Origin: a bacterium
GTDB taxonomy: Bacteria > Bacillota_I > Bacilli_A > RFN20 > CAG-826
Assembly: GCA_963651465.1 (NCBI GenBank)
Contig: CAVJPS010000012.1
Coordinates: 66,179-130,178, forward strand
DNA length: 64,000 nucleotides
Direction of reading: 5' to 3'
The number at the start of each line of letters is the position of its first letter. Within the stretch, counting starts at the first letter, position 1. This document shows, piece by piece, positions 1 to 64,000 of this stretch. The notes under the pieces were generated by a model. The model made no database searches. It had not been told where the DNA came from and saw only the letters and a program-made list of their open reading frames with translations. The translations under genes and the position numbers were made by a program.

Positions 1-2
1 CT

Positions 3-1787
3 GAAGATGAAATTAATTATTTATTTAACCAAATAGGAAGTTTAATTGAAAAAGGAGTAGATTTAAACAATATTTATATTTACCCTGTTGAAGACGAATA
101 TAAGAAGATATTAGTTAAGTATATGAATTTTCATAATATTCCAATGGAACTAGGTGAAAATTATTATTTAAGTGAATCACCTATATTTAAGTGGTTTATT
201 TCTCGTTATGAAGCTGATGGCTCTAGTGAAGAAATTATTCTAGAAGAAGCAATAAATGCCTTTAACGATAAATATAATGCTTGCAATGCTATAACTGAAA
301 TTATTAATCAAGTTAACACTTTAAAAATTTCAAAAAAAGAAAAAATAGAATTAATTAAGTATAAAGCTAGTATTAAAAAATTAGATAATATACATTATAG
401 AAAATCAATTAAAATGACAAATAATACGTATTTTGAAAAAGGCGATTATTTGTTTGTTTTAGGTTTTAATTTAAAATCTTTTCCAATTATTAAGAAAGAT
501 AATGATTATTTATCTGATTGTGAAAAAGAAAATCTTGGATTAAATACATCAAGTGATGAAAATATGATTAATAAAGAAAAACTCATTAATTTACTTAATT
601 CATTTGATAAAGATCATTTAATAATTACTTTTGGTGACAGAACCGTAAATACTAAGAATTATAAATCAACTATTATTCAGGATTTAAAGTATGAAGTAAA
701 AAATGGAGTAATTGATAATAGAAGATATTCTACTCGTTTAGCAAGATATGAATGTAGTAAAGAAAAAGAAGAATATTTACTTTATAGGCATAAAGGAAAA
801 CATTTAAATGCTTTTTCTGATAAAGAACTAGAATTTAAAGAATACGATAATAATTTTAAATGGGAAGGTACACCTAAATTTGAAATTAAAAAAATAGCAT
901 ATACTTCTTTAAATGATTATTTTAAATGCCCTTTTATGTATTATTTAAGTTACATGTTAAATGTATCAGATTTTGAAGGTAATTTTAATTCTAATTTAGG
1001 TACGTTTGTACATGAAATTCTAGAAAAAAATGTTAAAAATGAAACTTTTGATTTTGATGATTTTAGACAAAAGTATGAAGATTTCTTTAAGACTAATAAA
1101 GAAAAATTTCTTGTAAATGAATGTCGTCCTGCTATTTATGCAATGGTTAAATTCAACTACGATTTATCTAAAATTAGTTCCTTCAATGAAATAAAGACAG
1201 AACAAGAACTTAATAGTAAATTAAATGATGTAACTATTGAAGGTAAAATAGATAGGCTTTATGTAAATAGTGAGAATAAGTACATTGCAATTGTTGATTT
1301 TAAAACAGGTAAAGAAAAATTTGACTACAAAAAAGTTCCTTATAATTTTAGTATGCAATTACCTATTTATTCCTACTTGGTTAATGAAAAATATAAAGAC
1401 TTTATGTTAATAGGACTTTTTATTCAAAATGTGTTTGACAAATCAAATAATAGATATAGAGGTGTCATATTAAACGATGAAGAAATTGTAAAAAAATTAG
1501 ATAATACTTATGGGAAAGATCATGATGGAGTATATGTTTCTAATAAAGAATCTGTATCATTATCTAATGATGAAATTGTAGCCTTGGGTAACAATGCAAA
1601 ACAAAGTATTATTGATGCAATTAATTCCATCAAAAGCGGTGAATTTCCTATTACTCAAAAATATATTGATGGTAAAGATGAATCATGCAAATATTGTAAT
1701 TTCAAAGATATATGTTTTAAAACAAATAAAAATAAGATTGATTTAGATGAAAAAAAAGATACGGAAGGAGCTGATAATAATGAGTGA
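3..1787 (+). CDS. addB: ATP-dependent helicase/nuclease subunit B (AddB/RexB-like), C-terminal part. The reading frame is open from the window edge, so the 5' end lies upstream of the window.
   Basis: The frame is open from nt 3 with no stop before the first Met at 123. The C-terminus carries a RecB-family nuclease motif (GKIDRLYV...IVDFKTGK) and a Cys cluster (CKYCNFKDIC) typical of the AddB Fe-S nuclease domain. It lies directly upstream of, and overlaps, a UvrD-like addA. Confidence 0.6.
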   Translation, partial: EDEINYLFNQIGSLIEKGVDLNNIYIYPVEDEYKKILVKYMNFHNIPMELGENYYLSESPIFKWFISRYEADGSSEEIILEEAINAFNDKYNACNAITEIINQVNTLKISKKEKIELIKYKASIKKLDNIHYRKSIKMTNNTYFEKGDYLFVLGFNLKSFPIIKKDNDYLSDCEKENLGLNTSSDENMINKEKLINLLNSFDKDHLIITFGDRTVNTKNYKSTIIQDLKYEVKNGVIDNRRYSTRLARYECSKEKEEYLLYRHKGKHLNAFSDKELEFKEYDNNFKWEGTPKFEIKKIAYTSLNDYFKCPFMYYLSYMLNVSDFEGNFNSNLGTFVHEILEKNVKNETFDFDDFRQKYEDFFKTNKEKFLVNECRPAIYAMVKFNYDLSKISSFNEIKTEQELNSKLNDVTIEGKIDRLYVNSENKYIAIVDFKTGKEKFDYKKVPYNFSMQLPIYSYLVNEKYKDFMLIGLFIQNVFDKSNNRYRGVILNDEEIVKKLDNTYGKDHDGVYVSNKESVSLSNDEIVALGNNAKQSIIDAINSIKSGEFPITQKYIDGKDESCKYCNFKDICFKTNKNKIDLDEKKDTEGADNNE

Positions 1788-4700
1788 AACTAATTTTACT
1801 GATGACCAACTTAAAGCACGTGATGACTCAGGTCATAATATTATTGTGTCAGCTGGGGCAGGAAGCGGAAAAACTTTCGTATTAGCACATAGAGTTTTAC
1901 ATTTTATAACAGAAAAAAATTATAAGATTAAAGATTTCTTAATTGTTACTTTTACAGTCGAAGCTGCTGGAGAAATGAAAGAAAGAATAAGAAATTTCTT
2001 AACTGATGCTAATTCACCAGAAGCAAATTTAGTTGATGAAGCTGATATTGGAACATTTGATGCTTTAATGTTACAAATTGTTAAACGTTATCATAATTTG
2101 ATTAATGTATCTAATTCGATATCAATAATTGATAATTCAATTATAAAAACTAAAGTTATTGAATATATTAATGAAGAATTTGAAAGACTTTATGGCGTTG
2201 AAGGCAAAACACCTTTTAAAGACGGAGTTAGAAGAATGTCTGTCGAAAAAAAAGATGATAATGTAGTTGATTTAACTTATAAAATATATTCATATTTTGG
2301 TGATAAAAGTGATTATGAAATAGCAATTGATGAGTATTTTAATAAAGTTTATAATCCAACATTTATTAAAGATAATATCATTAAGTATTATGTAGATATA
2401 TTTCTTAATTTCCGTGAAAATCTTAAGGTTGGTATTGAAAGTTCACAATATTGGTCTAGTGCAAAAGGCATTGATTTTTATAATGAATTATACTCGGACT
2501 GGGAAAACTTTTTACTGTGTGAGGAAAACTATGATTCTTTAATGAATAATTTTCCTTTAAAATTTAGTTTTACAACCCAGCAATGCGATAATGAGGATGA
2601 TAAAAAAGCAAGAAACCAATTAAAAGACGATATCAATTTATTTAAAAATGATTATTTTTCAGAATTCAAAATGTTTAAAGATGAACAATCTATCATTGAT
2701 AGAATACTTGAAGATAAAGAATTTATACATGAACTTTTAAACGTTGTTAAAAATGTTCGTAAACGTATTGATGATTATAAAAAAGAATTAAATTGTTATG
2801 AATTTGTTGATATTTCTAATATGGCAATTAATCTTATTAAAAATAATGACGATGTTCGTAATGAACTTAAGAACAAATATAAGATGATTATGGTTGATGA
2901 GTATCAAGATACAAGTACTAGTCAAGAAGAATTTGTAAACTTAATTGGTAATAATAATGTTTATATGGTTGGTGATGTTAAACAATCAATTTACGGATTC
3001 CGTGGTGCACGACCTGAATTATTTCAAAATAAATACAATTTATATAAGAATGATTCGACTAAAGGAGAAGCAATTGATTTAAGATATAACTTCCGTTCTA
3101 GAGGTGAAGTTCTAACTGATATCAATAATATGTTTAAGACATTAATGGTTGAATCATTAGGTGGAATTAATTACACTAGAGATCATATTATCGGTATTGG
3201 AAATACTGATTATGCAAAAGTAGGTTCTAATGGACAAGATTGTCATTTTCAAATCCTTCCTTACGATTGTAAAGATAGAAATGGCAATAGTGAAATTGAA
3301 GCAAATATTATAGTTAATGACATTATTGATAAAATGAATAGCAAATATCAAGTAATGGAAAAAGACAAATTACGTGATTGTAAGTTGAGCGATTTTTGTA
3401 TCTTGATAAGTACGACTACTGATTTTGAAACGTTTATTAAAGTATTTGAAGAAAGAGGAGTGCCTCTTAATACTTTATGTGATATTAAAATATCTGAACA
3501 CTTACAACCAGTTTATATTATTCAAAATATAATAAGAATGATTGATTATATAAAGAGCAATAAAGAAAAAGATTCTTTATTTAATCATTCATATACTTCA
3601 ATTGCTCGTTCATATATATTTGAATATAGTGACGATAGAATATATCAAGTAATTACTAATCATGATTTTGATAATGATGAACTATACTGTACTTTTAAAT
3701 CTATCATAGATAATAACTTAGATGAAAAGTTATCTACTATTCTTCAAAAAATTTTATATGAAATTGGTTTATACGATAAACTATCTAAATTAGGTGACAT
3801 TAAGAGTTTTGAATACTTATATGATAATCTTATTTCAAATGTTGTAATTATGGAAAAGATGAATTATTCAATAACAAACATCATTGATTATTTTGAAGAT
3901 TTAAAAAACGAAGACAATAAGGCAAAAATTACTGGAATAAAAAAGAATATTGATAGTGTAAATTTAATGACTATTCATAAATCTAAAGGACTAGAATTTA
4001 ATATTATTTATTATCCTTGTTTAAGTAAAACTAATTTCTTTGGTAGGTCAAAAGGTGATACTAAAATAGATTTGTATGGCGTTTCTTTTAAAAGTAGTAG
4101 TGAGAACCCTCTCAGCCCTGTTTTAAAATTTGAAAATAATATTAATACTATCAGTGAAAAGATAAGACTTTGGTATGTTGCGTTAACCCGTGCTAAAGAA
4201 AAAATGATATTTATCTATAAAGTTAGTAATGGTGTTAAAAAACTTGAAAAAGCAGGAGCAATGGTGCACTTATTAAAATACTCACTTCAAGATAATTGTT
4301 TTCCATCTATTGGAATTTTAGATGTACCAAAGAATAGCACTTTAAATCTTAAAGAAGATAATTCATCTAATAATGAAAAATTCATTATAAAAGATCTTCC
4401 TATTAATAAAGAAGAAATCGAAATCAAAAAAGCTAGTAAAGAAATAAAGAGTAATGTTAATTATGATGCATTAACATTTGGTACTCAATTACACTTTATT
4501 ATGGAAGTATTTGATTTTAAGAAAAAAGATTTTTCTATGTTCGATGAAAAAAATAAAAAATATAAAGATATTGTAGAAAAATTTATTAATTCACCATTAC
4601 TAAAAGATATTGATAAAAAGAATTGTGAGTTATTCCGTGAATTCTCATTTAATGATGAAAAGAATAACACTCATGGTATTATCGACTTATTTATTAAATA

Positions 4701-4866
4701 TGATGATCATATTGATATTATCGATTATAAAACTAAAGAGATTAGTGATTCTTTATATGATACTCAATTACATGTTTATCGTGATTATTTACAAACAATA
4801 TCTAATTTGCCAATTAATATGTATTTATATTCTTTAACAACTGGAGAATATAGAAAAGTAGAATAA
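1780..4866 (+). CDS. addA: ATP-dependent helicase/nuclease subunit A (AddA/RexA): a UvrD-like SF1 helicase with a C-terminal RecB-type nuclease domain.
   Basis: Walker A motif VSAGAGSGKTF, helicase motifs DEYQDT and GDVKQSIYGFRGA, and a C-terminal nuclease motif GIIDLFIKYDD...IIDYKT. The ribosome-binding site GGAAGGAG sits 10 nt before the ATG at 1780. The ORF track's alternative start at 1747 is in the same frame. Confidence 0.8.
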   Translation: MSETNFTDDQLKARDDSGHNIIVSAGAGSGKTFVLAHRVLHFITEKNYKIKDFLIVTFTVEAAGEMKERIRNFLTDANSPEANLVDEADIGTFDALMLQIVKRYHNLINVSNSISIIDNSIIKTKVIEYINEEFERLYGVEGKTPFKDGVRRMSVEKKDDNVVDLTYKIYSYFGDKSDYEIAIDEYFNKVYNPTFIKDNIIKYYVDIFLNFRENLKVGIESSQYWSSAKGIDFYNELYSDWENFLLCEENYDSLMNNFPLKFSFTTQQCDNEDDKKARNQLKDDINLFKNDYFSEFKMFKDEQSIIDRILEDKEFIHELLNVVKNVRKRIDDYKKELNCYEFVDISNMAINLIKNNDDVRNELKNKYKMIMVDEYQDTSTSQEEFVNLIGNNNVYMVGDVKQSIYGFRGARPELFQNKYNLYKNDSTKGEAIDLRYNFRSRGEVLTDINNMFKTLMVESLGGINYTRDHIIGIGNTDYAKVGSNGQDCHFQILPYDCKDRNGNSEIEANIIVNDIIDKMNSKYQVMEKDKLRDCKLSDFCILISTTTDFETFIKVFEERGVPLNTLCDIKISEHLQPVYIIQNIIRMIDYIKSNKEKDSLFNHSYTSIARSYIFEYSDDRIYQVITNHDFDNDELYCTFKSIIDNNLDEKLSTILQKILYEIGLYDKLSKLGDIKSFEYLYDNLISNVVIMEKMNYSITNIIDYFEDLKNEDNKAKITGIKKNIDSVNLMTIHKSKGLEFNIIYYPCLSKTNFFGRSKGDTKIDLYGVSFKSSSENPLSPVLKFENNINTISEKIRLWYVALTRAKEKMIFIYKVSNGVKKLEKAGAMVHLLKYSLQDNCFPSIGILDVPKNSTLNLKEDNSSNNEKFIIKDLPINKEEIEIKKASKEIKSNVNYDALTFGTQLHFIMEVFDFKKKDFSMFDEKNKKYKDIVEKFINSPLLKDIDKKNCELFREFSFNDEKNNTHGIIDLFIKYDDHIDIIDYKTKEISDSLYDTQLHVYRDYLQTISNLPINMYLYSLTTGEYRKVE

Positions 4867-4922
4867 GATGTAATAATAAAATCATTGTGATAAAATGATA
4901 TTATAGATTGGGGTGTAAGATA

Positions 4923-5534
4923 ATGAGTGATATGGATTTAGGTGAAACATTTAAACTCGTTGAGTATAAAAATGGTTTATGCCCAATTTGTGGTTCTAAA
5001 GTAAATAATGAAGAATATGTGTTATGTGAAATGTGTGTTCATCGTGTAAAAAAAAGTGCTCTTTACACACGTGAAGAGCCAACTATTGCACGTGAATTAT
5101 CGCGAATTAGTAATCTTGCTAATGGTTTTGACGATAAAGCATTAACACATGAATTATCACTTCATTATTACAAACTTTTAGAAAGTACTGCTAAAGACGC
5201 TAATGAATTAGCATATATGCTTGCAACAGTTGTAATATATGTATTACGAGAAATACAAGGTCGAGTTGACGAAGACGATGATAACTTTGCTTGTATAGTT
5301 GACTATTTTGGTGAATTATTTCATTTTGCTCAACCAGAAGAACTTGTAAGACAAGTACATCTTGAAAATGATGAATTATATGCAAAGATTATTGATATCT
5401 TTGAAAGATTATCAATAAGAGATACGATTTCGTTAATTACTCTTACATGTGCATGTGTATCTCTAGCGTACGAATATGATCTTAATATTAATGCATATGA
5501 ATTATTAGTAGGAATATTAAGGGATAATTTTTAA
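4923..5534 (+). CDS. Hypothetical protein with an N-terminal CxxC...CxxC zinc-ribbon.
   Basis: ORF with the N-terminal motif CPICGSKV...CEMCVHRV; no other recognisable domain. The ORF track start is a TTG at 4908; the first ATG is at 4923. Confidence 0.45.
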   Translation: MSDMDLGETFKLVEYKNGLCPICGSKVNNEEYVLCEMCVHRVKKSALYTREEPTIARELSRISNLANGFDDKALTHELSLHYYKLLESTAKDANELAYMLATVVIYVLREIQGRVDEDDDNFACIVDYFGELFHFAQPEELVRQVHLENDELYAKIIDIFERLSIRDTISLITLTCACVSLAYEYDLNINAYELLVGILRDNF

Positions 5535-5539
5535 CAATT

Positions 5540-5568
5540 AAAGTCAATCGATTGATTGACTTTTTTTA
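5540..5568 (+). terminator. Rho-independent terminator.
   Basis: Hairpin agtcaatc-gatt-gattgact followed by a T7 run. Confidence 0.6.
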
Positions 5569-5638
5569 TCAAAAAATATAATCTTTATGAACAATGGTAT
5601 AGATATTTAAGATATAATATTCATATAGAAGGATAATT

Positions 5639-6547
5639 ATGAAACGTATAGGAATTATTGGTTTAGGACACAATGCAAAATACTATAAAGATGGGTTTTA
5701 TAATTCATGTATGCTAGATTTAGTAGCAGTATGTGATAAAGATAAAAGCTCACCTTCTTTTTTAAGTTTTAAATCTTACGAATTCTATACTGATTACCTT
5801 AAAATGATTTCTATTGAAATGCTTGATTATGTATTAATTGCAACTGAACCTTCTAAACATTATGAAATAGCAAAGAAATGTTTAGAAAAAGGAGTAAATG
5901 TAATTATTGAAGCTCCCGTTGGCATGTCATATGATGAAACAACATATTTGATTAATTACGCTAAAAAGAATGCATTATTGTTTGATGTTATTAACCATAC
6001 AGAAAACTATTCGGAAGTATCATATATTAAAGAACACATTAATGAATATGGAACATTAAAAGATATTTATATTACGGTCAATCACCCATTTTCAAAAAAT
6101 GGTAAAAATATAGATAAAGAATATGCTAATCTTGACGGATGTTATTATTACGATGCATATGAGATATTTGATTTACTTTCTAATTTCTTACCACTTAAGA
6201 AGATTATATTAATGGATAAGAATATAAAAAAAGATTCTTCTACAAACGATGATATATATGTTTGTTTAGATTTATATATTGATGGTGTTAATGTACATAT
6301 AATATTTGACTGGACTAATAATTCGACTTTAATTAATTCTAAATTTGTATTTAGTAAAAATATTGTTAATATTTGTCACTCATCTCAAATAATTACAATT
6401 AATGTTCGCGAGCAAGTTAATTGTAAAACTAAAAAAGAAAAATACACCGAATATTATGAAAAATACTTGAGTAATTACATTGGTAAAGTATCATACGATC
6501 ATATATTAAATATTCATAAGATAATGTTCACAATGAAAGATTTATAA
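5639..6547 (+). CDS. Gfo/Idh/MocA-like NAD(P)-binding oxidoreductase.
   Basis: N-terminal Rossmann motif RIGIIGLGHNAKYY and a 'KGVNVIIEAPV' segment like the EKP motif of the family. The C-terminal half is divergent. Confidence 0.5.
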   Translation: MKRIGIIGLGHNAKYYKDGFYNSCMLDLVAVCDKDKSSPSFLSFKSYEFYTDYLKMISIEMLDYVLIATEPSKHYEIAKKCLEKGVNVIIEAPVGMSYDETTYLINYAKKNALLFDVINHTENYSEVSYIKEHINEYGTLKDIYITVNHPFSKNGKNIDKEYANLDGCYYYDAYEIFDLLSNFLPLKKIILMDKNIKKDSSTNDDIYVCLDLYIDGVNVHIIFDWTNNSTLINSKFVFSKNIVNICHSSQIITINVREQVNCKTKKEKYTEYYEKYLSNYIGKVSYDHILNIHKIMFTMKDL

Positions 6548-6573
6548 CGTTCACAAAAATGTGAACGTTTTTC
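6546..6573 (+). terminator. Rho-independent terminator.
   Basis: Stem aacgttcaca / tgtgaacgtt (10 bp) with an AAAA loop and T-run; it overlaps the stop codon. Confidence 0.6.
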
Positions 6574-6619
6574 TTTAATTTACCTATGTTAAGTGATAAA
6601 ATAAATTGAGGTGTTTTAA

Positions 6620-9600
6620 ATGAACTATAAACAATCTGATTATGATTTACTTTTAGTAACTCGTTCAAAATTACGAATTCGTTATCGTGACGCAAAGGGA
6701 AAAGAACCTATTATATGTTCGGATGAAGCTTTAAAAAACTTAGCTATTCGCAAACCATTTTTTAAAAAAGAATTAGCATATATTCCTGGTTTAGGTACTG
6801 AGTTTATGAATACTTATGGCGATGAATTTATGAAAGTATTACGTAAAATCAATAACGATAATATGGAAGTAAATACATTAAATGCTGAACATATTAATAT
6901 TTTAAAAAAATACGAAGCAAGATTAATTAACCTTAATCGTCGTAATAGATTACTTTGTACAAATACAATAAAATCAAAATATGGCTTTGATTTATATGAA
7001 GCCCAAGATGCATCTAAAATTGAAGATTTTATATTACGTAAAAACGATACTAATAAAGTTACACTTTTAAGTTATACCTCAAAAAACAATCCAGTTATTA
7101 AAGATATTTCTAGAAGATTAAGAACATTATTACGTGAAACAAATAAAGATATAAAGGAAAACGGTACTAACGATTTATATATTGGCTATCCTTTTATTGA
7201 AGGTAAAATAGTTAAAGAAGATTTTATTATAAGAGCACCTTTAGTTTTATTCCCAGTTAAAATTAAAGAAACTTCAACAAAAATTGAAATGCTTATTGAC
7301 GATAAAAGAGATGTCAAATTTAACTCAAATTTATTCTTAGCATTTATGGGCTTTAATAATGTTTCAAATATTGAAATTCCTGAAATGACTTTAGAAAAGA
7401 TTGAACCATTTAACTTTATTAATCAAGTTGCAGACTTCTACAAACCTACGGGACTTAAGTTTGAAAGAGTATTGGATATTTTTGGAATGTTTCAAAATTA
7501 TAGCTATGAAATGGCAAATGAATTAGTAAAGCCAAACGAATTTAGATTAATGAATAATGCAATTCTTGGTGATTTTCCATTTTTCTCAAGTTCTATTCAA
7601 AGTGATATTAAGCGTTTAATCAATCAAAAATATGTTACAAATATTGTTTATGATTTATTAATTGACACTGATACAGTTGATGTTCTTGATAATAGTAATT
7701 CAAGTGTTAACGAGAATTATACATTTAATGAAGATGAACATTGCTATATTAATTCTCTTGATTACGCTCAAGAAGGAGTTTTAGCAAAAGTTGCAAATAA
7801 TGACCGTTTAGTTATTCAAGGTCCACCAGGAACTGGTAAATCTCAAACAATCACATCTATTGTTACTGATGTTGTTTCTAAAGGTAAAAATGTTTTAGTT
7901 GTTTCTCAAAAAAGAGCAGCTTTAGAAGTTATACATAATAGATTAGGCGAATTATCAAAATACGCTGTTATGGTCACTGATTTACAAGATAAACAAGGTT
8001 TCTATAATCAAGTTGCGTCTGCTATTATGTGCAAAGAAAAAAATTCATTTGATGAAACTACATATAAAGATATATCATCTAAAGTTAAGTTTTTCTTAAG
8101 TGAAGCTGAGGATATTAGAAAAGCACTTATTAATAATGTTAGTGATCCTGATAAAACAGATATGACATATGTTTTTGAAATGAATCACGATAACTTTATT
8201 ACCAAAGAAAAAGATAAGGAATATGAAAAGTATTTTGAATTTTCAAATAAATTCCATAATCAAACATTAGAATCATTAAAGTTTGAAGACTATGTGAATT
8301 TTTATAAAGTATTTAATGAGGGTCATAACTTAGAACTATTTAAGGAATATATTGAATATAAATTAGATAGTGGATGGTTTGTAAGTTTAAAGAAAGATTT
8401 ACCAGCAAAAGAACTTGCAAAGTTACAACAAGAAGTTACTATCTTTGTTAATAAATCGGAAGAATTACAAAAAGCTCATGGATTGTTTAAAAAATGGCGT
8501 TTACGTCGTGGACTTAAAAAAGCATTACAAAATATTATGGCTCAATTCTTTGTTAAGAGCGTAGACTATGATCATTTTGTAACAATCGCTCCTAAACTTC
8601 TTGAAGGTTTACCAAAATATCGTGATATTTGTGTAGCGTATGCAGCAATACATAACTTTGACCATAACACAATTATGTATGGTAATATGCTTTTTATGAT
8701 TGCTAAGCATTATAAAGTTGATCTTACTACAGCTAATAAATATTATTTTGATTATCTTGCATATACTTATATTAATGTATTTGAAGCGAATAATTCATAT
8801 GTATATGGTTTAATGAAAAACTATAATGAATTAGTAGCAAGTATTAAAGTCACTAATAATAAGAAAATGGAAATGGGTAAAGCTAAATTCGTTGATTATA
8901 TGAATACTTTAATGACATGGAATTCATGTTACGAAAGTAAATATAATGAAGTTAAACATTTTAAGGATTCAACTAAACAACCTTCTATAGCAAAGGTATT
9001 TGAAAAATATGATTTTGAATTATTATCTAATATTCGTATTTGGTTAATGACTCCTGAAGTAGTATCAGAAGTATTACCATTTAAAGCTGGTTTATTTGAT
9101 TATGTAATATTTGATGAAGCTTCCCAATTATATGTTGAGAAAGGTATTCCTTCAATATATCGTGGTAAAAACGTCATTATTGCTGGTGATAATAAACAAC
9201 TTCGTCCTTCTAGTTTTGGATTTACTAAGATTGACGATGACGATGAAGAAGATTTAGCAGTATCTCTTGATGAAGAAAGTTTACTTGACCTTGCTAGATT
9301 TAAATATCCTCAAACAATGTTAAATTATCATTATCGTTCTTTATATGGTGAACTTATTAACTTCTCAAACTTTGCTTTCTATGATGCAAAACTAAATATT
9401 GCACCTAATATAGAAGAATGCAATATTCCCCCAATTGAAACTTTAAAAGTAGAAAATGGTGTTTGGGATAAACGCGCAAATAAAGAAGAAGCATTAAGAG
9501 TAGTTGCACTTATAAAAGATTTATTAAATAATCGTAAACATAATGAAACAATAGGAGTTATTACATTTAACTCTACACAAATGAATTTAATTCAAGATAT

Positions 9601-10339
9601 GTTAGAAAATGAATGTAGTAACGATAATGAATTCAATTTATTACTAAACAAAGAATACAATAGAATCGAAGATGGCGAAGATAAATCTATCTTTATTAAA
9701 AATATTGAAAATGTTCAAGGTGATGAAAGAGATATTATTATTTTCAGTATTGGATATGCAAAAGATCCTAAAGGAAAAATTATTCATAATTATGGTTGGT
9801 TAAATCAATCTGGTGGGGAAAATAGATTAAATGTTGCTATTACTAGAGCTAAACGTAAGATCTATATAGTATATTCATTAGACCCAATTTTATTAAATGT
9901 TGATGGCTTAAAAAATAACGGACCAAAGATTTTTAAGAAATATCTAGAATACGCCGAAGCAGTATCAAAAGGTGATAAAGAATTAGCTAGGTCTATTCTT
10001 ACTTCATTTACAAATGGTAATAATAGATATGATGTTTACAATAATACAGCCTTGAATTTACAACAAGTATTGAAACAAAAAGGAATTGAAAGTGAACTTA
10101 ATGTTGGAGTAGGTACATACTTTATTGATTTAGCTATTAAAAAGGATAACAAATATATTCTTGGTATTGAATTTGACGATGCATTCTCAAGATTTGAAAA
10201 TGCACGCGAAAGAGAAATTCATCGCCGAAGATTCCTTGAAAGTAAGGGCTGGAATATAATGAGATTATTCGGTGCTAATTATTGGCGATATCACGAAGAT
10301 ATTATTGAAAATATTATTAAATACGTTGAAAAGAAATAA
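6620..10339 (+). CDS. Large SF1 (Upf1/DNA2-like) helicase with an N-terminal HRDC-like domain and a C-terminal DUF559/Vsr-like endonuclease domain. It is a helicase-nuclease fusion and resembles single-gene Hhe-type defence candidates.
   Basis: Walker A VIQGPPGTGKSQTITSIV. Walker B-like IFDEASQL. Motifs VIIAGDNKQLRP and YRS...FSNFAFYD of the AAA_11/AAA_12 type. An arginine-finger region GGENRLNVAITRAKRKIYIV. A C-terminal DUF559 pattern IDLAI...GIEFDD...AREREIHRRRFLESKGWNIMRL. Confidence 0.7.
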   Translation: MNYKQSDYDLLLVTRSKLRIRYRDAKGKEPIICSDEALKNLAIRKPFFKKELAYIPGLGTEFMNTYGDEFMKVLRKINNDNMEVNTLNAEHINILKKYEARLINLNRRNRLLCTNTIKSKYGFDLYEAQDASKIEDFILRKNDTNKVTLLSYTSKNNPVIKDISRRLRTLLRETNKDIKENGTNDLYIGYPFIEGKIVKEDFIIRAPLVLFPVKIKETSTKIEMLIDDKRDVKFNSNLFLAFMGFNNVSNIEIPEMTLEKIEPFNFINQVADFYKPTGLKFERVLDIFGMFQNYSYEMANELVKPNEFRLMNNAILGDFPFFSSSIQSDIKRLINQKYVTNIVYDLLIDTDTVDVLDNSNSSVNENYTFNEDEHCYINSLDYAQEGVLAKVANNDRLVIQGPPGTGKSQTITSIVTDVVSKGKNVLVVSQKRAALEVIHNRLGELSKYAVMVTDLQDKQGFYNQVASAIMCKEKNSFDETTYKDISSKVKFFLSEAEDIRKALINNVSDPDKTDMTYVFEMNHDNFITKEKDKEYEKYFEFSNKFHNQTLESLKFEDYVNFYKVFNEGHNLELFKEYIEYKLDSGWFVSLKKDLPAKELAKLQQEVTIFVNKSEELQKAHGLFKKWRLRRGLKKALQNIMAQFFVKSVDYDHFVTIAPKLLEGLPKYRDICVAYAAIHNFDHNTIMYGNMLFMIAKHYKVDLTTANKYYFDYLAYTYINVFEANNSYVYGLMKNYNELVASIKVTNNKKMEMGKAKFVDYMNTLMTWNSCYESKYNEVKHFKDSTKQPSIAKVFEKYDFELLSNIRIWLMTPEVVSEVLPFKAGLFDYVIFDEASQLYVEKGIPSIYRGKNVIIAGDNKQLRPSSFGFTKIDDDDEEDLAVSLDEESLLDLARFKYPQTMLNYHYRSLYGELINFSNFAFYDAKLNIAPNIEECNIPPIETLKVENGVWDKRANKEEALRVVALIKDLLNNRKHNETIGVITFNSTQMNLIQDMLENECSNDNEFNLLLNKEYNRIEDGEDKSIFIKNIENVQGDERDIIIFSIGYAKDPKGKIIHNYGWLNQSGGENRLNVAITRAKRKIYIVYSLDPILLNVDGLKNNGPKIFKKYLEYAEAVSKGDKELARSILTSFTNGNNRYDVYNNTALNLQQVLKQKGIESELNVGVGTYFIDLAIKKDNKYILGIEFDDAFSRFENAREREIHRRRFLESKGWNIMRLFGANYWRYHEDIIENIIKYVEKK

Positions 10340-10349
10340 TCAAACAAAA

Positions 10350-10380
10350 AAAGTATAAGATTTTGGTCTTATACTTTTTC
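10350..10380. terminator. Bidirectional rho-independent terminator between convergent genes.
   Basis: Hairpin agtataaga-ttttgg-tcttatact flanked by A-run and T-run. Confidence 0.6.
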
Positions 10381-10383
10381 ATA

Positions 10384-12405
10384 TTAATTGAGTTTTTGGT
10401 CTGATTTATTATCTTCTTTTGGTGGTTCGTAACCATCTTTGTTATATTCTTTAACATACTTTAAGAATTCTTTTTCTGGTAAAGCTTCAGAATAGAAAAA
10501 TCCTTGATGTCGGTATAAGCCTAAGTTTTCAAGATAAGTTTTGTGTTCTTCAGTTTCAACACCTTCCACAATAGAGGATAAATTAAGAGATTTAATTAAA
10601 TTAACAATTGTTAAGAAAATTGAATTCTTAAATTCACTAGGGTCTGCATTTACTGCAGTATATAAAACAGTTTTATCAATTTTTACCGTGTTAACAGGTA
10701 AATCAAAGATATATGAAAAGTTAGCGTAACCACTACCGAAATCATCAATTGCGATACGGAAACCATTTTCAACAAATCTATTAATAGTTTGTTTAATAGT
10801 AGTAATGGATGAAGATTCTTCTGTTTCAGTAATTTCGATAATAATAGCATCAGGATTTACCTTATATTCATTTACAATAGCAAGAAATTTATCAGCAAGA
10901 GTAGCATCTTGACATTGACGCATAGAAATATTAATACTTATATGTCTTACTCCTAGTTTTTGAACTTTGCCGGTTGCTAAGAATTTAACTACTCGGCGGA
11001 ATATTTGTTCACCAAGTTCATGAATAAGACCATTCTTTTCAGCAATTCTAACGAATAAATCAGGAGAAATATATTCTTCGGTAATAGGATCTTTTAATCT
11101 ACATAATGCTTCACAAGATTTAACAAGATGATGTTGAGCAGAAATAATTGGTTGATAATAAACTTCTATTGTATTATTTTTAACTGCATCAAGTAGTACT
11201 CGTTCTGTACGACGTTCTTGATTAATCTTCTTGTAGAATGATTCAGTAGGACAATAAATTGTATTGTGATTTTCATAACGTGATTTAGCAAAATAATGAT
11301 GTGCTGCTTCAATTGCGTTATTAATACCATCTAAAGTTGTAAGATATGGATTTCTTTCAAGATAACATAATTTAACATTAGTCTTAATTTGAATACCATT
11401 AGAGAAAAGATTTTTTTCAAATTTATTAATGTACAATTCAAGCATTTGATCAGTTAACCTTTTGTGTTTGATAACGATAATAAATGTTCCTGAACCATTA
11501 GAAAACACAGGATTAGGTTTAAATTCTTTTTTAATTTCAGAGGAAAATTTTCTAGTAAAACTTGATACAATTGTAGCATTGTAGTTTTCGGTAAGCTCAT
11601 TATATGATTCAAATCTAATAAATAATAACGATATTGGAATACCTTCTTTTAATGCTTCTTCGACATATAATTTAAGTGCTTTACCATAAAATGTATTTGA
11701 AATTTTATCAACATAATGATTAGGTAGTTCAATTGAAATAAATAGAACTGCGCAAGCAATAGTAGCAGCTGTCGGGATTAAAACGATATTTTTATTTCTT
11801 AATAGTCTATACACAATATTAATAGAAATAGCAATAAGTTCAGCAAGTGCGTAGGAAATATATGCTGTACGTCTTTTTGCATTGAAATGATTATTGAATA
11901 ATCCAAATAATGCAGCAGTAATAACATAAATGCCTGGAATAATATACATTAGAAGATATAAGGGACCATGCTCAAATACATGAGTTTCTGGATTTACATA
12001 GAATAAGCTGTTATTTGTAAATGGAATTGCAAGTAATAAAATAGTCATTACAAATTGTGGTATGTAGAACAACCAACATTTTTTTAGATTTTTATGAGTA
12101 TAGAATCCTATAGAAGTCATTACGTATAAGAAGAAAAGCATTGTATTAGCACAAGCAATAAAGACATATAAAATACTCATACCGCGAATTAAAAAAATTG
12201 GGTATGCTTTAGGATTCCAAGTGAAAATGCCACATATTATACTAAGACATAAACCAGTAATGTTAAAAGTAATTAATAATTTAAAGAATTTACTTCTTAG
12301 AATTGGTAAGTGCATCATTCTAGCGTAGTAAATTGAAATAAGAATCATAAAAGCGAGTGAACAAACAGTATAGGAAATTACGTCTGGCAAATGATGGTCT
12401 AACAT
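10384..12405 (-). CDS. Membrane sensor protein: N-terminal polytopic (MASE-like) domain, a degenerate GGDEF-like module and an intact EAL (c-di-GMP phosphodiesterase) domain.
   Basis: About 9 predicted TM helices in the N-terminus. EAL motifs EALCRL, NISMRQ, EITE, DDFGSGYANFSY, KIDKT, EGVETE and QGFFYS are present. No GG(D/E)EF signature (NGSGT instead). The ORF track start is a TTG at 12423; an ATG at 12405 is preceded by GAAGGTG. Confidence 0.7.
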   Translation of the reverse strand: MLDHHLPDVISYTVCSLAFMILISIYYARMMHLPILRSKFFKLLITFNITGLCLSIICGIFTWNPKAYPIFLIRGMSILYVFIACANTMLFFLYVMTSIGFYTHKNLKKCWLFYIPQFVMTILLLAIPFTNNSLFYVNPETHVFEHGPLYLLMYIIPGIYVITAALFGLFNNHFNAKRRTAYISYALAELIAISINIVYRLLRNKNIVLIPTAATIACAVLFISIELPNHYVDKISNTFYGKALKLYVEEALKEGIPISLLFIRFESYNELTENYNATIVSSFTRKFSSEIKKEFKPNPVFSNGSGTFIIVIKHKRLTDQMLELYINKFEKNLFSNGIQIKTNVKLCYLERNPYLTTLDGINNAIEAAHHYFAKSRYENHNTIYCPTESFYKKINQERRTERVLLDAVKNNTIEVYYQPIISAQHHLVKSCEALCRLKDPITEEYISPDLFVRIAEKNGLIHELGEQIFRRVVKFLATGKVQKLGVRHISINISMRQCQDATLADKFLAIVNEYKVNPDAIIIEITETEESSSITTIKQTINRFVENGFRIAIDDFGSGYANFSYIFDLPVNTVKIDKTVLYTAVNADPSEFKNSIFLTIVNLIKSLNLSSIVEGVETEEHKTYLENLGLYRHQGFFYSEALPEKEFLKYVKEYNKDGYEPPKEDNKSDQKLN

Positions 12406-12713
12406 GGTTTCACCTTCTTTCAATTACTGAGGGCTTAAAAATATTTATCATTAATTTAATTCTCGTATATATATTATAAACCAAATATAATATAATTGTG
12501 ACAATATAAAGTGTAAATAAATGGTAATGTGTTTGAAACATCAAAATATACTAGTTTTAAAAGCAAAAAAAACTTGTTTTTTTAATTTATCAAATAGAAA
12601 ACAAAAAAATAAAAAAAACGCTAAATTTATGCTATAAAACGATATTTACGATGTTGAAAATTTCTCTTTTTTAATTTAAACTAATTGTAAAGAAAGGTAG
12701 GTTTTTTTACAAC

Positions 12714-13277
12714 ATGGCAAGAAGAACATTAATCGATATCGATGGTCAAATGATTAGAGCAGCAATTAAAATTGGCGGACGTGATGGTATCGACAACATC
12801 ACATCAAGAAAAGTTGCTCAAATTTGTGGTGTTACAGATCCTTTAATTTTTGTCCACTATGGTACAATGGACAACCTTATTATTCAATCTATGAGTTATG
12901 CAGTTAATGTTATTATGGAAAGCGTTAACAATGTTGCAATAAAAGGTGGAGTTAATAAGTGGGAAGAAAACTGGGACGAATTAGTAAGATGGCACCTTGA
13001 AAATGGTGAATTAACACAATTTTTATATAATGCTATCAATTCTAGATTCGGATTTGAAGTACCTGAACGCTTAAAAGAATTTTTTGTTGAATTCTGTAAA
13101 CCATTAATTGGAGAAAAGAATAAAGACGTAGCTGATGCTGAAATGAATATTTATTATTACATGACATATCAACATTTCTTACACTACGTTACACGTGTTC
13201 TCCGTGGTGATTTACAAAATAATGCGCGTAATAATGAATTAGCTAAGAAACTTGTTTTAGGTGGATTCCACTTATAA
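12714..13277 (+). CDS. TetR/AcrR-family transcriptional regulator.
   Basis: N-terminal HTH ITSRKVAQICGVTDPLIFVHYGTMDNL matches the TetR_N pattern. Confidence 0.55.
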   Translation: MARRTLIDIDGQMIRAAIKIGGRDGIDNITSRKVAQICGVTDPLIFVHYGTMDNLIIQSMSYAVNVIMESVNNVAIKGGVNKWEENWDELVRWHLENGELTQFLYNAINSRFGFEVPERLKEFFVEFCKPLIGEKNKDVADAEMNIYYYMTYQHFLHYVTRVLRGDLQNNARNNELAKKLVLGGFHL

Positions 13278-13299
13278 TAGTTATATTATGAAAACTAGA

Positions 13300-13327
13300 A
13301 AAGCTGTACTCGGTACAGCTTTTTTAA
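13300..13327 (+). terminator. Rho-independent terminator.
   Basis: Hairpin agctgtac-tcg-gtacagct followed by TTTTTT. Confidence 0.6.
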
Positions 13328-13404
13328 TGAAACTGGTTACATACGTTTGTAAATTATATAATTTAATTTAAAATATAATTGTAAATAAATGGAGGCGATA
13401 TGAA

Positions 13405-13812
13405 ATGAGAATAGCATTAATTGCACACGATAAAAAGAAAGACGAAATGATTAAGTTAGCTGTTAAATATAAAGATGTACTTGCTAAACATACTTTATAC
13501 GCAACAGGAACAACTGGAACACTTGTTATGGGTGAAACTGGTTTAGCAATTAATCGTAAATTAAGTGGACCACTTGGTGGAGACCAACAAATAGGTTCTA
13601 TGATTGCAACAAATCGTTTGGATTTAGTTATTTTCTTACGTGATCCTTTAACAGCTCAACCACATGAGCCAGATGTAAGTGCATTATTACGTCTTTGTGA
13701 CGTTACAAATATTCCACTTGCAACTAACATTTCTAGTGCAGAAATTATGTTAAATGCTTTAGTGGATAATCGTATCGAATGTCGTAAGGATTTAGTCAAT
13801 TCTGACAAATAA
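13405..13812 (+). CDS. mgsA: Methylglyoxal synthase.
   Basis: Alignable end to end with MgsA from memory of the family: [50 protein letters not shown]. Confidence 0.9.
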
Positions 13813-13838
13813 TATTAAACAAAATCTATAAAATAAAA

Positions 13839-13875
13839 CATGGCTTAGTATAGTAACTAAGCCATTTATTTTTAT
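13839..13875. terminator. Bidirectional terminator between mgsA (+) and metQ (-).
   Basis: Hairpin atggcttagt-atagta-actaagccat with flanking A/T runs. Confidence 0.6.
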
Positions 13876-13897
13876 CTATTTATTTTTATTATTTTAG

Positions 13898-14746
13898 TTA
13901 TTGAATTGATGATCTTAAATCAATTTGGGAACTATCATCACATGTAATTGCAGATAAATAAGTTTCATTAATATAAGTTGAAACTGCGTCTGATAATAAA
14001 GCATCAGTTAAAACATCAATTTTTGCTTTATATGTTTCGTTATTTAAATAATCTTGTTTACGGACTGCTAAGACATTTGCTTTATTACTTACTTGTTCAG
14101 GATCGTCTTCTTTTGCAACTTGTCTTTCACTAGGAACATTACCAGTATAGGCAGTATTACATGGAAGTAATGCAAAATTATAGTCACCCATTGATGAAAC
14201 TAACAAACTTTCCTCAATTAATGTAACTTTCTTACCATCTTCTGAGTACCATGAGGAACCTTCAAATGTAAGTGCGGTTTTATCCTCGTTAACTGGTATT
14301 GTATCTAAAACACCTTTAGCCTTTAATAATTCAAAGGCTCTAATTGCATTTGATGTATCACTACAAATTTCAAATGTAACACCTTCTGTTAAGGCACCAG
14401 AAAAATTGCCACGATAAATACCAAGTGGTTCATAGTGAACTTTACATGTAGCGATTAATTCTTTTTCATCAGTTCCTTCATATGTTAATAAATATGGAAT
14501 GTGTTGAAAATAGTTTGCGTCGTAATCTTTGTTAGCAACAGCGTCGTTTTGTACTGTCCAGTCTAAAACTTTGACGTTTAAAGTATAACCTTGTTCTTTT
14601 AAAATACCTTTAACACAATTTGATAGTATTTCTGCGTGTGGAACATCTGATGCACAAACTTTAATAATTTTATCATTGTTACATCCTGTAAAAAATAATG
14701 TGAATAAACTTGCACTTGTTAATAATAATTTTGAAAACTTTTTCAT
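13898..14746 (-). CDS. metQ: Methionine ABC transporter substrate-binding lipoprotein (NlpA/MetQ family).
   Basis: Lipoprotein signal with lipobox LFFTGC. It is the last gene of an ABC ATPase-permease-binding-protein operon that sits behind a Met-type T-box. Confidence 0.75.
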   Translation of the reverse strand: MKKFSKLLLTSASLFTLFFTGCNNDKIIKVCASDVPHAEILSNCVKGILKEQGYTLNVKVLDWTVQNDAVANKDYDANYFQHIPYLLTYEGTDEKELIATCKVHYEPLGIYRGNFSGALTEGVTFEICSDTSNAIRAFELLKAKGVLDTIPVNEDKTALTFEGSSWYSEDGKKVTLIEESLLVSSMGDYNFALLPCNTAYTGNVPSERQVAKEDDPEQVSNKANVLAVRKQDYLNNETYKAKIDVLTDALLSDAVSTYINETYLSAITCDDSSQIDLRSSIQ

Positions 14747-15414
14747 TTTAATATTCTCCTTTTATCAATTTTTTTAGCAATAAACAATCCTGATTCTTGA
14801 ATAATTTGAACTAAAATAATTACTACAATAATTAGGATCCAGAAAGTTGCACTTTCTAAATAGTTACCAGTATGACGAGTATAATATGACCAAATACCAC
14901 TAATTAAACCACCAGCACCAATGTTATATGCAAATGAAGTATATGTGAGTATTGAAACACTACTGACAGCAAATCCTGAAATTAATGAAGAACGTGCTTC
15001 AGGAAGTAATACTTTCATAATAATTTGGAAATTAGAAGCCCCTAATGATTTAATAGCTTCTATTTCTCCAGCTGGTACTTCGTTTAAAGATTGTTCTACC
15101 ATACGAGCAACAAAACCAAAGGCTGAAACAATTAATGGTAATAAGATTGTGTACCATTCTCCAGTACCAACACCAAAGATTTTACGAGTAGCTGGCATAC
15201 ATAAGACTACTAAAACTAAACATGGAATGGAACGTAAAATATTAACGATTAAACCAATAATAAGATTTAGAGGTCTGTTGGGACATAAACCTTTTTTGGA
15301 TGTTACATTTAATAAAATACCAATTGGTAAAGCGATAATATAAGAACATATAGAAGAAATGATAGTCATAGCGAGAGTTTGCCAGGTTAGAGTGAATAAA
15401 TTAGCCCAATCCAT
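14743..15414 (-). CDS. metI: Methionine ABC transporter permease.
   Basis: 5 TM helices with an EAA-like loop (IEAIKSLGAS...IMKVLLPEA). Its ends overlap metN and metQ. Confidence 0.8.
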   Translation of the reverse strand: MDWANLFTLTWQTLAMTIISSICSYIIALPIGILLNVTSKKGLCPNRPLNLIIGLIVNILRSIPCLVLVVLCMPATRKIFGVGTGEWYTILLPLIVSAFGFVARMVEQSLNEVPAGEIEAIKSLGASNFQIIMKVLLPEARSSLISGFAVSSVSILTYTSFAYNIGAGGLISGIWSYYTRHTGNYLESATFWILIIVVIILVQIIQESGLFIAKKIDKRRILK

Positions 15415-16372
15415 TTTGATCTACCTCCTCATATAGAATTTTTTTAAGTTTTAAATACTTTATTAATTTCTTAACTTCTTGTTCATCGGTTGGCTTTTTA
15501 ATAATAAGTTGTCCATAAACTCTATTATCTACAACTCTTGAATCAGCGTAAACAATAGAAACTTGAATATGACAATCTTCAACAATATTAGCTAATAATG
15601 GAGTATCAATTTCACCATTAAAAATTAACTTAATATATTTTGAATTATCTAACTTAGTATTAACGTGACCTGAATAGATGAGCTTTTTAGCTATATCAGT
15701 TTTAGGTGATAAGAATACATCATATAATGGACCACATTCAACAATTTTAGAATGATCAATTATTGCAACCTTATTACATATTTCTTCAATTACAGACATT
15801 TGATGAGAAATAATAATAATTGTTAAATTAAGTGATTTGTTTAATTCTTTTAATAATTCAAGAATTTGTTTTGTTGTATCAGGATCTAACGCTGATGTTG
15901 CTTCATCACATAATAGAATTTTTGGGTTTGTCATTAATGCACGAGCAATTGCGACTCGTTGTTGTTGACCACCCGATAGTTGACTTGGATAAGAATCAAG
16001 TTTATCACTAAGACCAACTCTATTTAATAAATCAATAGCTTTTTGATGACTTTCATTATCGTGAACAATTTCACCAGCCAATTCAACATTTTTTAAGACT
16101 GTACGTTGTTGTAATAAATTGAATTGTTGAAAAATCATTGCTACATTACGACGGTATTCTCTTGTAAATGTTACTTTTTCACCTTTGTAATAAATAGAAC
16201 CTAAGTCATAATTTTCAAGTCCATTAATACAACGCACAAGAGTTGATTTACCAGCGCCGGATAATCCTAAAATTCCATAGATATCACCTTCGTTAATGGA
16301 TAAACTAACGTTATCTAACACAAGATGTTCACCAAAGACTTTAGAAAGATTCTTGATTTCTAATATATTCAT
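15401..16372 (-). CDS. metN: Methionine ABC transporter ATP-binding protein with a C-terminal NIL domain.
   Basis: Walker A GLSGAGKST, signature LSGGQQQRVAIARAL, Walker B LLCDEATSALD, and a C-terminal NIL-like extension. Confidence 0.85.
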   Translation of the reverse strand: MNILEIKNLSKVFGEHLVLDNVSLSINEGDIYGILGLSGAGKSTLVRCINGLENYDLGSIYYKGEKVTFTREYRRNVAMIFQQFNLLQQRTVLKNVELAGEIVHDNESHQKAIDLLNRVGLSDKLDSYPSQLSGGQQQRVAIARALMTNPKILLCDEATSALDPDTTKQILELLKELNKSLNLTIIIISHQMSVIEEICNKVAIIDHSKIVECGPLYDVFLSPKTDIAKKLIYSGHVNTKLDNSKYIKLIFNGEIDTPLLANIVEDCHIQVSIVYADSRVVDNRVYGQLIIKKPTDEQEVKKLIKYLKLKKILYEEVDQNGLG

Positions 16373-16382
16373 TTTTTGCTCC

Positions 16383-16690
16383 TTTCTGCTAGGGAAAGAA
16401 AAAAATCTCGCCCTATTGCTATTTCAGCTAAGGACGAGATATAAATAATAATATCACGTGTTACCACCTTAATTCACTTACTTAATCACTTAAGTAAGCC
16501 TCAAAGAGTACCAACATACTCATTTGCTATAACGGGCATACCCGATAAAGATTACATATCACCTTTATAGCTCCAAGGCCATGTTCAGTTCGTTTCTGTT
16601 ATCTTCTTTCACCAAACGAAGACTCTCTATAAACATAATTAAGAACTTACTCATCCTTTTCAACGCTTATGACTATATTTTAATGAAAAA
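16383..16690 (-). promoter_or_regulatory. T-box leader (tRNA-sensing riboswitch) upstream of metNIQ, with a transcription-terminator expression platform.
   Basis: Read on the minus strand, the conserved T-box sequence aattaaggtggtaacacgtg lies at about 16455-16476 (consensus AAUUAGGGUGGUACCGCG). It is followed by a terminator hairpin atctcgtcc...gggcgagat and T7 at 16399-16440. The upstream Stem-I region has an AGAGAG element and a loop containing AUG, the candidate specifier codon. Confidence 0.6.
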
Positions 16691-16778
16691 AGATTTTTTG
16701 TAAATAGGTAAAATAAAAAATGTCAAGCATTGACTTAATATACTTAATTCTTTAATCTAATAATTAGAAGGTGAGAAT

Positions 16779-17255
16779 ATGGCAAAAAATACTGTAGAGA
16801 TAAAAGTTGTTGATGATGTAACATTAAGAGATGATATTGAATATTATTTAAAAAAGACTACTCCTGCTTACGCGCATAAATGGGCAGAAGATATTATTGT
16901 ACATATTGCTACAATTACTGATAAATCATCTAAAAAAGATTATCCGTTTTTACATAAATGTTTAATTCCTTTAAAATATTATGATGAGGATCCTAATGGT
17001 AAAAACTTAAAAAAACTTAAAGCTGCATGCAAAGAACTAGCAGAACATATTTTAACAATTAGTGACGAGTTTGATAAAGCATTCTTAAATATGTCTCTTT
17101 CATGTATGAAGTCATGTTTTTCTAAACCTGATGCAATGAATACAAGTACGTATGCTATTCAAGTAATCAACTATGTAACAGAAAATAATATTAGTAATGC
17201 TAGATCAGAACGTGAATGGCAATTTGAAAAAATCCGTACATACGCAAAATTTTAA
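16779..17255 (+). CDS. Hypothetical cytoplasmic protein.
   Basis: ORF with RBS AGAAGGTGAG and no recognisable motif. Confidence 0.45.
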   Translation: MAKNTVEIKVVDDVTLRDDIEYYLKKTTPAYAHKWAEDIIVHIATITDKSSKKDYPFLHKCLIPLKYYDEDPNGKNLKKLKAACKELAEHILTISDEFDKAFLNMSLSCMKSCFSKPDAMNTSTYAIQVINYVTENNISNARSEREWQFEKIRTYAKF

Positions 17256-17262
17256 TCTATTT

Positions 17263-17290
17263 TAAGCACCTTAATAGGGTGCTTTTATTT
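17263..17290 (+). terminator. Rho-independent terminator.
   Basis: Hairpin aagcacc-ttaatag-ggtgctt followed by TTTT. Confidence 0.5.
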
Positions 17291-17482
17291 ATTGAAAAAA
17301 AATCCTAATAATTTGTCTAAATTTAAATTAAGAAGAATAATTACGATTTTATCGATGGTTTTCGAAAATTTTACAATTTGTTGTAAAAACAATGTCTAAA
17401 TTTTTGAATTGTAATGTTAAAACAAATATATAAAAATATTGTTATAAGGCTTAACGGAGTAAGCTTTCATAAAGGAGGAAAT

Positions 17483-18826
17483 ATGAAAAAATTACATTTC
17501 GGAAGACTATTATGCTTAAGCATGACCTTCCTATCCGTTGCTTCACTTTTATCTTCTCATACTGCTAATCAAGAAACACAACTTCCAGTAGCAGTAAAAG
17601 AAGAGGCAGCTTCATCAAGTTATTACGAGAGCTGTCGTGGACTTTCTGGTAGTGCATTATTAAGTGCATTAACCACTCTTACAACCAATAAGCACACAAC
17701 AAGTGTATCTTATTCTGGTTTAAGAAATTATTACTTAACCACTGATGTATCACCATCAAACTCTTCTAAAGTCCTGGCGTATTACACTGGTTCAGCATTC
17801 TCATTTTCCGGTTCATTCGGCTCTTCTGGAGGTGGAATTAACCGTGAACATGTTTGGCCTCAATCATACTTAGGAAATTACACAACATCCTATGCTGGTT
17901 CAGATTTATTCAACGTTCACCCATGTGAAGTTCGTTTAAATTCAACAAGAGGCAATTTATATTTTGACGAAGTTAATAGTGGCTCTGTAGCTTACGAATA
18001 TACTTCATCATCATCAAAGACTGCTACTAGTGCTAGATATAGTTCTGTAGCATTTGACCCAAATAACTCATATTGTGGTGACGTAGCAAGATCACTATTC
18101 TACGTTGCAACACGTTATGCATCAATGGGTTACACACTTGGTGAAACACCTAATGCTTCAAATAAGATAATGGGTAAATTATCCACATTACTTGCTTGGA
18201 ATAAGACATATGGTGTAACAACAGCTGAAACAACTCGTAATGATGCAACTGAAAAAGTTCAAGGTAACCGTAATCCATTTATTGATCACCCTGAATTTGC
18301 AACAATGATTTGGGATTCTTCATATTCTGGTTCTGGTGCTTTAAATGACACAACTGGTACATCTTCAGGAAGTAGTAGTTCAAGTGGTTCATCTACAGAA
18401 GTAGAACAAGAAAAAGAAGAAACAACAACAACCACATCAACTTCTTATAAATTAACAGCTTCAGGCTTAGGTTTAAGTACTTCTTATGCATCTGGTAGCC
18501 ATACTGTAAATAGTATTAAATATTACACATCTAATATCTTAAAAAATTCTTCTTATGGTATGCAATTTAAAAAATCAAGTGGTTATATTTATAACTCAAC
18601 TGCATATGGAAGTTCAATTACTAAGATAGTTGTTACATTAAGTAAGTCATTTAGTGGTTCGTTCTATGTCTACGGTGCATCATCTGCTGGAGGCACAACA
18701 AAATCATTCTCAGGAACAAAATCAAATTTAACTTATACATTTACTTTTAGTGGAAGTTATAAGTATTTTAAATTAGGTACACCTTCAAAAGCGATGTATG
18801 TATCTAGTATTGTTGTCACATTATAA
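17483..18826 (+). CDS. Secreted endonuclease I-family (EndA/Dns-like) nuclease with a Ser/Thr-rich linker and a C-terminal beta-rich domain.
   Basis: Signal peptide MKKLHFGRLLCLSMTFLSVASLLSS. Motifs NREHVWPQSY and GNRNPFIDHPEF are characteristic of the Endonuclease_1 family. A long SSGSSSSSGSSTEVEQEKEETTTTTSTS linker follows. RBS AAAGGAGG lies before the ATG at 17483; the ORF track start at 17414 is upstream in the same frame. Confidence 0.6.
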   Translation: MKKLHFGRLLCLSMTFLSVASLLSSHTANQETQLPVAVKEEAASSSYYESCRGLSGSALLSALTTLTTNKHTTSVSYSGLRNYYLTTDVSPSNSSKVLAYYTGSAFSFSGSFGSSGGGINREHVWPQSYLGNYTTSYAGSDLFNVHPCEVRLNSTRGNLYFDEVNSGSVAYEYTSSSSKTATSARYSSVAFDPNNSYCGDVARSLFYVATRYASMGYTLGETPNASNKIMGKLSTLLAWNKTYGVTTAETTRNDATEKVQGNRNPFIDHPEFATMIWDSSYSGSGALNDTTGTSSGSSSSSGSSTEVEQEKEETTTTTSTSYKLTASGLGLSTSYASGSHTVNSIKYYTSNILKNSSYGMQFKKSSGYIYNSTAYGSSITKIVVTLSKSFSGSFYVYGASSAGGTTKSFSGTKSNLTYTFTFSGSYKYFKLGTPSKAMYVSSIVVTL

Positions 18827-18848
18827 TTAATAATTCAAACACAACATG

Positions 18849-18884
18849 CGGTCGTCTATTGTAGAGAAATAGACGACTTTTATT
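18849..18884 (+). terminator. Rho-independent terminator.
   Basis: Hairpin gtcgtctat-tgtagagaa-atagacgac followed by TTTTATTT. Confidence 0.6.
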
Positions 18885-18938
18885 TATAAAAGTTTGTGTT
18901 ATAATAATTATGTATATATAAATTAAGGAGGATTTTAT

Positions 18939-20951
18939 ATGCATTTAAAAAAAGCATTATCGGCTTCTTTATTTGCAGCAGCATTATTACTTGGCTCATC
19001 AGGCTTAGCAGGTAACAATGATACAGTTGTACATTTAGAAACTGAAAAGAAATCAGCAGCAGTTGCATCAATGGCTAGTTCATTTGATGGTCAAACAGCA
19101 ACTTCTGGTTTATCTGAAAGCGATCCATTACGTATTAGCGATACAGGAGTTTATTTACTTTTCTTAAATAAACTTGCAAATTGCCCAAAAGAACCTTTAA
19201 ATAGTGGAACAACTGTTACTTGGGCAACAGCTTATTATCAATTAACTGATGATATTGATTTGTCATTAACTACATCAATTATTTCACCTATTTTCAATGA
19301 AGATGTTATTAATAATCCAACAGCTTATAATCTAAAACTTGATGGTTGTAACCATATTATTAAAAACATTTCATTAAAAACAGATTCTATTAAATATAGT
19401 AATGATGCTTTATTAGCTGGTTCTGGTGTATTTGCTGCATTCCGTGGAACATTAAAGAATATTACATTTGAATATTCATATTATGATGTAGCATTCTCTG
19501 GTTTAAATGAAGGATTTGCTACTAGTATCGGTGGTGTAGCTGGTCTTACATTACAATCAACATTAAATAACGTTCACGTTACATACAATTGCCATGTCAC
19601 TGTTAACGCAAATAACGAATCTCATTTAAGTAGAACATATTATTATTTTGGTGGCTTAGTTGGCTTTGCTGGAATACAAACAAATATTATTAACTGTAGT
19701 GTTACTTCAAAAGCACATTCATTATCTATTAAATCTAATGCTATTCAAGGCTATTTCGGTACTTTATGTGGTGCTTTAAAACAATCTACAATTTTTAACT
19801 CATTTGCTTATATTAACAGAGCTTCATTACAATCATCATATACTGGTTCTAGTGAAACTTATTTAGGTTTAACATGTGGTTTAGTCCACAACTCAATTGT
19901 TAAATGCGTCTACTCTTATTGTGGAAGTAAAGAATATGTAAACGATTCTAGTTCTTCCCGTGGCCGTGTTTCATACTTAGGAATTATCTTTGGTAACTTA
20001 TCAACTTTTGAAAACGTATATATTTACGATTTAACTGGTAAAGATGCAAGCGGTAACGCAATTGCTGAATATGTTTTATTCAGTGATTTATCTGGCACTA
20101 TAGGTCATCCAGTAACACTTGATAATCCAATTCCATATGATACTTCAATAGCTTGTAAAGCTAACCATGGCTTCGTAGCAACTTCTGATGAAACATTAAC
20201 AGAAGGTAAAACATATTACACAAGAACTAGTGTTAGTACATATCCTGCAGTAGATGAAATTGATTATGCTTATACTGAAGTTACTTCACCAACTGTAGAA
20301 AATTTAAATAATTACTATGAAAGTAAAAGTGAAACAGTTAATAAGTTTACAAGCTTTACAACTCCATTTGATTTTGATGGTGAAGGTACTTTAAGAACTC
20401 TTACAGCTGCTTTAACTTCTATTTCAAATACAACACCTCACGTTGAATATGTTCACCAAGGCGTTGCATCTACAGGTACATTAAACGAATGGTATTATAG
20501 TGCTACATCAAACGATGGTGTTCCTTATATGCCAGCTCGTTATAAAGATCGTGTTTTCTCAATTTCATACAATGGTTGGAAAAAAGATCGTTCAGATAAT
20601 GAATATGCAATTAATGATGCTGCAAAACCTGAATCATATGTTTATGGTACAGGTGTCGATGAATTACCATCTATCGTTTTAAAGAAAGGTTATATCTTTA
20701 AAGGATGGTACGATAACCAAAGTTTAGCAGGTAAAGCTTTAACTAGCATTGCTGCTGATAGAATTGGTGATGTCACATTATACGCATCATTTGAAAAAGA
20801 ACCTGTTACAATTCCTACAACAATTTGGATTGTTATTGGTGTATTAGGTGCAGCTATTATTGGTGGTGGTATCTTTACAGGTCTTAAGATTAAGAAATAC
20901 AAGAACACATACCATAAAGCAAAGAAGAAAAATACTAATAGCCCATTCTAA
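18939..20951 (+). CDS. Large cell-surface protein: signal peptide, beta-helix-like repeat region, a Listeria-Bacteroides (Flg_new-type) repeat and a C-terminal TM anchor with a basic tail.
   Basis: Signal peptide MHLKKALSASLFAAALLLGSSGLAG. The segment GYIFKGWYDNQSLAGKALTSIAADRIGDVTLYASF matches the Flg_new / InlB-B repeat. The C-terminal TM helix IWIVIGVLGAAIIGGGIFTGL is followed by KIKKYKNTYHKAKKK. Confidence 0.6.
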   Translation: MHLKKALSASLFAAALLLGSSGLAGNNDTVVHLETEKKSAAVASMASSFDGQTATSGLSESDPLRISDTGVYLLFLNKLANCPKEPLNSGTTVTWATAYYQLTDDIDLSLTTSIISPIFNEDVINNPTAYNLKLDGCNHIIKNISLKTDSIKYSNDALLAGSGVFAAFRGTLKNITFEYSYYDVAFSGLNEGFATSIGGVAGLTLQSTLNNVHVTYNCHVTVNANNESHLSRTYYYFGGLVGFAGIQTNIINCSVTSKAHSLSIKSNAIQGYFGTLCGALKQSTIFNSFAYINRASLQSSYTGSSETYLGLTCGLVHNSIVKCVYSYCGSKEYVNDSSSSRGRVSYLGIIFGNLSTFENVYIYDLTGKDASGNAIAEYVLFSDLSGTIGHPVTLDNPIPYDTSIACKANHGFVATSDETLTEGKTYYTRTSVSTYPAVDEIDYAYTEVTSPTVENLNNYYESKSETVNKFTSFTTPFDFDGEGTLRTLTAALTSISNTTPHVEYVHQGVASTGTLNEWYYSATSNDGVPYMPARYKDRVFSISYNGWKKDRSDNEYAINDAAKPESYVYGTGVDELPSIVLKKGYIFKGWYDNQSLAGKALTSIAADRIGDVTLYASFEKEPVTIPTTIWIVIGVLGAAIIGGGIFTGLKIKKYKNTYHKAKKKNTNSPF

Positions 20952-20957
20952 AAAATA

Positions 20958-20988
20958 TTAAGGAAAGTCGAAAGGCTTTCCTTTTTTA
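20958..20988 (+). terminator. Rho-independent terminator.
   Basis: Hairpin aaggaaag...ctttcctt followed by TTTTT. Confidence 0.55.
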
Positions 20989-21055
20989 TTGCTATTTATA
21001 GAATAAACTTAATTGTTATGATAAAATAACTACGAAGAAAGAGGTTGATCGATAA

Positions 21056-22567
21056 ATGGCAGATAAAATTAGACCACTTCCTCCGGCTGTACAAAAACAA
21101 ATTTATTATTACATGAATGAAATTAAAAAATTTGATCCGGAGATTATTACCAAAACTGAAGAATGGTGTATGTATTTTGAGAACAAATTCAATGTTCCTC
21201 TTTTTTATTTTACTTTCACAGAACCTTTATCATTTAGAATTAAAGAACATTCTGAAGATAATACATATGACTTTATTACTGAAGATAGTCCACGTAACCG
21301 TAAAGTTATTTTAGACCATATTCGTACTTTAATATTTGAATCATATATGAATAGTAATGGTTTAATTGCTAAAATGAGTTCAAATATGAGATCGTATCTA
21401 TTAAGAACATTAGATAAAAATGATATTAATCGTTACGATGATAATGACGATTCCTTTGTTGCTTATATTAAAGATATTGAAATATTTAGAATTACTGAAA
21501 CTAAAGACCCCGAACATAAGTTTCAAATTACTATTCCTCAAAATGTATTTAGAACTAATCCTGAGGAAATTCCTAATACATTATTATTTGAAAGTGAAAA
21601 CTATCGTGAAATTACAGAGCACATATATGCTTCGTGCTCATTCTATAGTAACTATGAATATAAAAAAGTTATTATGGAATTAAATAAAATTCGTAATTTT
21701 ATTAATATTACTTATGGAGCTGAAAATGTATCTGAATTGAATAGTAACGTTAATGTTATTTTGAGTGCTGGATTTACTAAAGTTGTTCAAATAGAAGAAA
21801 AACAAAATGGTAAATTATATATGTCTTATCATTTGAGTAAAGACTTTATTGAAAAAGAATGGAACAATACTAATTTAATAAAGTTATTTGCTTTAATGGA
21901 TGATAAGTTTTATATAGAAGGTAAAAAGTTGATTGATTCATTTACTGATGATCAAGTTGTTTTACTTGCCAACTTTAGTGGTGACTTACTTGACTATAAC
22001 CCTGAAATTATTACTGAATATCCAGAAAGAATCATTCAATTTAAAACTCCATATAACTTAGAAAATCCTTTTGCAAAGATTAGTAGAAACGATAAACTTG
22101 AATTATCAATATTTATTAATGGTAGAACTATTGATTTTAAATTAGATAACCAAGATCAAATGATTGATTTAGCTAATAGTTATTTGGTTGCTACCGATCC
22201 TAGAATTGCAATTACACGTCGTGAAATTGAACGCTTACGTGAATTAGAAGATTATACTGATGAGTCTTTAGAAGAAGCAAAGAAATTAATTGATGAGTTT
22301 GCTACTTATCCAGATTTATTACGTGAACGTAATGAATATATTAAAATTGAATTAGGTGACTTAGTTACTGCAATTGAGAATGCTTTAGAAGAAAAACGTC
22401 GTGCTGAAGCATCTATGTCTATTACTTCTGAAGCTTATCAGAAGTTAGCTGAAAAATTAACAAGTTTACTTGATAGGATTGATGCGTTAGAAGTGCGTGT
22501 AAGGTTCTTAGAAGATAAGAACGAACAATTAGAAGAAGAGCTTCAAAAAGCAACAAAGAAACATTAA
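21056..22567 (+). CDS. Hypothetical protein with a C-terminal coiled-coil.
   Basis: 503-aa ORF with RBS AGAGG. The C-terminal 120 aa are heptad-rich and charged (RREIERLRELEDY...LEEELQKATKKH). No catalytic motif recognised. Confidence 0.45.
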   Translation: MADKIRPLPPAVQKQIYYYMNEIKKFDPEIITKTEEWCMYFENKFNVPLFYFTFTEPLSFRIKEHSEDNTYDFITEDSPRNRKVILDHIRTLIFESYMNSNGLIAKMSSNMRSYLLRTLDKNDINRYDDNDDSFVAYIKDIEIFRITETKDPEHKFQITIPQNVFRTNPEEIPNTLLFESENYREITEHIYASCSFYSNYEYKKVIMELNKIRNFINITYGAENVSELNSNVNVILSAGFTKVVQIEEKQNGKLYMSYHLSKDFIEKEWNNTNLIKLFALMDDKFYIEGKKLIDSFTDDQVVLLANFSGDLLDYNPEIITEYPERIIQFKTPYNLENPFAKISRNDKLELSIFINGRTIDFKLDNQDQMIDLANSYLVATDPRIAITRREIERLRELEDYTDESLEEAKKLIDEFATYPDLLRERNEYIKIELGDLVTAIENALEEKRRAEASMSITSEAYQKLAEKLTSLLDRIDALEVRVRFLEDKNEQLEEELQKATKKH

Positions 22568-22572
22568 AAATT

Positions 22573-22606
22573 CGCCCATAAGTATAATACTTATGGGATT
22601 TTTTTA
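22573..22606 (+). terminator. Rho-independent terminator.
   Basis: Hairpin cccataagta-taa-tacttatggg (10 bp) followed by T7. Confidence 0.65.
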
Positions 22607-22722
22607 TATAATTAAACGCTTTCATAAAAGTTCCAAGATTAAATACCTTTATTTTTATAAAAAATATAGTAAAATATAGTTGTTGAAAAACAAGTTACAA
22701 AACTAACAGGAGGAAAAATATT

Positions 22723-23757
22723 ATGTCAGTAAAAGTAGCTATTAATGGTTTCGGACGTATTGGCCGTTTAGCATTCAGACAAATGTTTGGTGCAGAAGGT
22801 TACGAAGTCGTCGCTATTAACGATTTAACAAGCCCAACAATGCTTGCTCATTTATTAAAGTACGATTCAGCTCAAAAGAGATATGAATTAGCTGATAAAG
22901 TTACTTCATCAGCAGAAGGCGATGCAGAAGGCTGGATTGCTGTCGATGGCAAAAAAATCAGAATCTATGCAGAAAAAGATGCATCTAACTGTCCATGGGG
23001 AGAATTAGGTGTAGATGTCGTCTTAGAATGTACAGGTTTCTACTGCTCAAAAGAAAAATCAATGGCTCACATTAATGCTGGTGCTAAGAAAGTTGTTATT
23101 AGTGCTCCAGCAGGTAAAGATTTAAAGACAATCGTTTACAATGTTAACCACGAAACATTAACAAAAGAAGATCAAGTTATTTCAGCTGCTTCTTGTACAA
23201 CAAACTGCTTAGCTCCTATGGCTAAAGCATTAAATGATGCATTCCCAGTTGAATCAGGTATCATGTTAACAGTTCACGCTTATACTGGTGACCAAATGGT
23301 TCTTGATGGACCACACCGTAAAGGCGATTTACGTAGAGCACGTGCTGCTGCAGTCAACATTGTTCCTAACTCAACAGGTGCTGCTAAAGCAATCGGCTTA
23401 GTTATCCCAGAATTAAATGGTAAATTAATCGGTTCAGCTCAACGTGTACCAGTTCCTACAGGTTCAACAACATTATTATTTGCTGTTGTTAAATCTGATA
23501 AAGAAGTTACAGTTGATACAGTCAACGCAGCTATGAAAGCTCAAGCTAATGAATCATTCGGTTACAATGAAGATTTAATCGTTTCATCTGATATCGTTGG
23601 TATGAGATATGGTTCATTATTTGACGCAACTCAAACAATGGTTGCTAAAGTTGATGAAAACACATACGAAGTCCAAGTTGTTTCATGGTATGATAACGAA
23701 AACTCATACACATCACAAATGGTTCGTACAATTAAGTACTTCGCAGAAATCAAGTAG
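22723..23757 (+). CDS. gap: Glyceraldehyde-3-phosphate dehydrogenase (type I).
   Basis: NAD-binding motif INGFGRIGR, active site [10 protein letters not shown], and the family-typical C-terminus WYDNE. Strong RBS AGGAGG. Its codon choice is visibly more GC-rich than its neighbours, as expected for a highly expressed gene. Confidence 0.95.
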
Positions 23758-23781
23758 TAATAAATTAATCATGATTGACGA

Positions 23782-23812
23782 GAAAACGCACCCGGAAGGA
23801 TGCGTTTTTTTG
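23782..23812. terminator. Bidirectional terminator between gap (+) and clpB (-).
   Basis: Hairpin aaacgca-cccggaagga-tgcgttt with T7 on the plus side and an A-run on the minus side. Confidence 0.55.
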
Positions 23813-23815
23813 ATG

Positions 23816-25927
23816 TTATTCTTTTAATACTAATTCATTATCGTAATACGTTAATGTATATTTTGTATCTGTTTTAATGTTGTTTCGTAAGATTGCATCT
23901 GCAATAAATGTTTCAATTTTATTTTGAATGAATCTTTTAATTGGTCTAGCACCAAAGTCTTCATTATAGGAAGAATCAATAATATATTTTTTAACACTTT
24001 CATCAAATGAAATATAATAATAATTTTCATTTAAACGTTTTGACAATTCGTTAAGCATTTTATCAACAATCTTAATTTGCATGTCTTTTGTTAAAGGATT
24101 AAAGTATACAATTTCATCAATTCTATTTAAAAATTCTGGTTTAAATGTTTTACGTAATAAAACATCTACGTCATTTAATCTACCATTTAAGATTTCTTGA
24201 GAACCTAAATTCGAAGTCATAATAATAATTGTATTTTTAAAATCTACAACTACACCTTGAGAATCAGTTAATCTGCCATCATCAAGTATTTGTAATAAAA
24301 GGTTAAAAATTTGTGGGTGAGCTTTTTCAATCTCATCGAATAAGATAATAGAATAAGGATTACGTTTTACAGGCTCGGTTAATTGACCACCATCTTCAAA
24401 TCCAACATATCCTGGTGGAGAACCAATTAAACGAGTAAATGTAAAGTCTTCCATATACTCAGACATATCTAATCTAATAATATGAGATTCACTATCAAAT
24501 AATGCTTCTGCAAGAGCTTTAGCAACTTCGGTTTTACCAACACCAGTTGGACCCATAAATAAGAATGAACCAATTGGTCTATGTTGATCTTTAATGCCTG
24601 CACGTTGACGTAATATTGCATCATTTACTAGATTAATAGCGTTATCTTGACCAATAACACGTTTTTCTAATGCTTCTTTTAAATTCAATACTTTTTCAGT
24701 ATCACCTTTCATAATACGTGAGACAGGAATATTTGTATTTTTTGCAACAATTTTTGCTATTTCGTCATTATCAACAACTTCACTTATAATTTCGTTATTC
24801 TTATTTTTAAGATCTATTTGTTCTAATGCTTTTTGTAGTTCAGGAATATCTTTATATTGTATTTCAGATGCTTTTTGATAATTTTGAGAATTAATAGCCT
24901 TTTCAAGCTCGAACTTCTTTTTATCCAAAGAGACTTTTAAATCTTTTTCTTTTTTAATAGATAGTTTTTCTTCGTTCCATTTTTTGACTAATTCTTCTTG
25001 TTTTTGATTTACGTCTGATAATTCGTTTTCTAATTGAATTAATCTTTTCTTGCTTGAATTATCGTCTTCTTTTTCTAAGGCTGCCTTTTCAATTTGTAAT
25101 TGTCTAATCTTACGATTTAATTCTTCAATATCAAATGGACTTGATTCCATATCAACTCGAATAGAAGCACAAGCTTGGTCAACTAAATCAATAGCTTTAT
25201 CAGGCAAATAACGATTTGTTATATATCTATTAGATAATGTAGCTGCCGCAACTAATGCGTCATCAGTAATTTTAACACCATGGTGAGCTTCAAATCTTTC
25301 TTTAATACCACGTAAGATAGAAATAGTATCAGCAACCGAAGGTTCACCAATCATGACAGGTTGGAAACGTCTTTCTAAAGCACGATCTTTTTCTATATAT
25401 TTTTTATATTCTTGAAGAGTAGTAGCACCAATACAGTTAATATCTCCACGAGCTAACATAGGTTTTAATATATTTGCTGCGTCCATAGCACCACTTGTTC
25501 TACCTGCACCAACAATTAAATGAATTTCATCAATAAATAAGATAATATTGTTTTCACTTTCTTTTAATTTGTTTAAAACATCTTTTAATCTTTCTTCGAA
25601 TTCACCTTGATATTTTGCACCAGCAATTAATGCTCCCATATCAAGTTCAAATATTTTTTTGTTCTTTAATGAAGTAGGAACGTCATCTTTTTCAATTCTT
25701 TGAGCAAGGCCCTCAATAATTGCTGTTTTACCAACACCAGGTTCGCCTAATAAAACAACATTATTTTTTGTTTTACGTGCTAAAACTTCTATGACTTTAC
25801 GAATTTCTTCATCACGACCTATTACAGGATCAATTTTGTTTTTTGCAACATCTTCGTTAACGATACGACCGTATTTATGGAAAACATCATCTTTTTGATT
25901 GGTAGAGTTACTATATGCGTTATTCAT
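23816..25927 (-). CDS. clpB: ClpB-type AAA+ disaggregase: two AAA modules plus a long coiled-coil M-domain, but no N-terminal domain.
   Basis: Walker A 1 GEPGVGKTA, Walker A 2 GPTGVGKTE, sensor GARP, and a roughly 120-aa coiled-coil between the AAA modules. At 703 aa it starts right before AAA-1, as in mollicute-type ClpB. Confidence 0.8.
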
Positions 25928-25963
25928 AATATCGCCTCCTCATAACTCTATTATAGGTCAGTT

Positions 25964-25990
25964 TTAGCACTTGTCAAGTAAGAGTGCTAA
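25964..25990. promoter_or_regulatory. CIRCE (HrcA operator) overlapping the clpB promoter.
   Basis: Plus-strand sequence TTAGCACTT-N9-GAGTGCTAA versus the consensus TTAGCACTC-N9-GAGTGCTAA. On the minus strand it overlaps a TTGACA-N16-TATAAT promoter, with RBS GAGGAGG before the clpB ATG. Confidence 0.6.
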
Positions 25991-26010
25991 AAAAATAATA
26001 AAAATAAAAA

Positions 26011-26343
26011 CTAGTTGAGTTTTAATCCAACTAGTCCATATTTTTTAATATCATCTTGGGTATAAAAACTTAAATAAGTATTTTTAATTTCGTTATTAGC
26101 TTTTCCTTCAAAACCAATTTCACGTGGAGTTAATTGATTTAACATCTCATCGAGATTTCTAAATCTTTTAACCTCTGTTACTGTATATGTTGCTTCTTGA
26201 TGTGTCTCTTCATTTACTAATATAACTTCATCGTTAGGACAAATAATATTACGACATTTATTTGCGAGTCTTATTTCGTATTTCTTAATGCCACTTTTAA
26301 TTAAATTATAGTATTCATCTTTTATTCTTAATTTAAATTTCAT
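26011..26343 (-). CDS. ASCH-domain-like small protein.
   Basis: 110-aa ORF with the pattern EYYNLIKSGIKKYEIRLANK...EVILV, reminiscent of the ASCH/PUA-like fold. The assignment is weak. Confidence 0.4.
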   Translation of the reverse strand: MKFKLRIKDEYYNLIKSGIKKYEIRLANKCRNIICPNDEVILVNEETHQEATYTVTEVKRFRNLDEMLNQLTPREIGFEGKANNEIKNTYLSFYTQDDIKKYGLVGLKLN

Positions 26344-26950
26344 ATTTTTTTACCTTAAAGAAGAGAATAGCTGCTATTGTTAATGGAATACCTATCAAGA
26401 AGATATACCATAATCTAGACCATGAATTAGGAATAGCTAAGCATAATTGTAAATATAAACAAGCAAGTAATGTCCAAGAAAGTGCAGAAACAATAAAAGA
26501 CATATAATGACGTTTACCCCATATTGAATTAAATACTAATAAAACTATACAAGTAACAGGAACTGCCCAACAGAACGTCATCCATATTGGTAAACTAGTA
26601 TGACCTTGGTAAGAAATCATAATGCAGGAAAAAATGATTGTTGCAACAATCCAAACGAGAGCACTAGCTAGTAATGTAATAATTATATGTTTACGACGAA
26701 CAATGTCATCGTTTTTTAACATCTTCTTCTCGTGAGAGTCTCCTTCCTTTACTAAGTAATCTAGTGTTACACCGTAATAATTTGCTAACTCTACTAAGAC
26801 ATCAATTGGTGGTAAAGTAAGACCTTTTTCCCATTTTGATACTGCTGTATCGCTGTAATTGAACATCTCAGCAAGGCTAATTTGAGTAATACCTTTCTTT
26901 TTTCTTAATTCGGTTAGGTTTTCACCGATAATCTCTTTTATTTCTTTCAT
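26333..26950 (-). CDS. XRE-family HTH transcriptional regulator with a C-terminal 4-TM membrane domain.
   Basis: N-terminal HTH_3 LRKKKGITQISLAEMFNYSDTAVSKWEKGLTLPPIDVLVELANYYGVTLDYLV, followed by hydrophobic helices. Confidence 0.7.
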   Translation of the reverse strand: MKEIKEIIGENLTELRKKKGITQISLAEMFNYSDTAVSKWEKGLTLPPIDVLVELANYYGVTLDYLVKEGDSHEKKMLKNDDIVRRKHIIITLLASALVWIVATIIFSCIMISYQGHTSLPIWMTFCWAVPVTCIVLLVFNSIWGKRHYMSFIVSALSWTLLACLYLQLCLAIPNSWSRLWYIFLIGIPLTIAAILFFKVKKYEI

Positions 26951-27183
26951 ACCTATATATTACATTGTAAATAGGCCTATTACAAGGAAAAAGCAGTCTA
27001 AAAAAGCTAAAATTCCCCTATTTGGCAAGTCTTTTTGTGGTGACTTGCCAAATTTTCAACCCTACTTTCCAGATTGGCAGCCATACTTGAAAAACTTTAT
27101 CAGTCACTTTCAAGAACATTTTATCCATTTTGCTAATATAATAAAGGTGACAAAAGGGAGAAACCTTTTGGGAGGTAATTATT

Positions 27184-28491
27184 ATGACATGGAATCGTTT
27201 AGTTTTAATATTCTTAATTATATATATTATTGTTCTTGGTATTCAATTACTTTGCTATGCACCAAGAATGAGAGCATGGGGAGCTGCTTTTCATAAGCAA
27301 GAGCATCTTATTAATAATAAAAAGAATAAGATTGCTATCATTGTTCCTGCACGTAACGAAAGTAAAGTTATTGGCGAATTGTTTGAATCTTTAGAAAATC
27401 AAACATACGATCGTAATTACTTTGATGTTCACGTTATTGTTAAGGAAGATACAGATCCTACAATCGAAATGGCAAAAAAGCTTGGTCATGAAGTTCATAT
27501 TATTAAAGAACAAACATGTAAAGGTGACGCAATGGAAGGTACTTTACAAGATATTTTAAATAAGACACCTAACAAATATGATCAATTTTTATTAATTGAC
27601 GCTGACTGTATCTTAGATTCTAACTACTTAGAAGAAATTAATAACGCAGTTGCATCTGGTAGAGATGTTATAACAACTAAGAAGATTGTTAAAAACTATT
27701 GGTTTGGTGATACAAAGAAAAATAGTACTTGGGCATGTGCATGTAATGGTTTGATTTGGCCATTAATGGATGACTTAGGTAACAAATATAAATCAGAACA
27801 TAACTACTTCCAATTCACTGTTGGTACTGGTGTTATGTTCTCAGCTAGAGTTATTAAAGAAATTGGTGGTTGGCCATATCGTGAAACTTTAACTGAAGAT
27901 GGTGAATTTGCTTTAGATGCAATTTTAAGAGGTTATACTTGTTACTATGCAGAATATGCTCGTATTTATGTTGAAGAAGCTACTTCACTTTCAATGACTG
28001 ATAAACGTAGAACACGTTGGTTCCAAGGTGTTACTGATACATATCGTATTTACGGTCATAGATTAAAAGAATTTGATAAAGAAAAAAATGATGAAAATGT
28101 TCATAAATCAATATATTATGGCTTAAATGTTCAAATCTTATATCATTATTTCGGAACCTTATTATCGTTAATATTATTATCAGCTATTGGTACTATATTA
28201 TTTGCTATATTTGGAATTAGTACTTGGTTATTAACATTAATAATTTGTTGTTCTTCAATCTTTGCATTCTACTTAAGTGCTTTCGTATCCGGCTTATTAG
28301 CTGTGATTGTTGATAGAAAGAATATTAATTTAAAATGGTATAAGAAAGTTTGGATTGTAATTACTTACCCATTCTTCTTTGTTCCATATGTTGGTATTAT
28401 AGCTAAAGCTCTTTTCAGTAAAAAGAATAAAGGCTGGGAAGTTATTGAACGTAATGTTAATTTCTCAGAAAATACTTCTAAATTAAAATAA
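27184..28491 (+). CDS. Family-2 glycosyltransferase of the processive membrane-synthase type (IcaA/PgaC/HasA-like architecture).
   Basis: N-terminal TM helix, the GT-A signature IAIIVPARNESKVIGELFESLENQTYD, a DAD/DxD region LLIDADCIL, LTEDGEFALD, an RRTRWFQG motif in place of Q(Q/R)xRW, and 4 C-terminal TM helices. RBS GGGAGG. Confidence 0.65.
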   Translation: MTWNRLVLIFLIIYIIVLGIQLLCYAPRMRAWGAAFHKQEHLINNKKNKIAIIVPARNESKVIGELFESLENQTYDRNYFDVHVIVKEDTDPTIEMAKKLGHEVHIIKEQTCKGDAMEGTLQDILNKTPNKYDQFLLIDADCILDSNYLEEINNAVASGRDVITTKKIVKNYWFGDTKKNSTWACACNGLIWPLMDDLGNKYKSEHNYFQFTVGTGVMFSARVIKEIGGWPYRETLTEDGEFALDAILRGYTCYYAEYARIYVEEATSLSMTDKRRTRWFQGVTDTYRIYGHRLKEFDKEKNDENVHKSIYYGLNVQILYHYFGTLLSLILLSAIGTILFAIFGISTWLLTLIICCSSIFAFYLSAFVSGLLAVIVDRKNINLKWYKKVWIVITYPFFFVPYVGIIAKALFSKKNKGWEVIERNVNFSENTSKLK

Positions 28492-28496
28492 TTATT

Positions 28497-29297
28497 ATGT
28501 TAACAACTAAAGAGTTATATGAAAAAGAAAAAGAGCTAGAAAGCAAAGGTATATTCGATGTTCACATCGATGAACCTGATCTTAAAAATGTGTATCCGGT
28601 CGATGAGAAATTCCCTTATATCAGAAAGGGTTCTCTAAAATTTAAAGATTTCTTTACTAAGTTATTTGTTATTAAACCTTTTATAAGATATATTAATAAA
28701 AAAGAACGTCATACTATTGTTAAAGGACGTGAAAACTTAAAAGGAATCGATTCTGCTATTGTTACATGTAATCACGTTTATATGTTTGATTGCATTGCAG
28801 CAATGTATGCCTTAAGAGGGCATAGACTTAATATTACAGCTGCTGAGTTTAATAACCGTGCTGATAAATTAGGTCATTATATGCGTGTTGGTGGAGTTTT
28901 ACCAATGAGTTCTAACCTTAGAGCTATGAAAAACTTTAACAATGCAATTAGTTATTTTTTAAAGCACAATGGATATGTTATGTTTTATCCTGAACAAGCA
29001 ATGTGGTATATGTATGAAAAACCACGTCCTAATAAACAAGGAGCTTTCCATTATGCTGTTAAAAATAAAGTACCTGTTATTCCAATGTTTATTACATTTA
29101 GAAAAAACGGTACAAAAGACAAAGATGGTTTTGACCACAAAGATTTTACGGTCAACATCTGTAAACCTATTTTTGCTAGAGATGATCTAGACGAAAAACA
29201 AAATATGGAATATTTACGTATAGAAAATGAAAAAGCTTGGAAAGAAGTATACGAGAGTACTTATCAAAAAGAACTTGTATACGATATAGAAAAGTAA
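28497..29297 (+). CDS. PlsC-family (lysophospholipid) acyltransferase.
   Basis: HX4D motif CNHVYMFD, plus the downstream FYPEQAMW and VPVIPM blocks. Confidence 0.55.
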   Translation: MLTTKELYEKEKELESKGIFDVHIDEPDLKNVYPVDEKFPYIRKGSLKFKDFFTKLFVIKPFIRYINKKERHTIVKGRENLKGIDSAIVTCNHVYMFDCIAAMYALRGHRLNITAAEFNNRADKLGHYMRVGGVLPMSSNLRAMKNFNNAISYFLKHNGYVMFYPEQAMWYMYEKPRPNKQGAFHYAVKNKVPVIPMFITFRKNGTKDKDGFDHKDFTVNICKPIFARDDLDEKQNMEYLRIENEKAWKEVYESTYQKELVYDIEK

Positions 29298-29576
29298 TAT
29301 TCCGATTTATTATTTGTTCAATTATTTTAAATATTAGTTACCCCCTAATATTTAAAAAGTTGATATATAAGTGGATTATTAAACTCGAGAATCTAAACTA
29401 CTTACTACTAAAAATAGTCCACTTTCTAAATTGATTACTACCTTGTTTTGAATGTACCCCCTAGACTTTTATTCAACGATTTACCAAACCTAGAACTCAA
29501 CAGGAATAAATAGTTGGTACAAAGAGAAATGTTCAAAATAGGGTTTTAATAAAGTTGAGTGAGGAGCTTGACATGT

Positions 29577-29608
29577 GAGCGGTTAGCGAGGAGCTAATCG
29601 CTTTTTCT
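29577..29608 (+). terminator. Rho-independent terminator-like hairpin inside a 410-bp intergenic region.
   Basis: Stem gcggttagc / gctaatcgc (9 bp, one G-U pair), loop gagga, then TTTTT. It lies 100 nt upstream of the next ATG. Confidence 0.45.
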
Positions 29609-29707
29609 TTTATTAATACTTTATATATAGATATGAATAAAATATATTTTTTTAATATACTTTAATGTTATACTAAATATAATCTAAAAAATTGTGAGGA
29701 GAAAATT

Positions 29708-30550
29708 ATGAGAGCTTTTTTAGAAAAATGGTTTCAGTCTGGTGAGATAAAACCATGGGCAGAAATTAAGTGCTTTAACGTTTATCATTTCTTGTATTTA
29801 ATTTTAATCGTTGGCCTTATTTTCTTTGGATTATTCTTTTTTAAGAATAAGAGTGATAAAACTAAGAAAATTGTCTTAGATGTATTAGTTTATTGTTTCT
29901 TAATAAGTTACATCTTAGATATCTTATTTATTACTCCAATTATAAGTGGTATTGAAAATAATGTTGATTTGGATAAACTTCCATTCCATTTCTGTACATT
30001 TGTAAGTATCCTAGTACCTTTTGTACATTTCAATAAGAAGTTTGGCTTTGCTAAACAAGCAGTTGTTGCAATGGCAATTACTTCATCAATGATGTATATG
30101 ACTTATCCAGGTTCAGCATTAGGCGGCCTTAACTTTTATAGTTATAAAGTTAGACAAACATTCTTCTTTCATGGATGTTTAATGGCTTGGGGTTGCTTAA
30201 CTATTGGTTATGGATATGAAAAACTTACATTTAAGAAATATTGGCAACCTATTTGTCTATTAGTAATTAATATCTTATGGGCATATTTAGGTAACATTAT
30301 TTATAATGTTGGAGGAATTTATAATTACAATCCTGGTAGTGGAATACACCACTATGACTGGGCATTTATTACAGGTTCATTTATTCCTGCTTTAGGAAAA
30401 GTTGGAATGCCATTTGGTGTTCTTGGTGCCGTAGGTGGTACTTGTGCTTTATTATATTTAACAGTTTTTATTGTTGAATTAGTTCAAAAGAAAATTGCTG
30501 CAAAAAAAGCAGTAGTTATTGAAGAACCTGTAACAACAGAACAAGAATAA
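29708..30550 (+). CDS. Polytopic integral membrane protein, YwaF/TMEM164-like.
   Basis: 7-8 hydrophobic helices and a conserved LPFHFC motif. RBS GAGGAG. Confidence 0.45.
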   Translation: MRAFLEKWFQSGEIKPWAEIKCFNVYHFLYLILIVGLIFFGLFFFKNKSDKTKKIVLDVLVYCFLISYILDILFITPIISGIENNVDLDKLPFHFCTFVSILVPFVHFNKKFGFAKQAVVAMAITSSMMYMTYPGSALGGLNFYSYKVRQTFFFHGCLMAWGCLTIGYGYEKLTFKKYWQPICLLVINILWAYLGNIIYNVGGIYNYNPGSGIHHYDWAFITGSFIPALGKVGMPFGVLGAVGGTCALLYLTVFIVELVQKKIAAKKAVVIEEPVTTEQE

Positions 30551-30583
30551 TTATTTTATATTTTATAGGAGGCGTTTTGAAAT

Positions 30584-31390
30584 ATGAAAATAGTTAGTTT
30601 ACAAGATGTCTCATGTTATGGACAATGTTCATTAACAGTTGCATTACCAATTTTATCAAGTTACGGCATTGAGACAGCTATATTACCATCTGCTATTTTA
30701 AGTACACATACTGGTGGATTTAAAAATTTTACAGTTCATGATTTAAGTGATGAATTACCTAAAATCATTAGTCATTGGAAACAAGAAAATATTAAATTTG
30801 ATGGTATTTATACTGGCTATATTGGAAATAAAGAACAATTTGATTATGTACTAGATTTACAAAAAAACTTATTAAACAAAAACGGTTTATTATTTGTAGA
30901 TCCTGCAATGGCTGACCATGGCTCTATGTATTATGGACTAGGAGAAGACATTGTTAAAGGAATGAGAAAAATTTGTTCATTTGCAGATTACATATTTCCA
31001 AATATTACTGAGGCATGTTTTTTAACTAATAATGAATATAAAGAAGAATATGACGAAAACTATATTCATAACTTATTAAATGATTTATACAAATTAGGTG
31101 CAAAGAATGTTATCTTAACTGGTGTTTCTCTAGAAAAAGATAAACTTGGTGCTATTTGGTTTAATGGTACAACAACACACTCATATTATGGACAATGGAT
31201 TAGTAAATCTTATCACGGTACTGGAGATATTTTCTCAAGTGTATTAATAGCAAGTATTTTGAATGGTAAATCTGAAAATGATTCATTAAAAGAAGCTGTT
31301 GATTTTGTTATTAATTCTATTAATGAAACGTTAGATGATAATACCCATAATTATGGTGTTAAATTTGAACGTGTTCTTGCTAAAAAGTAA
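30584..31390 (+). CDS. pdxK: Pyridoxal/pyridoxamine kinase (ribokinase superfamily).
   Basis: N-terminus IVSLQDVSCYGQCSLTVALPILS and the C-terminal anion-hole motif HGTGDIFSS. RBS AGGAGG. Confidence 0.7.
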   Translation: MKIVSLQDVSCYGQCSLTVALPILSSYGIETAILPSAILSTHTGGFKNFTVHDLSDELPKIISHWKQENIKFDGIYTGYIGNKEQFDYVLDLQKNLLNKNGLLFVDPAMADHGSMYYGLGEDIVKGMRKICSFADYIFPNITEACFLTNNEYKEEYDENYIHNLLNDLYKLGAKNVILTGVSLEKDKLGAIWFNGTTTHSYYGQWISKSYHGTGDIFSSVLIASILNGKSENDSLKEAVDFVINSINETLDDNTHNYGVKFERVLAKK

Positions 31391-31398
31391 AATTAAAC

Positions 31399-31432
31399 GA
31401 GAAGTTTTAAATCAAAACTTCCCGTTTTTATT
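31399..31432. terminator. Bidirectional terminator.
   Basis: Hairpin gaagtttt-aaatc-aaaacttc followed by a T-run. Confidence 0.5.
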
Positions 31433-31434
31433 TT

Positions 31435-32478
31435 CTAAGCTTCTTTTTCTTTACGTTGTTTACATTCATTAATGACTACATCAATTTCATCATTAGATTC
31501 ACGTAATGCTGATTCAAGAATTTCTTTATTTGCTTCTTCTGGATTTGTTAAGTATTGTTGAATATTATATTCTTCATATAAGTATTTACGAGTTAAGATA
31601 CCTATTCGTAATGTTAGTAAAGCATTAGCACTACCTTGAGCAATTCCGGCTGTAATTTCACCTAGAGCAGGAATAGACGATAATAGACCTTTGGTAAGTT
31701 TATTAATACCACCGACAACAATATCTTCTAAATGTAATGATTGAATTGTATATGCAATTAATGCATTACGTAATACTTTCCACATAAGTTTTCCAAGTTG
31801 AGCGTATGAAGGATGATAACCACAACGAACAACTATTTGCATAATCATACGGATATTAACAAGAATAACTGTTAAACTATCGAACTTACTATTTTGAGAA
31901 ATAGCAGTAGCTAATAAGACTTCAGTAGATTTAATACTAATTAAACGATTAATGTCTTTTAAGATTTCAGTATCGTAAACTTTCTTTAATGCTTCATTTA
32001 ATTCTTTATGACTATGCATTGCTTTACGAATAGCTTCTTTAGATTCTTCTGAGACATTTTTATTAGTTTTAATAATATTAAGAGCTACTCTTTTTAATTT
32101 ACGGTAATTAGTACGAGAGACACGATGTTTTGATTTTTCACTATTAACATCTAATGTAAAACAAGGAGTTGCTAATGCAACAAATATTGGTCTAATTACT
32201 AGTAATAATATTAAGACAATTACGAGAGCAAGAACTCCAAATGCAATGTAATACCAATAAATTGAAGAAGGTACTTCAGGATCATATTTACTATAAAAGA
32301 AATCAAAGATATCAATAACAGCACCAACAACTAAAATAATTAATATAATTGATGCAATAATACCAATTAATTTCCATAAACGATGGGAAGCTTTATTAAT
32401 TTGTTTAACTTCTTCATCACCATTTTCTTTTTTAACAACCATTTGATTTTTTTCATCTTTTTTCTTTTTAAATAACAT
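31435..32478 (-). CDS. Hypothetical membrane protein: 2 TM helices plus a C-terminal helical cytoplasmic domain.
   Basis: ORF with 2 long hydrophobic helices after a Lys/Glu-rich N-terminus. No catalytic motif recognised. Confidence 0.45.
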   Translation of the reverse strand: MLFKKKKDEKNQMVVKKENGDEEVKQINKASHRLWKLIGIIASIILIILVVGAVIDIFDFFYSKYDPEVPSSIYWYYIAFGVLALVIVLILLLVIRPIFVALATPCFTLDVNSEKSKHRVSRTNYRKLKRVALNIIKTNKNVSEESKEAIRKAMHSHKELNEALKKVYDTEILKDINRLISIKSTEVLLATAISQNSKFDSLTVILVNIRMIMQIVVRCGYHPSYAQLGKLMWKVLRNALIAYTIQSLHLEDIVVGGINKLTKGLLSSIPALGEITAGIAQGSANALLTLRIGILTRKYLYEEYNIQQYLTNPEEANKEILESALRESNDEIDVVINECKQRKEKEA

Positions 32479-32660
32479 AATATCACCTACTCAGTTCTAT
32501 AGTACGATTATAATATAATTTATAAATAAAAGAAACAAACACAATGTATAGAAACTTTATTAATCAATTATATTTGTAAATATTTTATAAATGTTTCTTT
32601 ATTAAATTTGTTTATTTTAAAAAAAATCTAACTATAATTATAAATAGAGGAAAAAAGAAT

Positions 32661-33854
32661 ATGTGGGTAAAAAAAAGACATAAATTTTTTACTGGATTAT
32701 TGAGACCTTTTTTTAGGTTACATTTTCATCATAAATATAATTTAAAATCAACTTATCATAAAGAATTAAAAGGTCGTCAATTTCTTGTTATTGCAAATCA
32801 TTCAACCACAATGGATCCATTTCTTGTTGGAGGTCTTTTTCCTTTTCCGCTTTATTACCTTGCAAGTAGTGATTTATTTATAAAACCATTAGTTGGAGGA
32901 TTTATTAAACATTTAGTTAATCCAATTCCAATTAATAAATCAAGACAAGATATGAAACCTATTTTGAATGCAATACAAGTTGCACGTGAAGGTGGTTCAA
33001 TATGTGTATTTCCCGAAGGTAATAGAACTTATAGTGGAAAGCTTGGACATATGGATAAATCAATAACTAAGTTTATAAAATTTTTAAAATTAGATGTTGC
33101 TATTGTTAATATTGTTGGAGGATACGGAACTGATCCTAGATGGTCTTATGATGGTAATATACGAAAAGGGCAAATGTCCATTGATATAAAAAAAATAGTT
33201 AAATATGATGAAGTAAAAAATATAGATAATGAAGATTTATTTAAAATGATTAGAGATGAACTATCGTGTGATCCTATACCTTCAACTAATCATTACAGAA
33301 GTAAACGTTGTGCTGAAGGATTAGAAAGAATTTTATATAAATGTCCTAATTGTTTAAAATGGGAATCCATATTTACAAAAGGTCAACATGTTTATTGTAA
33401 ATATTGTGATTTAGATGTTACTTATAACGATAATCTAACTTTTACATCCAATGGTGAATTATATAAACTAAATACAGTTTCCTCATGGTATGATTGGCAA
33501 TTAAATGAGTTAGATAAAACAAATTTAGAAAAAGATGAAACTATGTTTAGTGCAAAAGATGTTAATTTATTTACATGTCGAATTGGTAAAGGTCGTAAAA
33601 GAATTTTTAAAAAAGGTTATTTAGGTATATCTCAAGAAGAAATTGCTTTTAGAAACAAAAAAGATTCAATTGATATAAAAATAGATGACATTCAGGCGTT
33701 TACTTGTATGGGACGTAAAAAATTTAATTTTTATATCGATGATGTCATATATCAAGTAAAAGGAAAGAAAGACTTAGCTACTTTAAAATTTATGCATTAT
33801 TTCTATTTAGCAAAACACAAAGGAGGAAAAGATAATGAATTCTGGGGAATTTAG
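32661..33854 (+). CDS. PlsC-family acyltransferase with a C-terminal zinc-ribbon-containing extension.
   Basis: HX4D NHSTTMD, the PEG box FPEGNRTYSG, then CPNC...CKYCD in a roughly 180-aa C-terminal extension. Confidence 0.6.
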   Translation: MWVKKRHKFFTGLLRPFFRLHFHHKYNLKSTYHKELKGRQFLVIANHSTTMDPFLVGGLFPFPLYYLASSDLFIKPLVGGFIKHLVNPIPINKSRQDMKPILNAIQVAREGGSICVFPEGNRTYSGKLGHMDKSITKFIKFLKLDVAIVNIVGGYGTDPRWSYDGNIRKGQMSIDIKKIVKYDEVKNIDNEDLFKMIRDELSCDPIPSTNHYRSKRCAEGLERILYKCPNCLKWESIFTKGQHVYCKYCDLDVTYNDNLTFTSNGELYKLNTVSSWYDWQLNELDKTNLEKDETMFSAKDVNLFTCRIGKGRKRIFKKGYLGISQEEIAFRNKKDSIDIKIDDIQAFTCMGRKKFNFYIDDVIYQVKGKKDLATLKFMHYFYLAKHKGGKDNEFWGI

Positions 33855-35436
33855 AATGTTGACCGATAATGGTGGAGACTTATCTGGTCAATTATTATTT
33901 GCTAACAATGCTGCATGGCGTTTTATTGTAATGATGGGCGTATTGTGCTTAACATTACTAATAGCAAATATTTTACGTAAGAAAATTAAATTTATTAAAA
34001 ATAGTTTATTACCAGTTTCTGTTATTGCAGGTATTTTAATTATTGTCTTAAAAGCTATTCAATATATTCCAGGTTTAAATAACTACTTTGATAATTTTAT
34101 GAATTTGTTCTTTGAAAATACTGAAGAAATGAATTATATGGATTATATGAGTATTGTCACTTATCATTGTTTAGGATTAAGCTTTATTGCTATTGCTCTT
34201 AAGACAACTAATAAAAAAGAAAAAGATCGTAAGAAAGCATTAATTATTACAAAAACAGGTGCAATGGATGTTGCAACATATTTAATTCAAGCTATCGTCG
34301 GTCTTATAATTACTGGTCTAGTTGCTGTTATTGCAAAAGGTGATATTGTTGAAGCTGCGTCCGGTGTTTTATTACCAATGGGATATGGACAAGGCCCAGG
34401 TCAAGCATTAAACTTCGGTGCTCAATATGAATTCGCAAGTACTCAAAAAGGTGGTACATTTGATGGAACTAACTTTGGTTTATCAATTGCATCTATTGGA
34501 TTTATTGTTGCATGTTTGTTCGGTGTTGTTTATCTTAATATTTTAAAGCGTAAAGGTAAGATTCAAATAAAACAAAAAGCTGATGTGGATTTTTCAAAAT
34601 CATCTGATGTATTAGTAGAAGAACCTGACTCAGTTGCACTTAATGAATCAATTGATCGTTTAACTATTCAAATTATATTAATCTTATTTGTTTATTTAGT
34701 AACTTATGGATTTATTTATGGTACTACATATCTATGTAATAATTTCCTAGGTAATTTTGGTAATAATACTTTGACTCCTTTATTATGGGGATTTAACTTC
34801 TTATTTGGTACTATCTTTGCAATTGTACTAAAAGTTGCATTAAAAGGATTAAGAAAGAAAAACGTTATGACAAAAGTTTACCCAAATAACTTCTTATTAA
34901 ATCGTTTATCTGGTGTATTCTGTGACATTATGATTGTTAGTGCTATGGCTGCTATTGATTTAAAATCATTTGCTAATGTTTCATTTATTGTACCTCTTAC
35001 TCTTGTATGTGTTGTTGGTGCATTTGCGACATTCTACTATCTATTATGGATTAGTAAGAAAACATTTAAAGGATATGAATACGAAGGATTCTTCTCAATG
35101 TTTGGTATGTTAACTGGTACTGCTTCAACAGGTATGATTTTACTTCGTGAAGTAGATCCTAACTATGAAACTCCCGCTGCTAATAACTTAGTTATGCAAG
35201 CAGTTCCAGCAATTTTATTTGGTTTCCCATTATTACTTCTTGTTCCACTTGCGAAAAACTCATGGACAATGTGGTGGATTACTCTAGGAGCATCTGTTGT
35301 TATGTTTGTAGCATATAACTGCTTTATTATATTCTTTAAAGGTTTTAGAAAAAAAGATTATATTGAGGAAGAAAAAATTAGTGATGAAGTAGTTGAAGAA
35401 GAAATTGCAAATAATACAAATAATGAAATTCAATAA
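33835..35436 (+). CDS. Polytopic membrane transporter-like protein, possibly a Na+/glutamate-symporter (GltS)-like fold.
   Basis: At least 10 hydrophobic helices. The N-terminal arrangement resembles GltS. Strong RBS AAAGGAGG. Family assignment is tentative. Confidence 0.4.
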   Translation: MNSGEFRMLTDNGGDLSGQLLFANNAAWRFIVMMGVLCLTLLIANILRKKIKFIKNSLLPVSVIAGILIIVLKAIQYIPGLNNYFDNFMNLFFENTEEMNYMDYMSIVTYHCLGLSFIAIALKTTNKKEKDRKKALIITKTGAMDVATYLIQAIVGLIITGLVAVIAKGDIVEAASGVLLPMGYGQGPGQALNFGAQYEFASTQKGGTFDGTNFGLSIASIGFIVACLFGVVYLNILKRKGKIQIKQKADVDFSKSSDVLVEEPDSVALNESIDRLTIQIILILFVYLVTYGFIYGTTYLCNNFLGNFGNNTLTPLLWGFNFLFGTIFAIVLKVALKGLRKKNVMTKVYPNNFLLNRLSGVFCDIMIVSAMAAIDLKSFANVSFIVPLTLVCVVGAFATFYYLLWISKKTFKGYEYEGFFSMFGMLTGTASTGMILLREVDPNYETPAANNLVMQAVPAILFGFPLLLLVPLAKNSWTMWWITLGASVVMFVAYNCFIIFFKGFRKKDYIEEEKISDEVVEEEIANNTNNEIQ

Positions 35437-35576
35437 TTATAAAAATTAAAAGCTATGAAATATATGTGAATATTAGTTACATATTACTTTATAGTTATAT
35501 GGTTTACCTTCTTGGTAAACCTTTTTCTTTTCTTTGAAAATATAAGGTTATAAAATAAAGATAGAGGGAAAGAAAT

Positions 35577-36935
35577 ATGGAAAAAATGAAATCCACAAAA
35601 TTAGGTGGCAAAACCTGGACAGCTATTGTTATAATTGCTTTATTTGGACAAGTAGCATGGGCAATTGAAAACAATTTCTTTAATTTATTTATTCAAGATG
35701 TTTTTAATGCTTCATTTGTTCAAATTGCTATAATGGTTGCATCTAGTGCTATTGCTGCTACTTTAACAACATTATTAATAGGCGCTTTATCTGATAAAAT
35801 TGGTAAACGAAAATTGTTTATTTGTATCGGTTATATCTTGTGGGGTATTACAATTATTGTGTTTGCAATAATGCAAAAATGGGCCGATCATTTAGGAATG
35901 TTACTTGGTGTATCTAGTGCGACAGTAGGTGTAGCGTTAGTTATAATCTTTGATTGTATTATGACTTTCTTTGGAAGTTCAGCTAATGATGCATGCTTTA
36001 ATGCATGGTTAACAGATATTACTGATGAAACAAATAGAGGAAAAGCAGAAGGCGTTAATAGTGCAATGCCTTTACTTGCAATGCTTCTTGTATTTGGTGG
36101 AGCAATGCTAATTCCTAATAATACTGGATATACTCATAACTATAATGTAATATTCTTATCAATTGGTATTGCTGTTATAGTAATTGGCATAATATGCTTT
36201 TTCTTAATGAAAGATAGTCCTAAAGAAAAGACTAGTGATTCTTATTTTAAAAATATAATTTATGGATTTAGACCATCTGTTATTAAATCAAATAAGATTC
36301 TTTATTTAGTATTTGGCGGATTTGCAATATTTAGTATCGCTACACAAGTATATATGCCATATTATGTTATTTATCTAAGTAAAATAGTTGGTGAATCTTA
36401 TGTATTAATTATGGCCCCTGCAATTGTTGTTGCTGCTATAGTTACTGTTTTATATGGACGTGTTATTGATAAATACGGTTTTATTAAAGCATTTATTCCA
36501 TCTTTTATTAGTTTTATAGTTGGTCTTATTTTATTAACTGTATCTAATCATACAGCTATTATCTTTATTGGTTCCTTATTTATGCTTATTGGTTTTTTAA
36601 TTGGAAATGCTTGTTTTGGAACAATGATGAGAAATTATATGCCGAAAGAAAAAGTAGGTTCATTCCAAGGAATTAAAATTACAGTTCAAGTTTTAATTCC
36701 TATGTTAATTGGGCCATTTATTGGCGCAGCTGTATGTAGTGGTGAATCTTATGGATTCGGTATTGTTGCAGATGGTTATACTCCTTCACCATTTATTTAT
36801 TTAGTTGGAGCAGGAGTTGCACTATTATTAATACCTATTCTTGTTTATATTAATCATTTATTAAAGAAAGAAACTAATAATGATGAAACTAGTAAAATTA
36901 TTGAAAGTGAAGAGATAGATAATGAATCTAAATAA
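35577..36935 (+). CDS. MFS transporter of the glycoside-pentoside-hexuronide (GPH) type.
   Basis: 12 predicted TM helices with the LSDKIGKRK loop 2-3 motif typical of MFS/GPH. It is co-oriented with, and overlaps, the downstream GH2 gene. Confidence 0.65.
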   Translation: MEKMKSTKLGGKTWTAIVIIALFGQVAWAIENNFFNLFIQDVFNASFVQIAIMVASSAIAATLTTLLIGALSDKIGKRKLFICIGYILWGITIIVFAIMQKWADHLGMLLGVSSATVGVALVIIFDCIMTFFGSSANDACFNAWLTDITDETNRGKAEGVNSAMPLLAMLLVFGGAMLIPNNTGYTHNYNVIFLSIGIAVIVIGIICFFLMKDSPKEKTSDSYFKNIIYGFRPSVIKSNKILYLVFGGFAIFSIATQVYMPYYVIYLSKIVGESYVLIMAPAIVVAAIVTVLYGRVIDKYGFIKAFIPSFISFIVGLILLTVSNHTAIIFIGSLFMLIGFLIGNACFGTMMRNYMPKEKVGSFQGIKITVQVLIPMLIGPFIGAAVCSGESYGFGIVADGYTPSPFIYLVGAGVALLLIPILVYINHLLKKETNNDETSKIIESEEIDNESK

Positions 36936-38640
36936 ATTTGTAAATTTAAAAACAGAATACGCTGATACTTTTGATAAAACAAAACCTTTACCTGAATATC
37001 CTCGTCCTAATTTAAGAAGAGAAAGTTATTTAAATCTTAATGGTGAATGGGACTATGTTATATGTAAAGATAATGGATTAAAGCCAACTAAATATGAAGG
37101 TAAGATCGTTGTGCCATATCCTCTTGAAAGTGAATTATCTGGAGTAAAAAGAACATTAAAACGAAATGAAGTTTTATATTATCATTTATCTTTTAATATT
37201 GAAAAAGAATTTATTAAAGATATTGTATTTCTTAATATTGATGCTTGTGATCAATTAACAGAAGTATATTTTAATGACGTATTTGTGGGCTCTTCAAAAA
37301 ACGGATATTTGCCAATAAAATGTGACGTTACTCCTTTTATTCACAGTGGAAAAAATGAAATTGTAGTAAAAGTAAAAGATAATTTATCCCATCGCTATCC
37401 ATATGGAAAGCAACGTAAAAATAGAGGTGGTATGTGGTATACACCTTGTAGTGGTATTTGGAAAACAGTATGGATGGAGTCAGTACCAGAAGATTATATT
37501 AAAAATATTGAAATTACTCCTTTAGATGTAATTAATGGTGTTCATATTCATTTAGACACTGATGCAGCAGTTAAACGTATAATGGTTTTTAATAATAAAG
37601 AAATGTTAAAAAAATATGAAATAACTGAAAACGATATTGATATTACATTTGACCACCCAATGCTTTGGAGTGTTGACGCACCATTTTTATATGACTTGCA
37701 TATTGAAACTGAAAATGATGATGTCTATTCTTATTTTGCTTTAAGAAAAATTGAATTAATAAATGGTAAAATACACCTTAATGGGAAAGAAATATTTTGT
37801 AATGGAGTATTAGATCAAGGCTATTTTCCTGACGGACTTTTTACTCCTGCATCCTATAAAGCATATGCTTACGATATTTTACACATGAAAAACCTAGGCT
37901 TTAATACATTACGTAAACATATAAAAATTGAACCTTTATATTTTTATTATTTATGTGATTGCTATGGCATGTTAGTTTTCCAAGATATGGTTAATAATGG
38001 ACATTATTCGTTTATGCACGATACTGCATTACCAACTGTTTTTAAAGGATTAAAGATTAAAGATAATATTTTACATAAAAAAGATAATAAAGTTTTTACA
38101 AATAGTATGATTGAAACAGTTAATTATCTTAAATTTTTCCCATCTATTATTTTGTGGACAATCTACAATGAAGGCTGGGGACAATATAAAGCTGACGATA
38201 TGCATAAATTACTTATGTTATACGATAATACAAGGTTAATTGACGATACGTCCGGGTGGTTTTCACAAAAAGAAAATATGTTTAATAGTAAACATGTATA
38301 TTTTAAGAAAGTTTCATTTGATAACGAAAAAGACAACAAACCTATATTATTAAGTGAATTTGGTGGGTATTCTTATAGAATAAAAGATCATATTTTTAAT
38401 CCACATAATGAATATGGATATAAAAAATATAAAGATCAAAAAGAATTTGAACAGGGAATTATTGACTTATATGAAAATGAAATAATACCTAATAAAGATA
38501 AAATGGTTGGATGTATTTATACTCAATTAAGTGATGTAGAAGATGAAACCAATGGACTTGTAACTTATGATAGAAAAGTTATTAAAGTTGACATTAAACG
38601 TATTTCAGAATTAATGAAAAAACTAAATTCCAATGAATAA
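36922..38640 (+). CDS. Glycoside hydrolase family 2 protein (beta-galactosidase/beta-glucuronidase-like).
   Basis: N-terminal sugar-binding pattern YPRPNLRRESYLNLNGEWDY, a TIM-barrel region with catalytic acid/base WTIYNEGWG, and a second Glu in LLSEFGG. Confidence 0.65.
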   Translation: MNLNKFVNLKTEYADTFDKTKPLPEYPRPNLRRESYLNLNGEWDYVICKDNGLKPTKYEGKIVVPYPLESELSGVKRTLKRNEVLYYHLSFNIEKEFIKDIVFLNIDACDQLTEVYFNDVFVGSSKNGYLPIKCDVTPFIHSGKNEIVVKVKDNLSHRYPYGKQRKNRGGMWYTPCSGIWKTVWMESVPEDYIKNIEITPLDVINGVHIHLDTDAAVKRIMVFNNKEMLKKYEITENDIDITFDHPMLWSVDAPFLYDLHIETENDDVYSYFALRKIELINGKIHLNGKEIFCNGVLDQGYFPDGLFTPASYKAYAYDILHMKNLGFNTLRKHIKIEPLYFYYLCDCYGMLVFQDMVNNGHYSFMHDTALPTVFKGLKIKDNILHKKDNKVFTNSMIETVNYLKFFPSIILWTIYNEGWGQYKADDMHKLLMLYDNTRLIDDTSGWFSQKENMFNSKHVYFKKVSFDNEKDNKPILLSEFGGYSYRIKDHIFNPHNEYGYKKYKDQKEFEQGIIDLYENEIIPNKDKMVGCIYTQLSDVEDETNGLVTYDRKVIKVDIKRISELMKKLNSNE

Positions 38641-38644
38641 AAAA

Positions 38645-38692
38645 AGAAACAACAAGAGAATTAAAATTAATATTACTCTTGTTGTTTTTATA
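38645..38692 (+). terminator. Rho-independent terminator.
   Basis: 12-bp stem aacaacaagag / ctcttgttgtt followed by TTTTT. Confidence 0.6.
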
Positions 38693-38734
38693 TTTTATAA
38701 TAATTGATATAATATGACACAAAGAGGTGCTAAT

Positions 38735-39727
38735 ATGTATTCGCTAATTGGTTTTGATCAAAACATTTTATTTATATTATTATTTGGAGTTGTTCTTGTT
38801 GTAGTAATTCTATTACTTAATATGGTTATTAGTCCTGCTATGCAAGCTAATTACCTTGTTAATTATATGTTTAAAAGAACAGACGTAGAAGGTGCATATC
38901 AAGACGCAAGTGAACATTCATCCTGGAAGCAAAATATAGCTGTTATAAAGAAAGCTACTAAAGAAGTCGAAAAACTTGGATATCAAAAAGTTACAATTAC
39001 TTCATTTGATAATTTGAAATTAGTTGGTTATGTTTTAAGTAAGAAAACACATGCAAAAGGAACAATAATTTTAGTTCACTCCTGTCGTTCATATGCATTA
39101 CGCGAGTTTGCATGTTTAGCATTAGAATATTATAAAGAAAATTATAATGTTTTAATTATTGACGGTCGTGCTCACAATCAAAGTGAAGGCGATTTTATGA
39201 CTTATGGCGTTTATGAACATAAAGATTTATTAATGTGGATTGATTTTATAGATAATTATTTTGAAAAACAATATAACATTTATTTGCACGGAAGTGATAT
39301 GGGAGCAATCGTAGTTTCAATGGTTGCTGATAAAGTTGATCCTTCAAAAGTAAAAGGATTAATACTTGAATCTCCATTTACTAATGGTAGATCGTTATTT
39401 TCTAAATTCGTTTTCCAAAATGGTAAGTTTAAAAATATTGCTCAAGTCTTAAAATTCACTTATCGTAAAGCTAAAAGAAAATATGGTATTAATTTAGATG
39501 ATATTAATCCTGAAGACTGTCTTATAAATACAAGTATTCCGTCATTGTTTATAATTGGTTCTGCTGACCAATACGGAAATAATGATTGTGATGCTCTATA
39601 CCAAGAATGTTCTTCCGAATACAAAAAAATGCTTGTAATTAATGGTGCCACACACGGCGAATCTTATTATCGTGATAACAAAAAATATATGGAATATGTT
39701 AATGAATTATTGAAAGAAGGTAATTAA
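38735..39727 (+). CDS. Alpha/beta-hydrolase-fold protein with an N-terminal TM anchor.
   Basis: TM helix ILFILLFGVVLVVVILLL, nucleophile-elbow-like LHGSDMGA, and a C-terminal GATHGESY. RBS AAGAGGTG lies before the ATG at 38735; the ORF track start is 38714. Confidence 0.5.
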   Translation: MYSLIGFDQNILFILLFGVVLVVVILLLNMVISPAMQANYLVNYMFKRTDVEGAYQDASEHSSWKQNIAVIKKATKEVEKLGYQKVTITSFDNLKLVGYVLSKKTHAKGTIILVHSCRSYALREFACLALEYYKENYNVLIIDGRAHNQSEGDFMTYGVYEHKDLLMWIDFIDNYFEKQYNIYLHGSDMGAIVVSMVADKVDPSKVKGLILESPFTNGRSLFSKFVFQNGKFKNIAQVLKFTYRKAKRKYGINLDDINPEDCLINTSIPSLFIIGSADQYGNNDCDALYQECSSEYKKMLVINGATHGESYYRDNKKYMEYVNELLKEGN

Positions 39728-39728
39728 A

Positions 39729-40940
39729 ATGGATTTATTAGAAAAATTTTTAAAATATGTTTCATTTGATACACAAAGTGATGAAGTAAGTACTACATCA
39801 CCTTCAACTTTAAAACAAAAAAAGTTAGCAGAATTTTTGACAAACGAACTTAAAGAACTTGGCGTTGATAATGCATTTATGACTGAATATGGATATGTAT
39901 ATGCATCTATTCCCGCAAATATCGAAAGTGACAACGCATTAGGACTTATTGCTCATATGGATACATCACCAGATGCATCTGGTGCAAATATTAAACCTAG
40001 TATTGAAATATATAATGGTGGAGATTTATTAATTAATAAAGATTTAAAAATGTTTATTAGTGAAAAAGCATTACGTAATCATTTAGGACATCAAATAATT
40101 CATACAGATGGAACTACTTTATTAGGTGCTGATGATAAAGCTGGTGTTGCTATTATTATGGAAGTAGTAGAAACATTAATGAAAAATAAAGATATAAAAC
40201 ATCCACTTATTAAAATAGCTTTTACCCCTGATGAAGAAGTAGGAAGAGGCACAGAACATTTTGATGTTGATTATTTTAAAAAGGATACAAAGAACTTATT
40301 AAGTTATACTTTAGACGGTGATGAAATTAATATTATTGCATATGAAAACTTTAATGCTGCAAGTGCATCTGTAAAGGTTAATGGTGTTTCCATTCACCCT
40401 GGTAGTGCTAAAGGTGTTATGGTTAATTCTCAAATAGTTGCAATGGAATATTTTAATTTATTACCTCCAGCCCGTCCTGAGAATACCGAAAAATATGAAG
40501 GCTTTATTCATTTACACGGTATTGAAGGTGATGTTACAACTACAAATATGTATTTCATTATTCGTAACCACGATGCTATTTTATTTGAAAAAGCTAAACT
40601 TGATATGATTAATGCTTGTGAATCAATTAATAAAAAATATGGTGAAGGTACAATTGAAATATCAATTAAAGACTCATATCGTAATATGAAAGAAATTGTT
40701 ATGGAACACCAAGATGCTATTGAATTACCAATTAAAGCTTTAGAAGAATGTGGACTAAAGCCATCTTCAGAACCTATTAGAGGTGGAACAGATGGTGCTA
40801 CTTTATCATTTAAAGGAATAGTATGTCCAAACCTTGGAACAGGTTGTGGTAATTTCCATGGACCATATGAATTTGCAGATTTTACTGATATGAAACGTAT
40901 GGTTGAAGTAGTTTTAAAAATGATTTATCTATTAAAATAG
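39729..40940 (+). CDS. pepT: Peptidase T (tripeptide aminopeptidase, M20B).
   Basis: N-terminus LLEKFLKYVSFDTQSDE, with metal-ligand blocks IAHMDTSPD, LGADDKAG and GGTDGA. Confidence 0.85.
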   Translation: MDLLEKFLKYVSFDTQSDEVSTTSPSTLKQKKLAEFLTNELKELGVDNAFMTEYGYVYASIPANIESDNALGLIAHMDTSPDASGANIKPSIEIYNGGDLLINKDLKMFISEKALRNHLGHQIIHTDGTTLLGADDKAGVAIIMEVVETLMKNKDIKHPLIKIAFTPDEEVGRGTEHFDVDYFKKDTKNLLSYTLDGDEINIIAYENFNAASASVKVNGVSIHPGSAKGVMVNSQIVAMEYFNLLPPARPENTEKYEGFIHLHGIEGDVTTTNMYFIIRNHDAILFEKAKLDMINACESINKKYGEGTIEISIKDSYRNMKEIVMEHQDAIELPIKALEECGLKPSSEPIRGGTDGATLSFKGIVCPNLGTGCGNFHGPYEFADFTDMKRMVEVVLKMIYLLK

Positions 40941-41061
40941 ATAGAAAAAAATTACAAAACTTTCAATTTATTTAATTATTAAAAGGGTGAAAATATTATA
41001 TGTCGCCCTTTTTTATTGTTTTATATGAACTGATTCATTAAAATAAAAGCAGGGTGATAAT

Positions 41062-41718
41062 ATGAAAAATTATTTTTTAGACGAGATAACAGAACAAATT
41101 AGTTTACCAATGGCTCTTGTAGATTATATTCCGGTAATACTATTTGTTTGCACATGTGTTATCTTACTTCTTCATTTCTTTAGAAAAATGAAGCTATGGA
41201 ACTACATCATAATGGTTGTAGGATGTGCAGGCGTTTCCATTGCTGGTTTAGGAAAAGCAATTTGGAAAACTTTATGTGTATTTGGCATTAATATTAAATG
41301 GATTAATGATTCATTCTTCCCAGTTCAATCTATGTCATTTTTAATCTTAGCTATAGCATTATTGATTTATGGTGCTATGATTTCAAAAGATAAAAAGAAT
41401 AATATTGAAACAACATATGCTATGGCACCATTAACACTTGTATCAATTTTATTACAAGTTGTAGGTTTCGCATTACTTGTTGTTGCATTAATTGTTATTA
41501 CAGTTAAAAGTTGTGAAAAGAAGGTATTACCTATTGTTTTATTCGCTTTATCCTTCGTCTTTATGATGGGTATGGGTTACTTAGGTGTTAAATTTGATGA
41601 TTCTTCTTCAATGCACTGGATTGCACAAGTTACTAATATTATTGGTCAAACATCATTATTCACTGGTACTTTATTAATTTATGTTGACGCAAAGAAACAT
41701 AACAAATTACCTCAATAA
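41062..41718 (+). CDS. Hypothetical 6-TM membrane protein.
   Basis: ORF with RBS GCAGGGTG and 6 hydrophobic helices. Confidence 0.45.
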   Translation: MKNYFLDEITEQISLPMALVDYIPVILFVCTCVILLLHFFRKMKLWNYIIMVVGCAGVSIAGLGKAIWKTLCVFGINIKWINDSFFPVQSMSFLILAIALLIYGAMISKDKKNNIETTYAMAPLTLVSILLQVVGFALLVVALIVITVKSCEKKVLPIVLFALSFVFMMGMGYLGVKFDDSSSMHWIAQVTNIIGQTSLFTGTLLIYVDAKKHNKLPQ

Positions 41719-41832
41719 TTGATAAAATGAGTATTTCTTAGTGAACGAATTTTTAAAACTAAGATATTATAAAAATGAAGTAAAACCAAAAAGTTGAAAT
41801 GAGGTTTTAAGATTTATTAAATCATAAACTAT

Positions 41833-41880
41833 TAAAGGATTATTGTCTACATTGTGTATGTGATAATCCTTTTTAATTTT
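41833..41880 (+). terminator. Rho-independent terminator-like hairpin.
   Basis: Stem aaaggattat / ataatccttt (10 bp) with a 19-nt loop, followed by TTTTAATTTT. Confidence 0.4.
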
Positions 41881-42172
41881 ACTGTAATTCTATCCTTATT
41901 ATAATATTCTATATATTTCTCCATTGCTTTCTTTAACTCTTCTAAAGATTAAACTCATATTTATGATTATAAAAAATTAAAGTGAACCATAAAGTCTGAC
42001 TAAGAGACTTGAATAACTTAGAGGCTTATTTAAAAAATCAATTTAATTAACCTTTTGTAGTATATCATGACAAGCACGTGTTTTAATGCCTTTTTGTTAA
42101 ATTTAATTTTAATTAAATAAATCAATGTTAATTTTTAGATTATATGATAAAAAAAATTACGAAGAAAATATT

Positions 42173-42837
42173 ATGTCAAATATAAAAGTCTTTGAAAATA
42201 AAAAAATTAGAACTAAGTGGAATGAACAAGAAGAAGATTGGTATTTCTCGTTAGTGGATATTGTTGCTGTACTAGCTGATACAACAAATCCTACTGAATA
42301 TCTTAAAAAAATGAGAAAAAGAGATGTAGAACTAGGAACTTACCTAGGGACAAATTGTCCCCTGGTAGAAATGGTTGGACTAAATGGTTTAAAACGTAAA
42401 GTTTTGGCTGGTAATACTAAAATAGTATTGCGTCTTATTCAATCAATTCCAAGCAAAAAGGCTGAACCTTTTAAGATTTGGCTAGCTCAAGTCGGAAGCG
42501 AAAGATTAGATGAAATTGCAGATCCACAAATTGCAATAGATAGGGCCATTGCTATATATAGAGAAAAGGGCTATTCAGAAGAATGGATAACTCAAAGAAT
42601 GATGACTATTAAAATGCGTAAAGAACTTACTGCCGAATGGCAAAAAAGGGTATAACACAAGAAAAAGGCAATGCAATTTTAACCAATGAAATGACTAAGG
42701 CTTGGAGCGGATTATCTGTGCAAGAATATAAAAAGTTCAAAGGTTTGAAAAAGGAAAATTTGCGTGATAACATGACCAACATTGAACTTGTACTTAATAT
42801 GCTTGCGGAAGTAACCACAACCGAATTATCCGTCTAG
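42173..42837 (+). pseudogene. Bro-N / antirepressor-like (DinD-type) gene disrupted by a frameshift in an A6 run. It may be a phage-derived remnant.
   Basis: The N-terminal Bro-N-like motif (IRTKWNEQEEDWYFSLVDIVAVL) is in frame 2 and ends at 42655. The homologous C-terminal part (GITQEKGNAILTNEMTKAWSGLSVQEYKKF...) continues in frame 1 from 42637. The two frames are joined across ggcAAAAAAggg at about 42643-42654. Confidence 0.55.
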
Positions 42838-42978
42838 TACAAAAAAGAACCTAACTCAAAGTAGTTAGATTCTTTTTTCTTTTGTTCTGCAATTATCTAA
42901 TGTGTTATCCTATAGGACTTTTGTTTGTAATTTATTTAAAAAAGTGATATTATCTATCACGCTAAGGAGGTTTTTAGT

Positions 42979-44631
42979 ATGAAGTTCAATGAATTAAATA
43001 TTGATGTTAATATTATAAAAGCAATTGAAGAAATTGGTTATACTGAACTTACTCCAATTCAAGAAAAAACTATTCCGTTAATTTTAGAAGGAAAAGATGT
43101 TTTAGCAGAAGCACCTACGGGAACAGGTAAAACATGTGCTTTCGCATTACCGTTAATTGATAAAATAAATACTTCTCTAGATAAAGTTCAAGCATTAGTA
43201 TTAGTTCCTACCCGTGAACTTGCTATTCAAGTAACTAAAGAAATTAGAGATTATTATAAATATAAAGAAGGTTGTTCTTCATTACCAATTTATGGTGGTC
43301 AAATGATTAGCCGTCAAATTATGTTATTAAAGAAACATCCGAATATTATTGTTTCAACACCAGGACGTTTATTAGATCATCTTGAAAGAAAAACTATTAA
43401 ATTACAACATCTTAAGTATTTAGTATTAGATGAATGTGATGAAATGCTTGATATGGGATTTAAACCTGATATTGAAAAAGTATTAAGTTATTGTAAAACC
43501 GAACATCAAACTTTATTATTTAGTGCAACTATTAGTGAAGAAATCAAAAAGATTTCTAAAGAATTTCAAAGTGACGAAAAAGTATTTGTTAAAACAGAAC
43601 GAGAGAATAAATTTAATGATTACATTAAACAATATTTTCTAAGAGTTGCTGAAAATGAAAAAAAGCGTAATTTAGTTAATATCTTAAATGGTAGTGAATT
43701 TAATCAATGTTTTGTCTTCGTTAGAACTAAAACTAAAGTCGACCATTTAACAAATATATTACGTTTAATGAATTATAGCGTTACATCTATTCACGGTGAT
43801 ATGAATCAACATCAACGTGATGAAGCAATGAAGTCATTTAGAAATAAAGAAAAGAAGATTTTAATTGCAACTGATATGGCAGCCCGTGGGCTTGATATTC
43901 CTGCGGTTGATATGGTTATTAATTACGATATACCAGATGAACATGAATATTATTTGCATCGTATTGGTCGAACAGGCCGTGCTAATGGATATGGTATAGC
44001 AATTACATTTTTTATGAAAAATCAAATGGTTCTAAAATCGAAATTTGAATCTATGACTCAAGATAAAATTGAAGAATTTAAATTATTTACTAAGAAGGAG
44101 GAAACAAGAACTATGGCAGAAAAAGCATTACAAGAAATTAAAAATGAAGTAGTAAACGGAAATGCTGATGAATATGAAGCAATTGTTAAAGAATATCTTC
44201 AAGATATTAATAGTGAAGGCAATAATATCTCACCTGTAAAACTTGCTGCAGTATTATTAAAACAATATATTAAAAAACCTTCTTTAGAAATAATAGCAGG
44301 TAATGAGAAAAATAAAATAAGAGAAGAAAATAACGCTAAAGCAACTAAAGAAAATAGCAATAACGAAAATACAATTCGTTTCTTTGTTAATATTGGTTTA
44401 CAAGATGGTATTAAAGAAAAAAGCTTAAAAGATTTAGTTATTCAAAAATGCAATATTCCTAATTCAAAGATTGTTGATGTTTATTGTAAAAAGTCATTTT
44501 CATTTGTTGAAGTTAATAAAGAATGTAAGAAAGACCTTATGCAAAACTTAATCGGTTCTTCTTATAATGGTCGTAAAATAAACGTTGAAGTTAGTGAAGG
44601 CAAAAAGAATTGTAAATCAAAACATAAATAA
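42979..44631 (+). CDS. DEAD-box ATP-dependent RNA helicase with a C-terminal DbpA/YxiN-type RNA-binding domain.
   Basis: Q-motif region, Walker A AEAPTGTGKT, DECD (a DEAD variant), SAT, HRIGRTGRAG, and a C-terminal block IRFFVNIGLQDGIKEKSLKDLV. RBS AAGGAGG. Confidence 0.85.
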   Translation: MKFNELNIDVNIIKAIEEIGYTELTPIQEKTIPLILEGKDVLAEAPTGTGKTCAFALPLIDKINTSLDKVQALVLVPTRELAIQVTKEIRDYYKYKEGCSSLPIYGGQMISRQIMLLKKHPNIIVSTPGRLLDHLERKTIKLQHLKYLVLDECDEMLDMGFKPDIEKVLSYCKTEHQTLLFSATISEEIKKISKEFQSDEKVFVKTERENKFNDYIKQYFLRVAENEKKRNLVNILNGSEFNQCFVFVRTKTKVDHLTNILRLMNYSVTSIHGDMNQHQRDEAMKSFRNKEKKILIATDMAARGLDIPAVDMVINYDIPDEHEYYLHRIGRTGRANGYGIAITFFMKNQMVLKSKFESMTQDKIEEFKLFTKKEETRTMAEKALQEIKNEVVNGNADEYEAIVKEYLQDINSEGNNISPVKLAAVLLKQYIKKPSLEIIAGNEKNKIREENNAKATKENSNNENTIRFFVNIGLQDGIKEKSLKDLVIQKCNIPNSKIVDVYCKKSFSFVEVNKECKKDLMQNLIGSSYNGRKINVEVSEGKKNCKSKHK

Positions 44632-44649
44632 AACTTTAAAAGAATAGAA

Positions 44650-44680
44650 CTTTAATCTATTCTTTTTTAATAATTTATTA
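44650..44680 (+). terminator. Rho-independent terminator.
   Basis: Hairpin agaatag-aactttaat-ctattct followed by TTTTTT. Confidence 0.5.
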
Positions 44681-44733
44681 TTTGTTAATGACATATATAA
44701 TATAGTAAAATATGAGGGCAAGGAGATGATTTT

Positions 44734-45885
44734 ATGAAATACGTTATAGTAGGTTCTGGCGCAACAGGATTATTACTTTCAATTCTTCTTAAAAGAAATA
44801 ATGTTTCTTGTGAAGTTATTGTCCTTGATAAAAATAAAAAAGTAGCTAAAAAGTTATACGCTACTGGAAATGGTAAATGTAATCTAGGTAATACCTTAAT
44901 AAATGATTATGTTTATAATGATAAGATTGCTTTATCTTACCTTAATAATTTTCCATTAGGAGAACAACGTAAATTATTAAATGAATTAGGTTTATTAACT
45001 AAAATGAATAATAATTTATGTTATCCATTTAGTGAAAGTGCTCGTATGTTTGTAGATTCTTTAATTGCAAAAGCAACTTCCTTAGGTGTTAAATTTTTAG
45101 TTGAAAAAGAAGTAACAGATTATGATTTAACGAAAGTATTTCTATCTAATGGTGAAACTATTACTTACGATAAATTATTTATAACTGTTGGAGGACATTC
45201 TTCTCCAATATATGGTACTGATGGTAATTTTAATAAAGTTTTATTAAACCATAATTATAAAATTAGTAATGTTTATCCAGGCCTTTGTCCATTAAGAACA
45301 GTTGAAAAAACTAAAGAAGTTAATGGTCAAAGAATAAAAGCTAATGTAACTTTATTAAAAAATGATAAAGAAATATATAGTGATAAAGGTGAAGTATTAT
45401 TTAAAAATGATGGATTAAGTGGAATTGTAATTATGAATGTTTCTTCAATGATTGCTCGTACATTTAATTCTAATAATAAATATAAAATTATTCTTGATGT
45501 TATTCCTAATTTAAATAAAGATGATTTGATTTTAAATATAGAAAATAATCGTAAAAACAATAATATACTTGATGGTTTATTCACCGTAGAACTTTCTAAT
45601 TTTATTAGTAAATTACTAGGAGTAAATAATAAATCTAGTAACGATGAGATTATAAATAAATTAAAATCATTAACTTTTAATTTTAAAGAATTATATGATT
45701 TTAAAGATTCTCAAGTTACTGTTGGAGGATTGCTTTTAGAAAATATTAATGTTAGTACATTAGAATCTAAGATTGAATCAAATATTTATTTTGGTGGCGA
45801 AATATTAAATTTAGATGGTTTATGTGGTGGCTATAACTTAATGTTATGTTTTGCAATTGCATATACATTATCTAAGAATTGTTGA
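44734..45885 (+). CDS. HI0933/BaiN-family FAD-dependent oxidoreductase (aminoacetone-oxidase-like).
   Basis: N-terminal dinucleotide fold YVIVGSGATGLL and the HI0933-family block ATGNGKCNLGN. Confidence 0.65.
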   Translation: MKYVIVGSGATGLLLSILLKRNNVSCEVIVLDKNKKVAKKLYATGNGKCNLGNTLINDYVYNDKIALSYLNNFPLGEQRKLLNELGLLTKMNNNLCYPFSESARMFVDSLIAKATSLGVKFLVEKEVTDYDLTKVFLSNGETITYDKLFITVGGHSSPIYGTDGNFNKVLLNHNYKISNVYPGLCPLRTVEKTKEVNGQRIKANVTLLKNDKEIYSDKGEVLFKNDGLSGIVIMNVSSMIARTFNSNNKYKIILDVIPNLNKDDLILNIENNRKNNNILDGLFTVELSNFISKLLGVNNKSSNDEIINKLKSLTFNFKELYDFKDSQVTVGGLLLENINVSTLESKIESNIYFGGEILNLDGLCGGYNLMLCFAIAYTLSKNC

Positions 45886-45896
45886 GGTATAAATCA

Positions 45897-47102
45897 ATGT
45901 TATCGATTAAAAGTTTATATAAAATAGGACCAGGGCCTTCTAGTTCTCACACTATGGGACCTGCAAGTGCTGTCCGCTATTGCTTAGATAAATATAAAAA
46001 TATTACCAATATAGAGTTGACTTTATATTGTTCTTTAGCTTTAACCGGAAAAGGACACTTAACTGATTATATTGCTGATAAAGAAATGAAAGATATTCCT
46101 CACCAAATTATTTTTGATGTTAAGACTAAAACTAAACATCCAAATACAATGAAGTTTGTTATTACTACAACAGAAGGTATATTTGAGGAAACTATTATTT
46201 CTGTTGGCGGTGGACTTATAAAAGTAGAGGGTTCTAATTATGATAAACTTTATGACGACAAATATGAACTAAGTACTTTTAATAAAATAAAAGATTATTG
46301 CTTAAATAATAATTTAACTTTAATTGATTTTATTCATAAATACGATGACGATGATATTAATTCATACTTAGAAATGATTTATTCTAAAATGGTTAATCTT
46401 GTCGATAATGGTCTTACTAAAGAAGGTTTATTACCTGGTAAGCTAAAAGTTGAACGTAAAGCTAAAAAAATTTTAAATTCTATTCCTAGTTATGAAACTG
46501 AAAGTTTAAAGGAACGTCGTTTAATTATGGCTTATGCTTTTGCTGCAAGTGAAGAGAATGCAGCTGGAGAAGAAATTGTTACTGCTCCTACTTGTGGTTC
46601 ATGTGGAGTATTACCGTCTTTAGTTAAATATTATAGTGCAACTTATCCACATCAAAAAATGATTGATGGACTTGCAGTTGCAGGATTAATTGGATTATTA
46701 GTAAAAACAAATGCTTCGATATCAGGTGCTGAATGTGGCTGCCAAGCAGAAATTGGTACGGCTTCTTCTATGGGTGCAGCTTTAATAACTTTTTTAAACG
46801 ATGGTTCAATTGAACAAATTGGTCGTGCTAGTGAAATCGCAATGGAACATTCTTTGGGTTTAACATGTGATCCAGTTGGAGGATATGTTCAAATTCCTTG
46901 TATTGAACGTAACGCAATTTATGCTCTTAGATCGATTGAAAGTGCAACTTTAGCAATGATGATTGAACCAACAAATAACAAAATATCATTTGATGAAGTT
47001 GTAAAGACAATGTATAAGACAGGTTTAGATTTACAAAAAGCATATCGAGAAACGGCTAAGGGTGGTCTAGCTAAGATGTACCGTAAAACACATCTAAAAT
47101 AA
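45897..47102 (+). CDS. sdaA: L-serine dehydratase, iron-sulfur-dependent, single-chain (fused beta-alpha) form.
   Basis: Beta-domain start SLYKIGPGPSSSHTMGP and alpha-domain Cys ligands CGSCG and CGCQAEIGTASSMGAA. RBS GAGGT lies before the ATG at 45897; the track start at 45879 is in frame upstream. Confidence 0.8.
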   Translation: MLSIKSLYKIGPGPSSSHTMGPASAVRYCLDKYKNITNIELTLYCSLALTGKGHLTDYIADKEMKDIPHQIIFDVKTKTKHPNTMKFVITTTEGIFEETIISVGGGLIKVEGSNYDKLYDDKYELSTFNKIKDYCLNNNLTLIDFIHKYDDDDINSYLEMIYSKMVNLVDNGLTKEGLLPGKLKVERKAKKILNSIPSYETESLKERRLIMAYAFAASEENAAGEEIVTAPTCGSCGVLPSLVKYYSATYPHQKMIDGLAVAGLIGLLVKTNASISGAECGCQAEIGTASSMGAALITFLNDGSIEQIGRASEIAMEHSLGLTCDPVGGYVQIPCIERNAIYALRSIESATLAMMIEPTNNKISFDEVVKTMYKTGLDLQKAYRETAKGGLAKMYRKTHLK

Positions 47103-47103
47103 A

Positions 47104-47140
47104 AAGCATCCCACATTTTGAAATGTGGGATTTTGTTTTA
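47104..47140. terminator. Bidirectional terminator between sdaA (+) and the trmH-like gene (-).
   Basis: Hairpin atcccacattt-tg-aaatgtgggat with flanking A/T runs. Confidence 0.65.
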
Positions 47141-47860
47141 CTTAGATTGTTGTTTTATTAATTCATATATTGCTATTCCAACAGCTGATGGTAAATTTAG
47201 TGAATCAATGTTTTTAGTGTGTTTAATAATAACACTATTATTAGTTAAATATTTAATATCTAATCCAGTAGCTTCATTGCCAAATACAAGTGTTACTGGT
47301 GATTTAGGAAATATAGTTTCTTGTAAAGTTTTAGATGCTTGTAACATAAATGAATATGGAATATTAGCATTGTATTTTTCTTTATATTCTTCATATGAAT
47401 TAAAATATTCAATATTTACATTAAATATAGCACCCATTGAAGCACGGACTACTTTAGGATTAAAAATATCAACACCAGGTCTAATAATACCTATATTTTG
47501 AATACCAAAGCCAAGAGAAGAACGAATAATTGTTCCTAAATTGCCCATATCACTTGGGTTATCTAATAATACATGATTTACATTTGCATTAAGTTCATTA
47601 CTGTATTTTTTAAATACTCCTATAATATAACAGTTTTCTTTAGGGGATAATTTATTAATAAGTTTATCGTTATTAACTATATTTATATTATTTTTACTAC
47701 ATATTGCTTTAATTTTATCTAACACTTCTTTATTAGTAAAAGATGAATGAATTAATACCATTAAAACTTTTTGAGGTTTATGAGTTAATAATTCAATAGT
47801 AGGAAATGCTCCTAAAGCATAAGAATATTCATATTCTTTTTTATATGGTTTTAATTCCAT
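47138..47860 (-). CDS. TrmH/SpoU-family RNA 2'-O-methyltransferase.
   Basis: SpoU motifs LLDNPSDMGNLGTIIRSS, LVFGNEATGL and SLNLPSAVGIAIYE. Confidence 0.75.
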   Translation of the reverse strand: MELKPYKKEYEYSYALGAFPTIELLTHKPQKVLMVLIHSSFTNKEVLDKIKAICSKNNINIVNNDKLINKLSPKENCYIIGVFKKYSNELNANVNHVLLDNPSDMGNLGTIIRSSLGFGIQNIGIIRPGVDIFNPKVVRASMGAIFNVNIEYFNSYEEYKEKYNANIPYSFMLQASKTLQETIFPKSPVTLVFGNEATGLDIKYLTNNSVIIKHTKNIDSLNLPSAVGIAIYELIKQQSK

Positions 47861-47961
47861 TTATATCAATCCTTTCTAATATAAAGTAATTATAAACTAA
47901 TTTAGATTAAACTTTAACAATAAAAGCAAAATGAAAAGGGTTCTATTGAACCCTTATGCAA

Positions 47962-48672
47962 TTAAATATTTTCGACGTTGTGATAAACGTTTTGAACATC
48001 TTCAACTTCATCTAATGTATCAAGAAGTTGGTGCATTCTTTCAAGATGTTCATCATCTAATGTAATCCATTCATTTGGAATAGGTGCTTTTTCACATTTT
48101 TCAAATTCAGTAATTCCATTATCGTTTAATACTTTCTTAGCATTTTCAAATGCTTCTGGAGTTACATAAACAATTGCGAATTCTTCATCTTTTTCAACTG
48201 AAGTAACATCAACATCTGACATAATTAATAATTCTTCTAATTCAGCTGCTGATTGTTCTGTTTTGAAAATAAATTCACCTTTTAATTCAAAGTTAAATGA
48301 AACAGAACCTTCGTGTCCACCTTTTTTAAGAACTGCAGTTCTAACATTAACTAAAGCACGGTTTGTATTACTAGTTAATGTATCAACGATTAAGTAACAG
48401 TTGCCAGGTCCGAAGAATTCATAACGACCTTCAATATAGTTTTCACCTGTGCCACCTTTTGCTTTTTCAATAGCTCTTTCAATGACATCTTTTGAAAGGT
48501 TTTGTCCTCTATATTTTTCGATAACTGCTCTTAAAGCTAAGTTACTATTTGGATCTGGCTCACCAGATTTTGCAGCCATATAAATTTCTTTAGAAGCTCT
48601 CATACCAAGAGCTGATTTTTTAGCTGCAGTTGCTGCCATAGAAGCTGCTCTAACTTCGTGTGCTCTTCCCAT
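47962..48672 (-). CDS. yebC: YebC/PmpR-family probable transcriptional regulatory protein.
   Basis: N-terminus MGRAHEVRAASMAATAAKKSALGMRASKEI, with family-typical length and pattern throughout. Confidence 0.85.
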   Translation of the reverse strand: MGRAHEVRAASMAATAAKKSALGMRASKEIYMAAKSGEPDPNSNLALRAVIEKYRGQNLSKDVIERAIEKAKGGTGENYIEGRYEFFGPGNCYLIVDTLTSNTNRALVNVRTAVLKKGGHEGSVSFNFELKGEFIFKTEQSAAELEELLIMSDVDVTSVEKDEEFAIVYVTPEAFENAKKVLNDNGITEFEKCEKAPIPNEWITLDDEHLERMHQLLDTLDEVEDVQNVYHNVENI

Positions 48673-48838
48673 AAATAAAATCTCCTTTTTTCAATTTTCG
48701 ATTTATTATAGCACTTTTTAATGTAGGCTGTTTAGTAGTTTTTTAGACTTTTCCACAAAAAAAGTAAAAAAATTAATAATTTTTTAAAGTTATTATTAAA
48801 AAATGATATATTTTAATTATCTATTGAGGTGGTATGTT

Positions 48839-49726
48839 ATGTATAACAAGGGACTTATTATAACAAATGGGTTCGTTTTGTGGTCAGGAACCAAGCATAT
48901 GGTTTTAAGATTAATTGAAGAATTTAAGAAATTAAATATTGAAATCGACCATAAAATGAATAATGAAATTTTTACTTTTATTGATAGTGACGGGAATATT
49001 AAAACTAGTGATTTACCATATGATTTTATTATTTTCTTGGACAAAGATTTATATGTTTCTACTTTACTTGAAAAAAGTGGATATCGTTTATTTAATAAAG
49101 CCGAACCTATTAGATTTTGTGATGATAAGATGTTAACTCATATGCTACTTGCAAACAATAATATAAAAATGCCAAAAACAATTTCTTGTCCACTTCAATA
49201 TGCTCCAGGTGATAAAAAAGAATTTTTAGATTGCTTATGTAATACACTTACATTTCCTTTTGTAGTAAAAGAAATATATGGATCTTCTGGCAAACAAGTT
49301 CATTTAGTTTATACACGAACTCAATTAAATGAATTAGAGAAAACATTAGGTTATAAGCCTCATATTTACCAAGAATATATTAAAGAGTCTAGTGGTACAG
49401 ATTATAGAATTATTGTTATCGGTCATAAAGTTGTTGCTCATATGCGTAGACAAAGTACCGACGATAATGAATTTAGAAGTAATATTGAAACTGGTGGAAT
49501 AGGAATAATTGATGAATTAGATCCAAAATTTGCGAAAGTAGCAATTAAAGTTTCTGAACTTTTAGATTTAGATTATTGTGGTGTTGATTTACTTATTGGT
49601 AATGATAATGAACCAATTTTATGTGAAGTTAATTCTAATGCATTTATATCTGGAATAGAAAAATATAGTGGTTTAAATGTTGCTAAAGAATATGCTTTAT
49701 ACATCCAAAAAAATATATATAAATAA
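48839..49726 (+). CDS. RimK-family ATP-grasp ligase (alpha-L-glutamate ligase-like), paralog 1.
   Basis: Block-by-block similarity to RimK: PFVVKEIYGSSGKQVHLV, IYQEYIKESSGTDYRIIVIG, EFRSNIETGG and CGVDLL...ILCEVNSNA. RBS GAGGTGG lies before the ATG at 48839; the track start is 48803. Confidence 0.7.
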   Translation: MYNKGLIITNGFVLWSGTKHMVLRLIEEFKKLNIEIDHKMNNEIFTFIDSDGNIKTSDLPYDFIIFLDKDLYVSTLLEKSGYRLFNKAEPIRFCDDKMLTHMLLANNNIKMPKTISCPLQYAPGDKKEFLDCLCNTLTFPFVVKEIYGSSGKQVHLVYTRTQLNELEKTLGYKPHIYQEYIKESSGTDYRIIVIGHKVVAHMRRQSTDDNEFRSNIETGGIGIIDELDPKFAKVAIKVSELLDLDYCGVDLLIGNDNEPILCEVNSNAFISGIEKYSGLNVAKEYALYIQKNIYK

Positions 49727-49832
49727 AAAGAAATATGTTTTTAATTTATATTTAACAAAATATATTTTGAAAATTTATTGATTTTATAGTAAAAATAGTT
49801 TAAATTAGTTTTATGCTAGTAGAAGGGAATAT

Positions 49833-50219
49833 ATGATACAAAGAAACACACCTCAACGCGTCCTTATACTAGATGCGTTTGAAAAATTAAAACACGCCGA
49901 ATTGGCAGATATTATTAATTACTTAAGAGAAAACAATGCCAAAGTCTCGCTTGCAACTATTTATCGTAATATTGATGCATTATTATCTAGTGGTCTAATA
50001 AAATCATTTTCTGTTAATGGGAAAATTTACTACGAAAAAGTTAGTAAAAAGAAACATGCATATTTTTATTGTAGAAAATGTCAAAAAATCACTAATATTG
50101 ATTTAAATGATAACTTTGCTTTTATGAAATATACACCAAGCAAAGTTGAAAATAATATGGTATATAATTACGATTTAATACTTCAAGGAGTATGTCATAA
50201 ATGTTTAAAGAAAGATTAA
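49833..50219 (+). CDS. Fur-family-fold transcriptional regulator that lacks the metal-sensing His cluster.
   Basis: Fur-like N-terminus TPQRVLILDAF...SLATIYRNIDAL. Two CxxC pairs (CRKC...CHKC) form the structural-Zn site, but there is no HHxH/HxH regulatory-site signature. Confidence 0.6.
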   Translation: MIQRNTPQRVLILDAFEKLKHAELADIINYLRENNAKVSLATIYRNIDALLSSGLIKSFSVNGKIYYEKVSKKKHAYFYCRKCQKITNIDLNDNFAFMKYTPSKVENNMVYNYDLILQGVCHKCLKKD

Positions 50220-50237
50220 TAATAACTAGTATAATTA

Positions 50238-50263
50238 AACGCTAGCAAAAGCTAGCTTTTTTT
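50238..50263 (+). terminator. Rho-independent terminator.
   Basis: Hairpin gctagc-aaaa-gctagc followed by T7. Confidence 0.4.
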
Positions 50264-50336
50264 GTTTAAATATAATACATAGGTAAATTTTAATTTTATG
50301 CTTAATATGTTAAAATAAAAACAAGGAGGTATGCAT

Positions 50337-51224
50337 ATGTTTAATAAAGGTTTAATTATAGTAAATGCGTATTGTGTATATGCGTCAGTAGAACATCAAG
50401 CTCGTCGTTTAGTTGATGAATTTAATAAACTTGGTGTTACTATTGATATTAAAGAAAATAATTTTGGAGCTTGTTTCATTTCACGTGGAACAATTGAAAC
50501 AAATATAAGTGGATATGATTTTGTTATCTATTTAGACAAAGATGCATACCAAGCAGAATTAATTGAGAAATTTGGTTTCCCAGTTTTTAATAATTCAACT
50601 GCATTAGCAAATTGTGATGATAAAATGAGAACTAATATTCTTCTTGCAAGTAAAGGTATTGAAACTCCTAAAACTATTAGTGCACCATTCTGCGCTCGTA
50701 ATGTTAACGACTTTGACTTCAGTGAAGTTGTTCGTAAAACATTAAATTATCCTATTATGTGTAAAGAATGTTATGCATCTTTTAGTGCACAACCTTACTT
50801 AATTAAAAACGATAAAGAATTACGTTTAATCGAAGAAAAAATGATTTATAAAAAACATTATTATCAGGAATATCTTCCTTCTTCTAGAGATGTTGATTAC
50901 CACATACTTTTAATTAATAAGAAGGTAGTTGCAGCTGTTAATCGTCATACTGATGATCAGCATAAGACAAGTATGAATCAAAATAGTTTTGGTGACACCA
51001 TTTGTGAATTGCCAAAACAATATGTTGAATGTGCTGAAAAAGTAGCTGAATATTTAGATTTGGATTATTGCGGTGTTGTCCTTTTAATCGGGGATAAATC
51101 TCAACCTGTCGTTTGTGATGTTGACGCTAATGCTTTCTTTGCAGGAATTGAAAATTCTAGTGGATTAAACATTGCAAAAATGTATGCTGAATACATTATT
51201 TCACGTGTTTATCCTACACGTTAA
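50337..51224 (+). CDS. RimK-family ATP-grasp ligase, paralog 2.
   Basis: Same block structure as paralog 1: ANCDDKMRTNILLA, HYYQEYLPSSRDVDYHILLI and CGVVLLIGDKSQPVVCDVDANAF. RBS AAGGAGGT is followed by ATGCATATG; the second ATG at 50337 has the better spacing. Confidence 0.65.
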   Translation: MFNKGLIIVNAYCVYASVEHQARRLVDEFNKLGVTIDIKENNFGACFISRGTIETNISGYDFVIYLDKDAYQAELIEKFGFPVFNNSTALANCDDKMRTNILLASKGIETPKTISAPFCARNVNDFDFSEVVRKTLNYPIMCKECYASFSAQPYLIKNDKELRLIEEKMIYKKHYYQEYLPSSRDVDYHILLINKKVVAAVNRHTDDQHKTSMNQNSFGDTICELPKQYVECAEKVAEYLDLDYCGVVLLIGDKSQPVVCDVDANAFFAGIENSSGLNIAKMYAEYIISRVYPTR

Positions 51225-51341
51225 TTGATAAAATCAATTTAATAACTAGTCATTGTGTGCTAATATAAATTTAAGGGTGTACTTACTTATCTACTAAAAT
51301 AATACCTACTAATCTTTTCTAACAAAAGGAGGCTTCTTCTT

Positions 51342-52421
51342 ATGAGAATGGGCTATGGATATGCACGTGACATGTTATTAGAAGGTAATATTTCTAATCT
51401 TTCTAATTACGGGGATGAAATTGGTAAGACTATTGCCAATTGTTTTAAGCATGAGGAATTTGATCGTACTAAAGAATTATTAGATTTGTGTTATAGATAT
51501 GATTTTTTAGATAATGGAATTAAATATGAAGAATTATTAGAACAAGCTAATGATTATAATTCCGAAGATGTTGATGAAGTTTATGAAATTTTAATTCGTT
51601 ATTGTGAAAGACATAAACTACCTAATTTAGGTTTGAAATTCTTAGTGCATGCAGAATCAGCTTTATTTAAATTTAAATGTCCATATATTGCTCGTAAATA
51701 TTTAAATAAAACAATTGAATTTGGGCTTGAAGATGAAAGAGTTTATGAATTATTAATATATGCAAAAACTAATTGTGTCGATAAAGCTTTATTTTATCGT
51801 AATGTCGGTAAATTAGAAAACTTTGAATATGTAAAAAAATTAATTGATTTTGGAACTAACCCTGAAGATAAATTGTTAAATATACGTTTTATTGTTGAAG
51901 CGTGTTACGAAGCAATTGAAAAGAAAGATGAAGTTATTGATTATTTAGATACAATTGATATTATTGGAATGGTAGTTGGCTTATTAGATGAATCAATAGA
52001 AAATAGACTTGATATTTTACTAGAAATGGCTCATAAATTACGCTTATCTTCGTGCTTTAAAGAAGCAACTAAAATATATCAAACTTTAATTCAATATGAA
52101 TATCGTAAATCAGTTTGTTATTGGGGAATACTTCTTTGTAAATTAAAAATTACAAATAATGAGGCATTAATTAAAACTGGTAAGCCATTTGATAATATAG
52201 ATGAATATAGATACGCTATTGAAGAAGCTCCAGGTGATCACATCGATGCTAATGAATATATTAAAGTATTAAAAGATACAAAGAAGCGTCGCCGTAAACT
52301 TATCGGTAGTTTAATTGGACTTCTAATAATTCTTGCATTTATAATAGGTGTTATTTTTGTAATCGTTTATTTATATTCTCACGGATATCAAGATTTTAAA
52401 TTTTTTAATAATCAAAAATAA
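51342..52421 (+). CDS. Hypothetical tail-anchored protein: a helical cytoplasmic domain plus a single C-terminal TM.
   Basis: 359-aa ORF with RBS AAAGGAGG. Its only hydrophobic segment is LIGSLIGLLIILAFIIGVIFVIVYLY, close to the C-terminus. Confidence 0.45.
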   Translation: MRMGYGYARDMLLEGNISNLSNYGDEIGKTIANCFKHEEFDRTKELLDLCYRYDFLDNGIKYEELLEQANDYNSEDVDEVYEILIRYCERHKLPNLGLKFLVHAESALFKFKCPYIARKYLNKTIEFGLEDERVYELLIYAKTNCVDKALFYRNVGKLENFEYVKKLIDFGTNPEDKLLNIRFIVEACYEAIEKKDEVIDYLDTIDIIGMVVGLLDESIENRLDILLEMAHKLRLSSCFKEATKIYQTLIQYEYRKSVCYWGILLCKLKITNNEALIKTGKPFDNIDEYRYAIEEAPGDHIDANEYIKVLKDTKKRRRKLIGSLIGLLIILAFIIGVIFVIVYLYSHGYQDFKFFNNQK

Positions 52422-52515
52422 AGGAAGGACAGTTTATCTGTTCTTTTTTTGATGAGAAAGATTTTTTATTAATGTTAATATGATATAATAAATACGCTTT
52501 AGAAGGAGATTTTTT

Positions 52516-53031
52516 ATGACTATTAGAAATAAATCACGTTTAACAAAACAAATGCAAATGGAATTTTCACGCCGTTTATTTATTAACGGTACAAGAAAGA
52601 CTTTAATATTTGCTGAACTTGCTGGTGCAATTGGTATTGCTTTATGTCTTTCTTTCTATATTGAAAAATATTGGGTTGCTATTGCTTTAGGTGTATTAAT
52701 GATAGCTTTCCCTATTGTTTCAATTGTATTATTTAATAACGGGTTAAAGAAGCAAGAAAAAGATCCACAAAGTACTTTTGAAGAATTAGATGTGGATTTT
52801 GAGATTGAAGAAACAATTATTACTGCTGATATTAAATGGAATGGACAATCCAATAAAATGTCAATGGCTCTTAATACATTTACTCAAATTTTTGAAACAA
52901 AAGAATTATTCGTTTTGATTCTTGAAAATCAACAAGGTTTCTTTATCGAAAAAAGTGGATTTGAAAGTATCGAAGATTGTCAAAAAGTTGCCCAAATTTT
53001 AAAATTATTACCTTGTTATAAAAAGATTTAG
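52516..53031 (+). CDS. Small membrane protein, YcxB-like.
   Basis: Two N-terminal TM helices followed by a soluble C-terminal domain. RBS GAAGGAG. Confidence 0.45.
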   Translation: MTIRNKSRLTKQMQMEFSRRLFINGTRKTLIFAELAGAIGIALCLSFYIEKYWVAIALGVLMIAFPIVSIVLFNNGLKKQEKDPQSTFEELDVDFEIEETIITADIKWNGQSNKMSMALNTFTQIFETKELFVLILENQQGFFIEKSGFESIEDCQKVAQILKLLPCYKKI

Positions 53032-53076
53032 AGTTTATATTAATAAAGTAAAACGAATCTGAAAGGAGGGTTTTAA

Positions 53077-54501
53077 ATGGAAGACGAAGAAATGGAAAAA
53101 GTAGAAAATGAAATTGTTAGTATTATTAGGTCTAATGAAAAGCCGAAAGAAATACGAGAAAAATTAGAAGACTACCATGAATCCGATATTGCAAATACCT
53201 TACATTTATTAACTCCTGAAGAGCGTAAAAAATTATATGCGATTTTAGAAAAAGAAAAAGTTTCTGAAATTTTTACTTATCTTGATGATGTTGATGAATA
53301 TATTAATGAATTAGAAGATGAAACAGCAGCTGATTTAATTGAATTAATGGATGCTGATGATGCTTTAGATGTCTTACAAGAATTAGATGATGAAGATAAA
53401 AAATCCATTGTTTCATTAATGGACAAAGAAGCTGTTGAAGACGTTAAACTTCTTTCTTCTTTTGACGATAATCAAATAGGTAGCAAAATGACTACTAACT
53501 ATATTATTGTTAAACGTAACAATACAGTTAAAGAAGCAATGAAACATCTTATTAAATATTCAGAAGAAAATGATAATATTCAAACGTTGTTTGTTAAAGA
53601 TGAAAATGGTAAATTTTATGGTTCTATTGAATTAACTGATTTAATTAGAGCTCGCGATACTACACCACTTGAAGATATTATTCATACTTCATATCCTTAT
53701 GTTCATTCAACTGAAACTATTGAAGACTGTATTAATGATTTAAGAGATGCAGCATTAAATTTATACCCAGTATTAAATGAAAACGATGAATTAACTGGCG
53801 TTATTACTCAAGATGACTTAGTTGAAGTAGTTCACGAAGAAATGGCTGAAGATTATGCAAAATTAGCCGGTTTAAGTGAAGCTGAAGAATTAGATGAATC
53901 AGTTGGTAAATCAGTAAAAAAACGTATTGTTTGGTTAATTATTCTTCTTTTAGTTGGTATGGTTGTGTCAATTATTACTTCTAATTTTGAACACGTATTC
54001 GTTGTTTTACCTGGTATTGTTGCTTACCAATCTGTAATTTTAGATATGAGCGGTAATGCTGGTACTCAATCTTTAGGTATTACATTAAGAGCAATTACTG
54101 ATGATGAGTTACCTAAGAAAAAAGTAGCTAAAATGGTACTTAAAGAAGTATGTGTTGGTATAGTTAACGCCACAATATTAGCATTTATTACTACTGCAGT
54201 TGTATTTGGATTTATTATTTTAAGACATTCAATACATCCAGATACATTCCAAATTATTAGCGATGTTGAATTTAGTATAAAAGATGCTTTACTTGTATCT
54301 ACTTGTGTTGGAGGAGCATTGATTCCAGCTCTTACTTTATCAACATTATGTGGATGTTTAGTACCTTTAGTGTTTAAAGCATTACATATGGACTCTGCTA
54401 TTGCTAGTGGACCACTTATTACAACTATTAACGATATTGTTGGCATTTTAACATATTATGGCTTAGCTATGGTTATGTTTAATTCCTTTCTATTTGGTTA
54501 A
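53077..54501 (+). CDS. mgtE: Magnesium transporter MgtE.
   Basis: Acidic MgtE-N domain, CBS pair, and the C-terminal TM domain with ALIPALTLSTLCG...GPLITTINDIVGILTYYGLAM. RBS AAAGGAGGG. Confidence 0.85.
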   Translation: MEDEEMEKVENEIVSIIRSNEKPKEIREKLEDYHESDIANTLHLLTPEERKKLYAILEKEKVSEIFTYLDDVDEYINELEDETAADLIELMDADDALDVLQELDDEDKKSIVSLMDKEAVEDVKLLSSFDDNQIGSKMTTNYIIVKRNNTVKEAMKHLIKYSEENDNIQTLFVKDENGKFYGSIELTDLIRARDTTPLEDIIHTSYPYVHSTETIEDCINDLRDAALNLYPVLNENDELTGVITQDDLVEVVHEEMAEDYAKLAGLSEAEELDESVGKSVKKRIVWLIILLLVGMVVSIITSNFEHVFVVLPGIVAYQSVILDMSGNAGTQSLGITLRAITDDELPKKKVAKMVLKEVCVGIVNATILAFITTAVVFGFIILRHSIHPDTFQIISDVEFSIKDALLVSTCVGGALIPALTLSTLCGCLVPLVFKALHMDSAIASGPLITTINDIVGILTYYGLAMVMFNSFLFG

Positions 54502-54504
54502 ATT

Positions 54505-54540
54505 TCAAAGTGCTTTGGTTAATTACTAAAGCACTTTTTA
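54505..54540 (+). terminator. Rho-independent terminator.
   Basis: 10-bp stem aaagtgcttt / aaagcacttt followed by TTTT. Confidence 0.6.
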
Positions 54541-54604
54541 TATTTCATAAATATTTGTTTGGTTATATTTTAATAATCGTGTAAAATACTAACGAGGTGT
54601 TATT

Positions 54605-55612
54605 ATGTCAAATAGATTTAAAGATAAGAGTAAAAATATAGATAAAAAAGAAAATGTTAAAAAAGATCAAAATATTCTTTATTCTTTTAACATTAAAGAA
54701 AATACAACTTTAATGGAATTTTTACTTACTCACTTAAATGGTATGTCCCGTAATAACATTAAATCGTTATTAAGCCGTAAACAAGTTGCAGTTAATGGCG
54801 CTGCAATTTCACAATTTGATTATGAAATAGTAAAAGGTGATGAACTTTTAATTGGAAAAAAATCTTTTAGAGTTCCTCAAGAAAAACGTAAAGTATTAGA
54901 TATTATTTACGAAGATAAAGAATTTATTGTTATTAATAAACCATCTGGATTATTAAGCATTGCTAGTGATAACGAAAAGGGATTAACTGCATATCGTTTA
55001 TTAATGGATTATTATCGTCGTGAAGATAAACATAATAGAATATATGTTGTTCACCGTATTGATAAAGATACTAGTGGCGTTTTAATGGTTGCAAAGAACG
55101 AGGAAATACGTGATAAATTACAAAATAGTTGGAATGATATTGTAACTAAAAGAGGCTATTATGCATTAGTAGAAGGTAAAGTAGAAGAAGATAATAAGAC
55201 AATAAAATCATGGCTTCGTCAATCATCCACAAATTTAATGTACTCATCCCGTAAACCTGGAGATGGACAAGAAAGTATTACTCATTATAAGACTATTATT
55301 AAAAATGATAATTACTCATTATTAGATGTTAATATTGATACGGGTAGAAAAAATCAAATTAGAGTTCATATGAAAGAAATGGGACACCCAGTAGTAGGTG
55401 ATGAAAAATATGAATCTAGTAAAAATCCAATTAAAAGATTAGGTCTACACGCATATGAATTAAATTTCATTCATCCAGTCAATAAAAAGACCTATAAATT
55501 TGTAGCACCCATGCCAGAACAATTTAATAATCCTTTTAAAGATGGTTTTGTAGAGCCTAAGAAAGAAATTAAAAATAACAAGAAAAATAGTAAGAATAAG
55601 AAACGTAAATAA
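54605..55612 (+). CDS. RluA-family 23S rRNA pseudouridine synthase (RluC/RluD-like) with an N-terminal S4 domain and a Lys-rich tail.
   Basis: S4-like N-terminus, the catalytic block VVHRIDKDTSGVLMVAKN, and GRKNQIRVH. Confidence 0.8.
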   Translation: MSNRFKDKSKNIDKKENVKKDQNILYSFNIKENTTLMEFLLTHLNGMSRNNIKSLLSRKQVAVNGAAISQFDYEIVKGDELLIGKKSFRVPQEKRKVLDIIYEDKEFIVINKPSGLLSIASDNEKGLTAYRLLMDYYRREDKHNRIYVVHRIDKDTSGVLMVAKNEEIRDKLQNSWNDIVTKRGYYALVEGKVEEDNKTIKSWLRQSSTNLMYSSRKPGDGQESITHYKTIIKNDNYSLLDVNIDTGRKNQIRVHMKEMGHPVVGDEKYESSKNPIKRLGLHAYELNFIHPVNKKTYKFVAPMPEQFNNPFKDGFVEPKKEIKNNKKNSKNKKRK

Positions 55613-55842
55613 AAAATAGAAAAGTTCAAAAATATACATTAATGAGATAAAAAGAGGGCACATATGTTGAGTTTTTTGCAAAAAATCGCAAAAAAATGTA
55701 AATATTAGCCTTCTTTTATTTGTTTTAAAAAATATATGTGTTAAATTTAAAATGAGGCTAACTAGCATAGTCGTCTTTTTTGACGTTCTCTTATGAGAGC
55801 ATTAAAAATGAATTAAATTTTAATAGAAGGAGGTCTGACCAT

Positions 55843-58842
55843 ATGGAGTTTAAACAATACGTTAAACGTAATTATAGTAAAGCTGTACGTCCGATTATAG
55901 GTTTAGCTATTATAATGCTTGCTGGTATTGGTGCATATTTATACTTTAAAATTGATTATATTTTATATGGATTGTTGGCTGTTCCATTAATATTCCTTTT
56001 AATTATGCTTTTGACTTTTAAGAAATCAAATAAGAAAGTTGGAGCTATGATTAAAAAAGAATTTGAAGTTGTAAACCACTCGGTTCAAGATTTATCAAAC
56101 AACGAATTTTCACCTATTTCAGAGAAATCACCATTAGACGAAATGGAAGATTTACATAAATACATTAATGATACAATTGATGCTTTCCGTCAAAGACATT
56201 ATAGTGCTGTTGATAAATCTATCTCACTTGTTAATGTTAAATACGCTCGTGAAAATGTCTTAACTTTTGATTCATTTAGTGAAAATTTAGTTCGTTTAAC
56301 TTCACGTCAATACTTATATCATTCGGCTGTTGTTGCAGTTCAAATGATTGGTTCAGAAAAGCCTGATTACTTAAACGAATTAGTTAATAAATGTAAAGAA
56401 GTTTTAAATCCAGCTTTAATTGGTGAATTTGATCACGAAACTGTTATTTTATATATCTCGTATGTTACTAATACTAGTATTCTTATGTCACAATTAAGAA
56501 CACTTATGTCAGAATATCATAAGATTGAAATATTAAGAGATGGTACTCAACAATTATATTCTTGTAAATGTGGTGTTGCTATCTTCCCATATTCTGCAGT
56601 TGATAAACTAGTTAATGACGCTATTGAAGCACTTGATGAAACTAAAAATGTTGGTTTACAAGATTATGGTATCTTTGAACCTTCAGATGATGTTGTTCTA
56701 GATACAAATGAAAAATTCCGTCGTTCAATTCTTTATCTAGAAACTATTAATAAAAACCTTGAGCGTTGTACAACATTTAAGGAATTAAATAAACAAATCC
56801 ATGAAGGTATTAAATTATATTGTCGTATGATGGGATTTGATAATGCAGGTATTATGCTTGTTCAAGATGGTGGACGTCGTTTAGTTCCTTGGTTTGAATA
56901 TAGTGTTTCACCTGACCAATCTGGCTTTGTTTCTTATGATTCACTTCAAGTATCTCGTTTAAACGAATACTTAAACTTATTTGATAACTCATCTTCATTA
57001 TTTGGTACTAACATTGAAGATTTACCTTTCTCAGTTAGAAGTATTTTCTATAACTTACAAATCGAACGTTATTACCACTTTAAAATGTTAAAAGGCCCTC
57101 AACTTAAAGGTGTAATTTATTTTAACAATACTGAAGAACAACCAGAGTTTACTATTATTGACCGTGAAATTATGATTTGTGCTTGTAACATTTTACATTC
57201 AATGGTTAATATGTACATGGCTCAAAAGAATGTTGAAAGACAAGAACTTATTTTATCAACACTTTTAAAACGTGATGATAAATATATTTATGGTATTAAC
57301 AATAAGACTAACGAATTAACATATGTTAGTACTCAATTACAAAAAATTTATCCAAACGCTCGTGTTGGTGTTAAATGTTTCAATATTTTTAACACTGAAC
57401 AAAACAAGATTTGTGATTGCTGTCCATTAAAAATTGGTAATGGTATGGCATATCGTCCAAAACTTGGTGAAGAAATCATTATTTCTACTTTAGCTGCGTT
57501 ACCATCAGAAGAAAATGAAGTATTAATCTTACTTGAAAATAACGAAGCTAAACGTCGTCTTGATAATGAATTATATGATCCATTACTACACGTATTTAAC
57601 TACAAGAAGTTACAAATGGACTATGAACGTGAACTTGCAACTAAAGGTATGGGTTATATCTTCTTCATTGAAATTCATGAATTTGAAAAACACATTCCTA
57701 TGTATGCAATGGAAGGTGAAAAGAAGATTCTTCAAGAATTATTAAGGCGTTTTGAAATCTTAAACTTCCAAGATGAAGTTTATCGTTATAATAAATCAAC
57801 TCTTGGTATTATCTTAAAACGTTATACTCGTAAAGAAGTATTAAACATTGTTGAAAACATCTTCAATGAAATGATTAAACCTATTCAAGGTGAAAAAGAA
57901 TCATTCTCAATTGAATTTAATGCTTCACTTTTACCTTATCCTGGCGACTTATTTGATGTTAAACAATTAGATAGTGCTGTTGAATCTACATTACAAGATG
58001 CTAGAGATGTTGGATTAAATAACTTATATATTTATGGTGAAAAAGGCGCTCGTAAACTTAATCGTGAAGATTACATTCTTGATATTGTTAAAGATGCTAT
58101 TGCTAACTCTAAGTTTGAAGTGTTCTTACAACCTATCGTATCTGTTAATGATAAAAAACCAATTAGTGCTGAAGCGTTATTACGTTTAAACGATCCAACT
58201 CGTGGATATATTCCACCTAGTGAATTCGTTCCAATTGCTACTAGAAATAATTTAATGTTTGAAATCGAACAATATATTATTGATTCTATTGGTGATTTAT
58301 GGAAAGCACATGGTTACGAAATTTTCCAACAAATCGGTGTTACAAGTATGTCAATTAACATTTCTTCAAACTCAATTTGCAACCCTACATTTGTAGATAG
58401 AGTTAGTGCTTTATTAAACAAGCATAGATTCCCAACAGGGTTCTTAAAATTTGAAGTTAATGAAACTATCGTTCTTGAACATTTTGACACTGTTAGAAGC
58501 GTAATGTCTACATTACACGATAAAGGTGTAACATGGGCGATTGATAACTACGGTATGGCAGTTTCATCAAATAAAACTTTCCAAAACTTAGCTATTTCAG
58601 AAATTAAAGTTGACCGTTCTTGTATTATGGATATTGAAAGATCTCAACGTTCTAAAGTTGCTTTATCTTATATTGTTGACTTTGCAAAAGAAGCACATAT
58701 TAGTTTAGTTGCTGAAGGTGTTGAAACAGAAGGACAATTTGAAATCTTAAAAGATATGAAGTTTGAAAACGCGCAAGGTTATTTATTCTCTAAACCTATT
58801 CCAATTAGAGAATACTTAAAATACTTAAATTTCAACTCTTAA
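55843..58842 (+). CDS. Large membrane-anchored signalling protein: 2 TM helices, degenerate GGDEF-like and GAF-like modules, and a C-terminal EAL domain with a DNYG variant of the DDFG metal-binding motif.
   Basis: EAL motifs EALLRLND, INISSN, FEVNE, AIDNYGMAVSS (canonical DDFGTGYSS), KVDRS, EGVETEGQ and QGYLFSKP. No intact GG(D/E)EF. RBS AAGGAGG lies before the ATG at 55843; the ORF track start is 55780. Confidence 0.7.
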   Translation: MEFKQYVKRNYSKAVRPIIGLAIIMLAGIGAYLYFKIDYILYGLLAVPLIFLLIMLLTFKKSNKKVGAMIKKEFEVVNHSVQDLSNNEFSPISEKSPLDEMEDLHKYINDTIDAFRQRHYSAVDKSISLVNVKYARENVLTFDSFSENLVRLTSRQYLYHSAVVAVQMIGSEKPDYLNELVNKCKEVLNPALIGEFDHETVILYISYVTNTSILMSQLRTLMSEYHKIEILRDGTQQLYSCKCGVAIFPYSAVDKLVNDAIEALDETKNVGLQDYGIFEPSDDVVLDTNEKFRRSILYLETINKNLERCTTFKELNKQIHEGIKLYCRMMGFDNAGIMLVQDGGRRLVPWFEYSVSPDQSGFVSYDSLQVSRLNEYLNLFDNSSSLFGTNIEDLPFSVRSIFYNLQIERYYHFKMLKGPQLKGVIYFNNTEEQPEFTIIDREIMICACNILHSMVNMYMAQKNVERQELILSTLLKRDDKYIYGINNKTNELTYVSTQLQKIYPNARVGVKCFNIFNTEQNKICDCCPLKIGNGMAYRPKLGEEIIISTLAALPSEENEVLILLENNEAKRRLDNELYDPLLHVFNYKKLQMDYERELATKGMGYIFFIEIHEFEKHIPMYAMEGEKKILQELLRRFEILNFQDEVYRYNKSTLGIILKRYTRKEVLNIVENIFNEMIKPIQGEKESFSIEFNASLLPYPGDLFDVKQLDSAVESTLQDARDVGLNNLYIYGEKGARKLNREDYILDIVKDAIANSKFEVFLQPIVSVNDKKPISAEALLRLNDPTRGYIPPSEFVPIATRNNLMFEIEQYIIDSIGDLWKAHGYEIFQQIGVTSMSINISSNSICNPTFVDRVSALLNKHRFPTGFLKFEVNETIVLEHFDTVRSVMSTLHDKGVTWAIDNYGMAVSSNKTFQNLAISEIKVDRSCIMDIERSQRSKVALSYIVDFAKEAHISLVAEGVETEGQFEILKDMKFENAQGYLFSKPIPIREYLKYLNFNS

Positions 58843-58851
58843 TTGCATTAA

Positions 58852-58880
58852 AAGCACTTGCTCCGGCAAGTGTTTTTTTG
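58852..58880 (+). terminator. Rho-independent terminator.
   Basis: Hairpin cacttgc-tccg-gcaagtg followed by T7. Confidence 0.55.
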
Positions 58881-59073
58881 TTAGTTTTGTAATCAAGTAA
58901 ATACAATAAAAAAAACGACAAAATCATCATATTTAATTAAACTAGCGATAAAAATAACTCGAGTGAAGATAGAAAAAAATTTTTTTCTATCATAAGTGAT
59001 AATTGTTTGGTAATGAAAAGGTATTAAAAGTGTAAAATTAACGTTTTTATCGTTATTTTTTGCCTTTGCTTCG

Positions 59074-59102
59074 TTGCATAACTTAATTTTATATTATAAA
59101 AT
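59074..59102 (+). promoter_or_regulatory. Candidate sigma-A-type promoter upstream of the TasA-like gene trio.
   Basis: TTGCAT-N17-TAAAAT, 135 nt upstream of the first ATG. Confidence 0.3.
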
Positions 59103-59236
59103 AAGATTGCTAGATTATCGGTTTTTCGATTTGCCCTGATCGATAGTAAATCCGTTAATGTAGTTTTTCGTTAAAGTCATGATGACTTAGAAAACAAAAT
59201 CCATTAGAGAATTTTATAGAAAAGGAGATTAAAATT

Positions 59237-60127
59237 ATGAAAATTAACAATAGACTCTTAATTACATCAGGCTTATTGTTAGGTCTTTCAACTGTAGCTA
59301 TGTCAACTGCAACTTATGCATGGTTTACAGTTAACAAAACGGCTAGTATGACAGCTACTGGTTCAATTAAAGCTGAAGCTGGTGTTGAACTTGGCTTAAT
59401 TGCAAGTGGTGGCCACGAAGCTGTTGAATATAAAGAAAGTCAAACAATTAATTTAGGTGACCATTCAATGACAGATATTTCTGGTAATGGTGCATCTTTA
59501 TTCAAACCTGTTTTTGCTTCTAACAATACATCATTCTCAAGTGTTAGAACTATTACAAATAATGGTTTAACAGGGTATGAAGATACATTTATCGTAGCTC
59601 AATTAAAATTCCGTTCCGATAAAGCTTATAATGTATATGTTGGTCAAAGTGCTGATATTTTAAGTGGTGAATTAGCTGTTGCAGCTCGTTTAGCTATTTT
59701 TGATAGCGGAAAAGTTTCAACTGCAACTGCCCCAAGTGCTGCTACTTTGAAACAATTCATTTATAGCGGAACAATTGAAAATGAATACTATATTAGTGCA
59801 GATACTGCTACCAGTACAGCTACAACAGGTGAGGGTGGTACTGCAGCTACAGGATATACAGCAATTAGTGATTTCACAGGTAATACAGTTGTTTCAGATG
59901 TTGTAAATGAATATACTTCAATCGCTGATGCTGACGCTCACTTAAATCCTTTAACAACCTTAGTTGAAGATGGTACTTATTCTGATGGTGACCATAAAGG
60001 TGAAAAAGCTTTTACAGGTGCTTTGACAGTTGTAATTTGGATTGATGGTGCTGACACAGATTGTGGTAACGAAATTGTTGATGGCAGTTTAACCGTTACA
60101 CTTCCATTTGCTTTCTTAGCTGCTTAG
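59237..60127 (+). CDS. Secreted protein with a SipW-cognate (TasA/camelysin-class) signal peptide, paralog 1.
   Basis: N-terminus MKINNRLLITSGLLLGLSTVAMSTATYAWFTVNKTAS. The TYAWFT motif fits the T-(W/F/Y)-A-x-F-(S/T) signature of SipW-dependent signal peptides (TasA GTWAAFND, CalY GTFAFFSD). The beta-rich mature region is Ala/Thr/Gly-rich. RBS AAAGGAG. Confidence 0.55.
   Translation: MKINNRLLITSGLLLGLSTVAMSTATYAWFTVNKTASMTATGSIKAEAGVELGLIASGGHEAVEYKESQTINLGDHSMTDISGNGASLFKPVFASNNTSFSSVRTITNNGLTGYEDTFIVAQLKFRSDKAYNVYVGQSADILSGELAVAARLAIFDSGKVSTATAPSAATLKQFIYSGTIENEYYISADTATSTATTGEGGTAATGYTAISDFTGNTVVSDVVNEYTSIADADAHLNPLTTLVEDGTYSDGDHKGEKAFTGALTVVIWIDGADTDCGNEIVDGSLTVTLPFAFLAA
59579..59766 (+). 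repeat. 188-bp block 100% identical to 60488-60675 within otherwise diverged paralogs (gene-conversion tract, copy A).
   Basis: Direct comparison of the two gene sequences. Identity runs from gaagatacatttatcgtagctc... to ...caattcatttatag. Confidence 0.8.
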
Positions 60128-60145
60128 GTTTTGGAGGTATTGAAT

Positions 60146-61069
60146 ATGAAATTGAATAAAAAAATATTTGTTACTTCATTATTATTAATGGGACTTTCAA
60201 CTGTAGCTATGTCAACTGCAACTTATGCATGGTTTACAGTTAACAAAACAGCTAGTATGACAGCTTCTGCAACAATTAAATCAGAAGCTGGTGTCGAAGT
60301 CGGTTTAGTTGCAAGTGGTGGTCACGAAGCTAAAGATTATGAAGAAGAAGCTACTATTGATTTAGGCAGCCATTCAATGACAGATATATCTGGTAATGGT
60401 GCGTCTTTATTTAGACCTATTTTCGCATCAAATAACAATGACTTCTCAAGCGTTACAACTATTACAGAAAATGGTTTATCAGGCTACGAAGATACATTTA
60501 TCGTAGCTCAATTAAAATTCCGTTCCGATAAAGCTTATAATGTATATGTTGGTCAAAGTGCTGATATTTTAAGTGGTGAATTAGCTGTTGCAGCTCGTTT
60601 AGCTATTTTTGATAGCGGAAAAGTTTCAACTGCAACTGCCCCAAGTGCTGCTACTTTGAAACAATTCATTTATAGTGGATCAATCGAAAATGAATACTAT
60701 ATTAGTGCAAATACTGCAACTAGTGTTACTACTAATAATGATGGAGTTGCAGCTACAGGATATACAGCAGTTTCTAATTTTGATACACTTGATGCTGCAA
60801 GTGAAAACGACAGATTATATCATACAGTAATTAGCGATGTTGTAAGTGAATATACAACACTTGACGATGCTAACGCTCATTTAAATCCATTAACAACATT
60901 AACTAAGGACGGAAAATACCCAACAGGTCATAAATTTGCAGATCAAGATGCTTTTACCGGTTGTATAACTGTTGTAATTTGGGTTGAAGGCGCTGATAAA
61001 GATTGTATAAATGATAATATTAATAAATCATTAACTGTTGACCTTCCATTTGCATTCTTATTAGCTTAA
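60146..61069 (+). CDS. Secreted protein with a SipW-cognate signal peptide, paralog 2.
   Basis: N-terminus MKLNKKIFVTSLLLMGLSTVAMSTATYAWFTVNKTAS. About 75% identical to paralog 1 overall, with 100%-identical blocks. RBS GGAGGT lies before the ATG at 60146; the track start is 60131. Confidence 0.55.
   Translation: MKLNKKIFVTSLLLMGLSTVAMSTATYAWFTVNKTASMTASATIKSEAGVEVGLVASGGHEAKDYEEEATIDLGSHSMTDISGNGASLFRPIFASNNNDFSSVTTITENGLSGYEDTFIVAQLKFRSDKAYNVYVGQSADILSGELAVAARLAIFDSGKVSTATAPSAATLKQFIYSGSIENEYYISANTATSVTTNNDGVAATGYTAVSNFDTLDAASENDRLYHTVISDVVSEYTTLDDANAHLNPLTTLTKDGKYPTGHKFADQDAFTGCITVVIWVEGADKDCINDNINKSLTVDLPFAFLLA
60488..60675 (+). repeat. 188-bp identical block, copy B (see 59579-59766). 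A second 56-bp identical block covers the signal-peptide region (59285-59340 versus 60193-60248).
   Basis: Direct sequence comparison. Confidence 0.8.
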
Positions 61070-61077
61070 TCAACTAA

Positions 61078-62025
61078 ATGAAATTCAATAGAAGAATATT
61101 AATTTCTTCAATTGTATTATTTTCATTATCAACAGCATCTGTGGCTTCGGCTACTTATGCATGGTTTACGGTAAATAAAACTGCATCTATGTCCATTGGT
61201 GCTACTTTTGACACTGATGCTGACATTGACATTGGATTGCTTAAATCTGGTGGATTTGATGCAGTTGATTATCGTGCAACTAGTGATAGTAAAATAGTTC
61301 TATCAAATAGATCATTAACGGATGTTTCTGGTCAAGGAACAACGTTCTATAAACCAATTTTCGCTTCAAATAATGTTGATTTTTCATGCATTGAAGTAAT
61401 TGACTTCAAAAACGAGGCTTCTAAATCTGATAATTTCTATTTCGTAACGGCTGCTTTAAAGTTCCGTTCAAACGAGGAATATCGAGTTTATATAGGAGAA
61501 ACTAATCATGAGGGGGTTATTTCTGGAGCTTTAGCTCCATGTGTGAAAATAGCTTTCTTTGATGGTGGTTCATATAGTGCAAATCCAGAGGTCTTACCTG
61601 ATGGAAATCAATTGAAGCAAATCATTTATGATGGTGACGCTGATGATTATTATCTAGATAGTACTAGTGCTAAAAGTATTCATACTGAAAACGAAGGAGT
61701 AATTAGTAAAGGATATGGTAGATATAGTGATCTTTCTACTGGAAATGTAGATGATGCACCTATATATCGTTCTGATGTTGTCAAAAAATACACATCAGAT
61801 GAAGCAGCTTTAAGCGATGGACTTAATACCTTAACAACTCTTACCGATTCAGGTACTACCTATAATGTAGTTGAAGATGGTATGGTTAAAACATACCAAC
61901 TATATGAAGCTTATGTTATTGTAGTTATATGGATTGAAGGGGTTGATCCTCAATGTACAACAGCTATTTCTAATGGCTCATTGAACTTAAAACTTGGTTT
62001 TCAATTTATGAATAACATTAAGTAA
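61078..62025 (+). CDS. Secreted protein with a SipW-cognate signal peptide, divergent paralog 3.
   Basis: N-terminus MKFNRRILISSIVLFSLSTASVASATYAWFTVNKTAS and a mature-region architecture collinear with paralogs 1 and 2 (…FASNN…ALKFRS…Y(V/I)GE…IAFFDGG…LKQIIY…). Confidence 0.5.
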   Translation: MKFNRRILISSIVLFSLSTASVASATYAWFTVNKTASMSIGATFDTDADIDIGLLKSGGFDAVDYRATSDSKIVLSNRSLTDVSGQGTTFYKPIFASNNVDFSCIEVIDFKNEASKSDNFYFVTAALKFRSNEEYRVYIGETNHEGVISGALAPCVKIAFFDGGSYSANPEVLPDGNQLKQIIYDGDADDYYLDSTSAKSIHTENEGVISKGYGRYSDLSTGNVDDAPIYRSDVVKKYTSDEAALSDGLNTLTTLTDSGTTYNVVEDGMVKTYQLYEAYVIVVIWIEGVDPQCTTAISNGSLNLKLGFQFMNNIK

Positions 62026-62035
62026 TGATTAAGAG

Positions 62036-62072
62036 GCTCTATATTAAGTAGAGCCTCTTTTATTATTATTAA
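62036..62072 (+). terminator. Rho-independent terminator after the TasA-like trio.
   Basis: 11-bp stem aagaggctcta / tagagcctctt followed by TTTATTATT. Confidence 0.6.
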
Positions 62073-62168
62073 ATCAAAAATTTTCTTTTTTTTTGACATA
62101 AAAATGGAATATTACTATTGTAATAGTAATAAAAAAATGTAAAAATAATTATGATAGGGGTGGTGTAA

Positions 62169-63077
62169 ATGCCAGAAGAAAAAATTGAAAATGATGAAAA
62201 AATGGCTAACACACAAGAAACAAGTGAATCCGCTCCTGTTTTAACTAAAAAAGAAAAAGTTAAAAAGGGATTAAGTATTGGATTTACAGTTGTAGAAGTA
62301 ATTGTTGTTGTATTTCTATTAATCGTATCTTTATTAAGTATGGCTAGTACAACTACAAATGCTAGTGGCGTTTCGAGTAATCCAATTACTGGAACATCAT
62401 TATTTCCAGTATTAACAGATTCTATGTCTCCAACATTTAGTGCTGGTGACTTAGTATACGGTAAGCAATTTAAAGATGCTGAAAAAGATCCTGATGGCCG
62501 TTTAATTGAACTTTCTAAACTTGAAGGTGACGATACTAAAGGGGAAAATCAAGGGGATATTATTATTTACTGGGCTAAAATCCATGGTGATAATGTTATT
62601 GTTACTCACCGTATTCGTAGAGTTGAGTATGTTTATAAAGACGCAGCAAAAACAATTATAAGTACAAGAACTATTAATGGTGAAGAAATTCCAATTAAAT
62701 GTTTCTATACTCGTGGTGATGCTGAAACTTGGAAAGATGAAGCAGAAAAAGAAAGTATTACATTAGCTGTTAGTAGTTCAGATATTATTGGTTACTACCA
62801 AGGACATGTTAAATACGTAGGTGCAATTATCAATGGTTTACAAAATAATAAGACAGTAATGTTCTTTGCGTTAGTATTCCCACTTATTGCTCTATTTATT
62901 TGGAATGGTTATTCGTTTATCCGTATTATATTCATTAACAAAAAAGAAACTGCTATTGAAAAAATTAATACCGAGCATGAAGAAGAAAAGGCTAAACTTC
63001 TTGAAGAAGCTAAACGTCTAGCGATGGAAGAACTTCGAAAAGAAATGGAAGCAAATAAAGAAAAAGACGATAAATAA
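62169..63077 (+). CDS. sipW: Type-W signal peptidase I (SipW-like, archaeal/ER-type S26B) with an N-terminal cytoplasmic extension, a C-terminal TM and a charged coiled-coil tail.
   Basis: The catalytic Ser box is VLTDSMSPTFSAGDLV (SipW has SGSMEP). GDIIIY, VTHRIRRV (the THR(I/V) His box) and YTRGDAETW (the TKGDNN-like box) are present. The canonical bacterial SxxxxK Lys box is absent, consistent with a Ser/His W-type enzyme. The protein is flanked by TM helices. It lies immediately downstream of three SipW-cognate-signal genes. Confidence 0.7.
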   Translation: MPEEKIENDEKMANTQETSESAPVLTKKEKVKKGLSIGFTVVEVIVVVFLLIVSLLSMASTTTNASGVSSNPITGTSLFPVLTDSMSPTFSAGDLVYGKQFKDAEKDPDGRLIELSKLEGDDTKGENQGDIIIYWAKIHGDNVIVTHRIRRVEYVYKDAAKTIISTRTINGEEIPIKCFYTRGDAETWKDEAEKESITLAVSSSDIIGYYQGHVKYVGAIINGLQNNKTVMFFALVFPLIALFIWNGYSFIRIIFINKKETAIEKINTEHEEEKAKLLEEAKRLAMEELRKEMEANKEKDDK

Positions 63078-63082
63078 CTTAT

Positions 63083-63110
63083 AAAAGCGACAAAAAAGTC
63101 GCTTTTTTTA
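63083..63110 (+). terminator. Rho-independent terminator.
   Basis: Hairpin aaagcgac-aaaaaa-gtcgcttt followed by TTTTTT. Confidence 0.55.
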
Positions 63111-63443
63111 ATCTTTTTAATGAAAAGTAACGATTTTATGGTTTCTTTTCTTTTTTTGTATGGTATTATAAAAATGTAGATTTGGTAAGGATAATATATT
63201 TATATATTATTTAAAAGTCTACTAATCTTGGTTTAGGGCACTAAGATTATTAACAATTTAAAAGCAATTTTATATATTGCAGAACAAGTTGATGAACATG
63301 AATTTTGATTGTTTAGACTTGATGTATTGCTTATTCTCTAATGGTCATTTTAAATAATGCGAGTAATACAAAAAGTTAAAAATGAGAAAAAGGAAAGTCA
63401 TTTGCTCTTTTTTGCATTTACACATTAAGAAAGGAGAATGCGT

Positions 63444-64000
63444 ATGGTAGACGATAAGGATTCTATTTCTACTGAGGATTTAAATATTAATCTTGATAAT
63501 CCTTCTGGTGTAGAAAAATCTAAGAAAAGATCAATATATGATACTACGAATCCATATGAGAAATATAAGAAGTATAAAGATCCTGTAGCTGCACGTTACA
63601 GAAAAAAGATGCTTGCAAATTTCTTTGTATCGGCTTCTATTATCGCAATCATCATTATTGTGTTTATTGCATATATCGGTTCAATGGTTGGTAACTACAC
63701 TATTGAATTACAAAGAGATCAAAAATCATTAACACTTAGTGATGAAGATCCATTCTTCAACAATTCTACTACAAGACTAAATGCTGAGTCAGTTCAATCA
63801 TCATATTGTATTGGTTATCATGAAATTTTAGCAGAAGGTGACGAAATACTTGATTATGCTGGTGGTGCTCATAATGAATATACAGGTTCTACTGGCAAGT
63901 ATATGGCATACACATTCTTTTTAAAGAACGGTTCCCTTAGACCAGTTAATTTCTGTTATGACATTAATATTGATGGCATAAAAAGGTCTAATGAAATATC
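63444..64000 (+). CDS. Hypothetical membrane-anchored protein, 5' part; the frame continues past the window end.
   Basis: RBS AAGGAG lies before the ATG at 63444. The frame is open to nt 64000. One TM helix (FFVSASIIAIIIIVFIAYI) is followed by an extracytoplasmic domain. It sits next to the sipW/TasA-like cluster. Confidence 0.45.
   Translation, partial: MVDDKDSISTEDLNINLDNPSGVEKSKKRSIYDTTNPYEKYKKYKDPVAARYRKKMLANFFVSASIIAIIIIVFIAYIGSMVGNYTIELQRDQKSLTLSDEDPFFNNSTTRLNAESVQSSYCIGYHEILAEGDEILDYAGGAHNEYTGSTGKYMAYTFFLKNGSLRPVNFCYDINIDGIKRSNEI

Follow-up and report, generated by a model that had tools for sequence, protein, structure and literature searches.

What do the secreted proteins encoded at the end of this 64,000-nucleotide stretch of bacterial DNA (the window) build, and do they belong to the TasA/camelysin fibre proteins, as an earlier note had proposed? 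Three tandem genes with a shared signal-peptide ending are followed there by a signal peptidase gene and the start of a gene for a membrane protein. We find that this region is the first, promoter-proximal half of a conserved, unnamed gene cluster of gut Firmicutes. The cluster most likely builds a cell-surface protein fibre that resembles TasA, from a protein family other than TasA's.

A conserved cluster of paralogous secreted proteins

All three tandem paralogs were found on the forward strand with the shared signal element (Table 1). Paralog 2 probably starts at the ATG at 60146, because a GGAGG lies 7 nt upstream, and would then have 307 rather than 312 residues. It is 76% identical to paralog 1, with which it has a 188-nt identical run in common; the two keep an identical core and diverge in their C-terminal halves. 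Paralog 3 is more divergent (42% identity to paralog 1), with the same ATYAWFTVNKTAS element and a C-terminal WIEGVDPQC motif. The mature proteins, which had been put at ~300 aa and described as Ala/Thr/Gly/Ser-rich, measure about 268-287 aa, and that composition holds for paralogs 1 and 2, less so for paralog 3. The AF2 model of paralog 1 (pLDDT 86.7) has an N-terminal helix (residues 5-32) followed by an all-beta domain, and the subunit fold is thus predicted to be beta-rich. The family is large, with 2,667 cluster representatives, and profile searches of Pfam and NCBIfam found it in neither.

Table 1. Features in the window, with coordinates and strand
Feature	Position	Strand	Description
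Second EAL protein	10384-12423	-	
Degenerate-GGDEF, intact-EAL membrane protein	55780-58842	+	Directly upstream of fibre genes
Terminator-like hairpin	58850-58877	+	12-bp stem, then T run; ends EAL gene
Paralog 1	59237-60127	+	ORF, 296 aa; proposed major subunit
Paralog 2	60146-61069 (alternative start 60131)	+	ORF, 307 aa from ATG 60146
Paralog 3	61078-62025	+	ORF, 315 aa
Terminator-like hairpin	62031-62059	+	12-bp stem, T-rich tail; after three subunit genes
Promoter-like TTGACA-17-TATTGT	62093-62121	+	3' of preceding hairpin
Signal peptidase 1	62169-63077	+	302 aa, ER/archaeal/SipW type
Terminator-like hairpin	63083-63106	+	After peptidase gene
Signal-anchored paralog, 5' part	63444-64000	+	185 of 456 codons; open frame to window end

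The cluster occurs in uncultured Bacilli and in Clostridia, and a synteny check in related genomes recovered the same parts in 22 loci (Bacilli MAGs, Ca. Alloenteromonas, Oscillospiraceae, Ruminococcus, Lachnospiraceae and the isolate Blautia sp. MSJ-19). Several of the paralogs are cleavable, and one, whose gene is truncated here by the window end, is uncleavable and anchored in the membrane. They are accompanied by SipW-like peptidases (one or two), an AAA+ ATPase that is McrB-like and membrane-bound, a coiled-coil DUF2357-like protein and, often adjacent, an EAL or PilZ protein. The module described earlier is only half of this cluster of more than 10 genes, although a fibre or matrix function is still the best reading of it. 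Judging from homologous loci, two more paralogs, a second peptidase and the AAA+/DUF2357 pair lie outside the window, past its end. Paralogy extends to all subunit classes: the two larger downstream proteins match the family HMM (2.6e-16 and 3.7e-15) and carry the variant signals GGTFAWY and VTLAWF, and profile comparison joins the anchored class to the paralog family (probability 95.7%, E 1e-8, 232 columns).

In the anchored paralog, a Lys-rich cytoplasmic tail accompanies a single TM helix (about 54-87). Its full-length ortholog (L002/L005) combines the family beta domain, bearing WVEGGDLEC, with a Big_2 domain at the C-terminus (52 bits). Because the TM helix is present and the AW[FY] cleavage element is absent, we propose that the protein stays in the membrane as an anchor or terminator subunit. 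The suggestion that this gene encodes a TapA-like factor came near the mark in that the protein is a membrane-anchored relative of the three paralogs, but no TapA homolog was detected in the cluster, unlike B. subtilis tapA-sipW-tasA.

The protein directly upstream of the fibre genes has TM segments at about 35-83, an EAL domain (PF00563, 189.7 bits) and a GGDEF domain (PF00990, 33.7 bits) whose GG[DE]EF site is degenerate (YRYNKSTLG; NKSTL). The window does contain two EAL proteins, as had been noted, but the accompanying statement that no GGDEF domain lies near them does not hold. The same EAL protein is directly upstream of the cluster in four loci (L001, L003, L004 and L008), an EAL protein also adjoins it in L010 and L014, and PilZ proteins adjoin it in L012 and L017. 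The upstream protein may be the cluster's c-di-GMP regulator or receptor, a link once called speculative and now better founded. It is separated from the fibre genes by a hairpin, and the 360-nt leader 3' of that hairpin has no Rfam match. The hairpin that follows paralog 3 is consistent with shaft subunits being highly expressed, and it could act as an attenuator that sets the excess of major subunit over accessory proteins.

The signal element, its peptidase and family membership

The N-termini of the paralogs read ...AMSTATYAWFTVNKTAS twice and ...SVASATYAWFTVNKTAS once, and in paralog 1 the signal peptide would comprise residues 1-28, with proposed cleavage between TYA and WF. ATYAWFT is invariant across 29 homologs whose identity elsewhere is only about 30%, and its conservation is not due to chance. 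Conservation in these 29 homologs peaks over the first 31 residues: 24 of these 31 positions are at least 90% conserved, compared to a mean column identity of 43%. Even among 90 homologs at about 20-25% identity, W29 never varies, and conservation of A28 and F30 is still 90% or more. In a profile alignment the signal peptides end in T-aromatic-A followed by aromatic-F (TaT[fy]A before the cut), in register with GGTWA/AFND of TasA. The SipW-cognate-like ending is real; the likeness to the TasA signal peptide could partly reflect generic signal-peptide composition.

The peptidase, read earlier as W-type, is by its sequence of the ER/archaeal/SipW (S26B) Ser/His type. Its boxes are TDSMSP, VTHRI and TRGD, and the Lys box is absent; S85 and H147, invariant in 15 homologs, are assigned as catalytic residues, and D184 is a further residue of note. 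Its best NCBIfam matches are SipW NF046067 (38.7 bits) and TIGR02228 (37.5 bits), both below cut-off. The family profile matches human SEC11A/C, its best solved relatives, at E 1e-12, but E. coli LepB only at 0.04-0.06, which argues against the alternative of a P-type LepB enzyme. The described TM flanks and ~50-aa tail are also there: two TM segments are predicted from hydropathy (about 31-64 and 227-251), and behind them lies a conserved, charged coiled-coil tail.

In contrast to the signal element, membership of the paralogs in the TasA/camelysin family is not supported. The three proteins match neither PF12389 nor TIGR04088 at E <= 1, and PF12389 is matched, marginally, by 1 of 90 relatives. 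Comparison of mature-only profiles revealed no similarity to TasA (E 0.37), and a PDB profile search with the mature-domain family gave nothing at E <= 10, no solved fibre subunit included. Foldseek with the paralog structure model gave nothing below E 0.1. The proposed AlphaFold comparison yielded a weak match of the model to TasA, with generic beta-sandwiches scoring at least as well.

A proposed fibre and competing explanations

We favor, at a probability of roughly 55%, a donor-strand-exchange fibre with tip, shaft and anchor subunits that are processed by a SipW-type peptidase. Sec would export the three paralogs, which the unusually conserved signal peptide would hold in the membrane until the dedicated SipW/Sec11-type Ser/His peptidase cuts after ...T-Y-A. 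The new N-terminus, W-F-T-V-N-K-T-A-S..., could then insert as a donor strand into the beta-sandwich of a neighbor, as in TasA, BsaA and archaeal bundling pili, yielding a non-covalent polymer. The residues right after the cut in TasA (28-38) form its donor strand (PMC9674648), and an aromatic is conserved at position 2 of other donor strands in the TasA superfamily (10.64898/2026.01.04.697558). The larger downstream paralogs may be minor or tip subunits, the anchored paralog would anchor or terminate the fibre, and the adjacent degenerate-GGDEF/EAL protein probably links production to c-di-GMP. The AAA+/DUF2357 pair occurs in all loci that extend far enough to include it, while the known TasA-type systems considered here need no ATPase; the invariable pair thus suggests a mechanism that is missing from the fibre model.

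Polymerisation is itself a matter of inference, and the paralogs might instead be non-polymerising surface or secreted proteins (adhesins, binding proteins or a surface coat) with a private peptidase and a shared sorting signal, in which case the anchored paralog would present the same binding module tethered to the membrane. Its adhesin-type Big_2 domain would suit that role, and the diverging C-terminal halves of paralogs 1 and 2 around an identical core are expected of variable binding surfaces. We consider this unlikely: the invariant aromatics fall right after the predicted cut in the TasA donor-strand register, the hairpin that follows the small paralogs hints at control of stoichiometry, and a set of several small paralogs, larger ones and one uncleavable anchor is typical of multi-subunit fibres.

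The constant ATPase would also fit two explanations that we regard as far less probable. If the N-terminal hydrophobic helix were retained in a helix-bundled, type IV pilus-like filament, the AAA+ protein would drive assembly, leaving the SipW-like enzymes only to trim or to act on something else; strongest conservation at the N-terminus, as in type IV pilins, and the continuous, confident AF2 helix spanning TYAWFT agree with this. AF2 usually draws signal peptides as helices, however, and we found no class III signal (no Gly at -1, no Glu at +5) and no PilD-, PilB- or PilC-like protein among the cluster proteins scanned; moreover, the ATPase belongs to the AAA_5/McrB type rather than to the secretion ATPases, and the cluster invariably encodes one or two Ser/His signal peptidases. 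Barely less doubtful is an ATP-driven envelope machine, such as a defence or export device, with the secreted paralogs as substrates or extracellular parts. The AAA+ core indeed matches the PADLOC defence-candidate model PDC-M26A (E 4e-37), and DUF2357 is known from McrC-type proteins. The similarity is confined to the ATPase core (positions 233-433 of 724), though; scans of the DUF2357-like partner, signal peptidase 1 and paralog 1 against PADLOC returned no match, and a PHROGs search was empty except for an Ig domain. The upstream genes are housekeeping genes in conserved order (MgtE, pseudouridine synthase), not a defence island, and the EAL/PilZ neighbors point to surface or biofilm control.

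Comparison with known systems

As in B. subtilis tapA-sipW-tasA, the gene for a dedicated Ser/His ER-type peptidase adjoins those of its substrates; the signal peptides share the TasA ending and register, the mature part is a beta-sandwich (here an AF2 prediction), and the peptidase has a C-terminal cytoplasmic tail like that of SipW, to which a non-peptidase role of SipW has been assigned. Such a second role of SipW is reported (Terra et al. 2012). The mature domains have no detectable sequence homology to TasA, and the subunits are larger (about 270-285 aa versus about 234 aa). Gene order differs as well: beside three shaft paralogs the cluster encodes two larger ones, an anchored one and a second peptidase. 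TasA systems also lack an AAA+/DUF2357 pair. As in McrBC-type pairs, an AAA_5-type ATPase core is always followed by a protein with a DUF2357-like N-terminal domain, but here the ATPase has an N-terminal membrane segment, its partner has a long coiled-coil or acidic tail with no nuclease domain detected, and the pair sits among secreted-protein genes.

SipW-peptidase fibre systems outside Bacillus are already known from C. perfringens (BsaA) and archaea (PMC7395162, PMC11580942). The sipW-bsaA-bsaB-bsaC operon, likewise from a Firmicute outside Bacillus, also combines SipW with several paralogous matrix proteins. Bsa proteins are reported to be remote TasA homologs, unlike the cluster paralogs, and an Asn-Lys isopeptide bond locks BsaA. 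The Bsa system further includes BsaC, a von Willebrand A protein, and depends on type IV pilus proteins for secretion (PMC7395162, PMC11580942); neither of these two components was found in the cluster. In the published Bsa model, monomers held by their signal peptides exchange strands at the membrane and are then cleaved by SipW (PMC7395162, PMC11580942), which by analogy would also fit the uncleavable anchor subunit.

The cluster family lies outside the named TasA-superfamily clades, with no sequence match to solved members. Its peptidase has 2 TM helices, whereas that of AbpX loci is described as having 10; the cluster showed no DUF5305 accessory protein, and the AAA+ ATPase is universal here while the word "ATPase" is absent from the AbpX preprint (10.64898/2026.01.04.697558). 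As proposed for the cluster, the AbpA, AbpX, Tafi and 0406 thread loci are multi-gene: besides major and minor subunits they encode a tip protein, an anchor in the membrane or cell wall, signal peptidase I and enzymes of c-di-GMP (PMC9245690, 10.64898/2026.01.04.697558). Their subunits have an aromatic at the start of the donor strand, as the paralogs do in the proposed one. The organisation of these published TasA-superfamily loci (10.64898/2026.01.04.697558) speaks in favor of the proposed fibre.

Paralogs with a common signal element

The three tandem genes preceding the signal peptidase gene (listed with the other features in the table) encode proteins, here called paralogs 1 to 3, that have a common N-terminus, MK(I/L/F)N..(L/I).(I/V)(T/S)S...L.(G/S)LST(V/A)..(M/V)(S/A)(T/S)ATYAWFTVNKTAS, with paralogs 2 and 3 being 76% and 42% identical to paralog 1. 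The earlier note's description of three tandem paralogs with a common signal element is thus correct, and is also borne out by the open reading frames. The surrounding sequence is AT-rich throughout (24–34% G+C across the window). The 360-nt leader before paralog 1 was searched with Rfam for c-di-GMP and other riboswitches, with no match at gathering score and none that was convincing at E ≤ 1.

Coordinates and properties of the features in the window and of cluster proteins encoded past its end (window positions, unless a homologous locus is named)
Feature	Position	Strand	Remarks
Second EAL protein	10384-12423	-	679 aa; EAL 186.8 bits
T-box leader (RF00230)	16427-16672	-	130 bits; upstream of minus-strand gene 15401-16372
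RimK-like ATP-grasp protein	48803-49726	+	145 bits
RimK-like ATP-grasp protein	50331-51224	+	73.8 bits
Upstream EAL protein	55780-58842		Membrane protein
Terminator-like hairpin	58850-58877		3' of upstream EAL gene
Paralog 1	59237-60127	+	296 aa, ORF
Paralog 2	60131/60146-61069	+	Most likely start ATG at 60146, behind GGAGG
Paralog 3	61078-62025	+	315 aa, ORF
Terminator-like hairpin	62031-62059		3' of paralog 3
Signal peptidase 1	62169-63077	+	302 aa, ORF
Terminator-like hairpin	63083-63106		3' of peptidase gene
Open frame running off the window	from 63444	+	AAGGAG 8 nt upstream; full-length product 456 aa, downstream of peptidase 1
430-aa protein			Signal ...LVGGTFAWYVVSNTGTA; motif WFEGWE
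619-aa protein	L005 7257-9116		Signal ...GGVTLAWFSYGN; motif WLEGWDRDC
Second SipW-like peptidase			NF046067 56.6 bits
92-aa membrane protein	L005 10030-10308		Just before AAA+ ATPase gene
511-aa protein			N-terminal membrane segment and AAA_5-type ATPase core
788-aa protein			Acidic coiled-coil protein, last of the listed cluster parts

These proteins belong to a large family for which neither Pfam nor NCBIfam holds a model. A database search returned 28 relatives, none with a Pfam domain, and the sole name on any of them was 'hypothetical protein [Bacilli bacterium]'; the subunit orthologs in Blautia sp. MSJ-19 are likewise named 'hypothetical protein' in RefSeq. ATYAWFT is invariant in the alignment, in which 24 of the 31 first positions are at least 90% conserved and mean column identity is 43%, most of the sequences sharing only ∼30% identity with the query. 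At E ≤ 1e-3, an exhaustive profile search returned 2,667 cluster representatives (50% identity), 482 of them at E ≤ 1e-10. Across a 90-sequence family alignment (∼20–25% identity), W29, W268 and G271 are invariant, with conservation of 90% or more at A28, F30, G85, R151 and E270. Two signatures describe the family: [ST]-[YFLVI]-A-W-[FY], with which the signal peptide ends, and W-x-[ED]-G-x-[DE]-x-x-C, which lies about 30 residues before the C-terminus. Judged by this conservation, the motif at the signal end is not a product of chance. Structure prediction for paralog 1 gave a first model with pLDDT 75 and a second, built with the 90 sequences, with pLDDT 86.7 and pTM 0.84; the second model has a helix at residues 5–32 followed by an all-beta domain, and its confidence is lowest at residues 31–50. 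This low confidence and the conserved W-F just past the predicted cut are indirect signs of a possible N-terminal donor strand.

The entire signal peptide is near-invariant, beyond the cleavage element (residues 1–31, encoded at 59237-59329, 60146-60238 and 61078-61170). The stretch MKLNHRLLITSGLLLAMSTVAMSTATYAWFT is identical in ∼20 proteins that, past it, are only 30–35% identical to paralog 1. Signal peptides usually drift fast; conservation over this full length goes beyond the needs of cleavage, and would be compatible with retention of the helix. Separately, paralogs 1 and 2 share 188 nt of perfect identity (59579-59766 and 60488-60675), while the rest of the two genes is 55–80% identical per 60-nt block and overall DNA identity is 78%. 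This pattern points to a recent gene-conversion event between the two neighbouring genes that left their C-terminal halves free to drift apart.

The earlier note had placed the paralogs in the TasA/camelysin family, and this assignment did not hold. Scans of paralogs 1 to 3 against Pfam and NCBIfam were empty, with no match at E ≤ 1 to either PF12389 (Peptidase_M73) or TIGR04088 (SipW-cognate class signal peptide), and PF12389 was matched by one of the 90 family members, marginally (E 0.0076). As a positive control, genuine TasA proteins were retrieved, all of them annotated with PF12389, and 30 were aligned. Comparison of the 90-sequence family with these 30 by hhalign aligned only 53 N-terminal columns (probability 65%, E 6e-5), with TsTyAWFT placed opposite GGTWAAFN. 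With both profiles divided at the proposed cleavage sites, the signal-peptide parts gave E 3e-5 with their ends in register, and the mature domains alone gave E 0.37. PDB sequence searches with one protein and two profiles returned chance matches or none. By sequence, then, the paralogs are not relatives of TasA or camelysin. In structure the picture is ambiguous, the second model having an all-beta domain and Foldseek finding nothing in the PDB below E 0.1. What does stand is the SipW-dependent type of signal element: T-aromatic-A followed by x-F lies in register with the TasA cleavage site (TATYA|WFT and GGTWA|AFN). The earlier note's reading of the region as a fibre module is thus partly supported: it was right on the peptidase and on the signal element, and a fibre is still probable, but the family assignment was wrong and the larger cluster described below went unnoticed.

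Other secretion and assembly routes were weighed against the same proteins and rejected. A type IV pilin would carry a class III signal, but the N-terminus MKINNRLLITSG... lacks both Gly at -1 and Glu at +5, and as for the prepilin peptidase and PilB-type ATPase of such pili, the cluster proteins gave only AAA_5, DUF2357, S26/S24, Big_2, PilZ and EAL/GGDEF matches. Attachment as a sortase pilus is opposed by the C-termini (...LPFAFLAA, ...FAFLLA and ...FQFMNNIK), which have no LPXTG, transmembrane segment or basic tail, and the cluster proteins that were scanned include no sortase; lipoprotein processing is opposed by the lack of Cys in the signal region. A phage origin was likewise rejected, the only PHROGs match being to the Ig domain of the anchor protein, and so was a known defence system, the only PADLOC match being that of the ATPase core to a candidate model.

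A divergent SipW-type signal peptidase

Signal peptidase 1 scored 38.7 bits against the NCBIfam SipW model NF046067 (curated cut-off 190 bits), 37.5 against TIGR02228 (cut-off 51.85 bits) and 19 against the bacterial model TIGR02227, all under the curated cut-offs; it represents a divergent peptidase subfamily. None of its 43 database relatives has a precomputed Pfam domain, and RefSeq names the peptidase of the Blautia cluster 'signal peptidase I'. A 15-sequence peptidase profile matched human SEC11A and SEC11C with E 1e-12, and Escherichia coli LepB, the P-type enzyme, with only E 0.04–0.06. Both S85 (TDSMSP) and H147 (VTHRI) are invariant in the 15 homologs, the RGD box is mostly kept, and the Ser, His and Asp boxes align with those of SEC11A (SGSMEP, VHRV). 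There is no Lys general base in peptidase 1. Thus, the W-type Ser/His architecture that the earlier note recognized is upheld, and on this alignment evidence the protein belongs, as a divergent member, to the Ser/His signal peptidases of the ER/archaeal/SipW type (S26B). The outcome named in the earlier note as speaking against its reading, a protein scoring as P-type LepB, did not arise. Hydropathy places two membrane segments on either side of the catalytic domain, and the C-terminal tail is conserved (...HEEEKA.(I/L)LEEAKRLA(L/M)EEL.KE...). Between the hairpin of paralog 3 and the peptidase gene lies a promoter-like TTGACA-17 nt-TATTGT (62093-62121), and the peptidase gene may have its own promoter; in the promoter scan overall, the number of sites was not above that of shuffled sequence.

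A larger conserved cluster and its neighbours

Near-identical contigs from the closest assemblies, GCA_963623825.1 and GCA_963632345.1, run past the end of the window, and a check of synteny in related genomes found the same module as the first half of a larger conserved cluster. The 456-aa protein has a Lys-rich cytoplasmic tail, one transmembrane helix, the C-terminal motif of the family (WVEGGDLEC) and a Big_2 domain, and is without the AW[FY] element. An alignment of 14 orthologs matched the family profile over 232 columns (probability 95.7%, E 1e-8), so this protein is a signal-anchored paralog; the consensus of its tail is ...NPYEK(Y/F)K.(Y/F)KDPVA.RY.... The 430- and 619-aa proteins matched the family HMM with E-values of 2.6e-16 and 3.7e-15. 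For these downstream proteins, comparisons of single-sequence profiles gave motif-level matches only, and the paralogy needed larger alignments to be seen. The 619-aa paralog, the largest, has an acidic loop resembling an EF-hand, DSNEDGTISLEEEE (PF13202, below cut-off at E 0.039), and the family motif W-x-E-G-x-D is acidic too. Calcium-triggered assembly has been described for AbpX and cannulae, and is a possibility here too. The 92-aa ORF is a duplicate of the N-terminal membrane segment of the ATPase, is matched by the ATPase query, and occurs only in the window's lineage.

Relatives in a scan of species-representative genomes come from Bacilli MAGs, Candidatus Alloenteromonas, Oscillospiraceae and Ruminococcus, and further carriers are Lachnospiraceae, Marvinbryantia, Cuneatibacter and the isolate Blautia sp. 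MSJ-19. Profile comparison puts the Clostridial paralogs clearly in the same family (hhalign probability 99.7%, E 8e-27). At least two cleavable paralogs and one to two SipW-like peptidases are present in all 22 non-redundant loci. An anchored paralog is clear or weakly matched in every locus but the short fragment L026 (3,993 bases), the weak cases being five loci in which the anchor HMM weakly matched a cleavable paralog only (L011, L013, L025-L027). The ATPase is present in 20/20 loci that reach far enough, and the next coiled-coil protein in all 17 that reach further still. Between the window's lineage and Blautia, the ATPase is 41% identical and the DUF2357-like partners share 30% identity over 327 residues; in Blautia, the partner's DUF2357 match (39 bits) agrees with its RefSeq name. 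The ATPase cluster of one Blautia relative was found on at least 1,000 contigs.

The upstream EAL protein carries a GGDEF domain (33.7 bits) with a degenerate GG[DE]EF site and an EAL domain (189.7 bits) with its motif intact. The earlier note had seen no GGDEF near the EAL proteins; the domain is present, but no active cyclase was found. A homolog of this protein directly precedes the cluster in four loci (L001, L003, L004 and L008). This adjacency could be inherited gene order, because the MgtE and pseudouridine-synthase genes upstream are syntenic in the Bacilli lineage too. The cluster has an EAL neighbour in two further loci, one from an Oscillospiraceae MAG (L010) and one from Ca. Alloenteromonas (L014), and a PilZ protein (35.5 bits) lies inside it in Blautia (L017) and a Eubacteriales MAG (L012); the recurrence of EAL and PilZ in unrelated arrangements argues for a functional c-di-GMP link. 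In the second EAL protein of the window, no GGDEF domain was found at E ≤ 1e-5. Elsewhere in the window, the two RimK-like genes, which are paralogs, lie near each other, and a RimK gene is syntenic in L003 too.

Proposed fibre assembly and comparison with TasA-type systems

TasA-type protein fibres are scaffolds of Bacillus and archaeal biofilms, and SipW-peptidase fibre systems outside Bacillus are already known. In TasA, SipW cuts GGTWA|AFND, and the stretch right after the cut, residues 28–38, serves as the donor strand by which the next subunit is completed (PMC9674648). AbpX-type fibres have a conserved aromatic residue at donor-strand position 2, which acts as a clamp (10.64898/2026.01.04.697558). 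In the published model for BsaA, each new monomer stays in the membrane through its signal peptide while the free N-terminal strand of the growing fibre enters it, after which SipW releases the new N-terminus (PMC11580942). If the cluster follows the same logic, cleavage at TYA|WF would leave the invariant W-F exposed at the head of a strand-forming segment (WFTVNKTASMTATGSIKAEAGVELGLI). Incorporation would begin with the larger paralogs, as tip or adaptor subunits; the shaft would consist of the three abundant paralogs, and growth would stop at the paralog that lacks a cleavage element, which would also tie the fibre to the membrane. Drawing on anatomy and analogy, we put the probability of this donor-strand mechanism as a whole at slightly better than even (roughly 0.55).

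With respect to the ATPase, the papers on TasA-type and donor-strand fibres that we compared with the cluster make no mention of one. We speculate that three conserved cytoplasmic elements could touch the ATPase pair: the tail of the anchored paralog, the tails of the peptidases and the ATPase's own N-terminal membrane segment. A broader proposal, which we think unlikely, is that the cluster represents a new class of gut-Firmicute surface-fibre machine, in which a TasA-like, peptidase-released donor-strand fibre would be coupled across the membrane to a cytoplasmic McrB-like AAA+/DUF2357 complex via the uncleavable anchor and the conserved cytoplasmic tails of the SipW-like peptidases, under the control of c-di-GMP. 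If this were true, assembly, anchoring or release of the fibre would depend on nucleotide hydrolysis. If the products are fibres, then abundant gut Firmicutes, among them Blautia, Ruminococcus, Oscillospiraceae and uncultured AT-rich Bacilli, possess a major surface or matrix structure that has escaped notice. Since Blautia sp. MSJ-19 is a cultured carrier, the fibre question is directly testable.

A limited literature search found no published description of the cluster. Loci resembling those of the TasA superfamily, which combine a peptidase and c-di-GMP enzymes with subunits of the major, minor, tip and anchor kinds, have already been described; as described, such loci (10.64898/2026.01.04.697558) have in common with the cluster a dedicated peptidase, minor or tip subunits and an anchor. 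The large unmodelled subunit family, the divergent peptidase subfamily and the obligatory AAA+/DUF2357 pair appear to be new. The membrane-bound McrB-like AAA+ protein and its DUF2357-like coiled-coil partner are universal in the cluster, and the constancy of this pair, together with the recurring EAL and PilZ proteins, raises a concrete question of mechanism that does not arise for known TasA-type systems.
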